From Felis catus (lineage: Eukaryota), in the NCBI RefSeq assembly GCF_018350175.1, contig NC_058368.1, forward strand, positions 78,618,001-78,682,000: a stretch of DNA of 64,000 bases, written 5' to 3'. Below the pieces are notes generated by a model. That model did no database searches and had not been told where the DNA came from. It saw only the letters and a program-made list of their open reading frames with translations. Both the position numbers and the translations under genes were made by a program. This document shows, piece after piece, positions 1-64,000 of this stretch (position 1 is the stretch's first letter; each line of letters begins with the position of its first letter).

Positions 1-75
1 TGGGGTCATTCTTAATAGGATTTGATAGCTGAAGGTTGTCTTTGTTTTTTGTTTTTAATTAAAAAAACAAAGTGA

Positions 76-281
76 GGGGCGCCTGGGTGGCTCGGTTGGT
101 TAAGTGTCCGACTTCAGCTTAGGTCATGATCTTGCGGTCCGTGAGTTCAAGCCCCCCGTTCTGTGCTGGTAGCTCAGAGCCTGGAGCCTGCTTCAGATTC
201 TGTGACTCCCTCTCTCTCTGCTCCTCCCCCGCTCACACTCTGTCTCTCAAAAAATAAATAAATGTTACAAATTTTTTTAAA
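76..281 (+). mobile_element. CAN SINE (feline SINEC type)
   Basis: GGGGCGCCTGGGTGGCT head, CT-rich tract and AATAAA tail. Confidence 0.95.
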
Positions 282-431
282 TATGAGCTGCTGTTGAAAT
301 GGAAGACTTTTAATAATTTTTAATTTACTTGAATTTGTAAGCCATTGTTTCCTTTCCAAAGAAAATAGTAACTATAGTTCCCTCTAAATAAAAAATCCCT
401 TTGTCTATGGAGTTATATGTAAACTGAACTC

Positions 432-456
432 TTTTTTTTTAAGTTTATTTATTTAT

Positions 457-502
<46 letters not shown>

Positions 503-677
503 CGAGCATGACTGGGGGAGGAACAGAGAGAGAGAGTGAGAGAGAGAGAATCCCAAGCAGGCCCTGTGCTCTCAGCACAGAGCCTGACGTGGGGCTTGAA
601 CCCACAAACCATGAGATCATGACCTGAGCCAAAATCAAGAGTCGGACGCTTAACCGACTGAGCAACCCAGGCACCCC
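432..677 (-). mobile_element. CAN SINE
   Basis: Antisense SINE with TSD TAAACTGAACTCTTTT at 420-435 and 678-693. Confidence 0.95.
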
Positions 678-1689
678 TAAACTGAACTCTTTTGATGAAC
701 TCCGTTGTTAGTTCTGGTGAACTTGGATGGAATGCAATGTTGCCTACCTTATAGCATAAGGAGATTCACACACTATCATTTCAATGTTACCTAAGAGGGT
801 AATATTTTTGTCTCTTGAAATCTGTGAATAAATGAAGAGAGATTAAGTGGGGCTGAATGAAATGCTTACGAAATGGGCTGACAGCTTTTAGCGATGGGGG
901 AAAATGCATTAGCCATTGCTTAGTATCAACACAACATATAAGGAGATTCACATAAACTAGAATACTCAAGGAACTGTTCCAGAGTAGCTTACCAGGAAAA
1001 CAGAAGATTCAGTGCTAGTCTGAGTTAAGCTGTGTGGAAAGTGCAGAAGGAGCCCTGGGGTTGGGTGAATCCAACAGACAGGAGAATCCCAGTCACGGAT
1101 TTGGGGAGTAAATTGCCTGGGAACAGAGCTATAGGGACAGGCGTGAGCTGCTAACAAGCAGGTGTAGCTTCCTTGATCTGGACGCATCTGAGATACTGTT
1201 AAGGACAGAATGGTACTGTCTGCTTTTGAATCTGCAGCTTGACACATAAATAGCTCCCCTGTATTTTAACGGTGAGGAATACAGACTATGGTTTGCATCC
1301 TATATTTTGACCTATGGCGTGGGACAGTGTTACTGAGAACACCGGACAAGGGTGGGCCGGACTAGCTAGTGAGGGTGCTGGTAGCCCCAGCCCCAGCCCT
1401 GCCTTCCTCAGAGCCTACTGTGAATCCAGGGAACACCCCCCTCCCCTCAGGATCGGGGTCACCACCCCTCAAACAGCTGTGATGAAGTGGCACTTAGGAT
1501 GTTACCACATGGGATGTTTTCTATGTTCCCACGTGCTCCCAGGTCCTGGGAAGCAGGTCACATCTCCTGTCCCATGGAAGTGTCTCTTCCACTTACTCTG
1601 AGGACACCACAGCGGCCCTTCCACGCAGGTCCTGCCCGGCACACACACGGGCATGTTCTGTGTTCTACGTCTCTGTTCTTCTGCCGAAC

Positions 1690-2130
1690 ATAGACAATTT
1701 CACCAAACGCCAACATCAGACACTCTGTGTCTGTGAAGGATCAAGACAAACATGAGATCCCTCCGTTATCCTTGTGAACACGGACAGAAACATGGACCTT
1801 ATTCAAGCTTCAGATATAAACTTCCCCCACGATAGGATATGAGAGATGCTCACATCAGCTCCAGCTTTAGTCTCTCTCTCCTCTTCCCTCCTAAGAGATA
1901 AGATGTGTGGACCCCCCGAACACCCTTAGCATTAACCCAGTGTCCTAATGTCATCTGCTCCAGAGAAAACCCTGCATCCTTGAACCCTCCCCCAAGCCAC
2001 ATGGCACCGCCCCAGTCCTGCTAAGTCTCTGTCACTGAGATGCCGCACAGTCCCCTAGAGTGCATGAGCATTGACCGAAACTTGCCCAACCTCAGGAGTG
2101 CTTCTGGGGGTCTCCACTGGAGGGAATGGA
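1690..2130. mobile_element. Old ERV LTR fragment (subfamily unassigned)
   Basis: Resembles recalled ERVL-class LTR sequence (CACCAAAC...CAGACACTCTG...GGATCAAGACAAA...GAACACGGACAGAAACATG). Confidence 0.4.
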
Positions 2131-2246
2131 CACTCATGTGTGCTTTTCCCTCAGCCCCTGAAGAATTAAGCCACTTCTTGGACCCCAGCTGGCTAATTCT
2201 CCTCTTGCCACACACCTCCTAGGCGGGTGATTAACACCCTGCCATC

Positions 2247-3371
2247 TTTTTTTTTTCTTTTTTTTTATTATATTTTTTTCAATATATGCAATTTATTGTC
2301 AAATTGGTTTCCATACAACACCAAGTGCTCATCCCAAAAGGTGTCCTCCTCAATACCCATCACCCACCCTCCCCTCCCTCCCACCCCCCATCAACCCTCA
2401 GTTTGTTCTCAGTTTTTAAGAGTCTCTTATGCTTTGGCTTTCTCCCACTCTAACCTCTTTTTTTTTTTTTCCTTCCCCTCCCCCATGGTCTTCTGTTAAG
2501 TTTCTCAGGATCCACATAAGAGTGAAACCATATGGTATCTGTCTTTCTCTGTATGGCTTATTTCACTTAGCATCACACTCTCCAGTTCCATCCACGTTGC
2601 TACAAAAGGCCATATTTCATTTTTTCTCATTGCCACGTAGTACTCCATTGTGTATATAAACCACAATTTCTTTATCCATTCATCAGTTGATGGACATTTA
2701 GGCTCTTTCCATAATTTGGCTATTGTTGAGAGTGCTGCTATAAACATTGGGGTACAAGGGCCCCTATGCATCAGTACTCCTGTATCCCTTGGGTAAATTC
2801 CTAGCAGTGCTATTGCTGGGTCATAGGGTAGGTCTATTTTTAATTTTCTGAGGAACCTCCACACTGTTTTCCAGAGCGGCTGCACCAATTTGCATTCCCA
2901 CCAACAGTGCAAGAAGGTTCGCGTTTCTCCACATCCTCTCCAGCATCTATAGTCTCCTGATTTGTTCATTTTAGCCACTCTGACTGGCGTGAGGTGATAT
3001 CTGAGTGTGGTTTTGATTTGTATTTCCCTGATGAGGAGCGATGTTGAGCATCTTTTCATGTGCCTGTTGGCCATCCGGATGTCTTCTTTAGAGAAGTGTC
3101 TATTCATGTTTTCTGCCCATTTCTTCACTGGGTTATTTGTTTTTCGGGTGTGGAGTTTGGTGAGCTCTTTATAGATTTTGGATACTAGCCCTTTGTCTGA
3201 TATGTCACTTGCAAATATCTTTTCCCATTCCGTTGGTTGCCTTTTAGTTTTGTTGGTTGTTTCCTTTGCTGTGCAGAAGCTTTTTATCTTCATGAGGTCC
3301 CAATAGTTCATTTTTGCTTTTAATTCCCTTGCCTTTGGGGATGTGTCAAGTAAGAGATTGCTACGGCTGAG
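2247..3371 (-). mobile_element. Young 5'-truncated L1 (ORF2 C-terminus, 3'UTR, polyA)
   Basis: ORF 2505-3383 is an uninterrupted L1 ORF2 C-terminal region (CWRGCGE...HCWWEC). Perfect TSD ACACCCTGCCATCTTTT at 2234-2250 and 3372-3388, at a TT/AAAA site. Confidence 0.97.
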
Positions 3372-3869
3372 ACACCCTGCCATCTTTTAACAAATGTGTT
3401 GGAATCCATCACTGGGTGACTGGCTCCGATTTACCTGTACCTGTCCCCCGATGGGATACTTGGGGACAGAACACCCTTCCAGAGAACTCTAGAACTTAAT
3501 GCATCTCGTAGTGTTCTTTGGCACAGTCCCTGTCACTGGATTAATTTTCTTAGGCACTCCCAGCCCAGTTGCTGAAAAAATGATAGGTTTGCACCAGCAC
3601 TGGCCTGATATAAATGATTCTGGTGAGCTCCTTGGAAATACTCAGGCATGCGCTGTGTGGGATCCTTGTGCAAGAAGGAGGCTGAAGCCGTCATTAGTGA
3701 GCATTGTTCTAAATCAAAATTTCTGTAATGTGAGGCAGAGGAGTTAAGACGAATATTTCTTGATTCTTTATGATCAGTTATGGATTGCATTTGCTGAAAG
3801 ATAAGCCACGATGACTTCTGGTTCATATAGATCAAAAAAGTAGTGTATTCCTTTCTGGACTTTGAACTC

Positions 3870-4543
3870 AAAAAAAAATTTTTTTTTAATATTTATTTTT
3901 GAGAGAGAAAGGCAGGGTGCGAGTGGGGGTGGGGCAGAGAGAAAGACACAGAATCTGAAACATAAACTAGAATATAAACAGCTGTCAGCTCAGAGCCCGA
4001 TGCAGGGCTCAAACTCACAGACCTCAAGATCATGTCCTGAGCCAAAGTCAGACGCCACCTAGGCACCCCTAGACTTTGAACTCTTTTTCTTTTTAATGTT
4101 TATTTTTGAGAGAGAGAGGTAGATAGACAGAGACAGAGAGAGAGAGACAGAGAGAGGCAGAGAGAGAGGGAGACACAGAATCCGAAGCAGGCTCTGGGCT
4201 CCAAGCTGTCAGCACAGAGCCCGACGTGGAGCTCGAACTCACGGACTGTGAGATCATGGCCTGAGCCAAAGTTGGACGCTTAACCCACTGAGCCACCTAG
4301 GCACCCCTAGACTTTGAACTCTTTTTTTTAAGGTTTATTTTTGAGAGAGATAGGGAGAGAGAGAGAGAGAGAGACAGAGAGACAGAGAGAGGCAGAGAAA
4401 GAGGGAGACACAGAATCTGAAGCAGGCTCCAGGCTCTGAGCCATCAGCACAGAGCCCAATGCGGGGCTTGAACCCATGAACTGTGAGATCATGACCTGAG
4501 CCAAAGTCAGGCACTCAACCGACTGAGCCACCCTAGGGGCCCC
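3870..4543 (-). mobile_element. Three tandem CAN SINEs (3870-4069, 4084-4307, 4322-4543)
   Basis: Three antisense SINE bodies separated by a repeated GACTTTGAACTC flank. Confidence 0.93.
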
Positions 4544-5431
4544 TGAACTCTTTTAAATAGGTTAAATCTATATATTTCATGGGCATTTTGACTGCCTGAA
4601 TAATTCTGAAATATAAATATGCAAGTCCTGACTTCTCTTGAGAATTTGTTCTTCCTGCCCCTCTCCTCTCCTTTTTAGTTAACTTTAGTTGTTTTACATG
4701 TAGAGCTTTATTTCTTTCAGTGGCCAGTCGCAGAAGCCTGGACTGTCACATCAGAAAATCACAGTTCACATTTCCTGTATTGGCTCTTCATAGGAGTATT
4801 AGGCTTGTTTAATTTATTCCACGAAGTTGAATGGAGTAATGGAACCAAGCCAGATGTACCAACCCCAACGTGACTAGAAAAAAGTCTGGGTCTCACGCGG
4901 GTTACGAGGGGTCTGACTCGGAGCCCCAATTGGGCTTTTCCTTTCTCGCTCTCGCTCTCTCTCTTTTTTTTTTTTTAGGTTTTCTCAAAGACAGTTTTGA
5001 ATATCCCACAAGATTACACTCCCAAGGGCTCAACAAGGACCGCAGTTAAGGCGGTGACATGCTTTTAGCGGAAGGCTAGTCGGCCTCTGCTCACCCTGCT
5101 CCCTGGACTCTGGGCCAGCCTCTGGTCTCTCTAATCACGATGCGGGCAGAGCCCTGCTCCACCTGCTGGGCTGTTTGGACACACGACAAGGACTTGGCCC
5201 CAAGCAGCAAGCAGCCTCTGATCCCTCCAATAAACAAAGCTGCCGATGGTCACACCTCCTCTCCCCTCCCCTGACCCCCTCCACTCCATTCTGGCGGGCT
5301 CCTCTGGCTGGTAAACCTTTAAACTTGATTTACTGTGTCGACTTTGATGTGCATCAGGCTGGAGTCTCTGGGTGTTTCTGGAGCTAAAAAGTAGCGCACA
5401 AGTCAGAGTTCTTTACAGATTCAAGTCTTCA

Positions 5432-5482
5432 GTTTTGTTTTGTTTTGTTTTGTTTTGTTTTGTTTTGTTTTGTTTTGTTTTG
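5432..5482. repeat. (GTTTT)n microsatellite
   Basis: Direct reading. Confidence 0.95.
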
Positions 5483-5689
5483 CTTTTCCCCCTTACCTTG
5501 AGTAGACTTAACCTCCCCTTCTTGTTAATTAAAGATCTGCACTGCTCACCAGACAACAGGAGCCCACTGCTGTGGGGCTGAATGTAGGGTTGCCCTTAGG
5601 TCGACCTGAGCGTCTTTGTTTTCTAGAATGACTTTAAAAAAAAAAAAAAGTCAGATTTTGACTTACTGGAATCCCCATCAGCTGCCTGG

Positions 5690-5841
5690 AGGGGGGTGGC
5701 AGCGGTAGGGGAGGGAGAGGGATGTCTCAGATGCCCAGTGTGGACCAGAGCTGCAAGGAGAGACTAAGGAAATGCAGGGAAGAGATTTCCAGAGGTTTTA
5801 TTTTCCTTCTGGTTGAGCCTCTCATCCACATCCACGCTGTG
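5690..5841 (+). other. MYO16: Probable alternative upstream non-coding first exon of MYO16 (start approximate)
   Basis: Unique GC-richer segment ending in CTGTG|GTAAGT (GT at 5842), about 35 kb upstream of the coding exon. This fits my recollection that MYO16 has an upstream non-coding first exon. Confidence 0.45.
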
Positions 5842-6451
5842 GTAAGTGGGTCAGCTCCGGGTCACACTTTCTTTTAGGAGGAGGGAACCCCCCCTCCCCC
5901 GCCCCATGCAGAATTAACCCTGCATTTTCCACTAGCTAATTTTAATTTCCTTATTTTAACCTTAGGATGTGTATGTTTCACTATCAAACTTTTTTGGTTT
6001 TGTTTTGTTTTGTTTTTTTACTTTTTTGTTTTGTTTTGTTTTTGGTTCTCTCTTTCTGCTTTGGCTTTTTTTGATAGATTTAGCTCAGTCTCTCTTAAAT
6101 TCATAGTTCTAATTAAAAACAAAAATAAAGTAAATCTGAATTCTGAAAATCTTCCTGAGGAACTCCTACATTAGACAAAGGAAACACTGGCAAAGTTCTA
6201 AAAGACGAAGAAGGAAAAGAAGGTGATTTTCTCAATTCTACGCGCTTCAGCAAATTCTTATGTATGACCTAAAATTGAAGCTTGCCGTGGAAGGAAGACA
6301 CTTTTCTTCTTCGAGAACACATAAACATTTTAAGTATCTCTATAATGTCTATAATATACTTAAAACTGCACACATTTGCCTTTGTTTCCACAAAACAGGG
6401 TGTGTGTTTAGATCATAGTATGTGATTGAATTGCTCAACCTTGACAGTGGC

Positions 6452-6650
6452 TTTTATTTATTTTATTTTATTTTATTTTATTTTATTTTATTTTATTTTA
6501 TTTTATTTTTTATTTTAAATATATGAAATTTATTGTCAAATTGGTTTCCGTACAACCCCCAGTGCTCATCCCAACAGGTGCCCTCCTCAATACCCATCAC
6601 CCACCCTCCCTCCCTCCCACCCCCCATCAGCCCTCAGTTTGTTCTCAGTT
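6452..6650 (-). mobile_element. Very short L1 3' end with (TTTTA)n tail
   Basis: Same 3'UTR terminus as the L1 at 2280-2410. TSD TTGACA(G/A)TGGCTTTT at 6441-6455 and 6649-6663. Confidence 0.93.
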
Positions 6651-7947
6651 GACAATGGCTTTTAAAAAAAGGTAAGAGCCACCATTTATTGACGGTGCCC
6701 AGCACTGTTGGTCCTTTATATGCATCGTCTCATTATACGCTTACAACAGACTTATCCGTTAGGCATTTTTGTTACTTGAAATGCATGTATGTCACAATGG
6801 AACATACCATAGTTAAAATAAACCACATGATACCGAGGGGCTCATGATAAAAATCTGTGATCTCGCCCATAATGTGTTCACTTAGTTTTGCACAGGAAAG
6901 AGGTGCATTTATTTCTGTTTTTAATTCTTGGGGGAGATACCTCCAGACTCCTAACAATATGCCATGACCGCACTTATTTTATTTGGGCACCGTCTGCTGC
7001 TGTCCTGCTCCTTGGGGTGAGGATTTAGCTCATCCTATGCCATCATTTTTGCTGTCCTCCGTCGATCTGCCTTCCCCCCCGCTCAGCTTAATGTACATGT
7101 ACTATTATTGTTAGTTTTTCCTGGTCAGTCACCTGGGTCACCTCAAAACCATACCTAAACCTTTGTTTATTATTCTGTCGATACACATGATATTTTTTAT
7201 CTCCCCGTTTTGCAACCTGCTGTTGTTCGCTCCCCCATGTTTTCCTGAAGTTCTTTCTCTCCTCTGTTTTCCAGTCTCTGTCCGCCATACCTTGATTTTG
7301 ATCAGCTTGAAGTATATGAAGTTGCCGATAGGCAGTTGCTTTTGGTCGACAAAAATGGCGTGTTCGTAGCAGACATATGGTACATTGCCTTTCGTAACCA
7401 CTGTTAAGTTTTCCACCTCTATGGGATGGTTTTAAAATGGAAATCCAGTGAATATTATTGATAATGTAATGACTATATGTGTATTTTTAGAAACATACAC
7501 ATATACATATGTGTAGAAACATATGTATATGTTTCTACATATACATATTATGTTTAGAAACATAAAGGAGTTTGCCTCCTCCTTTATGGGCCACGTACCT
7601 TCTTTACTTGAGCGTGGATTGTCCTTTTGAACAGGCCACCATTTTCTTATCGAGAGACACCGTTGCTGCACCTTGGAAAGTACCAGGCATGTACTCAGTG
7701 CTGCTTGTAGTATCGTAGTCGTTAGCCTTTAGTAGATGGCTGGATTCGGGAGAGAAATGACGAAGGTGGGCAGTGACCAGTATCAGTGTTCCTTCCATTT
7801 ATTGATTCTGCAGGTATTTGTTGGTCACCTACTGTATGCTGGCATTTTGTAGAAGAATACATGAGACACAGGTGCCTGGCTTCAAGGAGATGATACCCTA
7901 CTGTTAGTCGTTTCATGGGTTGCTACAAAATAAACTGGAGTGATTGG

Positions 7948-7949
<2 letters not shown>

Positions 7950-7984
<35 letters not shown>
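7950..7984. repeat. (TG)n microsatellite
   Basis: Direct reading. Confidence 0.95.
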
Positions 7985-7988
<4 letters not shown>

Positions 7989-8315
7989 CTAGGTTAGGAT
8001 TCTGCCCAAATTCACTGAGATTTTAGAGCTTTAGATTTCCTTGTGATTGGAAAGTTGGTTTGTTGTTGTTGTTGTTTTACCAAATGCTGATAAAATACAC
8101 ATAAGTTTTTTTTTTTACTCCAATTTACCCATAGTTAGTTTTCTCATCCCCAAAAGGGATAGTAAAACTTTCATTTGTATCAACTGGTCTGGAAAGATTT
8201 TATGTTCCCATAATTTTTAAAATTAAATTCCAAATTGATATTAACAAATGAATGGTCTTTTCATGTTTAAAAACGTATTTTTTGAAGGCTGCTCTTAAAG
8301 ATTATTATATTTTAT

Positions 8316-8782
8316 TTGTTTTTTTTTCTTCTTAAAAAATTAAAAAAAAATTTTAATGTTTATTTTTGAGAGGCAGAGAGAGAAAGAGACACAGAGTGTG
8401 AGTGGGTAGTGACAAAGAGAGAGGGAGACACAGAATCCAAAGCAGGCTCCAGGCTCTGAGCTGACAGCACAGAGCCTGACGTGAGCCTCGAACTCATAAA
8501 CCATGAGATCATGACCTGGGTTGAAGTTGGATGCTTAACTGACTGAGCCACCCAGGCACCCCTAAAATTTTTTTATTAATGTTTATTTTTGAGAGAGAGG
8601 GAGAGTACAAGCAGGGGGAGGGACAGAGAGAGAGAGGGAGACACAGAATTTGAAGCAGGCTCCAGGCTCTGAGCTGCCAGCACAGAGCCCAACGCAGAAC
8701 TCAGACTCACGAACCATGAGATCATGATCTGAGCTGAAATCAAGAGTTGGACACTCAACTGACTGGGCCGCCCAGGAGCCCC
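8316..8782 (-). mobile_element. Two tandem CAN SINEs (8316-8562, 8563-8782)
   Basis: Two antisense SINE bodies. Confidence 0.93.
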
Positions 8783-9030
8783 TGTGTTTTTTTCTAAAGT
8801 GTTTCTATGTTATAGGAGTTGAAATTATCCATTTATTTGTTGCTGTTTCATTAAATGGTTTTAACGGCAAACTAGAGAGGAATTGACCCTTAAGCGTTGA
8901 TTTTTTATATGATTACTCACTGGAACCTAAAGCAGATTTCTGGCCTGACTTGTCCTCTGCCTTGAGAACAGTAGAACAAAGTGTGCAGGAACAAGGGAAA
9001 TCCTTAAAAATTTTTTTTTCATGTTTATTT

Positions 9031-10465
9031 ATTTTTCTTTTTTTATATTAAATATAATTTATTGTCAAATTGGTTTCTCTACAACACCCAGTGCTCATCC
9101 CAACAGGTACCCTCGTCCGTGCCCATCACCCACTTTCCCCTCCCTCCACCCCCCATCTACCTTCGGTTTGTTCTCAGTCCTTCAGAGTCTCTTATGGTTT
9201 GCCTCCCTCCCTCTCTGTAAATTTTTTCCCCCTTCCCCTCCCCGCTGGTCTTCTGTTAAGTTTCTTGGGATCCACATATGAGTGAAAATATATGGTATCT
9301 GTCTTTCTCTGCCTGACTTATTTCACTTAGCATAATACCCTCCAGTTCCATCCATGTTGCTGCAAATGACAGGATTTCATTCTTTCTCATTCTCTGTATG
9401 ACTTATTTCATTTAGCATAATACCTTCCAGTTCCATCCACGTTGCTGCAAATGGCATGATTTCATTCTTTCTCGTTTCCAAGTAGTATTCCATTGTATAT
9501 ATATAAACCACATCTTCTTTATCCATTCGTCAGTTGATGGACATTTAGGTTCTTTCCATAATTTGGCTATTGTTGAAAGTGCTGCTATAAACATTGGGGT
9601 ACGAATCCCCCGTGCATCAGCACTCCTGAATCCCTTGGGTAAATTCCCAACAGTGCTATTGCTGGGTCATAGGGCAGTTCTACTTTTAATTTTTTGAGGA
9701 AGGTCCACACTGTTTTCCAGAGCGGCTGCACCAATTTGCATTCCCACCAGCAGTGCAAGAGGGTTCCCGTTTCTCCACATCCTCACCAGAATCTATAGTC
9801 TCCTGACTTGTTCATTTTAGCCACTCTGACCTGCATTAGGTGGTATCTCAGTGTGGTTTTGATTTGTATTTCCCTGATGAGAAGTGACATTGAACATCTT
9901 TTCATGGGTCTGTTGGCCATCCGATGTCTTTTTTGGAAAAGTGTCTATTCATATCTTCTGCCCATTTCTTCACTGGATTATATGTTTTTCAGGTGTGGAG
10001 TTTGGTGGTTTCTTTATAGATTTTGGATGCTAGCCCTTTGTTTGATATGTCATTTGCAAATATCTTTTCCCATTCCATTCTTTTAGTTTTGTTGATTGTT
10101 TCCTTTGCAGTGCAGAAGCTTTTTATCTTCATGAGGTCCCAATAGTTCAGTTTTGCTTTTAATTCCCTTGCCTTTGGAGGTGTGTCGAGTAAGAAATTGC
10201 TGCAGCTGAGGTCAGAGAGGTTTTTTCCTGCTTTCTTCTTTAGGGTTTTGATGGTTTCCTGTCTCACATTCGGGTCCTTCATCCAGTTTGAGTTTATTTT
10301 TGTGTGTGGTATAATAAAGTGGTCTAGTTTCATTCTTTTGCATGTTGCTGTCCAGTTCTCCCAGCACCATTTGTTAAAGAGACTTTTTTCCATTGGATAC
10401 TCTTTCCTGCTTCATCAAAGATTAGTTGGCCATACATTTGTGGGTCCAATTCTGGGGTCTCTATT
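9031..10465 (-). mobile_element. L1 3' portion (non-inverted arm of an inverted L1 insertion)
   Basis: 3'UTR plus frameshifted ORF2 C-terminal peptides ([22 protein letters not shown]). Confidence 0.95.
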
Positions 10466-10980
10466 AGAACTGGTATATGAATTCAGAAAAGTTGCAGGGT
10501 ACAAAATTAATGTACAGACATTGGTTGCATTTTTATACATCAATAATGAAGCAGCAAAAAGAGAAATAAAGAAAATGATCCCATTCACAATTGCACCAAG
10601 AATCATAAAATACCTAGGAATAAACCTGACCAAAGATGTAAAAGATCTGTATGCTGAAAACCATAGAAAGCTTATGAAGGAAATTGAAGAAGATACACAG
10701 AAATGGAAAAATGTTATATGCTCATGGATTAGAAGAATAAATACTGTTAAAATGTCAATACTACCGAAAGCAATCTACACATTCAATGCAATCCCAATCA
10801 AAATTGCACCGGCATTCTTCTCAAAGCTAGAATAAGCAATCCTAAAATTTGTATGGAACCACAAAAGACCCCGAATAGCCAAAGTGATATTGAAGAAGAA
10901 AACCAAAGCAGTAGGCATCACAATCCCAGACTTTAGCCTCTACTACAAAGCTGTAATCATCAAGACGGTATGGTATTGGC
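10461..10980 (+). mobile_element. L1 ORF2 inverted arm
   Basis: [17 protein letters not shown]...KYLGINLTK...KTVWYW on the + strand, abutting the minus-strand arm. Confidence 0.95.
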
Positions 10981-11185
10981 TCAGTGTTTATTAATTTTTG
11001 AGAGAGAGAACGATGGAGTGCAAGCAGGGGAGGAGCAGAGAGAGAGGGAGACACAGAATCCAAAGCAGGCTCCAGTCTCTGAGCTGTCAGCACAGAGCCG
11101 GATGCGGGGCTCGAACTCACAGACCGCGAGATCATGACCTGAGCCGAAGTCGGACGCTCAACTGACTGAGCCCCCCCAGGTGCCC
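10981..11185 (-). mobile_element. CAN SINE body whose tail (9002-9030) was split off by the L1
   Basis: SINE TSD GGAACAAGGGAAAT at 8988-9001 and 11187-11200 brackets both SINE and L1. Confidence 0.9.
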
Positions 11186-11480
11186 TGGAACAAGGGAAAT
11201 ATTGAGCGAAGTTATGTGTGGTTTAAATTGCTCCTCATGTAGGCATTTCCTTTTCACAAATATCATGGGAAAACAGCAAGGGTTGTGCTCACTTAGGCCA
11301 TTAATTTGTAACCCAGTGCTAGTCAGAGGCCACAGTGCACTTCTATCCGTGACAGAGACCCTCGACACACTAGGTGGAGCATCTCATGTACAGTGCACGC
11401 CCCCTAATTATGTTTGGAATCAGTGAATGTAGTTAACTGACACCCTACTCAATGACCTAAAAACTCAAATGCCTTCTTGA

Positions 11481-11662
11481 GGGGGCACCTGGGGGGCTCA
11501 GTCGGTTTAGCGTCCGACTTCAGCTCAGGTCACGATCTCACGGTTGGTGGGTTCGAGCCCCGTGTCGGGCTGTGCGTTGACAGCTCAGAGCCAGGAGCCT
11601 GCCTTGGATTCTTTGTCTCCCTCTCTCTCTCTCTCTGTCCTTCCCCAGCTCATGCTCTGACT

Positions 11663-11715
<53 letters not shown>

Positions 11716-11740
11716 GGAAATAAATAAACATTAAAAAAAA
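11481..11740 (+). mobile_element. CAN SINE
   Basis: Head, (CT)n, AATAAA; TSD TCAAATGCCTT. Confidence 0.95.
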
Positions 11741-11975
11741 TTCAAATGCCTTTGAAATTTCTGGGAATTCCTGGGGGGGTGGGTTCCAGTGTTATGGTTC
11801 CTTTTGGCTCAGGATTGCTCCTTACATCAGTTATAAAAATGTTCAGATTGTCTCACAAAGCTGTCCGTGCTCTCCCAGCTTTGTACTGAGTGAGTTCAGA
11901 AACGAAATGGGGTTCTTTGGTTTTGCATCCTCTTACTTGATGGAAGGACAAATCAACAGAAGAAAATCCATTTGA

Positions 11976-12180
11976 GGGGCGCCTGGGTGGCTCAGTCAGT
12001 CAAGCGTCCAACTGGCTCAGGTCATGATCTCACGGCTTGTGAGTTCAAGCCCCGCGTCAGGCTCTGTGCTGACAGCTCAGAGCCTGGAGCCTGCTTCGGA
12101 TTCTGTGTCTCCCTCTCTCTCTGCCCCTCCCCTCCCCTCTCTCTCTCTCAAAAATAATTCAACATTAAAAAAGAGAAGAG
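11976..12180 (+). mobile_element. CAN SINE
   Basis: TSD GAAAATCCATTTG at 11962-11974 and 12181-12193. Confidence 0.95.
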
Positions 12181-13160
12181 GAAAATCCATTTGTGATGGT
12201 ACCAGACTTTTATTCGACGTTTGGGAAATGTCCTCAGTCTTTAAGTGCAGCGACTGGGCCATCCACTTGCACAGCTTCCTCTCCCTGGATGCACCTCTAA
12301 CACCTATTTCCCCAAACAAAATTATTCAGCTGAGCAAAGCCAGCACTCCTGATTACTGCTGTTTCCCCTAACTCTTGACTTTGTAAGGCTACATTTTTAG
12401 TACTCTGATTCTAATGCAAAATATGTAGCAGCAAGGCTCTGAGAGGGGAGGGGCCTGGTGACGATGTAAGACAACTGGCTTTGCATTTCAGCTCTCATAC
12501 TTGCCGATCTTGGCTCATTTGCCAAACTTCTCTAAGCTTCGATCTCCTCCAGTGCAGCGTGCACGTTCGTAACATTTTACCTGCTTCAGCGAGCTGCAAA
12601 CCGAACCCCGTGCAAGGCGCATAGACCCGTGTCCAACCCTAGTAGGCGACTCATAGGTGTTGATACCGTGTGAGTAAGTGCTGTGGACCCTTCCACACCC
12701 AGAGGGCGTGTCCATCATCTTTAGAAATTTCTGCTACTATGAAACTTAGTACATTTAAAAATAGCCTACTAGGAGCGAGTCAAGCCAAACTGAAAATGCA
12801 CAGGAGAAGGTGGGGGGGGGGGAAGAAATGGTACATTAGACTCACTGTCATGATGGGACCATTTGACTTTCTGTTAGAAATTCTAGTACTTTGAAGTGAA
12901 AATACTTTGAAACTTAGCAACCGCTATATCAGCCGCAGCACCTTTTTCTTCTTTCATTTTACTGTCGCTTTGGGGCATTTAGGACAGGTAGCCCGTGACA
13001 GGTCTCTGATGGTGAAATCAGTCCTGCCTGAACTCATGGCACTATGGTTTTTATAAGTAAATTAGTTTTCTCAACTTTCCATTTTCCAGCAGGTCTTATT
13101 AAAAAGCAGGACTTTTTGACTACTGGGGAAATATCAGAGACCCATTTTTCACCATGAGGA

Positions 13161-13168
13161 TTTTTTTT

Positions 13169-13225
<57 letters not shown>

Positions 13226-13250
13226 TTCTTCTTCTTCCTCTTTTTTTTTC
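13161..13250. repeat. (TTTC)n/(TTC)n compound microsatellite
   Basis: Direct reading. Confidence 0.93.
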
Positions 13251-14013
13251 CTTTACAGAAAGAAATATGGACAGAGGAAAAAAAAATGTAATTCGAAGTC
13301 CCTTTTACTTGAGTGGTTCTTAGATGACTTTGAACTCAGCGTGTAGAGTGTTTTGACCCATATAACAACCTTGCAGAAAAAAGGAGCACTTTTCTGAGAG
13401 GAAGGTCAGAGATGATTGTAACTGAGTGCCTCCGTTCAGCACACTTGTTTCCTTTGGAGATGCGGATCCCATGGAGCACTGAAATATAGGCTGTGGAAAC
13501 GAGTATTTGATGGACTTTGGACCGTGTTGTGGAAAAGTGGAAAATTAGAAAGCTTCCTAAAACCCACGTTACAGAATTTTCTGCTATTTATTGTAGCTAC
13601 ACTGCATCATAAGAGTAAATTATTGGAAATTTCAGTAGGTTCTATCCCAACAGACTTTTTTTTTTTTTAATGAGAAGGTATGTCATTTTTGGTCACATAG
13701 GGAAAAAAAGGGGAAAAAATAATTCTTCCCTGTTTAGAGAACTGTAAACATATGGTCACCTAAAACTTGGTATGCTCGTCTTATTGGTTTGTTATTAATG
13801 GTAATAAAAGTAATTTTTTTCAAATTTTGAGATGATTCTAAGCTCTTCTGTATAGTATTTGGAGACTGTGTATGGGAGAAATTATGAGAATATCCCAAAG
13901 ACCCAGAGGCTTAGAGCATGTCCTTGTGTACCCCCGACTGTGGCCCCACTCCCCCAGCCTGCCCCCAGTCTATCCTTTGTATTTCCCTCACCATTTAGAA
14001 AAACCCAGGCAAA

Positions 14014-14245
14014 GGATGCCTGGGTGCTCAGTGGGCTAAGTGTTAGACTCTTGATCTTGGCTTTGGTCACGACTTCATGGTTCATGGGAATGAGCCCCGC
14101 GTCAGGCTCTGTGCTGAGAGTGAGAAGCCTGCTTGAGACTCAATCTCTCTCTCTCTCTCCCTCTCTCTGCCCCTGCCCAGCTTACATATGCGAGCATGTG
14201 CTGTCTTTGTCTCTCTCAAAATAAATTAAAACTTAAAAAAAAAAA
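14014..14245 (+). mobile_element. CAN SINE (older-looking type)
   Basis: GACTCTTGAT-type body, CT tract, A tail. Confidence 0.9.
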
Positions 14246-14557
14246 TAAGTTAACCTAGCCAGGAACTAGGTTAACACTGTTAAGTAATTGGTTCCTCGGG
14301 CTTGAAGTGATTTTGAGAAAGTGTGATCTTTTCATTGGTGGTCTTGACCCTTCCGAATTACACAGGCACACAGTGTTGTGTCAGTGACTTTCTACTCATT
14401 TGGGATCTTTCCGGTCTAGGCATGCGTTCAATGACTACACTTGGTAGTCATTTTACATGTAATTGCAATCTTGAAACACCACGTTTAGATTTTAAGATTT
14501 TGCTAGGAGTTTTTGTGAAATATCACGAAACCTCTTGCTTGAAATCTAGTGGATTGG

Positions 14558-14783
14558 GGGGCGCCTGGGTGGCTCAGTGGGTTTAGTGTCCAACTTAGGC
14601 TCAGATCATGATCTCAACAGTTCGTGAGTTCAAGCCCTGCCTCAGTCTCTGTGCTGACAGCTCGGAGCCTGGAGCCTGCTTCGGATCCTGTGTCTCCCTC
14701 TCTCTCTGCCCCTCCCCCCACTCATGCTTTCTCTCTCACTCTCTCTCTCAGAAAGGAATAAACATGTAGAATATTAAAAAAAA
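14558..14783 (+). mobile_element. CAN SINE
   Basis: TSD AAATCTAGTGGA. Confidence 0.95.
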
Positions 14784-15124
14784 ATCTAGTGGACTGATTT
14801 AGATTTGTTCTGTGTCTTGACCATGCTGGGAATGAAGAGGTCGGGGAAACAGCCAGTTTTACTAATTACAGAAAATCCTGGACATATTTACATCATCCTA
14901 AAATGTTGTAATCAGTCTGTGAAGCATTAAACGGTCTACTTTGCCTAACAAGGGTAATGCATGTGTTCTGAATTGCTAATTGAGATTAGTTATATTTGAT
15001 TCCAAAATGAGCCAAGGGTAGCAAGCATTTATGGGCTTACTCTAAAATATTATTCTTTTATTTGGTATAAAACCTTGGTGTTCTTTTCTTGATTTGAGGT
15101 GTTGAACCTTAAAATATTTGAAGA

Positions 15125-15176
15125 ATTTTAAACATGTTGCTTTAGTTTGTTTTGAAAGCAGGGGAGGGGCAGAGAC

Positions 15177-15208
<32 letters not shown>

Positions 15209-15355
15209 TATCCCAAGCAGTCTCTGTGCTCTCAGCTGGGAGCCTGACCCATGGCTCAGTCCCGACACAGGGCTTGATCCCACAAACTGTGACACCATGA
15301 CCTGAGTCAAAATCAAGAGTCAGACTCTTAACCAACTGAGCCACCCAGGTGCCCC
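15125..15355 (-). mobile_element. CAN SINE
   Basis: Antisense body ending GGTGCCCC. Confidence 0.9.
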
Positions 15356-16363
15356 TGATTTAAAATATTTGAATTATTACCAGTAGCTTCTGATGTTTGA
15401 AACGGTCAGTGTTTTTAAATTTAAATTAAAACTACTTATTCATTTCTTTTAAATTATACTATTAACTTCTTCAGATTAATTTGTTAATTTTCTGTGACTA
15501 AATTCACTTCCGTAGCTGATTTTTCATAGTACTGAACTTATTTAGTTATATTTATCTGTTCTATGGCTATGATCATACTAGATAAAAGGGACAAAAGCAG
15601 TTAATCGACTAATTTCACCTATGTTCTGATGCGATTTTGTTTTTAAGACAGCCTCAGTAGATTCCCTTTTTCCCAGTCTTCCCCCCCCCCCTTAATTGTG
15701 AGTGATCTTTGATTGCTATAACAAATACAGCCAGTGAATGTATTGACTCCCCTCCTGGATTCTGTGTAGCATTTTAAGGGATACTAAGGATATTTTGGTA
15801 GAAAAGATCCCTGTACCAGCAATCTAACCCTGGGACTCCCTACTGGGAAAGCCAGGGAGGGATTAAAATGTATAAACTGTAACAGGGGGAGAAAGAATAC
15901 AGTAAGAAGCCGAAGACAGGAAGGTAATGTGGAGGGGTGGTTGGGTGGACGTCTGGAGGGATGAGTAGATTTGGAACGTTCCAGTAGGACGCTGCACTTT
16001 TGCAATGTGTGATCCTCGTGTGAACATTTCTGCTTCTGCAGCAGCTGTTCTGTAGGAAACACGTTCTATCTGGGAGTAGGGATCGGATTCTGATTATAAG
16101 CCAAGCCCTCGTATCCTTTCTCACAGTCACGTGTTAACCTCATTTTTGAAGGACTAGCTCATTGGCACAGTATGGACTCCCGTGGAAAAAAAACAAAAAA
16201 AAGCCAACTGCACCTTGGGGCTAAATATGGCCTTGAGTGCCAAGAACCAGTGTTTCTAAGGAGCCTGTCTTCCTAACGTATCTAGGAGTGTTTCCTTTTG
16301 TTTATCTAACGGGACTACAATCTGACTTATTCTATGTGAAGAAAAAAAAATCCTTCAGGATAT

Positions 16364-16565
16364 TCCAGTATCCCACAGTTTCTAATGCCCCACAATGACC
16401 TAATGCCCCATAATGTCCTAATAACCATGGTGTTCTGATGCCCCATGATGTCCTAAAACCCCACAATGTCCTGATGCCCCTTGTTCTTCTGATGCCCCAC
16501 CATGTCCTGATGCCCTACTGTGTTCTGATGCCCCACGATGTCCAAATGCACCACCCCGTTCTGAC
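16364..16565. repeat. Degenerate 18-bp minisatellite, about 11 copies, consensus YCTGATGCCCCAYRATGT
   Basis: Units start at 16381, 16399, 16417, 16434, 16452, 16470, 16488, 16506, 16524, 16542. Confidence 0.9.
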
Positions 16566-18591
16566 ATCTGATGAAAGACTGGTCCCCAAACTCCTGGATG
16601 GATGGTGCTGGTATGGAAGGGAGGGAACCTGCCTGCCCTTACTGTCCCCTGGGGAGCATTGTGGGACTGAACCCCGCATGCAGGGGTGTCTCCAGCTACC
16701 ACACAGCTTGCTGTGAGCTTGTCCTTGTAACTCAACACCACTGCTGAACTTGGACTCCTGGCTGTTTGCGTGCGGGCTTCCCCCTCCCTTCGGCCTCCCC
16801 CACGGTTCCTGGTCCCCCACTGCTATTCCTCAGTCAGCCACAGCTTGTCTGAGAACCGCCCATTTTAAATAGGACTTGCAAACACCATTAAGCTTTCCTG
16901 GATTTTCTTAGCTGGTCAGGATCGCTTTCCCACAGCATTTTGTGACTTTAATGATCGATAATTACCACTTTCAGCTGTGCAGATTTCTGGAAACTCTGAT
17001 GTTAGCCCCCATCCCTGTTTTGGAAGGTTTGTATTAACGTCTCCGTCACACAGAGCGGCTGAGGCAGTGTTTCCCTGTGACCTGTGTTTACAGGACATGT
17101 TAGATGCCCTTTGTCACTTAACTGCTGCTTCTCCCAGAAACTCCCACGTCCTCGCCCATGGTAGCCACGGTGCTTTTTCAGCTCATTGATTAGTGATCTG
17201 CCATTGTCCCCCCTACACCAGGGACGTCAGGGCTCGGGCCTCACACCGGCCAGGCCCTCCTCCTGCACACCTGTGCCTCACGTGTGCTCCAACCCACCTT
17301 TCTCCAAACCCCCGACCAAGTCCCTCTTCTTCTGTTGTCTTGTCTGTCACGTTCTCCCACTCCTGACCTTCACTGTGTTGTTCACAGATTTTATCTACAT
17401 ACGTACAGGTCTGTGTAGCCTGAGTGCATGTTGAACCCATCTGCCTACTCTGCGCAGGGACTGACATTTAAAAAATGACGCCCTCGTACCCCATGTCGAC
17501 GTGAGGAGTATACTCGGTGTAAGAGATTCCTTGTCCCCATTTACTGAGGGGCAGTGAAAGGGGTGGAGCGTGTGGTCCCCAGGGACACTCCTTACAAGCT
17601 GTTTTCTTGGTTGCCTGATTTTTTCTGACATTCCTGGAAAGCACCTTCAGGCCTTCTCACTTGCTGGACAATGTTGACCGTCTCCCTGGGCCTTGCCCAT
17701 CATATCTGGACATTCAGACGGACTCTGCCTATCAGGCCCGTATCTGTTTCTTCTTGGCAAAGTGCTGTGGCACCGCTCGGGACATCGTCCTCCCTCCTCT
17801 GTGTCCTTCTCCAGAAGGGCTGGCCATTCTGGTCTTGCGGTGTAGACGGAGAGGCGCGGGGGTCACCCCTGGGGAGAAGGTGCTGGAGGTGATGTAATTC
17901 AGAGGGGGCCTGTGGAGCCAGGGGAGGTGGCAGGAATGCTCCCAGGCCTCTGGGTGACCCTGATGCCTGTCACCGCGGTCCCCAGCGCAGGGGCCCCCTC
18001 GGTGTGGTTCACGGGCGCATTTCCCCATCGCGGTGCTGAGCCCACAGGAGGCCCTCAATGGCGCAGGCTGAGCACAGCAGTGGAGGAGCAGCGGCGGAGG
18101 GGCGCCCCTGGGCTGCTGGGTGCGGTGCAGTAATAAAGTGGGGACGCTAGAGGGAGAAGGGAGGACTTCCACACCGCGGGGTGGAACAGAAGTCGGTTCA
18201 GCTGTGTTTGCTAGGATGGAAACTTCACTTCTCCCTCCTTGTCTTAAATTAAAAAAAAAAATATGGTGTGAAATCTGAACTGAATCGGATACAAATGCTT
18301 TCTCTGTTTTTAGTACAGGCCACGATGGCCTTTACCATCTGTAGCAAAAAAGTGTAGGAACGCTGATCGACATTCTAGGATCCTGATCGGAGTAGAGTCT
18401 CACGAAATTGCACCGTATCATTCAGCAGATGGGCTAGAGTTGACACCACCAGTAGAGATCGGAGGTGATAAACGATAGACACAAGGGTTGATGGACAGAG
18501 ACATGTGCTCAGCCGAGCTTGTGCAGCACCCAGAAAGTGTGTGTATTACATGAGAGGATTCGCCCGGGTGCTCACAAATGGCCATTAACCA

Positions 18592-18830
18592 GGGGCGCCT
18601 GGGAGGCTCCGTCGGTTAAGCTTCTAAGTTTGGCTCAGGTCATGGTCTCACAGTTCGTGGGTTCGAGCCCCACGTGGGGCTCTGTGCTGACAGCTGGGAA
18701 CCTGGAGCCTGCTTCGGATTCTGTGTCTCCCTCTCTCTCTGCCCCTCTCCCGCTCGTGCTCTGTCTCTCTCTGTCTCTCAAAAATAGATAAACGTTTACA
18801 AAAATTAAAAAAAAAAAACCCAAAAAACAA
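18592..18830 (+). mobile_element. CAN SINE
   Basis: Full body; imperfect TSD AAATGGCCATTAA/AAATAGTCATTAA. Confidence 0.95.
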
Positions 18831-19214
18831 ATAGTCATTAATGTAATTCATCAAATACTTCGGAGAATCAGGAAATGACTTAGTAGGAGCAGAAGGAAGG
18901 TCATGTGACCCTCTGGGACAGACCACCCTGCCTGAAACAGGTGCCCAGGGCATCCTCTCTGTTTGACCTTGAACAGTAACCTCGGCACGCATCATTTCTT
19001 CGTCTGTAAAGTGGAGGGAGTGACAGTACGTGTTTCACAGGGATTTGGTGATGTGTAAAGGAAAGAAAGCACGCAGAGCGAGAGGCCCCTGCCTAGTAAG
19101 GGCGTAACGTACACGCTTACTCTTGGGTGGTGCCAGATGGAGGCCTTTATGTTAATGTACCCGATTTCCTTCCTAACATTTGCCTGCTTCAGTCATTTCC
19201 TCTCTTTGACTCCC

Positions 19215-19325
19215 TTTTTTTAAATTATTATTATTCAGGAGGCTCCGTGCTGAACGTGGGGCTTGAACCCATGACATTGACATCAAGAGTGATAAGCTCT
19301 ACCGACGGAGCCAGCCAGGCGCCCC
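19215..19325 (-). mobile_element. Short tRNA-like CAN SINE variant lacking the CT tract
   Basis: Reverse complement begins GGGGCGCCTGGCTGGCTCCGTCGGTAGAGC and contains GGTTCAAGCCCC; flanked by CTCCCTTTT. Confidence 0.8.
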
Positions 19326-19773
19326 GGCCTCCCTTTTACTGATTGTGCTGTGCTAGAATTTTTTTTTCTTGAGTCTGTTGCCCAAAATGTTTGGGCATGT
19401 GAGTGCTTTGTGGGAGGAGCACTCTTCCGTGATTTTTGTGATCCCTCTGGATGCTGGTGCGTCTGGTGGCATGGACAGATCCGGTCCTGGTTTGGGCACA
19501 GAGGTGTCCTCAGGAAGGTGTCTGATGTGCCTGGGGAGATGCCGATGGGAGTGGTCTGGGAAGAAGTCCCGTGAGCGTTCCCTTTCTGCTGCAGTCACCC
19601 TGCGGCTCCCAGTAAATCCTCGTCTGTATCTTGGATTCCCTTTGGCTTCTATATTGTTGGATGTGGCAGAGGCTCTGCGAAGCAAACGGCAGGAGCTAAG
19701 CACAGGGACCGGGGACCTTGAGGTTGAGGAGAGAGCACGGAGCTGGGCATGGTTGACAAAGGAGAGTTTGCCT

Positions 19774-20469
19774 TTTTTTAGGTGTTTATTTTTGAGAGAG
19801 AGAGAAGAGCTGGGGGGGGGGGGACAAGTATGTGCCTGTGCACAGGCAGGGGAGGGGCAGGAGAGAGAGAAGCCGAGCAGGCTCCACGCCATCAGTGCAG
19901 AGCCTGATAAGGGGCTTGATCCCACATACCGTGAGATCAGGACCTGAGCTGGAATCAAGAGCCGGACGGACACTCGGGGCATCTGGGTGGCTCAGTCGGT
20001 TGGGAGTCTGACTCCTGATTTTGGCTCAGGTCATGATCTCACAGTTTGTGAGTTCGAGTCCATTCTGGGGCTCTGTACTGACAGGGTGGAGTGTGCTCGG
20101 GATTGTCTTTCTCCCTTTCTCTCTGCGCCTTCCCCTTTCTCTCTTTCTCTCTCAAAATGAATAAACTTAAAAACAAAAAAAAAGAGTCAAATGCTTAACT
20201 GACGAGCCACCCAGGTGCCCCAGGAGCGTCTGCCTTTTCTTTCTTTTAATCTTTTTTCTTTTTTAACTTTTGAGAGAGAGAGAGGGACAGAGCGTGAGCA
20301 GGGGTGGGGGGGAGGGCAGAGAGAGAGAGAGGAGACACAGAAGCTGAAGGAGGCTCCAGGCTCTGAGCTGTCAACACAGACCCCGATGTGGGGCTCGGAC
20401 TCACGGACCGCTAGACCATGACCTGAGCCGAAGTCAGATGCCTAACCGACTGAGCCACCCAGGCGCCCC
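19774..20469. mobile_element. Nested SINE cluster: minus SINE 19774-20221 interrupted by plus SINE 19976-20183, then minus SINE 20235-20469
   Basis: Host SINE head resumes at about 20184. Third SINE has TSD CTGCCTTTTCTTTC. Confidence 0.88.
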
Positions 20470-21962
20470 CTGCCTTTTCTTTCACCTTGACTGTATGAGA
20501 GTATTGTTTGCCCCTTCTGGATAAACAAAGGTCTGCTGCAAGTTCATTTCCAGACGCTTCAGTAAAAAACTAAGTTTAATAAAGAGATGATAGGAAAGCC
20601 TTCAGTGACACAAAAGCCGTATGTATGGAATGATGAATTCTTACACGAACTTTAAAAATTAAAAATACCCGTTAGGTATTGCATATATCATTTGTAAAAT
20701 GATGTCATATCTTCTGTCTAAATTTGAAAGAAGTACCACTTCAGTGATCAAGAAGTCCATATAATTTAGCTATCCGTGAGTAAGAAAAAAATCAGCATAA
20801 CATGTAAGGAGACACTGCTGTAGGAATATCTGATAGTCTTCTAGTTTCCAAGACTGGCGGCTGAACCTTGACTTTTGTCTCCACCTGCATGAGATCACAA
20901 AAAAGAGACCAAGGAAGAAAGAAAAGGGGGCGGAAAAAAAAGACCTTGAAAAAGCACCTATTCAATGAATCAAATTAATCATTTAAAAAATTCCAAGTTG
21001 GAAGTCACACTGAAACAAATGAGAAAGGAATTAATTTGGAACCACCAGAAAAATGACACAGAGCCAGAACTGGATTCCGTTCAATTTAAAATCGGAACAA
21101 CTTTTATGTTCTACCATCTGCCTCACCAAGAGCCCTATAAAATTTGAATACTACAGACTTTAGAGATCCCCATATGAGGACAGCTTTTTGAAGGCTCTTT
21201 AAAGAACACAAAACCAGGATAAATAATGTTGGTGTTTGTCCGGGAATCGAGTTAGTAATTAGTGATTACTGAAAAGATGAATTGCGTCTGTGATTGAGGG
21301 ACTCAGACCTTGCATGAGAAGGTCTGTCGTCTACAAAACCTCACAGAATCCCAGCAAAGGGTCTTCTGTTCCATGTAACAGAGGAGTAAATGGAGGCCCA
21401 GAGAAGGCAAGGACCTGGGGCCTATTCCTCTCCCTTGCAAATGGAGGAGAACCGCAATGGAAGCCTCCAGGTCTAAACTTGTGGTTTGAGGTGTAACAAT
21501 GACTCAACAAAATAGACAAGAGGCATGACCCAGAAATTAACCGTGCCTGCCCAATGTTCACCTTCTGGTTGTAAATGAAGGTGAGCTAGATAGAAAGCAG
21601 GTGGTATGTGCCGATAAAGTACCTGCTTTACTTTTCCGGAACACGCAGGCATATGTGTACATCTTTGTGGAGATTGTAATCAACTGCAAGCTTTAGTTCA
21701 TGGATAAGTTGTAACCATTATAATGGCTACATTTCCCATTCAGTTGCTTCTGCAGAGGCTTCCACAGATGGTCGTTGGGGCTTACACATCTTACGGTCCT
21801 GTGTCGTATGCATGGCCTGGTCAAGAAGTGAATGAGTGTCTAAAGAGAGAGGAATCTTCAAGAAGACAAAAGAAAACAGGGATAAGGTGCCGAGAAAAGG
21901 TGCCAGTGAAAGAAGTAGTAATATGCTTCAATCAAGGTTTTACTGGAGCTGATTATTATACA

Positions 21963-22183
21963 TTTTTTAATGTTTGTTTATGCTTGAGAGAGAGACAGAC
22001 AGAGAGAGAGAGAGAGCATGAGTGGGGGAGGGACAGAGTAAGAGAGGGACACAGAATCTGAAGCAAATTCCAGGCTCCCAGCTGTCAGCACAGAGCCTGA
22101 CGTGGGGCTCGAACTCCCACACTGTGAGATCATGACCTGAGCTGAAGTCGGACGCTTAACCGACGGAGCCACCCAGGCGCCCC
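21963..22183 (-). mobile_element. CAN SINE
   Basis: Antisense full body. Confidence 0.95.
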
Positions 22184-24295
22184 TGGAAATGATCATTGTA
22201 ATAAAAGATTCTACATGTGATGGCGTATTTGGGCAGTCGACACTAATGAGAAGGGTCTAGTTCATATCTGCACACTCTTGACAGATGAATGCCTTCACTT
22301 TTCAGAATTCAAATTCACTGTGTACTGATTTAATATTTAATGTGTGCCATGTGCCTAGGTTAAAATGTCCAATAAGACATGGTTCTTGCCCACGAGGAGT
22401 GCAGGGAAGACGTACAATAAGTGGGACAGTATGATAGATGCTATGGTCCCATGTACGTCACATACAGAGCAGCTCAGAGGAAGAAGCACCAGCTGGTGTG
22501 AGGCAGTGACCTTGGCTGGGTGAGAACAGAGGTGGTGGGGGCTGAGCCCGGATGGCTCTTCGTCTAATTACGCGCTCACTCCTGCCTTTCAGGCTGTGGG
22601 CAACGTCATGTAGGTCATCAGCAGTGGCACCTGTCTCGTGTTCTTGCGTCTCTGTTTGTAGACCATGTCTTCCCTGTCGAATGAGCCTAGAAACCAAGAA
22701 AGGTTAGTTCTTCTTTGAGCGAGGTCTTGAAATTCAACCAGGATGCCATGTGTGAGCCAGGATGAGGACAGGGGGTTATTCCAAGGCAGACTCTGAATCA
22801 AGAAATAGCACTGCCCGTCTGAAAGTGAGAGTGTGTGTAGGTCATTGAGCCCCAGATGAAAGGAACAAGAAGTCACCTTGACTGAAGTTCTAAAGTAATT
22901 TTCCAGCTTGGAAAGGTGGGGTTCATAGTGAACATATGTAAATGTCGAGAAAGCACTTGAGACGCATTGTCTGAGGATGGCTAAAGTTCAATTAGACTTG
23001 AGGAAAATGTGAAAATACTTGCTTTCAGCTTTTTCTAGATATAGCAGGACACATTTCGGTGTCTGGGAAAATCTACATAACCTTTCTGGATTTGACATTC
23101 TGCCTGTAGAAACGTTGAGAGTGTGTGAATGAGGGATTGCATCCAAATGTGCCCTCGTTTCTGGATATGCTTGAGACATTCTCAAATTCGTCTTCACTCC
23201 TTCCCTCTCTTTAATTCCTGACACTCAATTAGCATGTCTCCTGATCATGCTCATGTAAGTTAGCTTTACTGTGTAACAAAACATCGTCAAAACTTAACAT
23301 CACGACAGAAGAGGAAGGAACAGTTCCCAACTCATTCCATGTGGCCAGTGTTTCCCCGATACTGAAACCAGACAAAGCTGTTCCCAGAAAATGATGCACA
23401 GGTGCCTTTTGTGAATATACAAAGAAAAGGATTCCTCAATAAAATACTCATAAACCAAATCCAGAAACATATAAAAGGATTATACAGCATGACCGAGAGG
23501 AATGTATCCCAGGAATGCAAGGTTGGTTTAACATGTGCAAGTCAATCAAGGTAATGCATCATATTAATGGAAAAGAAGACAAAAACTACAAGATCATCTC
23601 AATAGACCTAGAAAAAAACCATGTGACAAAATCCAAAGTCTTTCAGGATGCATCACTTAATAAACTGGGAATAGAAGGAAAGTTGCTCAATTTGATAAAC
23701 TGCATCCGTGAAGAACCCACACCTTAAATGACATGTAATAGTGAAAGAGTGAAAGGTTTATTCCTAAGATTAGGAACAAGACAAGGATGTCTGCTCTCAT
23801 CATTTCAATTCAGCAACGAACTGGAGGGTCTAGCCAGGGAAATACGGCGAGAAAAATGAAATAAGGATTGAGATTGCAAAGGAAGCAGTAACATGATCTG
23901 TTGTAAGGTAATATGATCTTGCATATGGAAAGTCCTAGGGACCCCCCTCCCCTACCACACAAATGTAAGTAATAAACGAATTCTGCAGTTTTACAGAATA
24001 CAAGATCAGTGCACAAAACTCCGTTGTATTTCTATTAACTAGTAATGAACAACCTGATAATGAATTTAAGAAAATAATTCCACTTAAAAATAGCATCAGG
24101 AAGAATAAAATACTTAGGAATACATTTAACAAAAGAAATGCAATGCTTGTGCCTGTAAAGCTATAAAGCGTTGTTAGGAGAAATTAAAGAAGCCCTAGGT
24201 AAATGGAAATGCACTGCACATTTATGGATTGAAAGACTTAATGTTGGAAAGATGGCAGTGTTCCCCAAACTGGTCTACAGATTAAATGGAATTCT

Positions 24296-24501
24296 GGGGC
24301 CCCTGGGTGGCTTAAGGGTCCAACTCTTGATTTCAGCTCAGGTCCTGATCTCACGATTTGAGATCGAGCCCCAATTTGGGCTCTGCACTGACAGCGTGGA
24401 GCTTGGTTGGCATTCTCTCTTTCCCTCTCTCTTTCTGCTCCTCTTCTGCTCACACGCTCTCTCTCTCTCAAAATAAATAAATATTAAAAAAAAAAACCAA
24501 A

Positions 24502-24536
<35 letters not shown>

Positions 24537-24775
24537 AGCAATTCTTATTGAAATTATCCCTGGTCTTTTTGGGGGCCCCTGGATGGCTCACTCATGACTT
24601 CGGTCCGGGTCATGATCTCATGATTTGTGGGTTTGAGCCCTGCATTGACCTCCACAGTAATCGTGTGGAGCCTGCTTGGTGTTCTCTCTCTCCCTCTCTC
24701 TCTGCCCCTTACCCCACTCTCTCTCTCTCTCTCTCTCAAAATAAATAAATAAACTTAAAAATAAAATGAAATAAA
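24296..24775 (+). mobile_element. Two CAN SINEs (24296-24538 with (AAAT)n tail, 24571-24775)
   Basis: SINE heads and CT tracts inside the old L1. Confidence 0.9.
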
Positions 24776-24859
24776 ATTACAGGTGGTGTTTTTCAATCAA
24801 CGATCTAAACTTGAAATCAATATGTAAGTACAAGGAATACATAGAGCCAAAACCATATA

Positions 24860-25076
24860 TTTTTTTAAATTTTTAAAATGTTTATTTATTTTTGAGACAG
24901 AGAGAGACAGAGCATGAGCAGGGGAGGGGCAGAGAGAGGGAGACACAGAATCTGAAGCAGCTCCAGGCTCAGAGCTGTCAGCACAGAGCCCGATGCGGGG
25001 CTCGAACTCACAGACCGCGAGATCATGACCTGAGCCGAAGTCGGACGCTCCACCGACTGAGCCACCCAGGCACCCC
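24860..25076 (-). mobile_element. CAN SINE
   Basis: Antisense body; flanking CCAAAA(A)CCAT. Confidence 0.93.
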
Positions 25077-25458
25077 AAAAACCATCTTGAAGAAGAACCA
25101 AATTATAGGATTGATGCTTCCCGGTTTCAAAATTCCCACAAAACTACAGCAATCAAGACAGCGTGGTGCTGGCATAAGGCTAGATATGGAGATAAATGTA
25201 ATAGAATTAAGAGTCTAAAAATAAACCCTTACTTACCTTTGTGATCAATCAATTTTTGACAAGGTGGTCAAGACCATTCAAAGGGAATTTGTAGGCTTTT
25301 CAGCAAATGGCGCCAGGACAACAGAATATCCCTATGCAGAGACATGAAGTTGAGCTTGTCCTTCATAAAATACATAAAAATGAACTTAAACTGGATTGTA
25401 GACCTAAGTGTAAGAGCTACAACTATAACATTTTTAGCAGGAAGCACGGGAGTAAATC

Positions 25459-25908
25459 TTTTTTAAAAAGAAAAGTTTATTTATTTTGAGAGAGAGCATG
25501 TGCGTGTGTGTGAATGCATGCGTGGGTTGGGGAGGTGCAGACAGAAAGGGAGAGAAAGAATCCAAAGCAGGCTCTGCACTGCCAGTGGGGCTCGCTCTCA
25601 TGAACCATGAGATCATGACCTGAGCGGAAATCAAGAGTTGGAGGCTTAACCCACTGAGCCACCCAAGTGCCCCAGTAAATCTTTTTTTTAATAAAAAAAA
25701 ATTTAATGTTTATTTATTTTTGAGAAAGAGAAAGGGACAGAATGTGAGCAGGGGAGTGGCAGAGAGAGGGAATCACAGAATCCGAAGCAGGCTCCAGGCT
25801 CCGAGCTGTCAGCACAGAGCCCGATGTGGGACTCGAACCCCCGAACCGTGAGATCATGACCTGAGCTGAAGTTGGATGCTTAACCGGCGGAGCCACCCAG
25901 GTGCCTCC
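25459..25908 (-). mobile_element. Two CAN SINEs (25459-25673, 25682-25908)
   Basis: Antisense bodies; AGTAAATCTTTTTT flanks the first. Confidence 0.92.
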
Positions 25909-25949
25909 TTTTTTTTTTTTTTTTTAAATACAGGAAAAATAAAGTTTAA

Positions 25950-26385
25950 TTTCTTTTCTCCCCAAGCTTACCGAGGTATAAGTGACAAATAAAGTTATGT
26001 ATATTTAAGGTGTACGGTGGGTTGACTTGATTCGTGCAAACATTGTGAAGTGGTTACCACACCAAGCTTAGCACTATATCCATCACCTCACAGGGGTATC
26101 TTTTTGTGTGTTTATTTATTTTGGTGAGAACGGTTAAGACTTACACTTAGGGAATTTCAAGTGTATTGTAGAGTGTTATTGACCGCCGTCACGATGCTGG
26201 ACATCTGATCCCCAGATCTTATTCATCTCACAACTTAAAGCCTGTGCCCTTTGATGAAGATCTCCTCATTTCCCCCCTCCCCTAGGCAACTGCCAACCTA
26301 CTTTCTGCTTCTGGGGTTGCAGTGTTTAGATTCACATAAGAATGAGATCGTAGACTACTAGTCTTTCCGTGGCTGGCTTGCATAG
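25950..26385 (-). mobile_element. Old L1 3'-end fragment (L1MA-like), antisense to host L1
   Basis: GAGGTATAAGTGACAAATAAA...CATCACCTCACA...TTAGATTCACATAAGAATGAGATC is typical of reversed L1MA 3' ends. Confidence 0.75.
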
Positions 26386-28771
26386 GAGTCAACATCAATG
26401 ACCTTGGATTAGGCGATGAGTTCTTAGATATGACACCAAAATCACGAGTGGAAAAAAAAGGGTAAACTACATCAAAGTTAATATGTATGGGGTAGGAAGG
26501 ATACCTTTAAGACAATGAAAACAAAACCCACAGGATGGGAGAAGATATTTGAAAATTATGTATCTAATGAGAGACTTTTTTTCCAGAATATATACTCTTA
26601 TAACTCAACAATAAGAAGACAATAAATAACCCAGTTAAAAAATGGGCAAAGAACTTCAATAGGCATTTCTCCAAATAAGATACACAGATGACCGATAAGC
26701 ACATGAAAAGATGCTTAACGTCGTTAATAATTAAGGATATGCAACTCAAAAACTACAGTGACATACCCTTCATATGCACTAGGGTAGTTACAATAAAAAT
26801 GGCAGACAATCAGACAATATCCTGTTGTTGCGAGGAGGTGAGGGAATCGGAAGTCTGGTATGCTGCTGGTAGCATTATAAAATGGTGCACGCATTTTGGA
26901 AAAATGGTTTGGTAGCTGTGCAAAGTTGTAACTACAGAGTTATCACATGGCCCAGAAATGCCATCGCTGGATATATAGCATGAGAACTTAAAACATATCT
27001 CCACACAGAAACCTCTACATAAGTATTCGTAGCAGCATGATTTATAATAGCCAAAAAGTGAAAACAACCCAAATATCCATCATTTGAAATAGATCAACAA
27101 AATGCGGTATATCCATATGATATAATATTAATTCTACCCTAAAGAAGAACGAAGTATTGATCTGTGCTACAAAACGTTTGAACCTTGAACACATTACACT
27201 AAGTGAAAGAAGCCAGACACGGAGGTCACATACGGTTTTGATGCCATTTATGAAAAGTCCAGAATCGGCAAATCTAAAGAGACGGAAAGTAGATGAGCCG
27301 TTGCCAGAGGCATTCAGGTTATTCTAGGTTTAGTTTCCCAAACAACCTGATTTAAGATTATCTACCTCCTTACTACAAAATCTATTGTTACACAAATAAA
27401 GCACGAACTTCCCTCTTTCCTGAGCTGACTGTACCTTTCTGCTATCCCGACTTCCTTATCCATTTTCTTTGCTCAGCTCAACTCCATCCCCTTCTCTCCC
27501 AAATTAGAATGAGTCACTCTGTCTTCGGGGCTCCCATAGCACAGCACGAAGCACTTATTTGGCCTAAACAATTGTGCCAGATTTAGCTAACGACGTTCAT
27601 GCATACCCTCCTTTCCCCAAGACACCGTAGGTCCCTTGAGGATGGGACCCATGCATTTTTGTCGGTCATCTTGGCCACATTAGCCTCTAGGGAAGGGGTT
27701 TTGTGCCCAGTAGTCTTTCAATGACTGTTATTAAATTGAGTATTTGAAGAGTAACGTGTTCAAATGAATATTGAATATGTAATAGACATTAAGGAGAAAG
27801 TCTGTTCCCTTTCTCAATATCTTATGCCCAAGTAACAAAGCCGATTAGCAGGCATTCGGAACCAAATGAAATGTTTTGAACTAAGTGCAATCCTAATTTG
27901 TCTCGTGAATTCTAATATCTTCGCTGTTACCGTATGCGCTTTTGGAATTTGCGAAAACAGTGGACAGTCCCTGTGTCATTTTCTCTTTTAGTTGCCCCTT
28001 AGCCTGTTGGTGATGGGGCATAGGATGATACTGACGCGGAATTGGTCCTCAGGCAGCTGGTGTGGTTTTTTCCCTTTGTGTGTAAACCAGTCTCTGAGTG
28101 AGTTAAACTGAAGATTCTTCTCCTTGCCCCTAAGGGAACTGTGAAGGTTTTTAGTGCAGGATCTGAATTCCTTCTTTACTACTCTAAGCCGTTTAAATCC
28201 CATATTATTTTAGGAACTTTTTTTTTTTGAGAAAAGTATCAGAATCTATCAGTAACTCAGTGCAAGAGACCAAAGGCAGAGGAGAAAGCTGTTAGAACCT
28301 AATCAGTTCTCTCCTTACAGTTGGATGCAGGGGACACCAGGAGAGCGTCAGAGCAAAGATAAAGAATGGCCTAAGTAGACGTTTATTATTAATGAAAACA
28401 CCACCATTACTGTATCCTAACTATACCAGGTACACATTGTTTTTTATTAGTGTGTTGATCAAACAACCATGTGCTAGGCAGGGAGGATTCAAAGACAACT
28501 AAGGCCAGGCTTGCGTTCGTAGGTTAGTGCAGGAAATATAGGAAATGGAAGACTTACAGTGTGCAAAATGCATGATCTAATAGAAGCAGAGCAAACTAGC
28601 TGAGTAGGAGGGAGATACCTCTCCCTGCTCACATCTTTCCTGCTGTATATTATTTTCCTCCTCTTTTTGTGCATGTGCTATCTCCATTTCTGGCGTCAGT
28701 GCTAAGGCTTCCCCCCCGCCCCTCAGATTTTTCTCTCCCTGGTGATCTTCTCACACCCGAGGCTTTCATAT

Positions 28772-29910
28772 CTGTGATTCGTAAGAAATACAGTTGACCC
28801 TTATACGACACAGGGGTGGAGGGGCACCGACCTCCCCCCTACAGAATTGAAAATCTGTGTATAACTTTCGACTGCCCCAAACTTGACTACTCACAGCCTA
28901 CTGTTGCCCGGAAGCCTTGGCAGTAACATAAACAGTCGATCAACACATATTTTGTATGCTGTGTATCATATACTGTGTTCTTATGGTAAAGAAAGCCAGG
29001 GAACAAGAAAATGGTAAAGAAAATCATAAGGAAGAGGAAATACTTTACAGTGCTGTGCTGCAAATGTTCCCTGTGTAAGTGCATGCGGCAGATCAAGCCC
29101 AGGTTATTCAGGGTCCGCTGTATATATTTGGTCTTTATCCCTGTTTCTGCGACAGAGCCCCTAAAACCCTTGGAATTTCCCAAGTGGTGAGAGCCAGGAA
29201 GATGTCCTTCGTTGCGTTTATCAGGTGGCTTTTGGAAGGCACCTGTGGTGGGGGCCGGTTGCCAGGAGAACCAACCATGTGATTGGAGGGTTGTAACTTT
29301 CAGTCCCACTGTCACCTGAGGGGAGGGGAGGGGGCGGGCTGTTTCAATCAGCCGCCTTTGGGCAGTGAGTTAATCCATTCTGCATATAGAAGGAAGCCTC
29401 TATAAGAACCCAAAAGGACAGTGCTCAGAGAGCTTCTGAGTTGGGGACGCTGGTGCGCTCCGTTGGAGAGGGTTTGGAAGCTCCTCGCCTCTTTCTCATA
29501 CCTGGTCCTACACGTCTCTCCCATCTGGCCTTTCTCGAGTTCTGTACCCTCACAGTGAATTGGTGATCTTATAAGTACTGTGTTTCTCTGAGTTTTGTGA
29601 GCAGCTATATAGCAAATGAAGGAGGGGATTGTTGGAAGCTCTGACTTACAGCCAGTGGGTCAGAAGTACAGGCAAGAGTTACGGGGACTGGTCACTGGCA
29701 TCCGAAGTGGGGCAGAGGAGGGGGAAGAAGCAGTCTTGAGGGACTCAGCCCTTAACCTGTGGATCTTACACTGTCTCCAAGTGGACCGTGTCAGAGTTGG
29801 GTTGAGTTGAGTTGAATGGTGTAGGACGCCTGTTGGTCTCCAGAGAATTGTTTGGTGTTGTATGAGAAGCACACCCCACACCCCCCCCCCCATTGGAATG
29901 GGTCCAGGGA
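28772..29910 (+). mobile_element. MER21-like solo LTR interrupted by Tigger
   Basis: AAGAAATA|TATATTTGGTCTTTATCCCTGTTTCTG...CCTAAAACCCTTGGAATTTCC start and GTGTCAGAGTTG...GTAGGACGCC end resemble the recalled MER21 consensus. Confidence 0.75.
28791..29120. mobile_element. Tigger2-like non-autonomous TcMar DNA transposon
   Basis: Imperfect TIRs CAGTTGACCCT... and ...AGGGTCCGCTG with TA on both sides. Confidence 0.85.
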
Positions 29911-30499
29911 CCCAAAGAATCTATCAACTATGGATTTCAAGTGCCCGTTGTCAATCCATTGCCTCCTAAGAGCTACGTAGACCAAATAACCCACTCTCTG
30001 CTAGAACGTTGCCCTAACACTCAAGAAGCAACCCTAACTCACTGTCTCTAAGCTGAGCTCTTGATGTCCGTAACCCCCCACCCTGGTCCTCAGTGCCCTG
30101 GGTGGTCTGGTCGTCTGCAGTCTCTCAAACCCTGATGATGAATTGCCCCCAAATTCTGTAAAATCTGCTTCCTCAATAGATTAGAGACTGCCTCGTTTCC
30201 TCCTTTTTATTTTATTTATTAAGTATGAATTTAAAGAATCCAGAAAAGCATATCATTTCGTTTTCTGTGTCTGAGAGCTGGTCATAGGCAGTGTCTCTAT
30301 CTGTCCCCCGGCTCTGCCGCAGGACCCGCCACCCTGCCTCGCAGTATGGACGCCATAAAAACAGTTACTAATGGCTAAGTAAAAGGAGTGAATGGAGACC
30401 AAAACCCAGCAGCAGCACAGGCCCTGTGCATGGCAGAGGCACTGTAATTATTGGTTGAATTGACAAACGACGGTTTTACAAGGATTGAAGGACAAGACA

Positions 30500-30708
30500 T
30501 TTTTTTAGGTTTATTTACTTATTTTTTCAGAGACAGAGGCAGCTGAGCAGGGGAGGGGCAGAGAGACAGGGAGACAGAGAGTCCCAAGCAGGCTCCACGC
30601 TGCCTGTGCAGAGCCCAGCGAGGGGCTCGAACTCACGAACTGTGAGGTGACGACCTGAGCTGAGATCAAGAGTAGGATGCTTAACCCACTGAGCCTCCCG
30701 GGCGTCCC
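30500..30708 (-). mobile_element. CAN SINE
   Basis: Antisense body. Confidence 0.92.
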
Positions 30709-32879
30709 AGCGAAGGAGAGGACCTTTTGAACACCTCCTGTATGTACTTTGTATTCTATTGGGGACATTACTTAGACTTTCCAGCCCCACAGAATCCCGT
30801 ATTGCCTTTCCCCAAACCACCCCTTGCTTTTCTGCTCCTCTGTCCCACCGATGACCTCACCAAGCAAATGGGGCACCACTCCTTTTCTCCCTTCTGCGTC
30901 TCTGCTCCCGCCCTGGCAGGCTCACAGTCATTGCTTCCTTCCTGAGAATTTGTCCCGGCTGCCTTGTCCCACCGCCACGGCTCTCTTTCTAGGCCTCATG
31001 ATGTCTGGCTTGGACTTTTGTCAGAGCTTTTAATTTACTTCCCTTCTGCCGGTCCTGTCTCCCTGGGAGCTCTCCTTCACAGAGTCTCACGATTTAACCC
31101 ATTTGTTTAAAATCTGCTAGCCACTCTCCATCAACTTCAAGAAGGGTCTTAACTGGGTCAGGGATCCCTTTGGAAATCTGTGGGCCCTCTGGCAAGAGTC
31201 TGTGGAAGGCTGTGGGATTCGAGATTAAATAAAGATGGCCGAGATGATGAAGCATTTTGTGGCCACATGCAGCATCCGTAGTAATGTGCTCTTGTCTGTC
31301 TCTTCAGGTTCAACTCTAACCCCTTCTTAAGCCTCAGTGCCCATGTCCCCGAAATCCAGCTGGCGTATAGGAGTCTTGAGGCGCTGTGCCTTTGCTTGGT
31401 GCCCTGTCCTGGAAACCGTCTTTTCTTACCTCTTGTGAGCACCATTCTTCCTGAATGACACTTACCACTTTGCTTCCATGACACTGTGTTTATAGTTTGC
31501 TTTTGCATTGACCGTATTCTATTATAATTGCCAGTTTACCATGCTAGGAAATCACTCTAAGGGCAGTGACTAGTCTGTGTTTATAAGTGTATGCATCTGC
31601 GTAAATCTGTGGAGCCTGTCGGCCAGTGGTTGTCGAAACGATAAATGTAAGATGAACTACCTTTGTTTTATACCCCCTTGGAAATCTCTTTTGCTATATA
31701 TACCTCTTGCTGCTGTGTTTGGAATTATGTTACTTTTTGCAACCCTTAAAAAATTTTAGATGTAATTTTGATACGGTAAAAAGCATGGATCTTACGGCTC
31801 AAAGCTTCATATACCTTTATATCTCTCTATGTTTATATTTGTGTCAAAACATGCCTGATCAAAATATGAAACCTTTCCATCATTCTGCAATAGTCCACTT
31901 TTAAAACTTCTGTCCTCCCAAGTTAGTTTTACATGGTCTTGAACTTCATGTAAATGAAGAGTTAACATTTGACACCCTCAAAATATCCCGTCAGGTTCAT
32001 GTGAGACTTTTATTTTGGTGATATTTCTTCGCACCCATGGCATTACATCCTACCTTAAACCACTTAATTAACACCTCCATATTGGGGTCTAGAGATGTGT
32101 ATCAACATCCTCCGTGCTCTGAAAATAATTCTATAATATTAACAGCCTGCCTATGATTGCTAGCAGCTATACTATGTTAAATTGAAAGAAAAGTCTATTA
32201 AAGTTGTTATGGCTTAGCTACTTTATAAGAATTTAAAATTCCCTACCTCTCTGCCTCTTAAATCCTGTATATAAAAACGTATCCCTCTTCCCTCTAGTGA
32301 GTCCTACTACTTATCTGTAGATCTTTTCTTAACACTTCCCTTCCGTTTGGGCTCATGGTTGACTGACCCCGCACACCGCAGGGCTGCCGTGATGGATATG
32401 CTAGGGCTTAAGAGTAAACATCATTGTATTAGCATCATATTAGCATTTTGAGAGAAAGCCCACATAGGACATAAATAATCCATAATGGGATGCAGAAGCA
32501 GAAGGTATGGCCCTCGTAAGTAACTATAGTTCACCCAGGCAAAGAACCAAGGGGTGGGGGACAGAGAAAGGGGAGGTGATTCACCCATGTTTGATCCCCA
32601 ATTGCTTGTTTTCTACCTTCTGTTCCCCACCTTCTTGCCTTCTTCACCTTTTCCTTCTCTGTAGGTCCTTTCTATGGGCAGCTTCCCTCACTCTCTCTTC
32701 TCTCTCTATAGGTACATAATAGATAGGGCTGAGTTAATCAAACAAAGGAGGTTGGTGGTGCGAAAGGCAGTAAGGAACGTTCCACACGGAAGAAGTATGT
32801 GCTCAGGGTTGAGAGTTTCTGATGCGTTCTAGAATCTGAAAGGAAGGCTTGATCCCCAAGCTTTGAAAGAGGGTGCGAC

Positions 32880-33100
32880 TTATACTGTGGCCTGAGCGTC
32901 TTGGTGCGCCATCATGTGCTCTCGCTGTTGTGTGATTTTGGACATCTTGCTTAGTCTTTGTGACTCAGTTTCTTCTTTTGTTCAAAAAAAGAAAAAGACG
33001 ATAGTACTTACTCTGGAGGTCGGTTATGAAGATTAGGTAACTTGGTACGTGATAGTGATGAGAATAGTGCTTTCTACATGCTAAGCACATTTTAATTGCT
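32880..33100 (+). mobile_element. MIR relic
   Basis: TGTGATTTTGGACATCTTGCTTAGTCTTTGTGACTCAGTTTCTTC...GTTATGAAGATTAGGTAA resembles the MIR core. Confidence 0.65.
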
Positions 33101-34761
33101 GTATGAAATTAAGCCTTCAGAAGAAATTTGAAGTCACTTCCTAAAACTGTTCACCGAGAAGCTTATTCGTGATTTACTTATTCTGTACGACTGATTTGAA
33201 TATTTATTCTGGAAGTGCTAAAGGGAACGACACTGTGTGTATTTATATTTTTGACTACCTGGGTTTCAGGACGATTCTGATATCTGGGACCCAAGCCACC
33301 CTGAAGGCAACAGGGGAGGGGTGAAAAACAGGGGGAGGAATAATTCGGGTGACTGTTTCTGGCACCCCTGACTCTCTTCTGATGACATTTCTAGGAGCAG
33401 AACTTGTGGAGTTTGGGCTCCTAGAGATCATTCTAGAATTGGTGACGGGAGGTCAGTGAAAATGGCACATTAGATCAGATTAAGTCTGCCCTTTCTGAGG
33501 ATGCTGGGAAAGTCGGAAAAGGAGGGCTTATAAAGAAGAAAACAAACTCAGGGAGGGGACTTTGACACAGGTGAAGGGGCTTCCGGTTTGGTTGAAGGAT
33601 GTGCCGTCTGCTCTCCCCACGCCCCACTACCTTTGCTCCGGCCTCCAGCCCCCTTGCCGTGTGTTCCCTGCACAGGTGCCCATTGAGATGACCTCCCCCC
33701 TCCCCCGCCCCGCTTGTTGTCTCCTGCTGCCACGTCTCCCTCCAGCCAGTGGTGCTCATAAATTGTACCTCTCACCACCCCCTTCCAGCACCCACCCACG
33801 TGAAGGAATAGAATCACCTCACCCCTGTCTCCAGCCTGGACTCTGCTGACTTCCCTGGGTTCACCTGTCACCTGGCCGTTCCAGGAACTTCTCCTGCAGT
33901 CACGCCCAACTGTTTTGTTTTTTAGTCTGAGCCTGTCTTGAATGTCCCCATGTCACCCTGTCTGCCCACCTCCTTGGCCAGATTTCTTTCCACTCACGCT
34001 CAGGTGTCTGATGAGACGCCCCTTCTTCAGGAGTATTATCCAGACCCTCAAGCTTTGGTGATCAGCTTCATAAGACTGTGCATTCAAGATACCGTGCAGA
34101 GTCTTTCAATAATTCCTACTTCCTGGTCTACAATCTTGGTAAGCTCCCTAGGGCAGGGTCTAGGCCCAATTTGTAACTGTCACATGCATCGTGCATGCAC
34201 GTGTTTCCAGGGTTGATGGAATTCTGTGAAGCTGAGCCATGTATTTGGTGCCTGGCTCATAACACACATGGAATAAATGTTTATGGAGATTGGGTTTCAC
34301 TAGTCATGGATATCTGCACGGCCATACCAAAGGGTGGTGATGTCTTCGGGGCAGATCACACAATAAATATTTTCAATAATATAAAGATAGCACTAGGTCA
34401 GTGAAACTCAGGCGTGTACACGTCGTTTTGAAAATAATGGCTGGGAAGGTCCAGTGCCTAGCCAGCCTGTGCGTAAGAATTCTGTGTAGTATGTATCATC
34501 ATCTCCAGTTTTCATCTGAGGAATTTGAACCTCAAAGAGGTAGTGTGACCTTTAGGGAGTGGCAGAGACAGGATTCAGATCTAAGCCTGTTCCCGCAGGT
34601 CAGTGTAAGAAGGGGCCACCCACTGGAGGAGCCTTGGTAATAGAAAGGAGGTGCCATCTGCTCTTGGGGCTTCATTTGGCCGGAGGAGTTTTACCTGTGT
34701 TTATAGCTTCACTCTGAGAAGTTCCTCCAGTTATCCCTGGGACAGAAAAGTGGGGGGTGTT

Positions 34762-34803
<42 letters not shown>

Positions 34804-34805
34804 GA
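34762..34805. repeat. (GA)n microsatellite
   Basis: Direct reading. Confidence 0.9.
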
Positions 34806-35386
34806 ATATGTTAACAACTCTTCTCCAGCAAGAAGAAAAGTCTCCAGTTATAACACCCTAAAATATAATAATATATAATATAACATATTATAAGCAAATG
34901 AGTCTGGGGTGATTACTCCCCAAGTCTCCCCAGCGTTATGCTCTACCTTTACCTTCTAAGGTGTGATTGTATCCTTGGGCGTGTTAACCATTAGCCCAAG
35001 GCTGACAGTGCTCCTTGACTTGACAGCCCCGACTGAAGATATGTGGAAATAGTTATGGAGAACTGCCCCCATTACTGAAGATGGAAGGAGAGGCTCCAAA
35101 GTCAGTTTCCTCAAAATTCCTTTCATATTTTTCAGGAAAATTGAGATGATCTTTTACATCCTCAAAATACTGCCCCGGAATTGTCTCCTTAGTGACAGTT
35201 GTGAATATGTCTGCCCACTTAGTTGAGCCTCGTTACTTAGGCCATCGCTGATCTCTGCAGTTACCTTTGTCGTCATGGAAAGTCCCTTCTGGCTGCCCAC
35301 CACTTGCAGAAAGCTGTGTACTCCCGCAAATGGGTTGAAAAACAAGGCAGAGAATGCTTACTTCCTCTTTTGCACACCTGTACCTG

Positions 35387-35389
<3 letters not shown>

Positions 35390-35424
<35 letters not shown>
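35390..35424. repeat. (CA)n microsatellite
   Basis: Direct reading. Confidence 0.95.
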
Positions 35425-35428
<4 letters not shown>

Positions 35429-35769
35429 TACTGCAGTTGTACAGACATTAACACTGTCCGTGTCTCATTTACGGGTAGGGATGCAAACTCGTGTTCACTG
35501 TGAGATTTTGGTGAATTAGAGCAATGTCTGAAAGTGGGCGGGTCATCCTGGATGGTTGCTCCACACACGCTGGAGAAGATTTCAAAGTGCTGGTAATGTT
35601 CAGGTGAATCCATTTGCAAAGGTTTGCAGGTGTCCTCTCCTAGATAGCTCATTTAATTCATGCTCATTAGAATCCAACGCATTTCATTTTCATTAGGGAG
35701 ATAGAAATCACAAAGGGAGTGTGAGTAACCAGATGCCTCTACGGAACAACTGGAGAATCACATATAGCC

Positions 35770-35771
<2 letters not shown>

Positions 35772-35804
<33 letters not shown>
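35772..35804. repeat. (TG)n microsatellite
   Basis: Direct reading. Confidence 0.95.
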
Positions 35805-35807
<3 letters not shown>

Positions 35808-35906
35808 AATCGATATATATACATATCCATTTCAGTGCACATATATGCATATGTTATATTACTCTATATTGCATTACATAAAGAGCATCTTCTCTTTTGT
35901 GGAACA

Positions 35907-36129
35907 ATTTTTTAAAAAAAAGTTTTAAATGTTTTTATTTATTTTTGAGAGAGAGACATAGAGAGTGGGAGAGGGGCAGAGAGAGACAGAGGGAGACACA
36001 GAATCTGAAGCAGCTCCAGGCTCTGAGCTGTCGGCACAGAGCCCAGTGCTAGGCTCAACCTCACGAACTGTGAGATCATGACTTGAGCCGAAGTCGGGTG
36101 CTGAGCTGACTGAGCTACCCAGGTGCTCC
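35907..36129 (-). mobile_element. CAN SINE
   Basis: TSD GAACAATTTT. Confidence 0.94.
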
Positions 36130-38925
36130 AGAACAATTTTAAAATTGCATTCTATTTTACTTTGCATTGCTCTTCTATGAAAATATTAGTGCTAATACTG
36201 ATGAATATTTTCCAGCCTTTATATTACATGTTCACATTCAGGCATTAAGCAGTGCTCAGCTGGGTTAGCATCCTCAACTGCTCTGCTGTTATAGAAAGGG
36301 TGGTCCGTGTTAACCTGTCCTGTCTTTCCAGCCATGCAGATCCAGGTTGTAAATTCCTTCCTCTGTTCCCCCACGATTGCCTGCATCTAAGTTAAGTGTC
36401 TGCTTGTTCTGATAGGAGATTTGTGGGACTGTTTGAAGGTGGGGAGCCAGTGATTTAACATACTGGCTGAAATATTAGATCAGTCCTAACAGGTGGCAGA
36501 CTATGAAGAGGGAGCCGGTTAGAAAGGCGGGGGTCTGATCAGTCAGGCAAGGCAGGCTTGATCCTGGTCCTGAGGCATCTGTGGGATGACCAATGAGACC
36601 GATTTTCTAGCAAATACTGAGTTTGGTGATGCTCTTTCTTTTTGACAGCTCACGTTGTTCTTTCTCTGCACTCTTCAGGAAAAGCCCCCTTAAGTCTTAT
36701 AGGGCCCCCACTTACTAAACCAGCATTATTCTCAGGAAAGAAGGCGGTGGCTCCCATCTACTAGACTAAAAGCACTCAGTATGCATGACAGGTGATACTG
36801 TAAATTTAATTCCCAGCCATTTTGTGGGGGTTACGTATGGAGCAAAACCTGTGTGTGATTTGTTTCACCAAACCCCAATATTTCTCTGCCCCCACCTATT
36901 CCCAGAGCAGAGGCAAAGATGCCTACATCATAGAGCTTGAATTTGAATTATAATTTGCGCATGGATTTGTAGCCTCACTTGGCATTTTTATAGTAATTTA
37001 CTACATACACGAACCCTACATAAACTAGTGGTGTTTGTAAACTTGAGTTTTACTCCTATCGTTTGATAAAGTATGAAACTTACAGGACTATTAGATTTAG
37101 AAATTGTCTATGAAAAGACTGGCATAATAGATCTGTCCCAACAGAGGACTAAGCGGAATGCTATCTCACCGGTGAGCTTTCATTAGGAAAACTGTTTTGA
37201 AACTGGTGTATTTCACACATCCCACTTTAAAAGATATTTAGTAATAATTTGGATGTAAATTTTAAAAAATAAAAAATAAAATACGAAAAAGATATTTAAT
37301 AAGTGTGTAATTTTCAAATGCTCGTCTGGCACAAGAATCATTCTCCTTTCATATATTTTTTTGGGGGGGCCAGGAAATTATTTGAAAAACAATCTGGTGT
37401 ATAATGATGCTAACATTTGAAAGGAAGAAATCATGTGTTTTCATCAGAAATAGTGTGAATAGTGAGCAGCTGTTGGGCGCATAAAAGAGAAAAAAATAAT
37501 TTCTCTGTTATTCCAAATTGCTTTTGAAATATTATGTGTGACATTCAAAGAGAACAATGGGTCATTGTGATAATTCTGAAAGATAATGAAATGTTTTGTG
37601 AGGGTGTAACTTTTGTGACTGAGAAAAGCAACTTCTTTTAATGTGCTTGCTGAGCAGTCGGCAAGAGAAGTTACTAATAATGCAGCTAATCCATCGAAGT
37701 CTTTCCTGACCACCATCACCATTGCTGATGTTACGATTACTGTATCAGATCCAAAGAATTCTGAACCTTTCAGTCTGATCTCTGAACACCGAGTTTGTGC
37801 TTCTTAGGGGTGGGCAGAGATCACGAAATACTAACCAGTTGTAAATGACCAGTAGTTTTCTATTTTATAAAAGGAAGTGAAGTAAAGAGAGCCAGAATTA
37901 TTTTCTGTTTTTATTAATGCCTACATACATTTTTTTTGTTTGCTAATGAAGATTAACATAAAGCTGTATTTCTCTGTGGTTGAACGTACTTCTACTAGTG
38001 TTTTGAATACAAGTATGTGGTTTTCAGAGATAAAAGAGAGGAGAGAACTTCTTAATCTGGGGGGGTTATCTATATATCCAGCTCATGCGTAAGAAGCAGA
38101 TCCCGAGTATTATAATAAAGGTAGAATACATCTCTTAGGGTAGCCTCCTTCAGCTCTAAGTGGATCGTATATTACTCCTTTGGGTCAGAGATCTACGTTT
38201 CCCATCTTGTAATTTCTAGCGCACTGCCCTGCGCTGCCCTGCGTGACTGTCTAGATTTCACCAGGTGAGAAGCGCTATGAGGGGAGGAACGACACCAGCC
38301 TTCCCGGTGTCTCAGTGGACAATGACTTGCCAGATATCTGTGGAATAAATGAAACAGAGAATCACAAACGCGTTTGGTAACAAGCCCCTCAAGTATGGGG
38401 AGAGATGTTAGTGTTCACGGGGGATTTTGTTCAGAGTTCTGACTTGAGGGGGTTTTGGGTTCGTTAATAACAGATTTTTGGGCCCCAATCAATCCTAGTT
38501 TCAATAACATATTTTCTTTGCCAAGCGCACACCATGCTTTATCTGAGTCTCCTACATTAATTTTTCTGTTCGAAGAGGAAATGGTGTGATAGAGCTCAGT
38601 TGTCTTACGCCGTTTGTCGAGAATGTATTATGTGAAGACATGCAACCTGCAGAACAGTAAGAAATCTGTATATTTAAGGAAGGTAGGTAGACAACATACC
38701 TTTGTGTAAAGGAGGGCGTAGTGATATCTAGGTAGATAGCACCTTCCCCATGATGTTGGGCCACGTTCATATACATAATTCCTGTCTGTGTATATGAAGA
38801 CTTGTCACGAGGTGAGAGAGCCTGGCTCTCTGTTGGGTAACAGACATGCGTGTTCCTGAAACAGACAGGAAATCTTAAATAGTAGGCTGTATCTTCCTTG
38901 TATATAAAGGCAATAGTTAATTGTA

Positions 38926-38972
38926 GAATGAATGAATGAATGAATGAATGAATGAATGAGAGAATGAATGAA
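38926..38972. repeat. (GAAT)n repeat, possibly an L2 3' tail
   Basis: Direct reading. Confidence 0.85.
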
Positions 38973-39330
38973 GCATACGTATGACTGGTAACAGTTCAAA
39001 ATCCTCATTCCGGTTCCTGGGAAAACAAGTTACTGTGTCCATTGCAGTCATTCAGTATATGCTGTCGTTTCCTCGTTAATGCTGATGGTAGCCTTTTAGT
39101 GCATGCCGACAGTACAAACCAGAATCTCTGTAGATGTTTTTCTGACCTTTGGAACAAAGGTTAGGAATTGTACTTCCCATGTGTCCGTGAGGAAACTGAG
39201 GCTCTAGATAAAATAACTTGTTCAAGTTGGTACTCCAGTAAGTGATCGAATCTGGATCTGAACTTGGGTCGTCCTGACCCAGACCTTGAACTTGTTCTTC
39301 TAGACATCATACTATTTAAATGGCTGAAAT

Positions 39331-39548
39331 GGGGGTGCCTGGATGGCTCAGTAGGTTAAGCATCCGACTTCGGCTCAGGTCATGATCTCGAGGTTCATGA
39401 GTTCAAGCCCTGCGTCGGGCTCTGTGGTGACAGCTCAGAGCCTGGAGCCTGTTTTGGATTCTGTGTCTCCCTCTCTCTCTCTGCCCCTCCCTCGCTCGCA
39501 CTCTGTCTCTCTCTGTCAAGAATAAATAAACATTAAGGAAAAAAAAAT
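39331..39548 (+). mobile_element. CAN SINE
   Basis: Full body; imperfect TSD AATGGCTG.AATG. Confidence 0.95.
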
Positions 39549-40379
39549 TAATGGCTGGAATGATTTCTCATTGAAAACTTAAGTCATGACCCTTTGTTGC
39601 ATAGGTTTGCATTTTATAATCTTTCTGCTTAATGGAGGTGTTTCTCTTAAAGTTTTGCTTAGTAAGGGAATCCCACACCTAAGCTTTTGCCATAAAAGGA
39701 TGTACACATTTAACCTACTTGTTCAAATTTGTCTTTCCAATGCCCTCAAAATCTGAAACACAAATTCTAGACTGTGTCAAATCACCTGCAGAGATCATGA
39801 TAAAAAGTCTCAATTTGTAAGAACAATTAATTTGCCTCTGTAAGTAACTTAAACATGACCTTCATCTTCTGCTAACGTGGCTATTGCAGGATAAGCATGT
39901 TATTTATTCTTATTGCAGTAATCCTTGAAGACCACATATCTCTCTCTTTCTGATTCCAATTCAGTCAGACTCCGTTCATCCGGTCGTACAGTGATATCCA
40001 TCACGGTCTGCAGAGGTAGCAGAATCCTAAATTTGTAAAGCTTCGCAAACCAAAAGCTTTTTTGGGGGCTAACTGAAGTTTGACATTCTGCGTGTAGAAA
40101 ACCGAAAAGATGTGTTGTGAAATGGAATGTCATTTCCTCATTACGAAGAGGCGGACCCTACGACCTCCGATTCTAAGAGGTGGTATTTTGAGGTCCTGCT
40201 CTCCGTTTCGTGTTCACACACAGCAACTGGTGGTAACTAAAAATAGTGTGCTGTGCCACCGGCTAGGAATCTGGTCACATTGGGCTCACGGACAATGTGC
40301 ACGAGTAAGATTTAGGATCCCTGGTTGGGTTTCTTGCCTCCAGCCCACTCATCAGCTAGTTTGCTGCCATTTGCAAGCT

Positions 40380-40770
40380 ATTGAAAAGCCATTAACAGGC
40401 AGGACCAGGCGAGCCGCACTGCAGCACCTCTGTGCGGGCAGAATGTGGCTGCGTGTGCGCACCAATTAGAGCGGACGATCCCCGGGACTGTGGCACTCGG
40501 AGCCCTGTCAATCATCGGCGCTACAATAGCACGTGCAGCAGTGGTGGCCCCAGATCCACCCGGGAGGGGCTTCTCCGAACTCCAGCTGCGGCATGCGAAT
40601 GAGTTTGAAGCTTTCTGCAGGATCATGGAACAGAGCCTCGGTTCGATAATCCATCCCGGGGTAAACTGTTACCTGAGGAAGGGCTCTGAATAATGCATTG
40701 CCTGGGGACTCCAGTTGTAGCCGAAGACAATGCTGGAACCCGGAGCGAGATTGCTGTCTGAGCTGGAAAG
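40380..40770 (+). promoter_or_regulatory. MYO16: Proximal promoter and 5'UTR of the MYO16 coding first exon
   Basis: Locally CpG-rich unique sequence with CCAAT at 40462-40466, CTGTCAATCA (reverse complement TGATTGACAG) at 40505-40514 and CACGTG at 40530-40535. The TSS cannot be determined from sequence. Confidence 0.6.
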
Positions 40771-40798
40771 ATGTCTCACTATCATTTTATCAAGTGCT
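40771..40798 (+). CDS. MYO16: MYO16 first coding exon, coding part (MSHYHFIKC plus 1 nt, phase-1 intron)
   Basis: ATGTCTCACTATCATTTTATCAAGTGCT is followed by a consensus donor GTAAGT (40799-40804). The peptide matches my recollection of the long MYO16 isoform N-terminus (MSHYHFIKCCCFQLC...). It lies just downstream of a CpG-containing promoter-like segment. Confidence 0.88.
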
Positions 40799-43159
40799 GT
40801 AAGTAAGCTTGACATTTTGCTCATATGGCTGTCTTCTTGAAATATTATTCTGTGCAGGTGCCAGCATCAGGGCTGGTCTTCCCGCATGCCACATGCAGAA
40901 GGGGGGCATGGAACGGTGACTTTGAAAGATGTGTTACATGCTTGAATGTATTTCCTCTTAATTTCAGGTTCAGAAATTGTTACACTGTGATCCAAATACT
41001 GATGGTACAGAAATCTTTAAAACTTGACCTTTTCAGGAAACATACACATAGCAATTAAAAAAAAAAAAAAAAAAGAAACAACAACTAGCAATTCGTGAAA
41101 AGGGATTTTTAGGATATTTCTGGGTATCAGCCTATGATAATACAGTGTTTGCAGAAAAACTTAGTTCACGAATGAGGGCTGAAACCATTTGGTTACCGTG
41201 TTTCTTTCAAATTTTACTGCTTCTTCCTGCTTCAAAGCTCAACTTGTCAGCTTGATCTTTCCCATTATCCTTGACTGTAAACTTTTGTCCTTGCATCGTT
41301 TACCTTGGAGTGCTCAGGGACTCGAGTGACATCTGTACCAAATGCTCTGCATGGACGCTAGCATGGTGAAAACAGTTTGTCACTGGCTTTTCTGATGAGT
41401 CCACAAAGGCTCTCTTCAATGCCTGATTTTTTAACGATTTTCTGAGCTAGATAAAAAGCTGCATCTGAACCTTCTCTAAAAGATAATCATAAAGAGGGAA
41501 ACATATTTATAGCAAAAATGGCTTGCCAGACACACATGCTTTCTCTTGTGGCACTTCTGAAAACTTCTGTACATGTATGTCCTTGTCTTAAAGTGACAGA
41601 AGACATTAGTAGAAAATGGTTTCCTCTTAGGACGAGGGTTTGGTTGGCAAAGGACATTCATTACATGTTCCACGTAAAGTAACGTTCAAGGGAACACATT
41701 TTGAACGGATCTTGAGTTTTGCACTAAAGGAGAGTGAAAGATAATGATAACTGAGAAGGAAAAAATCTCTACCTTTCTTTTGTCTTCTGTGGGGGATGTA
41801 TATAGGAATGAAAAAGAATCTATGATTAATGAGAACAAAAAACGTCTTACTCTTCACCAGACCCCAAAGAGGCATGCGTCTGGCTTGCAGGATAATTTTA
41901 GTTCCAAAAGGAATTCATTGATCAGCTTGTAAGTTTGAAGATTAACTCTTTCATTGATAAAATTGGGGATGTGCAGCATCTTTAGGAATTATGAGCATAG
42001 GTTTTTTGTGTTAATCCCTGAAATCCTGGGGTTATTGTCTTGGTGAAATATATGTAGGATAGCACTGCATTAGCACAGTGTCATTATTTCTCCTTCCTGT
42101 GCCTCTGCAGAGGAAATTCCTTCAACCTTCTGCACCATTTCTACAAGGAACCTGGGTGATCGCTGGTCAGAGTGAACACACCTGGTGGAAGGTAGCCGGG
42201 AGAGTTGGGCAGAAGCACAGAGGGACAGAGGGGCATGAATTGGGGCGGTTCCGAGAGCAGTTAGTCACCAAATACAACGTGAAGCTGCCCCTTCCTGCCT
42301 TATGTTACTTTTGTTTCAGCTGCATGATTTGAGTTTAGAATTTCAGAAAATTAAAACAAGCGATGATGTCTGGTCAATGGTAGTGACTGGAGTTAATTCT
42401 TGCAGCCTAGATGAAATGTAAAATGAAAGAACAGTGAAATGTTTCAAATACCTGGGGAAAACGCTCCTGAGGAATTTATCAAAGTAATTGCATACTGCTT
42501 ACAAAAGATCGGACCACGTCCTACGCTCGGTGTTTGGTAATATCTATAAAACGGAAAAGAAGCAGGGAAATGTCAAGAACGGACTTCCGTGGCGGACTGG
42601 TATGGTGTGCTAATGGAGGTCAGAAACTATATTTCATTGTGTGCCCCTGGTCAAGGGCACTTCACAATTGGGCTGGATCTTGGAGGATGAAGAGAATATA
42701 GAAGGAAAAGTGGGGGCATGTCGATGCGGGTTTGTCGCCCAGAGGGTTTGTCGATAAGGATCATAATCCACAGCTTTGTTGTTGCTCTCAGTGGATCGGG
42801 TGTTTCCGTATTGTGTTCCCTTGATCCTCATATTGGGAATGATCTATTGACAAGGCGAATTGGCCTGTGTTCCTCACGTCATCTCTTCCTGGCATCAGCG
42901 TCCACATGCCCGTCTTTTCATTGTGGCCCTGGTTTGTCGCCACGCTGTGCCCGCTTGCAACCAGGTAGCAATGCAGGAAGTGGTCGAATTCCAGGGCAGG
43001 AGTAAGAACTTGTGAGAAAGAGTCCCCTGTGGGCCTAGTAAGGGAGCCTTATGTCTGGATGTCGGGAGACCAAGCAAGAATGCTTACATGGAACTTTTAA
43101 CTTCATCTGGGGAAATGCTCATTATTCAGTGTTAAAGCATGTATGTACTGAAGGGTCTA

Positions 43160-43370
43160 GGGGCACCTGGGGGGCTCAGTCGGTTGAGGGTCTGAATTTG
43201 GCTCAGGTCATGATCTTACGGTTTGTGAGTTCAAGCCCCACATCAGGCTCGGTGCTGTCTGTGCAGAGGCCACTTTGGATCCTCTGTACCCCTCTTTCTC
43301 TGTCCCTCCCCTCACGGTCGGTCTATCTGTCTCTCTCTCTCTCAAAAATAAATAAAAACATTAAAAAAAA
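43160..43370 (+). mobile_element. CAN SINE
   Basis: TSD TACTGAA(G/A)GGTCT. Confidence 0.93.
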
Positions 43371-43624
43371 TACTGAAAGGTCTGAACTCAAATTCTAACA
43401 GTGGAAGTCTAACTGATGCAATAATCAGTTTTTATAAGTGTAATTGTATATATCATATAATTATTATAGTTATAATAATCATTATTCATACATAAATGTA
43501 AAACATAGGTATTAGATATTAATTATGACTACATACTGAATATAATTATTTGTGTAATTAATTATAACTATGGAATTCTCTGTTACTTTTATGAATTAGC
43601 CTAAATTGTCTATAGTGGGCATGT

Positions 43625-43827
43625 TTTATTTTTTAAAAAATTGCTTTTAAGTATATTTATTTTGAGAAAGAGAAAAAGAGAGGGCAAGCAGGGGAGGGGC
43701 AGAGAAAGGGGAGAGAGAGAATCCCAAGCAGACTCTGTGCTGAGGCCCAGTCCCACCAACTGTGAGACCATGGCCTGAGTCGAAATCAAGAGTCTGATGC
43801 TCACCCAACTGAGCCACCTGGGCGCCC
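43625..43827 (-). mobile_element. CAN SINE
   Basis: TSD GGCATGTTTTA. Confidence 0.92.
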
Positions 43828-45750
43828 TGGCATGTTTTACTTTTATAGTCGGAAAGAAAACTTTAAGAGCATGTCAGAGAGAGAATATATAGAGGAAGAA
43901 ATCGCTTGGACCCACATCTCCACCCACATTCCTTTCTCATGGCGTGGGCTCTGGCCTAATTCTGCATGTTCCATATCTCTTATATAGAAGAGTCGAAAAC
44001 TAGAGTATAAGAATTTCCCATGGAAGCATGATATCGCTGGAAAGCTCTGGAGCATCACCACAGAAAGTGCTGATACTTCCGGGATCTCTGTGGCCAGGAA
44101 GTGCGTTTGGACGGGTCTGTCGTGCGATTCTGTCTGAGTCACGCCTGGTGGGTGGCAAGTGAACCCGGCAGGTGCCTCAGTGAGGTGCAGGCAGGAGCAG
44201 GAGGGAGGAATGAGAGTTCTGGGCCACATGAAGGCCCGGAGCTGTCCTTGGACTTACTGTTCACCACGGGCACAAGCGTGAGGTTCGCCCTGCTCCGGCC
44301 TCTTCAGTGCCTCGGGAACAGGACCTGTGCCTGGCCTGTGTCTCTCCCGGTTTTACTTCTCCAAGTCTGTGGGGCTGGACAGCACTGTTTGCAGTAGGAA
44401 GGGAGCGGAAGCTACTTCACATGAATATACTCCAGAACCGTTAGTTCACTCCCGGCACCCAAAGATGAATTCTACAACAAAGGCTGCTGTTTTGCATATT
44501 AAAAAAATTTCACAATACCAAGGTCACCTTAGTTTTCCTCTTCCTCGCTCGTCTTTATAAACGCTCCTTCCACCGAAAGGTCCTCCCTGCTCGTTTTCAC
44601 TGGTTGTGCCTGCTGTTCAGGTGTTGAGAGCCCCCCTTTCCCACCCCACCCCCCCGCTGCAATGCTGCAAGCCTACCGGCACGTCCCGGGAACGCCTCAC
44701 CCCCTGGGTGCACCCTGTGCCCGGGTCAGGCCTGTGGTCCTTCCACGAAACCACTCCTTTGGCCTCATCTCCCCCTTGCACTCAAGCAACGCATGCCTAA
44801 CCCAGCTGAGCCCGGCCTGTGTGTGCGCACACCTAGCTGCTGGATGATCCCTGAAGGCGAGGTCCGGGCGAACGCAGGCTCGTTTCATGTCAGTGTCGGA
44901 CGGTAAACTCCCCTTCGCTCCTCCCATGCTGCGCGTGGTTGCTCACATCTAGAAGATCCTTAAATTTCCCGCCCAAGAAAACAGCCATCAGATGCAACTT
45001 GGGCATCTTCCCACCGATAAGTCTGTGAAGGTGCTGGTGTGTGAATTTCCCTCTGCCCGCCGTGAGTTGCTGCTCCGTGTGTGTCCAAAGAAAGACACGG
45101 TGCTCTAGACCCTACCCGCTCTCGCCTCCCTCCTTCAGTTACCCCTGCTTTCTGCTCCCTCAGTCGCTTCTCCTCGGAACGTGTTTTGTACATACAGGGC
45201 CCAATATACCTGCTTTGGGTAATCAGTCTCCCTTGACCTTCCTGGCCGCCAATGCATTTCTTTGCTTTCATGGTCACTCTTGGAAAAATTGCCTACACAC
45301 TCCCCCTCTTGACTCTACAGATTGTTCCACTGACCACGCCACCGAATCCGTATTAGTAAAACCCTCTTTATGTGGCGAAATCCGGTGGACAATGGTCCTT
45401 CCTTATGTTCGTTAATTTCTCACTCCGCTTCTGCCTCTTCTTTGGCAATCCTTGGGACTTTCTCCTGTTTCAGTGGCAGCTCTTCCTTTGAATCCTTGAG
45501 GGCTTCTCTTCTTAGAGCTTGGTCCTGACACTTTGCAAAGTCCCTGGTTGACTCATCCATTCCTGTGGCTTTAAACCTCATCTGTATTTTCCCAAACAAC
45601 TACCTTTAACTCAGATGTGTCCCCTTCTCTCTTAACCACATGGGCATCTTTTCTGGCTGGTAAATATGTCTAACTATTTTTGTTTTGATTGCTACGTAAT
45701 ATTCCATAGCGTGTGAATTATTTATTAAGCCATTTATTTATAGACTTCTC

Positions 45751-45782
45751 TTTTGTAAAAAAAAATGTTTATTATCTTATTT

Positions 45783-45839
<57 letters not shown>

Positions 45840-45986
45840 ATGAGCAGAGGAGGGGCAGACAGAGAAGAAGAGAGAATCCCAAGCAGGCCCTGTGCCATCA
45901 GTGCAGAGCCGAAAGTGGGGCTTGAACTTGTGAACTGCCAAAACCACAAGTCAGACGCTTCAATGACTCAGCCACCCAGGTGCCCC
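45751..45986 (-). mobile_element. CAN SINE with long (GA)n
   Basis: TSD TAGACTTC. Confidence 0.92.
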
Positions 45987-46589
45987 TAGACTTCCCTTTT
46001 TGATAGGAAATAAAACACTATGTTTTAGGATTTGGGCTTCTATTACTCAAGTATTGATTCACAAGGGCAGTGTTGTTGAATCACATGGTCTGTGCCATTT
46101 TAAGTGGCGTAGAAACTGCCAGATTTCTCTCCAATAGGCTGTGGCACTTCAGATTCTCACCATCAGCAGAGAAAGCCCATCCCTGCATCTCTGGAATCCC
46201 AGAACGTGGTCCTTCTTCAGATGCTGTCAGCACCTTCTCCCAAAGGTGTAATTTTATTCTACTAATAATGAAGGAGTTTCCCCCATTTTGTATGAGCCCC
46301 ATTTCTTCATACTTGTTCTCATTTGTTGATTGGATTGTTTGTACTTTTCATTAGCAACTGTATGTTATCTTTTACATTAGGAAATACCAATATTTCCTTG
46401 AGCGTGTGCTGAAGAGAGCTCTCCTATTTTTCTCTTGTGTTTTTGTTTTGGTGTTGGTTGGCATCTAAAATTGTAATAATTTATAGAAACAATATCTCCT
46501 ATGGATTTTGGTTTTATTTATTGCTTTTGGTTGTCTGTTTTAAAGTTAAATGGTTAGTCGTTGTCTTACTTAAGCTTTTATTTTTATAT

Positions 46590-46813
46590 ATATTTTTTTA
46601 AATTTTTTTTCAACGTTTATTTATTTTGGGGACAGAGAGAGACAGAGCATGAATGGGGGAGGGGCAGAGAGAGAGGGAGACACAGAATCGGAAACAGGCT
46701 CCAGGCTCTGAGCCATCGGCCCAGAGTCTGACGCGGGGCTCGAACTCACGGACCGCGAGATCGTGACCTGGCTGAAGTCGGACGCTTAACCGACTGCGCC
46801 ACCCAGGCGCCCC
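46590..46813 (-). mobile_element. Young CAN SINE (CpG-intact subfamily)
   Basis: CGACTGCGCCACCCAGGCGCCCC head; TSD TTTATTTTTATAT. Confidence 0.95.
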
Positions 46814-47151
46814 TTTATTTTTATATTTTAAGTTTTGATCCTTGTAAAAGTTAATGTATGGTGTGGTGTGAGATGAAAGTCACCCCCTTCTATTTCTATA
46901 TGCGTCACATCCACTGAATTCTAATTCCATTTTTGTCATATTTTAATTCCAAAATGTCCTTGCATAAATTTCTAGTTTCTGTTCAGTTACACTGATCTAG
47001 TTGCTTCGTTCACGAGCATACTGTTCTGATTTTTAAAATATTTTGTTAGGTGTTCTCAAATACTTATGTTTTCATTCAGTATTAAATTGTTCAACTAATC
47101 TGAAGTGAAAAAAAATTCTCAAGCAGGTTTAAAAAAAATCACCTTGCAATC

Positions 47152-47154
47152 AAT

Positions 47155-47197
<43 letters not shown>

Positions 47198-47399
47198 TTA
47201 TTTTAAATGTTTATTTATTTTTGAGAGAGACAGAGAACAGGGGAGGGGCAGAGAGAGAGGGAGACACAGAATCTGGAGCAAGCTCCAGGCTCCGAGCTGT
47301 CAGCACAGAGCCCGATGCGGGGCTCGAACTCAGGGACCATGAGATCATGACCTGAGCCGAAGTTAAGACGCATAACCTACTGAGCCACCCAGGTGCCCC
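47152..47399 (-). mobile_element. CAN SINE with (TTTA)n tail
   Basis: ACCTTGCAAT on both sides. Confidence 0.94.
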
Positions 47400-47430
47400 A
47401 TACCTTGCAATTTAAATTTTGTAATCTTAG

Positions 47431-47707
47431 TTTTTTTTTAATGTTTATTTATTTTTGAGGCAGGGAGAGACAGAGCATGAATGGGGGAGGGTCAGAGAGA
47501 GAGGGAGACACAAAATCCGAAACAGGCTCCAGGCTCTGAGCTGTCAGCACAGAGCCCGACGCGGGGCTTGAACTCACAGACCGCAAGATCATGACCTGAG
47601 CAGAAGCCGGATGCCTAACTGACTGAGCCACCCAGGTGCCCCAAATTTTGTAATCTTAGAATAAGATCTGTAGATCAATAGCACCTACGATTCTACTAAA
47701 ATTAGTT

Positions 47708-47740
<33 letters not shown>

Positions 47741-48085
47741 CAGAGAAGTTCTTTTAACATGAGTATCAGATCAGGTTACTCGTCTGTTCAGCCAGTGGTT
47801 GATTCTTTTTTTTTTTTTTAACGTTTATTTATTTTTGAGACAGAGAGAGACAGAGCATGAATGGAGGAAGGTCAGAGAGAGGGAGACACAGAATCTGAAA
47901 CAGGCTCCAGGCTCTGAGCTGTCAGCACAGAGCCCGACGCGGGGCTTGAACTCACAGACCGCAAGATCATGACCTGAGCAGAAGCCGGATGCCTAACTGA
48001 CTGAGCCACCCAGGTGCCCCAAATTTTGTAATCTTAGAATAAGATCTGTAGATCAATAGCACCTACGATTCTACTAAAATTAGTT

Positions 48086-48116
<31 letters not shown>

Positions 48117-48397
48117 CAGAGAAGTTCTTTTAACATGAGTATCAGATCAGGTTACTCGTCTGTTCAGCCAGTGGTTGATTCTTTTTTTTTTTTTTAACGT
48201 TTATTTATTTTTTGAGACAGAGAGAGACAGAGCATGAATGGAGGAAGGTCAGAGAGAGGGAGACACAGAATCTGAAACAGGCTCCAGGCTCTGAGCTGTC
48301 AGCACAGAGCCCGACGCGGGGCTCAAACTCACGGACCAGGAGATCATGACCGGAGCCGAAGTCGGCTGCTTAACCGACTGAGCCACCCAGGCGCCCC
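47431..48397 (-). mobile_element. Three CAN SINEs (47431-47642, chimeric 47806-48020, 48182-48397)
   Basis: First has TSD AAATTTTGTAATCTTAG. The middle copy is a hybrid of the outer two. Confidence 0.93.
47519..48273. repeat. About 378-bp direct tandem duplication (47519-47896, 47897-48273)
   Basis: Copies appear identical except for T-run lengths. Confidence 0.93.
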
Positions 48398-48649
48398 TAA
48401 AATTAGTTTTAATACATAGCACAACTGTTCTAAATGGATACTTCTCTTTATAACAGAATTGATAATATATGAGTATTTATATAAGAATTATAACAATGAT
48501 TTAATATCTTATGAACACTGCTTTATTGAATGTTATGGAAATGAAAGAAAACATGAATAAAGCTCTCATACTAGTGATAATCTAGGACCCCTCAACCTAA
48601 CACAATTAAGAAAAAGATAGAAATTAAATATGCTGCTGAAGGTAAATCT

Positions 48650-48867
48650 TTTTTTTCCCAATGTTTATTTATTTTTGAGAGAGAGAGCGAGCCAGAGCAT
48701 GAGTAGGGAAGGGGCATAGAGACAGAGAGAGGGAGACACAGACTGAAGCAGGCTCCAGGCTCTGAACTGTCAGCACAGAGCCTGATGCGGGGCTTGAACC
48801 CATGAACCGCGAGATCATGACCTGAGCCAAAGTCAGACGCTTAGCCGACTGAGCTACCCAGGCATCC
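48650..48867 (-). mobile_element. CAN SINE
   Basis: Antisense body. Confidence 0.93.
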
Positions 48868-49409
48868 ATAAAGATCTTTATGTTTAATGTCACATGTCTA
48901 TATCTATGTACAACTCCAAATCTAATCTATATCTGTCTATATAACAATATAGAAATATAAAAATATTTCATGTATATGTATGTATATATATATTTCTGTT
49001 ATCAGTTGTAAAGTGAACAGCTGAAGAATATCAGTACAGTGATATGTCTGTTATTCAACATTTGACGGCATTGTTCGTATATTTCACTTTTTATACAGAC
49101 TCGGGAATGTCATGGCTGCTGTGTCCCAGGGGTGCATCCAATGCCCGTCTCTTTGTGTGTTGCTGCAGTTTTGGCCTTACATTATTCAAGGCTTATCATT
49201 GTGTACGGAGGGTTCCATACCTGTGGTCTCACTCGACATCTGTTAGTCTAACGTGATGCCCTCTCTTTCTGTAGGTTGTTTGGTGAATGAAAGGGGGCTT
49301 TTTATGCTTCCAGGGGTTGGCTCACACCTCATGTCACTTTAGAGACATAAACATGCCACGGTAACTTAACTGAGTTGAATAGATTAAGTTGATTACATTT
49401 TTTCTTTTA

Positions 49410-49830
49410 TCCCATTCATTCTTATATTTATGAATTCGGTAAATATATACTGAATTCCTGTTCTTTTCCAAGGACTGGTCTGCGGGCTAAGAATCCAAGG
49501 GCAATCAAGGCAGCTAACATCACTCCCGCCTTGAAATTCCAATTACAGTGGTGAGACAGAGCAAGCTAGTCAACAAACAGATGCAGATAAAAAAAATTTT
49601 GGTGGCAGCAACTGATGTGAAGAAAACAAAGAAGTTTTAAAGATTTAGTAAGTGATCTGGCAGCAGAATGGGGTGAAAGTCCATTTTAAATAGTTTATAA
49701 AAGGATGACCTCTAAGTGACTGAATGAAGTGAAAGAACCAGGATGTGACTATCTGTGGGAAGGGTGTGCCAGGCAGAGTGAGTAGTAAGTGCAAAGGCCC
49801 TGAGGCCGGGATGGACATGTTGCTAATTCA
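49410..49830 (-). mobile_element. L2 relic
   Basis: CATTCATTC...GGCAGAGTGAGTAGTAAGTGCAAAGGCCCTGAGG resembles reversed L2 3' region. Confidence 0.65.
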
Positions 49831-49979
49831 GAGAATCTAGGCTCTCGGAAGCTAACTTTTTTTTAAAACTCTTTTTTAATACTTTCCAAACTCATAGATA
49901 AATATTTTTTATTTCATTGCTCTTATCTGTTCAAGCTAAGGGTCTGTAAGTCCACTTACCTTTACTTCCAAACTTCTTT

Positions 49980-50190
49980 CTTTCTTTCTTTTTTTAAATT
50001 GAAGGTTACCTTTTTTTTTAATATGAAATTTATTGTCAAACTGGTTTCCATACAACAGCCAGTGCTCCTCCCCACAGGTGCCCTCCTCGATGCCCATCAC
50101 CCACCCTCCCCTCCCTTCCACCCCCCATCAACTCTCAGTTTATTCTCGGTTTTTAAGAGTCTCTTATGGTTTGGCTCCCTCCCTCTCTAC
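49980..50190 (-). mobile_element. Short L1 3' end with double tail
   Basis: L1 3'UTR at 50020-50189; TSD CTTCCAAACTTCTTT at 49965-49979 and 50191-50205. Confidence 0.92.
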
Positions 50191-50539
50191 CTTCCAAACT
50201 TCTTTAAATAGGTATTTATATACGCCCCTCAAATGCCTTCCTACCTAATGACTACGTTTTAGCTCCTGCTTCATTATTGCGTTGAAACATCAAACTCTTT
50301 TATGTGCCTCATTTACCTCCAAATGTTTACCTACTTTGACTCTGTGATCATCTCTAATTTCTTAACTTTTTCCTTGCCTGAAAAAAGTGCTGGTGGAACT
50401 CTTTGACTCATTTTCTTCCAGATTCCTTGCTTGTCTCCCTACTTCACACCTGTTGCTTTCAAATGTCTCCATCATTCACTTATGCCCAGACATGATGCGG
50501 GACACCCAGCTTCTACGGGCGGATAGGTTTCTTTGGTGC

Positions 50540-52200
50540 GGGAAATTCATAGTCTAGAGGGGAGATTGGAAAGTGAGCACTCATGTTTCTGTAAGTCGGA
50601 GTTAGGGGAGAATGCAGAACAAGGTGCCTGGTTCTGCTCCGGGGAAGGCGTGTGAGGAGAGGGCCGGTCTTCTCAAAGTGAGCGAGCAGGCATTGAAGGA
50701 AGGGGGTGGGGCGGCATCTACTGATGATGGACGGGTGAGGAACCTGGGCAGAGGAGACGCTCTCTGTGATATACATCATGGAGAGTGTATGGTGCATTCA
50801 AAGAACAAACAGACAGAGAGTCCCACGTTGGGGAGGGGGGAGAACAAATGTGCAATATTTGGACAGATAGGATGCATTTTTATGGTATTCATCACATGAG
50901 AGAGTTCACGGGGTGATTTTTGAAGAGTATGCGATGTGATAGGGTTTGCGTTCAGGACTGTCATTCTGTAGCGATATGGTGGGTGGATTAAAAGGGAGAT
51001 TGGAAAGGGGAACAGACAGGAGAATAAGCTGAAATCAGAATGGTGGCCATAGGGATGATGAGGCATAGTCTGATTTGAGAAGTATTTATGGGAAAGAATT
51101 AACAGAACTTGCTGTCTGATTAGTGAAAATTTCTGTGCTTTGCCTTGCTCTTTTTCTTTCAATGTGTCTTATTTCGGTTATTTCATTTCCAGCATCTTTG
51201 TGGATAGATTCCAGGAAAACATCTGTGGCTCCGCTTCTATCAGGGTCTCTATGTACATGTGGTCAGAACCCAAGCAGGCCACTGTATCTTATCAGCTCTT
51301 CAAACTTGGAACGTCTGAATTCGGTCCACACTCTTCCTTCCTAAGCCTGGACGTCCAGATCGTGAAGGCCCAATCCACTATGTAACCATGTTTAGATCTT
51401 TCCTAAGAGTAATTGGACTCCATTAAAATCTTTCACCCATTAGAGTGGAGAGCAAAGCTTGGTGTTAGTGGGGTTGACTATGGAGAACCAGAGGAGGGGA
51501 GCAGGAGTGGGGTGGGGGAGACCAGCTAGGAGGCTCGTGTGGCAGTCCACACCCAGGTGGAGGGAAGTCTGTGTTGGTCATGGACCTCAGAACGGAGAAC
51601 AGTGGATGAATTTGAAGGAGACTTGAGTACTACGGAATCTTAGGCTATAGGACTGATTTGGGAGTTGCAGAGGATGAAAGAGAGGGAATATTCAGGACTG
51701 GCACTTAATATTTTCGCTTGAACGACTATGTGTATGGTGTTTTCATTAAGCTCAGATGTGCCCCAGAGAAAGAGAGACAGGCCAGGACACGTTGGGTCCC
51801 GTGATGTCCAAGGAGAGCTGCCCAGGATACAATTGTATATATGGGTCTGACGTCAGGCTGGAGATGTCTATTTAGAGACATGGGGTAATGAACATACTGG
51901 TTTTATTTCAGCCGTGCTGCAGGAGGAGCTAGGCAACGGGGATACATGGCTCAGGTCCGACACTTCTGGGAAGCAGATAGACGAAAGGCGTTCACAAAGG
52001 GAGGAGGAGGTCTTTGGTCAAGAACACGAGCATCACAGTGTCAGAGGCAGGGTCTGCTGAGCAGCCGGTGTGATGTGACAAGATTAGGACACATGTTTGA
52101 GGAGGATCTACTGGGACAACAGGCAAGGAGCAGTGTCAATGGACAAAGTGAGTGGCATTCAGACCGCAGTCTCTTGAGCCATCATCGGAGAGGAGTTGAA
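50540..52200 (-). mobile_element. Degenerate L2 fragments
   Basis: Purine-rich L2-like motifs (GGGGAGACCAGCTAGGAGGCT, GAGAACAGTGGATGAATTTGAAG). Confidence 0.5.
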
Positions 52201-52214
52201 GACCACTGTGTGCT

Positions 52215-52425
52215 TTTTTTTTTTTTTAATGTTTTATTTTAATTTTTGAGAGACAGAGCAGGAGCAGGGAAGGGGCAGAGAGAGAGGGAGACACAGAATC
52301 GGAAGCAGGCTCCAGGCTCTGAGCTGTCAGCACAGAGCCCAATGTGGGGCTTGAACCCATGAACCGCGAGATCATGACCTGAGCCAAATTCGGATGCTCA
52401 ACCCACTGAGCCACTCAGGCGCCCC
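52215..52425 (-). mobile_element. CAN SINE
   Basis: Antisense body; imperfect TSD ACT(G/A)TGTGCTTT. Confidence 0.94.
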
Positions 52426-54298
52426 AACTATGTGCTTTGGTTTCTAAAAGAAAAAGGAGATTAAGGTCAATTGGTGGGTGGAGATGTGGTTCTCAAAAAA
52501 AGGTTTTCTTTTTTTAAGCTAGGAAATACTTGGGTTTTTAATTCACTGTATCTACTTCCTCATCTTTGAAAACTCAAACCCATCTATGCTTCCACTTGTT
52601 GTCATTCTAGGCTATGTGTTGGGACTTAAAACAAACAAAAAACCCTTTGAGCATCATCCAATTGCTGGAGAAATTAAAATAATGACAGAATAATGGCAAT
52701 AATGGTGATGACCTTGAAGTTTCAGAAGAGCCTTGACATAGAGGAAACAGGTTTTCACCAATTGCCACAAATAAACTCATGCGAGATCAGTACCTCTAAC
52801 ATCATGTTCTAAGAGTGGTTGTTATATGGAAACGACCCTCTTGTGCCACGCTTTGAAAACTTCTGTTCCAATCCACAGTAGGGTTATCTTTTTCCTTCTA
52901 AGGAGAAAGTGTCATACACGCACCGAGTCTGTTGGAATGATTCTTATTGACATATCTTTCGAAAACTCTCTAGAGGTCGTTGTGGACAGTTCAGTAAACA
53001 TGTCATCTCTGCAGATAGATGTCGTTAAAAAAAGTGAGTTGGGAGCCGCGCTCCACTTAGAAACAGGATGATACAAAGCCAAAGGGGAATTATGACACTG
53101 CATGAATCAATGGTACGTTCTCAGTACTGCTCCCAGTTTTGTTTGATTCAGCATAAAAAAGGTCTTTGGCTCATAGGAAGTGGTCAAGGGAGGAATAAGT
53201 AAAAGGCGAAAGCTTCAGGGTCCTCTGAGTAAGGAGAAGATAGAAGAGGCTTGAATTATTTATTGTCTGGAGGGGAGGAGTGACAGCAGAGACAGACATA
53301 AATGAATGAATGGTTTTGTGGAAATCAATTGGCCATTCTTTTTCATTCAGGCTTTTAGCAGAAGAGGAAGACACTTATCTAAGTGGCTGAAAACACATCT
53401 GACATGGATGAGGGATATGCCTCTTGGAGCCTCGTATTTTAAGCACATAAAAGCCAGTTCTGCGGAGTATCTTTGAGAGGAGAAAATCATTTGAAGGTTG
53501 AATTGTTTCCTAAATTTCTGGTTCATTATGCTCTCCTCTGAACCACTTTACCTGTGAGGTTCAGCTCTGGGGACTGACTGAAACCCTTCCCACAGAGCAC
53601 TCGTGACTAGAATCACACGTCACTTTGCCTTTTCTCATCTTGGGAGATCCTAGACAAGTATTTTTTAAAACATTAAAAAAAATTCCAGTATAATTAACAT
53701 ACGGTGCTAGATTGATCCTGGTCAAGTGTTAACCTCTTTGTTTTCTCATCTGGAATCCATGGAGTAGAAACATGTGTGGTGGGCCACGAAGCCAGTTGAC
53801 GATGGGCCCAGCAAAGTGTCATGGCACTCTCTGTCCAGGTGAACCGAGGTCACAAGCATGGCCTCGTGGGTGATGGAGGCAGCTTGTGTCTTCCACAGCC
53901 ACCTGTTACTTATAGGACCACTTGGGCCAGTCTTAGCATGTTTTAACTACTGCCCCGTTTTTTCTGTTTTATCTTTAGTATTTCACTTAATTTCTCTAGG
54001 GCTTGGTTCTTGATGTCCTGGTTTGAAAAGTATAGCCAATAACACCATCCTTAGTCACTTTGCTGGTATATGTGGAAGTCAGGAAGTTCATTACTCTCCC
54101 CCTCCACTCCCTTTACCCACCATGCATCCCTCCGTCTCTGTATTCAGGACCGGGTCTTCCCTGAATCACCTGCTTATGCTGAGGCTGCACCCGGTCTGGC
54201 AGGGTATGGAGCCCCTCAGGCAAAGAAAGAGCAATCATCCATCCAATGAACCTGGTTTGGTGTTAGAACGAAATTCACATTAATAATATCAGGCACAT

Positions 54299-54545
54299 GG
54301 AGCGCCTGGTTGGCTTAGTCAGTTACGCGTCCGACTTCGGCTCAGGTCATGATCTCACGGTTCGTGGGTTCGAGCCCCACGTCGGGCTCTGTGATGACTG
54401 CTTAGAGCCTGGAGCCTGTTTCAGATTCTGTGTCTCTTCTCTCTGCCCCTTCCTAACTCATGCTCTGTCTCCCTCTGTCTCAAAAATAAATAAACATTAA
54501 AAGAAATTTAAAAAAAATTTCTAAAAAAATTTTTCTAAAAAAAAT
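54299..54545 (+). mobile_element. CAN SINE
   Basis: Imperfect TSD TAATATC(A/G)GGCA. Confidence 0.93.
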
Positions 54546-55006
54546 AATATCGGGCATATGTTAATGACACAGTAATATTTGATAAATGAAAATAAGTCAT
54601 CAATAGTAATTAGTTCACATAATGACCATCATTAATATGCTTTAATGAAACCATCTTTTAAACGGTGTTGCTCTATATTTCCCTGGTATCTACAATAATT
54701 TTTTTGTGTTGCAAGTGACCTCTGAACCTTGTAACGTTTAGTACATACTCTGTTTCTTGGCCCCTTCTTAAGGCCCCAGTGTGTTTCTGGACGTGCAGAG
54801 ACATCAGTCTCATGCAGACCTCCTTGCTCCCCTCCCCATCAGACCTCCCACAGAGTAAGGAGCACCGTCTCACTGGTCTACGTGGACTCTTGGGGTAAAG
54901 GCTCCATGGCAGTTCTCACCAATGGTGACTGTGGTGCACACATACTGAGCTGCTTATAAAGACAGTGTGAGAAAGAAATCCTTATAAGGCGTGGGATTAA
55001 ATTGTC

Positions 55007-55094
55007 TTGGGCTGGGTCGCTTGGTCGGTTGAGTGTCCAGCTCTTGATTTCGGCTCAGGTCGTGATCTCACGGTTCATGAGTTCGAGCCCCGAG
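55007..55094 (+). mobile_element. Partial CAN SINE (tRNA-like part only)
   Basis: CTCTTGATTTCGGCTCAGGTCGTGATCTCACGGTTCATGAGTTCGAGCCCC. Confidence 0.85.
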
Positions 55095-56577
55095 TCTTTC
55101 TTCTCCTAATGCTCTCACCTCCCATGCTCTCCATGGAGGTCCTGCTCCGGTGAGGCTGGGACCCTGACGCCTCAGCTCCGAGAAAGCGTGCTCCCACCCC
55201 GTCTGTCCTACGAGCTCCTCCATCAGCTTCCTGATTCTCCACAGATCCCACTGCTGTGATTGGACATGCTGTTGACAGGTCCTCACTGGCTCCCTGTGGC
55301 AGAGCGAAAAATGGAGGACTGTTTCCTCCCTTAGAAATGTTCTGATTCCACTTGCTGTAGTCTCATTTTCGATTTTCCGCCTTAATGTGTGTTTGGGTTG
55401 ATCCAAATGAACTCTGCAAATGATTTCTGGTTTTCTGTGATTGCTGCCTTTCTTCTGTTTTTGCCCCCCCCCCCCTGTTTGAAATGGAGAAATGTCTTCT
55501 TGTCTTTGAATTTCCAGATTTTGCTTATTATCAGCGTTCAGGTCACATGCCGCGGAGTTGTACTCGGCCTCCAAGTACTCAATTGTCCTTACATCGGAAT
55601 TAACGTAGCGCTTTATCTGTTTTGCTTTAAAGCTAGGTATGTTTAGGACTGTCCTCTTTACCCTGGGGAATAAGCATTAGGTGTGCAGTGCGGTGACTGA
55701 TGACACTTGTAGCCATCAAATGTGTGCATACTGAACTTTGCATGTAGCAGGGTCTTCATAGTATATTTGAACGAGTGAATGAAAGGTCGAGTCCCTTGCA
55801 TGGCAGGCCCCTTGGGGTGCTCTGTGGATGTACCTGTGAGCAAAACTAGAGGCGGTCCTTCCCTAAAGGGGTGCGTGGTCTGTGGGGGGGGGGCGGAGAG
55901 AAGGGAAGCGTGTTCACTGAAGTGTCCAGTTAGTCATGGGAATAGGGTTGTATGGGAAACTGCTTCACACCCATGTCAGGTACGTGGAGATGGAAAAATT
56001 AAAATGCAAGAATTGGATTCCTTGGTCTGTGCTAGCATCCAAGGGGGCACACTGAACCTCCCTGCTCCAGGAGTGTGCTCTCTGGTCCGGCGGGTCAACA
56101 CCTTCTGCGGGTGGTCAGCCATGTTGGCATGTGCCCCGTGAGAAGCACAGAGTACTGTCACTGTGCCGGAACTTTCCCTCATGTGTATGAATGCTCAACT
56201 GTGTGGTTACATCTTTGTGACCAGGGACATTTGCTTCTACCTTTTTATGTCTTGGTTCATAGCCACGTGCACTGAAGGCCCTCACTTTGTTTACTGAGGA
56301 CTGACTAACTGACGGGAATGTTCGCGCACAGCATATAGGAGCAGAGGAGGGAAGCTTCCTGAAATTTAAAAATGTATTATTTTAAAATAAGTAATATATA
56401 ATAATAAATATTCACTATAATTATAACAATAAATATTCACTATGATATAGAAGTTTAAACCTTCCTTCTACTAGTGGAAATAACCTACCTTTTCACGGCA
56501 GAAGAGAAAAGAAGTCCGTGCTCTAAAGGGATGTATCCTTTAGCAGGAAAAAAAGAAAAGATCATCATGAACTTCTA

Positions 56578-57130
56578 TGTTATATGAGTCACCTGGTTCC
56601 CATTGACAGAAAATCAACTTATAAGGGTTTAAGGTTTAAGCACAGAAGGGAATTTATTGGCTTTCATATGTGGCAAATGGCCCTTGTACCTGGAAAGTCC
56701 AATTCAGTTGGCTTCATATACTAATGCATTTGGAATCTGGGGGCTTTAACTTATATTATTTTTTCTGTCTCTGTCTGTCTCCTTTTTTTCTCTTTCTGTT
56801 TCTGCCTCTATTTTTCTCTTTCTCTGAGTCAGAAGATAGGAGCCTTGATAGCACATATCTACATCCTAGTGGATTGATAATAAAAAATAAGACAGGGTCT
56901 TTTTTTTTTTAATCTCCTTATGTTCATCTATTAAATCTCATGGAAGAGTCCTGAATTGTCCACACTATGATCATATCCCGTACTGGGACCAGTCATCGAT
57001 CTTCAATGTACAGGCCATTGTGATGGGCCCAACCTAGGTCATCTTTCCAGCCCTGCAAGTTGAGTTGGGTAGCCTTTGTAATAACCCCACTAGGACCATG
57101 TGCAGGGAGAGAGGGGAGGTGATTTCCAGA
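56578..57130. mobile_element. MaLR (MLT1-like) LTR relic
   Basis: TGACAGAAAATCAACT...AGAAGGGAATTTATTGGCT resembles recalled MLT1 ends. Confidence 0.5.
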
Positions 57131-59737
57131 AGGAAGGTTCTCCCAGAAGAAATAATGGGGCTCACTGATAGTCTCAGATTCTGTACCAGAGTAACAGAAA
57201 GTCATGAGTAAAGATGCAAGGCATGGAAAAGACTGGTTCGTTTGTATGGTGCACTAATTAATAATAATATTCAGCGGGCAAGGTGGAACCCAGGGGTGAA
57301 GGGCTTGAGGACTTTGATGAGCTTTGTTTCTTATACCATTATTTTAGGTTAGTATTAAGGCAGGCTTTCTCTTTTTTCTTTTTCACCACGAGCAGAGCAG
57401 AGTGGTGAAAGAAACCAAGGATGTTTAATGCAATAATTACGACCTGAGATGAGGAGGGTCCTTATGCTGGACATGGGGATGTTTATCTGTGAATCATAGT
57501 CTGTGTTTTGACCTTGTGTTTTAAGTTGACCTTGAAGAATTTCTTTTATCTGAATGTACCTTATAAATTACTGCAAAGGGCAGTGGAAATCGTTTAAAAA
57601 CACAAACTATAAACTAGAAATTCTCTTTTAACCTAGAAACGATGATAGACATTTTAGCATATGATGTTTTCCCCTAAATTTATCCTATTACAAGGAAAGG
57701 CGGGGGGAACCAGAGTCTATAAAGCCAAAATTAAATATTAAATGTGCAGTTCAGTTTTGTTTCAGCTCATTTCAGGACTGAAAATATTTTATATCAAAAT
57801 AGTGTCAGTTATCAAATATTTTATATGAAAGTAACATTTGGAACAAAAATCTTTGCAGGGCTTAGGGAAACGATGAGATAAAAAAAAATTACTTATGGCC
57901 ATGAAATTACAGTTGCCCTGACACATACACACAAGCTTTCAAATAAAAGTAAATACATTTGGAGAGGAGCTGTTAATGCACAGCATTTGGTCATTGCTGT
58001 CTACTTTTTATTTGCAATGCTTGTTTTATAGCACTGCTTCAGGACTTAGGCTAAAGGCATCCAGGAAGCTGCATGATTGACTGGTGGGGTCATGGAGCCA
58101 GTCAGGGCTCAGCTTCCTAAAGAGGAACCAGTGGGTTGAAACTGGCAGGTATCCCATTCTGAGACAGTCAGGAACACTAGGGAATTTGCCTATTAGAAAC
58201 ATTGCCCGGCAGGAATAGAGTGAGCAGAGTCTCTTCCAGCCAGAATTAAAGATGTGTGTCTAGGAAAGGTGAAATGTGCGGATGTGGATTAAGAACGGAA
58301 AATTGTTTAAAGTTTGGGGGCCCAAACGTGTATATTTGGGGTAGAGGGTCTAAATCTGTTTTATTGAGAATGAACCAAAAGAGAGGTTCTCTTTTGAGCT
58401 CCCCAGGAATTCGAGCTTGTCTGAGACTGTTTAATTCCAGAGCATCGCCGTCTCTTGGATGGACAGGGATGTGATCAGAGCCATCTTGGTGACGCCCAGT
58501 AGTGGGACCATGGTGTTTAGAAAGGCAGGGCACTCAGGAAAAGTCAGGACTTGATTTTAGCAATATGGCATGCCATCAGAAGCGTTTGAGAACAGCCAGT
58601 AGTAGGAAGTTCTGATCTTAAAGGGTCCAGACTTCTCCAGACAAGTTCTCATGAGTGTATATCTGATATAATAGCTAGTTGATATTTAGAGGTGGGGCTC
58701 CAAATGACCAGACTCTGGGGATCCTAAATGTCGTTGAGTTGTCTTCTGAAAAGGAGCAGGGTCATTCAGTGCTCTACACATCAAGGTAAATCTTGGTTCT
58801 GGGCATTAGCACACGGGCATGATTTTGGAACCACCTATGACACAGTGTAGAGCGGTCATGACATGACCTTCCATCAACCATAGATTTGATTAGACATGTG
58901 GGTCCACTTGGATAATGAACCGGAAGCATTACCTCAAGGTGATAACCTTCAGATTTATTGCTACCCTGAAACAAATTCTGGAAAGAATTAGGACTATAAG
59001 TCTACCAAAAAGCTGTTTATCATAATCAAATCACTTGTTAATAAGGAAATATTAAATGTACAAAAATATAGGTTGATGTGTAAAAAAAATATACTCCAGA
59101 GTATGCAGCAATTTTTATGTCCTCTGTATTTGTTTTATTTCCAATTTAATTTAAAGAGAGAACATCTTTCACATTCTCTCATTAGAAAAGCATGCCCTAA
59201 TAATTGCACAGAAACTGAAGAAGTGATCCCTTGATATGTAAATGAAAAAATTTAAAGACAGCCAGTAGTGAGATGAAAAGCATTGTTGATTTTCTTAAAA
59301 AGAATTTAAATTATTTGAGTCTGTCTCTCCATTATTCAGAGAAATGTTTCAGTGCAGGATTCTACAAAACAGGCGTTGTAGACCTACATCCCGAGATATT
59401 TTAGGGCATAGCATCTATATCTTCTTTGCCAAATGTAATTTCTTTTTACTATTTTTCACTCCACGAAGAGGGATATGAACCTGCAGCTTGATTACAAAGA
59501 TGTTAAAATCTAGCACTTTTTAAAGACTTCAACCCTTCAGAAGAAGTTTTCTTTTTTAAGGCTCTGGGGGAGTATGTTGAAATTGATTATACTCTTGTCT
59601 TTGAAAATCCTCACTGTTCCTTTGTTTCATTGTCATTGTATATGCAGTAAAAATAACTCTGGAAGCACATTATAACAATAGATTCTGAGAATAAAGCTTC
59701 TGCAAGGACAATGGTTGGGAACATAGACGTGAGTGAT

Positions 59738-59795
59738 TGTGCGCACGCGCACACACACACACACACACATGCACATGCACACACACACACACACA
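59738..59795. repeat. Imperfect (CA)n microsatellite
   Basis: Direct reading. Confidence 0.9.
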
Positions 59796-59937
59796 GGTGT
59801 GCTCAACACCTGTTTGTGCACATATGCTAATTTCCGCCCCGGACAACTGACTTATGCTTCTCAGACTTCATAACAAACGTTTTATAAAGTGGGATAAGCA
59901 AGTTTGCAACTATTTTCATGAAATACTTAAGCCATTT

Positions 59938-60001
59938 TATTTATTTTAGAAAAAAAATTTTTAGAGAGAGGGAGAGAGCATGTGAACAGGGGAGAGGGAT
60001 G

Positions 60002-60088
<87 letters not shown>

Positions 60089-60190
60089 CTTAAGCAGGCT
60101 GCATGCTCAGTGCAGAGCCCAATGTGGGGCTTGATCCTGAGCCAAAATCCAGAGTCAGATGCTTAACCAACTGAGCCACCCAGGGGCCCC
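59938..60190 (-). mobile_element. CAN SINE with long (GA)n
   Basis: Antisense body. Confidence 0.92.
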
Positions 60191-60257
60191 TAAACTCTAT
60201 ATATTTTTTAAACTCCTGTGATACAGCCCCTTGTGTCTTATTCTCTTTTCCCCCCAC

Positions 60258-60494
60258 TTTTTTTTTATTTTTAAAAAAAAATTTTTTTTTCAACGTTTAT
60301 TTTATTTTTGGGACAGAGAGAGACAGAGCATGAACGGGGGAGGGGCAGAGAGAGAGGGAGACACAGAATCAGAAACAGGCTCCAGGCTCCGAGCCATCAG
60401 CCCAGAGCCCGACGCGGGGCTCGAACTCACGGACCGCGAGATCGTGACCTGGCTGAAGTCGGACGCTTAACCGACTGCGCCACCCAGGCGCCCC
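60258..60494 (-). mobile_element. Young CAN SINE
   Basis: CpG-intact; TSD CCCCCACTTTTTTTT. Confidence 0.95.
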
Positions 60495-60504
60495 CCCCCC
60501 ACTT

Positions 60505-61780
60505 TTTTTTTAATGGTGGTAAAACACATAAAATAAAATTTACTAGCTTAACCATTTTAAGTGTATCATTCACTAGTTAAGCATATTCACGCTGTTGTGA
60601 CACAGGGCTCCAGAAGTTTTTCATCTTTAAGATCTGATACTCTGGGCTCATCAAACAACAACTCTCCCTGTCTCCCTCTTTCCAGCCCCTGGTAACCAGC
60701 ATTCTCATTTATTTCTGGTAACCAGCATTCTCATTTCTTATTCTCATATATCACACAGTATCTGCCATTTTGTGCCTGGTTTACTTCCTATAGCATATTG
60801 TCAGGGTTCATCCATTTTATAGCATGTGGTAGGATTCCTTTCCTTTTTCAGGCTGTGTAATATTCCATCGTATGGATAGACCACATTTATTTATCCATTC
60901 ACCCATTAGTGACATTTCGGTTGCCTCCATCTCTTGGCCATTGTGAGCTATGCTGCAGTGAACAGAGGTGTTTAAACGTATCTTTAGAGATCCTGCTTTC
61001 AGTGTTTTGGATATAACCGGAAGTGGGATTGCTGGACCCTCCGGCAGTTCCATTTTTAATTTACTGTGGAAACTCCAAACTGTTTTCCGTCGTAAACCAT
61101 TTTACATTCCTACCAAGAGCGCACAAGGGTTTCAATCTCTCCACATCCTTGCCAACACTTATTTTCTGCCCCGCCCTTTTTTCAGGGGTGGGTGATGGGT
61201 AAGAGCCATTCTAATGGGTATGAGGTGATGATTTATTGCAGTTGTGATGTGCGGTTCACTGAGAATTGTGAGCTTCTTAATATTCTTAACAAATATGCTT
61301 GTTGGAAATTTGTGTTTCATCTTTGGAGAAATGTCTGTTTAAGTCCTTTGCCCATTTTTAAATTTGCTTGTTTAATTTTTAGATTATTGAGTTGTAAGGG
61401 TGTTTTTTTATATTTTGGGTATTAACCCCTTATCAGATATATAATTTACAAGTATCTTCCTCCCTTCCTTAGGTTGCCTTTTTACTGTGTTGTGTCCTTC
61501 GATGCATAAAAATTTGCATATTCATCCATTTTGTCAATTTTTGCTTCTGTCGGCTGTGTTTGTGGTGTCCTATCCGAGAAATCATTGCCAGGTGCAGTGT
61601 CCTAAAACTTCTGTTTTCTTCTATGAGTTTTGTACTTTTGGGTCTTATGTTTACGGCTTTAATAAATTTTTGTTAATTTTTGCATATGATAGAAGGTTAG
61701 GGCCCAACTTTATTCTTTTTTAAATTTTTTTTAAGTTTGTTTCCTTATTTTGAGAGAGAGACAGTGCAAACAGGGGAGGG

Positions 61781-61824
<44 letters not shown>

Positions 61825-61970
61825 CTAAGCAGGCTCCGCACTGTCAGTGTAGAGCCCAACGTGGGGCTTGAACCCATGAACCGTGAGATCATGAACTGAG
61901 CCGAAATCAAGAGTCCGATGCTCAACTGACTGAGCCACCCAGGCGCCCCCCCAACTTTATTCTTTTGCAG
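60505..61970 (-). mobile_element. Old L1 3' region (L1MA/MB-like), interrupted by a SINE
   Basis: AAAATTTACTAGCTTAACCATTTTAAGTGTA start; TGGAGAAATGTCTGTTTAAGTCCTTTGCCCATTTTT. Confidence 0.88.
61716..61949 (-). mobile_element. CAN SINE
   Basis: TSD CCCAACTTTATTCTTTT. Confidence 0.95.
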
Positions 61971-62083
61971 GTGCGTCTTATTATTTCTTGTGCTGCTATG
62001 ACTTGTAGATTTTGGAAACCTACATCATTAGGTATATTCAGCCTATAGACATACATTTCGCATCTCCAAAAAAATGTCTTCTC

Positions 62084-62310
62084 GGGGCGCCTGGGTGGCG
62101 CAGTCGGTTAAGCGTCCGACTTCAGCCAGGTCACGATCTCGCTCGCGGTCCGTGAGTTCGAGCCCCGCGTCGGGCTCTGGGCTGATGGCTCAGAGCCTGG
62201 AGCCTGTTTCCGATTCTGTGTCTCCCTCTCTCTCTGCCCCTCCCCCGTTCATGCTCTGTCTCTTTCTGTCCCAAAAATAAATAAACGTTGAAAAAAAATT
62301 AAAAAAAAAA
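62084..62310 (+). mobile_element. Young CAN SINE
   Basis: GGGGCGCCTGGGTGGCGCAGTCGG head; GTCTTCTC on both flanks. Confidence 0.95.
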
Positions 62311-62850
62311 GTCTTCTCTTTGGTGTAAACCGTGAAAGTTAATAGAAAATGAGAGAAAAAATATATATAATCTTACTTGTATTAGTTTGTGTTCCCTAGA
62401 AGCAGAGTCTTGGGAGAGGGCTTCAGGAGCACACGGCAATATGCAGAGGGAATGTTCATCAGGGAAATCCCATAGGGAGTGAGGGAAGCAAGGCATAGAA
62501 CATAAATCGTATACATTTGAGGTCTTTGAGAGGAGGCATCCCCCAAATTGAAACATAAGCTGGTGGAATTGACATCGAATTCGTACCTGTAAATTCAGAT
62601 AAATGCGCATTCTTACCTACAAACGATAAAATGTATTTTCGTTCTTTTCACGGGGGAAATTGGAGCACTTATTTTTATTTTTATTTCATTCTGATGATTT
62701 ATTATCCTCATGGAAAAACAGGGTGACAAGTTTTTCTTTATAAGTGTGCCCACAATATGTTGGACCTTTGGCCAGAATCCAGTCTATTCTCAGCCTTTTG
62801 AGGTATACTCTTGGAAGACAAAAGCATATCCACCAATATCTAGTTCATTA

Positions 62851-62852
<2 letters not shown>

Positions 62853-62891
<39 letters not shown>
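62853..62891. repeat. (AAT)n microsatellite
   Basis: Direct reading. Confidence 0.95.
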
Positions 62892-62893
<2 letters not shown>

Positions 62894-63235
62894 TGAGTCC
62901 AGCAAAATGGGCACCATTTGCTAACTTTCTTGCCTTGTTGGTGCCCTGTGGTGACAGCTATCCTGCACCAAACAGTAGGTGGGCAGTGTTCTAAGAAGGG
63001 ACCGTTCTCATGCTGGTTCCTGGAATTTGGAATCTGCCCTGACCGCAGCATGTCAGAGTCCATCCTGAGTGGTCTTGATGAGCCACGTAATCTCACCTCG
63101 ACATGTTGCCACAGAATGTGGTTAAAGAAAATGCCAACCTGTTTTCTGAATGCCTGCACTATTTTACGTTCTCAGCATCAAAGTGGAGAGGTCCTGCTTC
63201 TCCACATCCTTGCCAGTATTTGGTATTGTCACTAG

Positions 63236-63453
63236 TTTTATTTTTTTTAAGTTTTTTTAATGCTTGTTTATTTTTTGAAAGAGAGAGAGCGCACAAGCTG
63301 GGGAGGGGCAGAGAGAAATGGAGACAGAAGATCTGAAGTGGGCTCCACACCGACAGCACAGAGCCCAACGTGGGGTTCGAACCCACGGACTGTGAGATCA
63401 TGACCTGAGCCAAGGGTGGACACTTAACTGACTGAGCCACCCACGGGGCCCCC
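63236..63453 (-). mobile_element. CAN SINE within an old L1 fragment (about 63100-63650)
   Basis: TSD CACTAGTTTTAT; flanks read TCTCCACATCCTTGCCAGTATTTGGTATTGTC (L1-like). Confidence 0.92.
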
Positions 63454-63655
63454 CACTAGTTTTATGTTTGTTTCAGCTCTTCTGATACATGCGTAGTGAT
63501 GGGTCACTGCTTCCGGTGGGCATCTCCCTAATGGCTGGTGCTGTCGGAGGTCTCTTCCTATGCTTGGCTGTCATCCATCTGTGCCCCTGAAACATCCGTC
63601 ACTCTTCTGCCATTCTCCAGTTGGACCACCTGCCTTTTTGCTGCTGAAAGTTAAG

Positions 63656-63663
63656 GCGCGCGC

Positions 63664-63707
<44 letters not shown>
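63656..63707. repeat. (GC)n-(TG)n alternating purine-pyrimidine tract
   Basis: Direct reading. Confidence 0.93.
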
Positions 63708-63708
<1 letters not shown>

Positions 63709-63721
63709 GTAGAGGTGATTC

Positions 63722-63944
63722 TTTTCTTTTTTCTTTTTTTTTAATATCTATTTACTTTTGAGAAAGAGAGAGCGAGAGCACGGGAGGGGCAGAGAGAGAG
63801 AGAGAGAGGGAGACACAGAATCCGAAGCAGCTCCAGGCTCCCAGCTGCTGGCACAGAGTCCGACGTGGGGCTTGAACTCACGAACGGTGAGATCATGACC
63901 CCAGCCAAAGTCAGACGCTTGACCGACTGAGCCACCAGGTGCCC
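63722..63944 (-). mobile_element. CAN SINE
   Basis: TSD AGAGGTGATTCTTT. Confidence 0.95.
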
Positions 63945-64000
63945 CAGAGGTGATTCTTTGTGAGACAGGTGGTTACAAGTACTTTTCCCCAGAGGTGCCA

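Follow-up and report, generated by a model that had tools for sequence, protein, structure and literature searches.

The question raised by this locus of the cat genome is whether a tRNA-derived SINE took some of its 3' flank along when it was retroposed. The TSD of a full-length SINE on the minus strand (hereafter, SINE B) encloses more than the element itself: an A-run, a segment of 65 bp and a second, longer A-run also lie between its two copies. The first-pass annotation interpreted this arrangement as a SINE-mediated 3' transduction. We analyzed the locus within the whole stretch of 64,000 nucleotides that contains it (hereafter, the window), and we slightly favor a different reading, in which a 5'-truncated poly(A) RNA was later put by L1 into the tail of SINE B with a TSD composed of A only. 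We give this reading a probability of about 0.4; this figure, like our wording of the strength of the other readings, is a weighing of the evidence items and was not computed. Statements on published work refer to the accessible portions of the papers that we cite.

The anatomy of the composite insertion is real. We verified the exact 11-bp TSD pair (TAAAATTAGTT at 48075-48085 and 48398-48408), and the order of the parts on the minus strand inside this pair is the one that had been described: SINE, a run of 14 A, the 65-bp segment and a run of 30 A (Table 1). The word does bracket the insertion on both sides, but a third copy of it exists. A single extra base (48086) stands between the outer A-run and the tail-side TSD. 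When the TSD is read from the L1 endonuclease site (TT/AAAA), it is 13 bp long with one mismatch. The probability of an 11-mer matching by chance inside 330 nt is about 2e-4 to 5e-4. The composite presents the marks of TPRT, with a TSD in the range of 7-20 bp, a TT/AAAA cut site and a 3' A-tail.

Table 1. Coordinates of the composite SINE B insertion, of SINE A and of the tandem duplication that joins them
Feature	Positions	Strand	Remarks
SINE A TSD, tail side	47414..47430		17 bp, exact match to 47643-47659
SINE A	47431..47642	-	Full-length CAN SINE, A9 tail; donor of the head of the chimera
Duplication unit, copy 1	47569..47946		378 bp
SINE A TSD, head side	47643..47659		17 bp
Third copy of the 11-bp TSD word	47697..47707		Product of the duplication
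Duplicated outer A-run, A32	47709..47740	-	
Duplicated 65-bp segment	47741..47805	-	Identical to 48117-48181
Chimeric SINE	47806..48020	-	SINE B tail half joined to SINE A head half
Crossover block, 50 bp	47897..47946		Lies in the chimera; same sequence in SINE A (47519-47568) and SINE B (48274-48323)
Duplication unit, copy 2	47947..48323		377 bp
Third copy of the SINE A TSD word	48021..48037		Product of the duplication
TSD of SINE B, tail side	48075..48087		Exact over 11 bp (48075-48085); the 13-bp form has its single mismatch at 48086
Outer A-run, pure A30	48087..48116	-	
65-bp segment	48117..48181	-	Non-repetitive
Inner A14	48182..48195	-	TT precedes the run
SINE B body	48196..48397	-	Full-length felid CAN SINE, not subtype IIB
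TSD of SINE B, head side	48398..48410		Flush with the SINE B head; outer edge is the L1 endonuclease TT/AAAA site, minus strand

One TSD pair encloses both SINE B and the segment, and the own tail of SINE B presents no visible TSD. At the inner tail, the longest match to a word flush with the head is 3 nt, and a TSD of SINE B at that position was rejected on this ground. Exact TSDs of at least 10 bp were found for 16 of the 36 head-bearing SINEs of the window. Among 14 of these, a set that leaves out SINE B and the chimeric SINE of Table 1, TSD lengths range from 10 to 19 bp and the TSD lies 205-249 bp from the head, compared with 312 bp for SINE B.

The earlier account of the locus overlooked that the segment, the A-run and the TSD word were duplicated in tandem. 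The segment had been called unique; it has an identical second copy, and the two duplication units differ solely in the lengths of two homopolymers. The distance between SINE A and SINE B, now about 756 bp, was 378 bp before the duplication. All diagnostic substitutions of the chimeric SINE are those of SINE B in the tail half and those of SINE A in the head half, with one switch between them, and one homopolymer length of the tail half agrees with SINE A. The locus therefore presents the marks of a homologous TE-mediated tandem duplication: a chimeric full-length element and a single junction within shared homology. This is also the junction pattern by which homologous TE-mediated rearrangements are defined in the accessible part of PMC9675761 (Balachandran et al.). 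The likeness to the Alu-Alu type of that study extends to the same orientation of the two SINEs, and the 378 bp of the duplication fall in the reported range of 93-25,425 bp; the differences are that the elements are CAN SINEs and that the identity block spans 50 bp, against a median of 16 bp for Alu.

This duplication of 377-378 bp through a crossover between SINE A and SINE B probably occurred in the animal rather than as an error of the assembly. It is younger than both SINE insertions and very recent, unless the assembly joined the sequence at two similar SINEs. The window contains no N letters, and no other duplication of at least 95% was found in it besides three pairs of young SINEs. 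The surrounding 2.3 kb (46612-48866) hold six SINEs, one of them the product of the duplication, all on the minus strand.

We assigned SINE B to the felid subfamily II of CAN SINEs by resemblance and by alignment with 17 copies of the window. It presents a tRNA-like head with A and B boxes, a (TC)n tract, AATAAA repeats and an A-tail, and it gave a weak tRNA match in Rfam at 48308-48392, below the gathering score. The youngest subtype, IIB, is Felidae-specific, is under about 5 My old and is marked by a T>G change in box A and a one-base indel near position 51 (PMC4084570). Placing these published positions on the motifs of the window by inference, we found both marks in 3 of 18 window copies and neither of them in SINE B or SINE A. 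The copies with both marks speak for a felid as host. The three IIB-type SINEs (46612-46813, 60292-60494 and 62084-62289) are 3-7 differences apart in 202 sites, retain 15-17 CpGs and have tails interrupted by A/T; they are candidate polymorphic insertions.

SINE B differs from the local majority at 14 of 201 sites. Eight of these differences are near-private (common to at most one of the 16 other copies), and one of the eight is a C>T change that abolishes the CpG of box B. The C of this CpG matters for Pol III. The private changes of the IIB-type copies relative to each other number 1, 2 and 5. Judged by its substitutions, the body of SINE B looks aged, with the reservation that the 16 comparison copies may miss its subfamily and that apparently private changes could then be subfamily marks. 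The outer runs A30 and A32 are the longest A/T runs of the window, among eight runs of at least 14, and none of the 34 other SINE tails reaches A20 (median of 8). In dog, long tails are retained in only about 3% of an old subfamily (PMC9599045, section 3.3).

The 65-bp segment is a complex sequence with a GC-content of 41.5%, and the tandem-repeat scan made no call in it, which excludes a degraded A-tail or a microsatellite as its origin. A self-BLAST of the 64-kb window with the segment recovered only the duplicate, with matches of at most 14 bp otherwise. Rfam returned eight matches in 47400-48600 (E up to 5), none of them in the segment and all below the gathering score; an snRNA or snoRNA stub finds no support from this search. 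No Pol III terminator (T4 or more) occurs in the body or in the segment from the head of SINE B to the 3' end. The lack of TTTT in the segment, in the sense of the SINE, had been reported and is correct, but it says little since 6,487 of 9,838 65-mers of the window (66%) also lack TTTT. In the same sense, the segment begins with GA after the A-run. Seven of the 14 window TSDs, two of which share one target, begin with these two nucleotides, compared with a background of 12% (118 of 958).

These parts could have been assembled in three steps. SINE B would have inserted through L1-primed reverse transcription at TT/AAAA, giving the 13-bp TSD, and would then have aged. We infer that the L1 endonuclease later cut the TT/AAAA site made by the own tail of SINE B, where a 5'-truncated polyadenylated RNA, such as an mRNA end or an orphan L1 transduction, would have been inserted. 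The TSD of this second insertion would be the inner A14, hidden since it is all A, and the resulting order (SINE, A14, 65 bp, A30 and TSD) would mimic a transduction. Finally, SINE A and SINE B would have crossed over through their homology, which would have produced the tandem copy and the chimeric SINE.

Several observations argue for such an insertion into the tail of SINE B. The ages of the parts do not agree, as a SINE with eight near-private changes is found next to the longest A-runs of the window, and its TSD, taken from the endonuclease site onward, is imperfect at one base. A later insertion would account at once for an old SINE body, a TSD with a mismatch and a young tail. The inner A14 starts at TT/AAAA, its length falls within the local TSD lengths and it is close to the nick spacing of 15-16 bp. 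According to Levy et al. (PMC2836564), insertions into an A-linker show little or no visible TSD; in that case too, TT/AAAA opens an A-run of about the length of a TSD, although the insert was another SINE and is a non-repeat sequence here. At least 2 of the 36 SINEs of the window (those at 4130 and 8378) are located at the tail of another SINE or at its TSD. The A30 also fits the end of a separate RNA in that no terminator remnant precedes it and in that it stands 83 nt beyond AATAAA.

Other observations speak against this later insertion into the SINE B tail. Pol II 3' ends usually bear AATAAA or ATTAAA, with the signal expected 10-30 nt ahead of the tail, and the segment contains neither of them. 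The closest word to such a signal is GTTAAA, which ends 12 nt before the outer A-run, and a one-off match at such a position is found in 24% of 9,838 random 65-mers. The segment lacks TTTT, as expected of 66% of segments by chance, and starts with GA, as expected of the TSD of a source SINE. Neither Rfam nor the self-BLAST of the window yielded a source RNA for the segment. In addition, the changes of SINE B may be subfamily marks, and subtype IIA still makes species-specific insertions and is active in some lineages (PMC4084570).

The strongest competitor, only slightly less probable, is the 3' transduction itself, which we consider a tentative reading. Pol III would have run past the merely rudimentary TT terminator of a source SINE and transcribed 65 bp of its flank, and the product would have been inserted as one unit, in which case the inner A14 would be the tail of the source SINE. 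The bracketing pattern on which this claim was based does fit, since one TSD flush with the head encloses everything and none is found at the inner tail, but it fits an insertion into the tail with an all-A TSD equally well. An outer T-run (plus strand) with its own TSD had been proposed as the refuting sign; this sign is blind here because a TSD of A only is invisible. The lack of TTTT in the body and in the segment, the lack of a canonical Pol II poly(A) signal and the GA start, which resembles the TSD of a source SINE, are all consistent with transduction. In the accessible text of PMC9599045 (section 3.4), Can copies may terminate within the TSD and then re-amplify, which also points in this direction.

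The route proposed for the transduction, AATAAA-dependent polyadenylation of the Pol III read-through RNA, fits the locus poorly. The segment ends with G directly before A30, with no TT, TTT or TCT(T) terminator remnant, and this end is 83 nt past the last AATAAA of SINE B. For B2, the addition of about 25 nt reduced polyadenylation 2.6-fold (PMC10572872), and in dog the T+ daughters still show remnants of the terminator, T2-3 or TCT, in front of the tail (PMC9599045, sections 3.3-3.4), marks that are absent here. Priming of the RNA at a genomic A-tract downstream of the segment would avoid both objections, and polyadenylation is the less likely variant. What would have to be accepted is that a CAN SINE moved 65 bp of its own 3' flank from an aged source outside subtype IIB and without the terminator-plus-polyadenylation route, a claim that we regard as tentative. 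It demands that an aged copy with a damaged box B was transcribed recently or, failing this, that a pure A30 lasted for the time of eight substitutions, and neither a source nor a sibling was seen in the window. The flush fit of the TSD with the SINE head makes a Pol II transcript across the whole element unlikely.

A chimeric retrocopy is improbable. With a poly(A) RNA as its first template, the L1 reverse transcriptase would have jumped to the A-tail of a SINE RNA, or ligation would have joined the two RNAs, leaving one TSD. The anatomy is that of L1-made chimeras, with a full-length Pol III RNA at the 5' end and an RNA fragment at the 3' end, in the same sense and within a single TSD, and template switching or ligation has been proposed for such sense-oriented chimeras (PMC13174262). 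However, this reading carries two burdens: the RNA donor must be an aged SINE, and no canonical poly(A) signal is present in the 3' piece. Nested insertions can also be mistaken for chimeras, as that paper cautions.

Least probable of all is that the segment belonged to the flank from the start or was captured at the DNA level (as repair filler or by gene conversion), with the TSD match or the outer A-run being coincidental or a product of assembly: the locus was already rearranged once by duplication and the assembly may contain an error here, but the low chance of the TSD match, the endonuclease site and the flush fit at both ends argue against coincidence. Sequencing runs of two studies contain 13 of 15 sampled 31-mers of a 180-bp junction stretch, in which 71 of 150 words fall wholly inside the spacer or the segment. 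If sampling is even, this share requires words that span the junctions (P of about 0.002 otherwise), which weakly supports the junctions, given that the sampling rule for run words is uncertain and that one of the runs may be the source of the assembly. Part of the stretch was found in 23 of 24 rows of sequencing runs and half or more of it in 6 of 24 (three studies); rows with shares of 0.27-0.47, which include small runs and three other organisms, are not readable as empty alleles, source loci or expression.

Comparison with known systems helps to place the locus. 3' transduction is standard for L1. The transductions of L1 and SVA share with this locus the succession of element, inner A-run, unique segment and outer A-tail within one TSD; they differ in that they derive from Pol II transcripts that bypass a weak poly(A) signal, whereas SINE B is a tRNA-derived Pol III element. 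Alu is closer, as a Pol III SINE for which TSDs displaced beyond extra sequence have been described, and here the literature is divided. A T2T preprint lists 386 high-confidence 3' transductions among 1,182,410 elements (10.1101/2021.07.12.451456), which favors the transduction reading of SINE B. On the other side, the accessible part of the preprint of Halabian et al., from a dedicated search, reports none confirmed among 118,489 AluY elements; of its 633 candidates, the 24 that had a putative source turned out to be mutated A-tails (10.1101/2024.04.29.591526); this favors the later insertion into the tail.

The explanation given for these false Alu cases does not apply to SINE B, whose segment is a complex sequence rather than a degraded A-tail. 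SINE B further differs from Alu in that AATAAA is present in CAN SINEs, whose transcripts can receive a poly(A) tail, and its 65-nt segment is near the cut-off of 70 nt used for Alu. The Can SINEs analyzed by Kosushkin et al. (PMC9599045) resemble SINE B in their AATAAA repeats, rudimentary TT terminator and A-tail; their daughters reach no further than a terminator located within the TSD, with T2-3 or TCT left as remnants, and capture of a 65-nt flank is not described in the accessible sections. Our literature search, which covered few subscription papers and no supplements, found no report of 3' transduction by carnivore, CAN or other tRNA SINEs. Two canine papers (PMC13756887 and PMC12458276) treat 3' transduction for L1 only in their accessible parts, and the string "transduc" gave no match in the accessible text of PMC8466645.

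We also surveyed the wider window. A Pfam scan of 20 of the 96 listed open reading frames gave one weak match, below the cut-off, and identified no host gene. This match (E = 0.0076) lies in an AT-rich open frame of the minus strand (7088-7486) that has a CxxC...C motif close to the start; as a guess, this frame is possibly a remnant of a DNA transposon. An open frame of 293 codons (2505-3386, minus strand) has no Pfam match, and we take it to resemble the C-terminal end of L1 ORF2. Within L1-like sequence, 9305-9473 contains a tandem duplication of 85 bp (91% match), and a minisatellite with about 10 copies of an 18-bp unit (71% match) is found at 16380-16564. Two head-to-tail SINE pairs, in each of which one SINE lies at its partner's tail or TSD, occupy 4054-4544 and 8378-8782.

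The duplication is a small textbook case of SINE-SINE crossover; it leaves three copies of each TSD word and would mislead programs that call TSDs automatically. If SINE B received a later insertion in its tail, as we slightly favor, the event is an ordinary one, and it exemplifies a class of false positives whose second TSD consists of A only and which TSD-based screens for transduction can therefore not reject unless orthologous alleles are available. If SINE B is instead a transduction, it would be a daughter copy of a Pol III SINE with a sequence tag attached, a clean case of a process that is unconfirmed for AluY and one that bears on the disputed point of Alu (386 events against none confirmed). 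The tag would then name the source SINE locus and would offer a route to the active SINE source loci of carnivores. Should such transductions be common, they would allow parent-offspring mapping of the SINEs of cat and dog.
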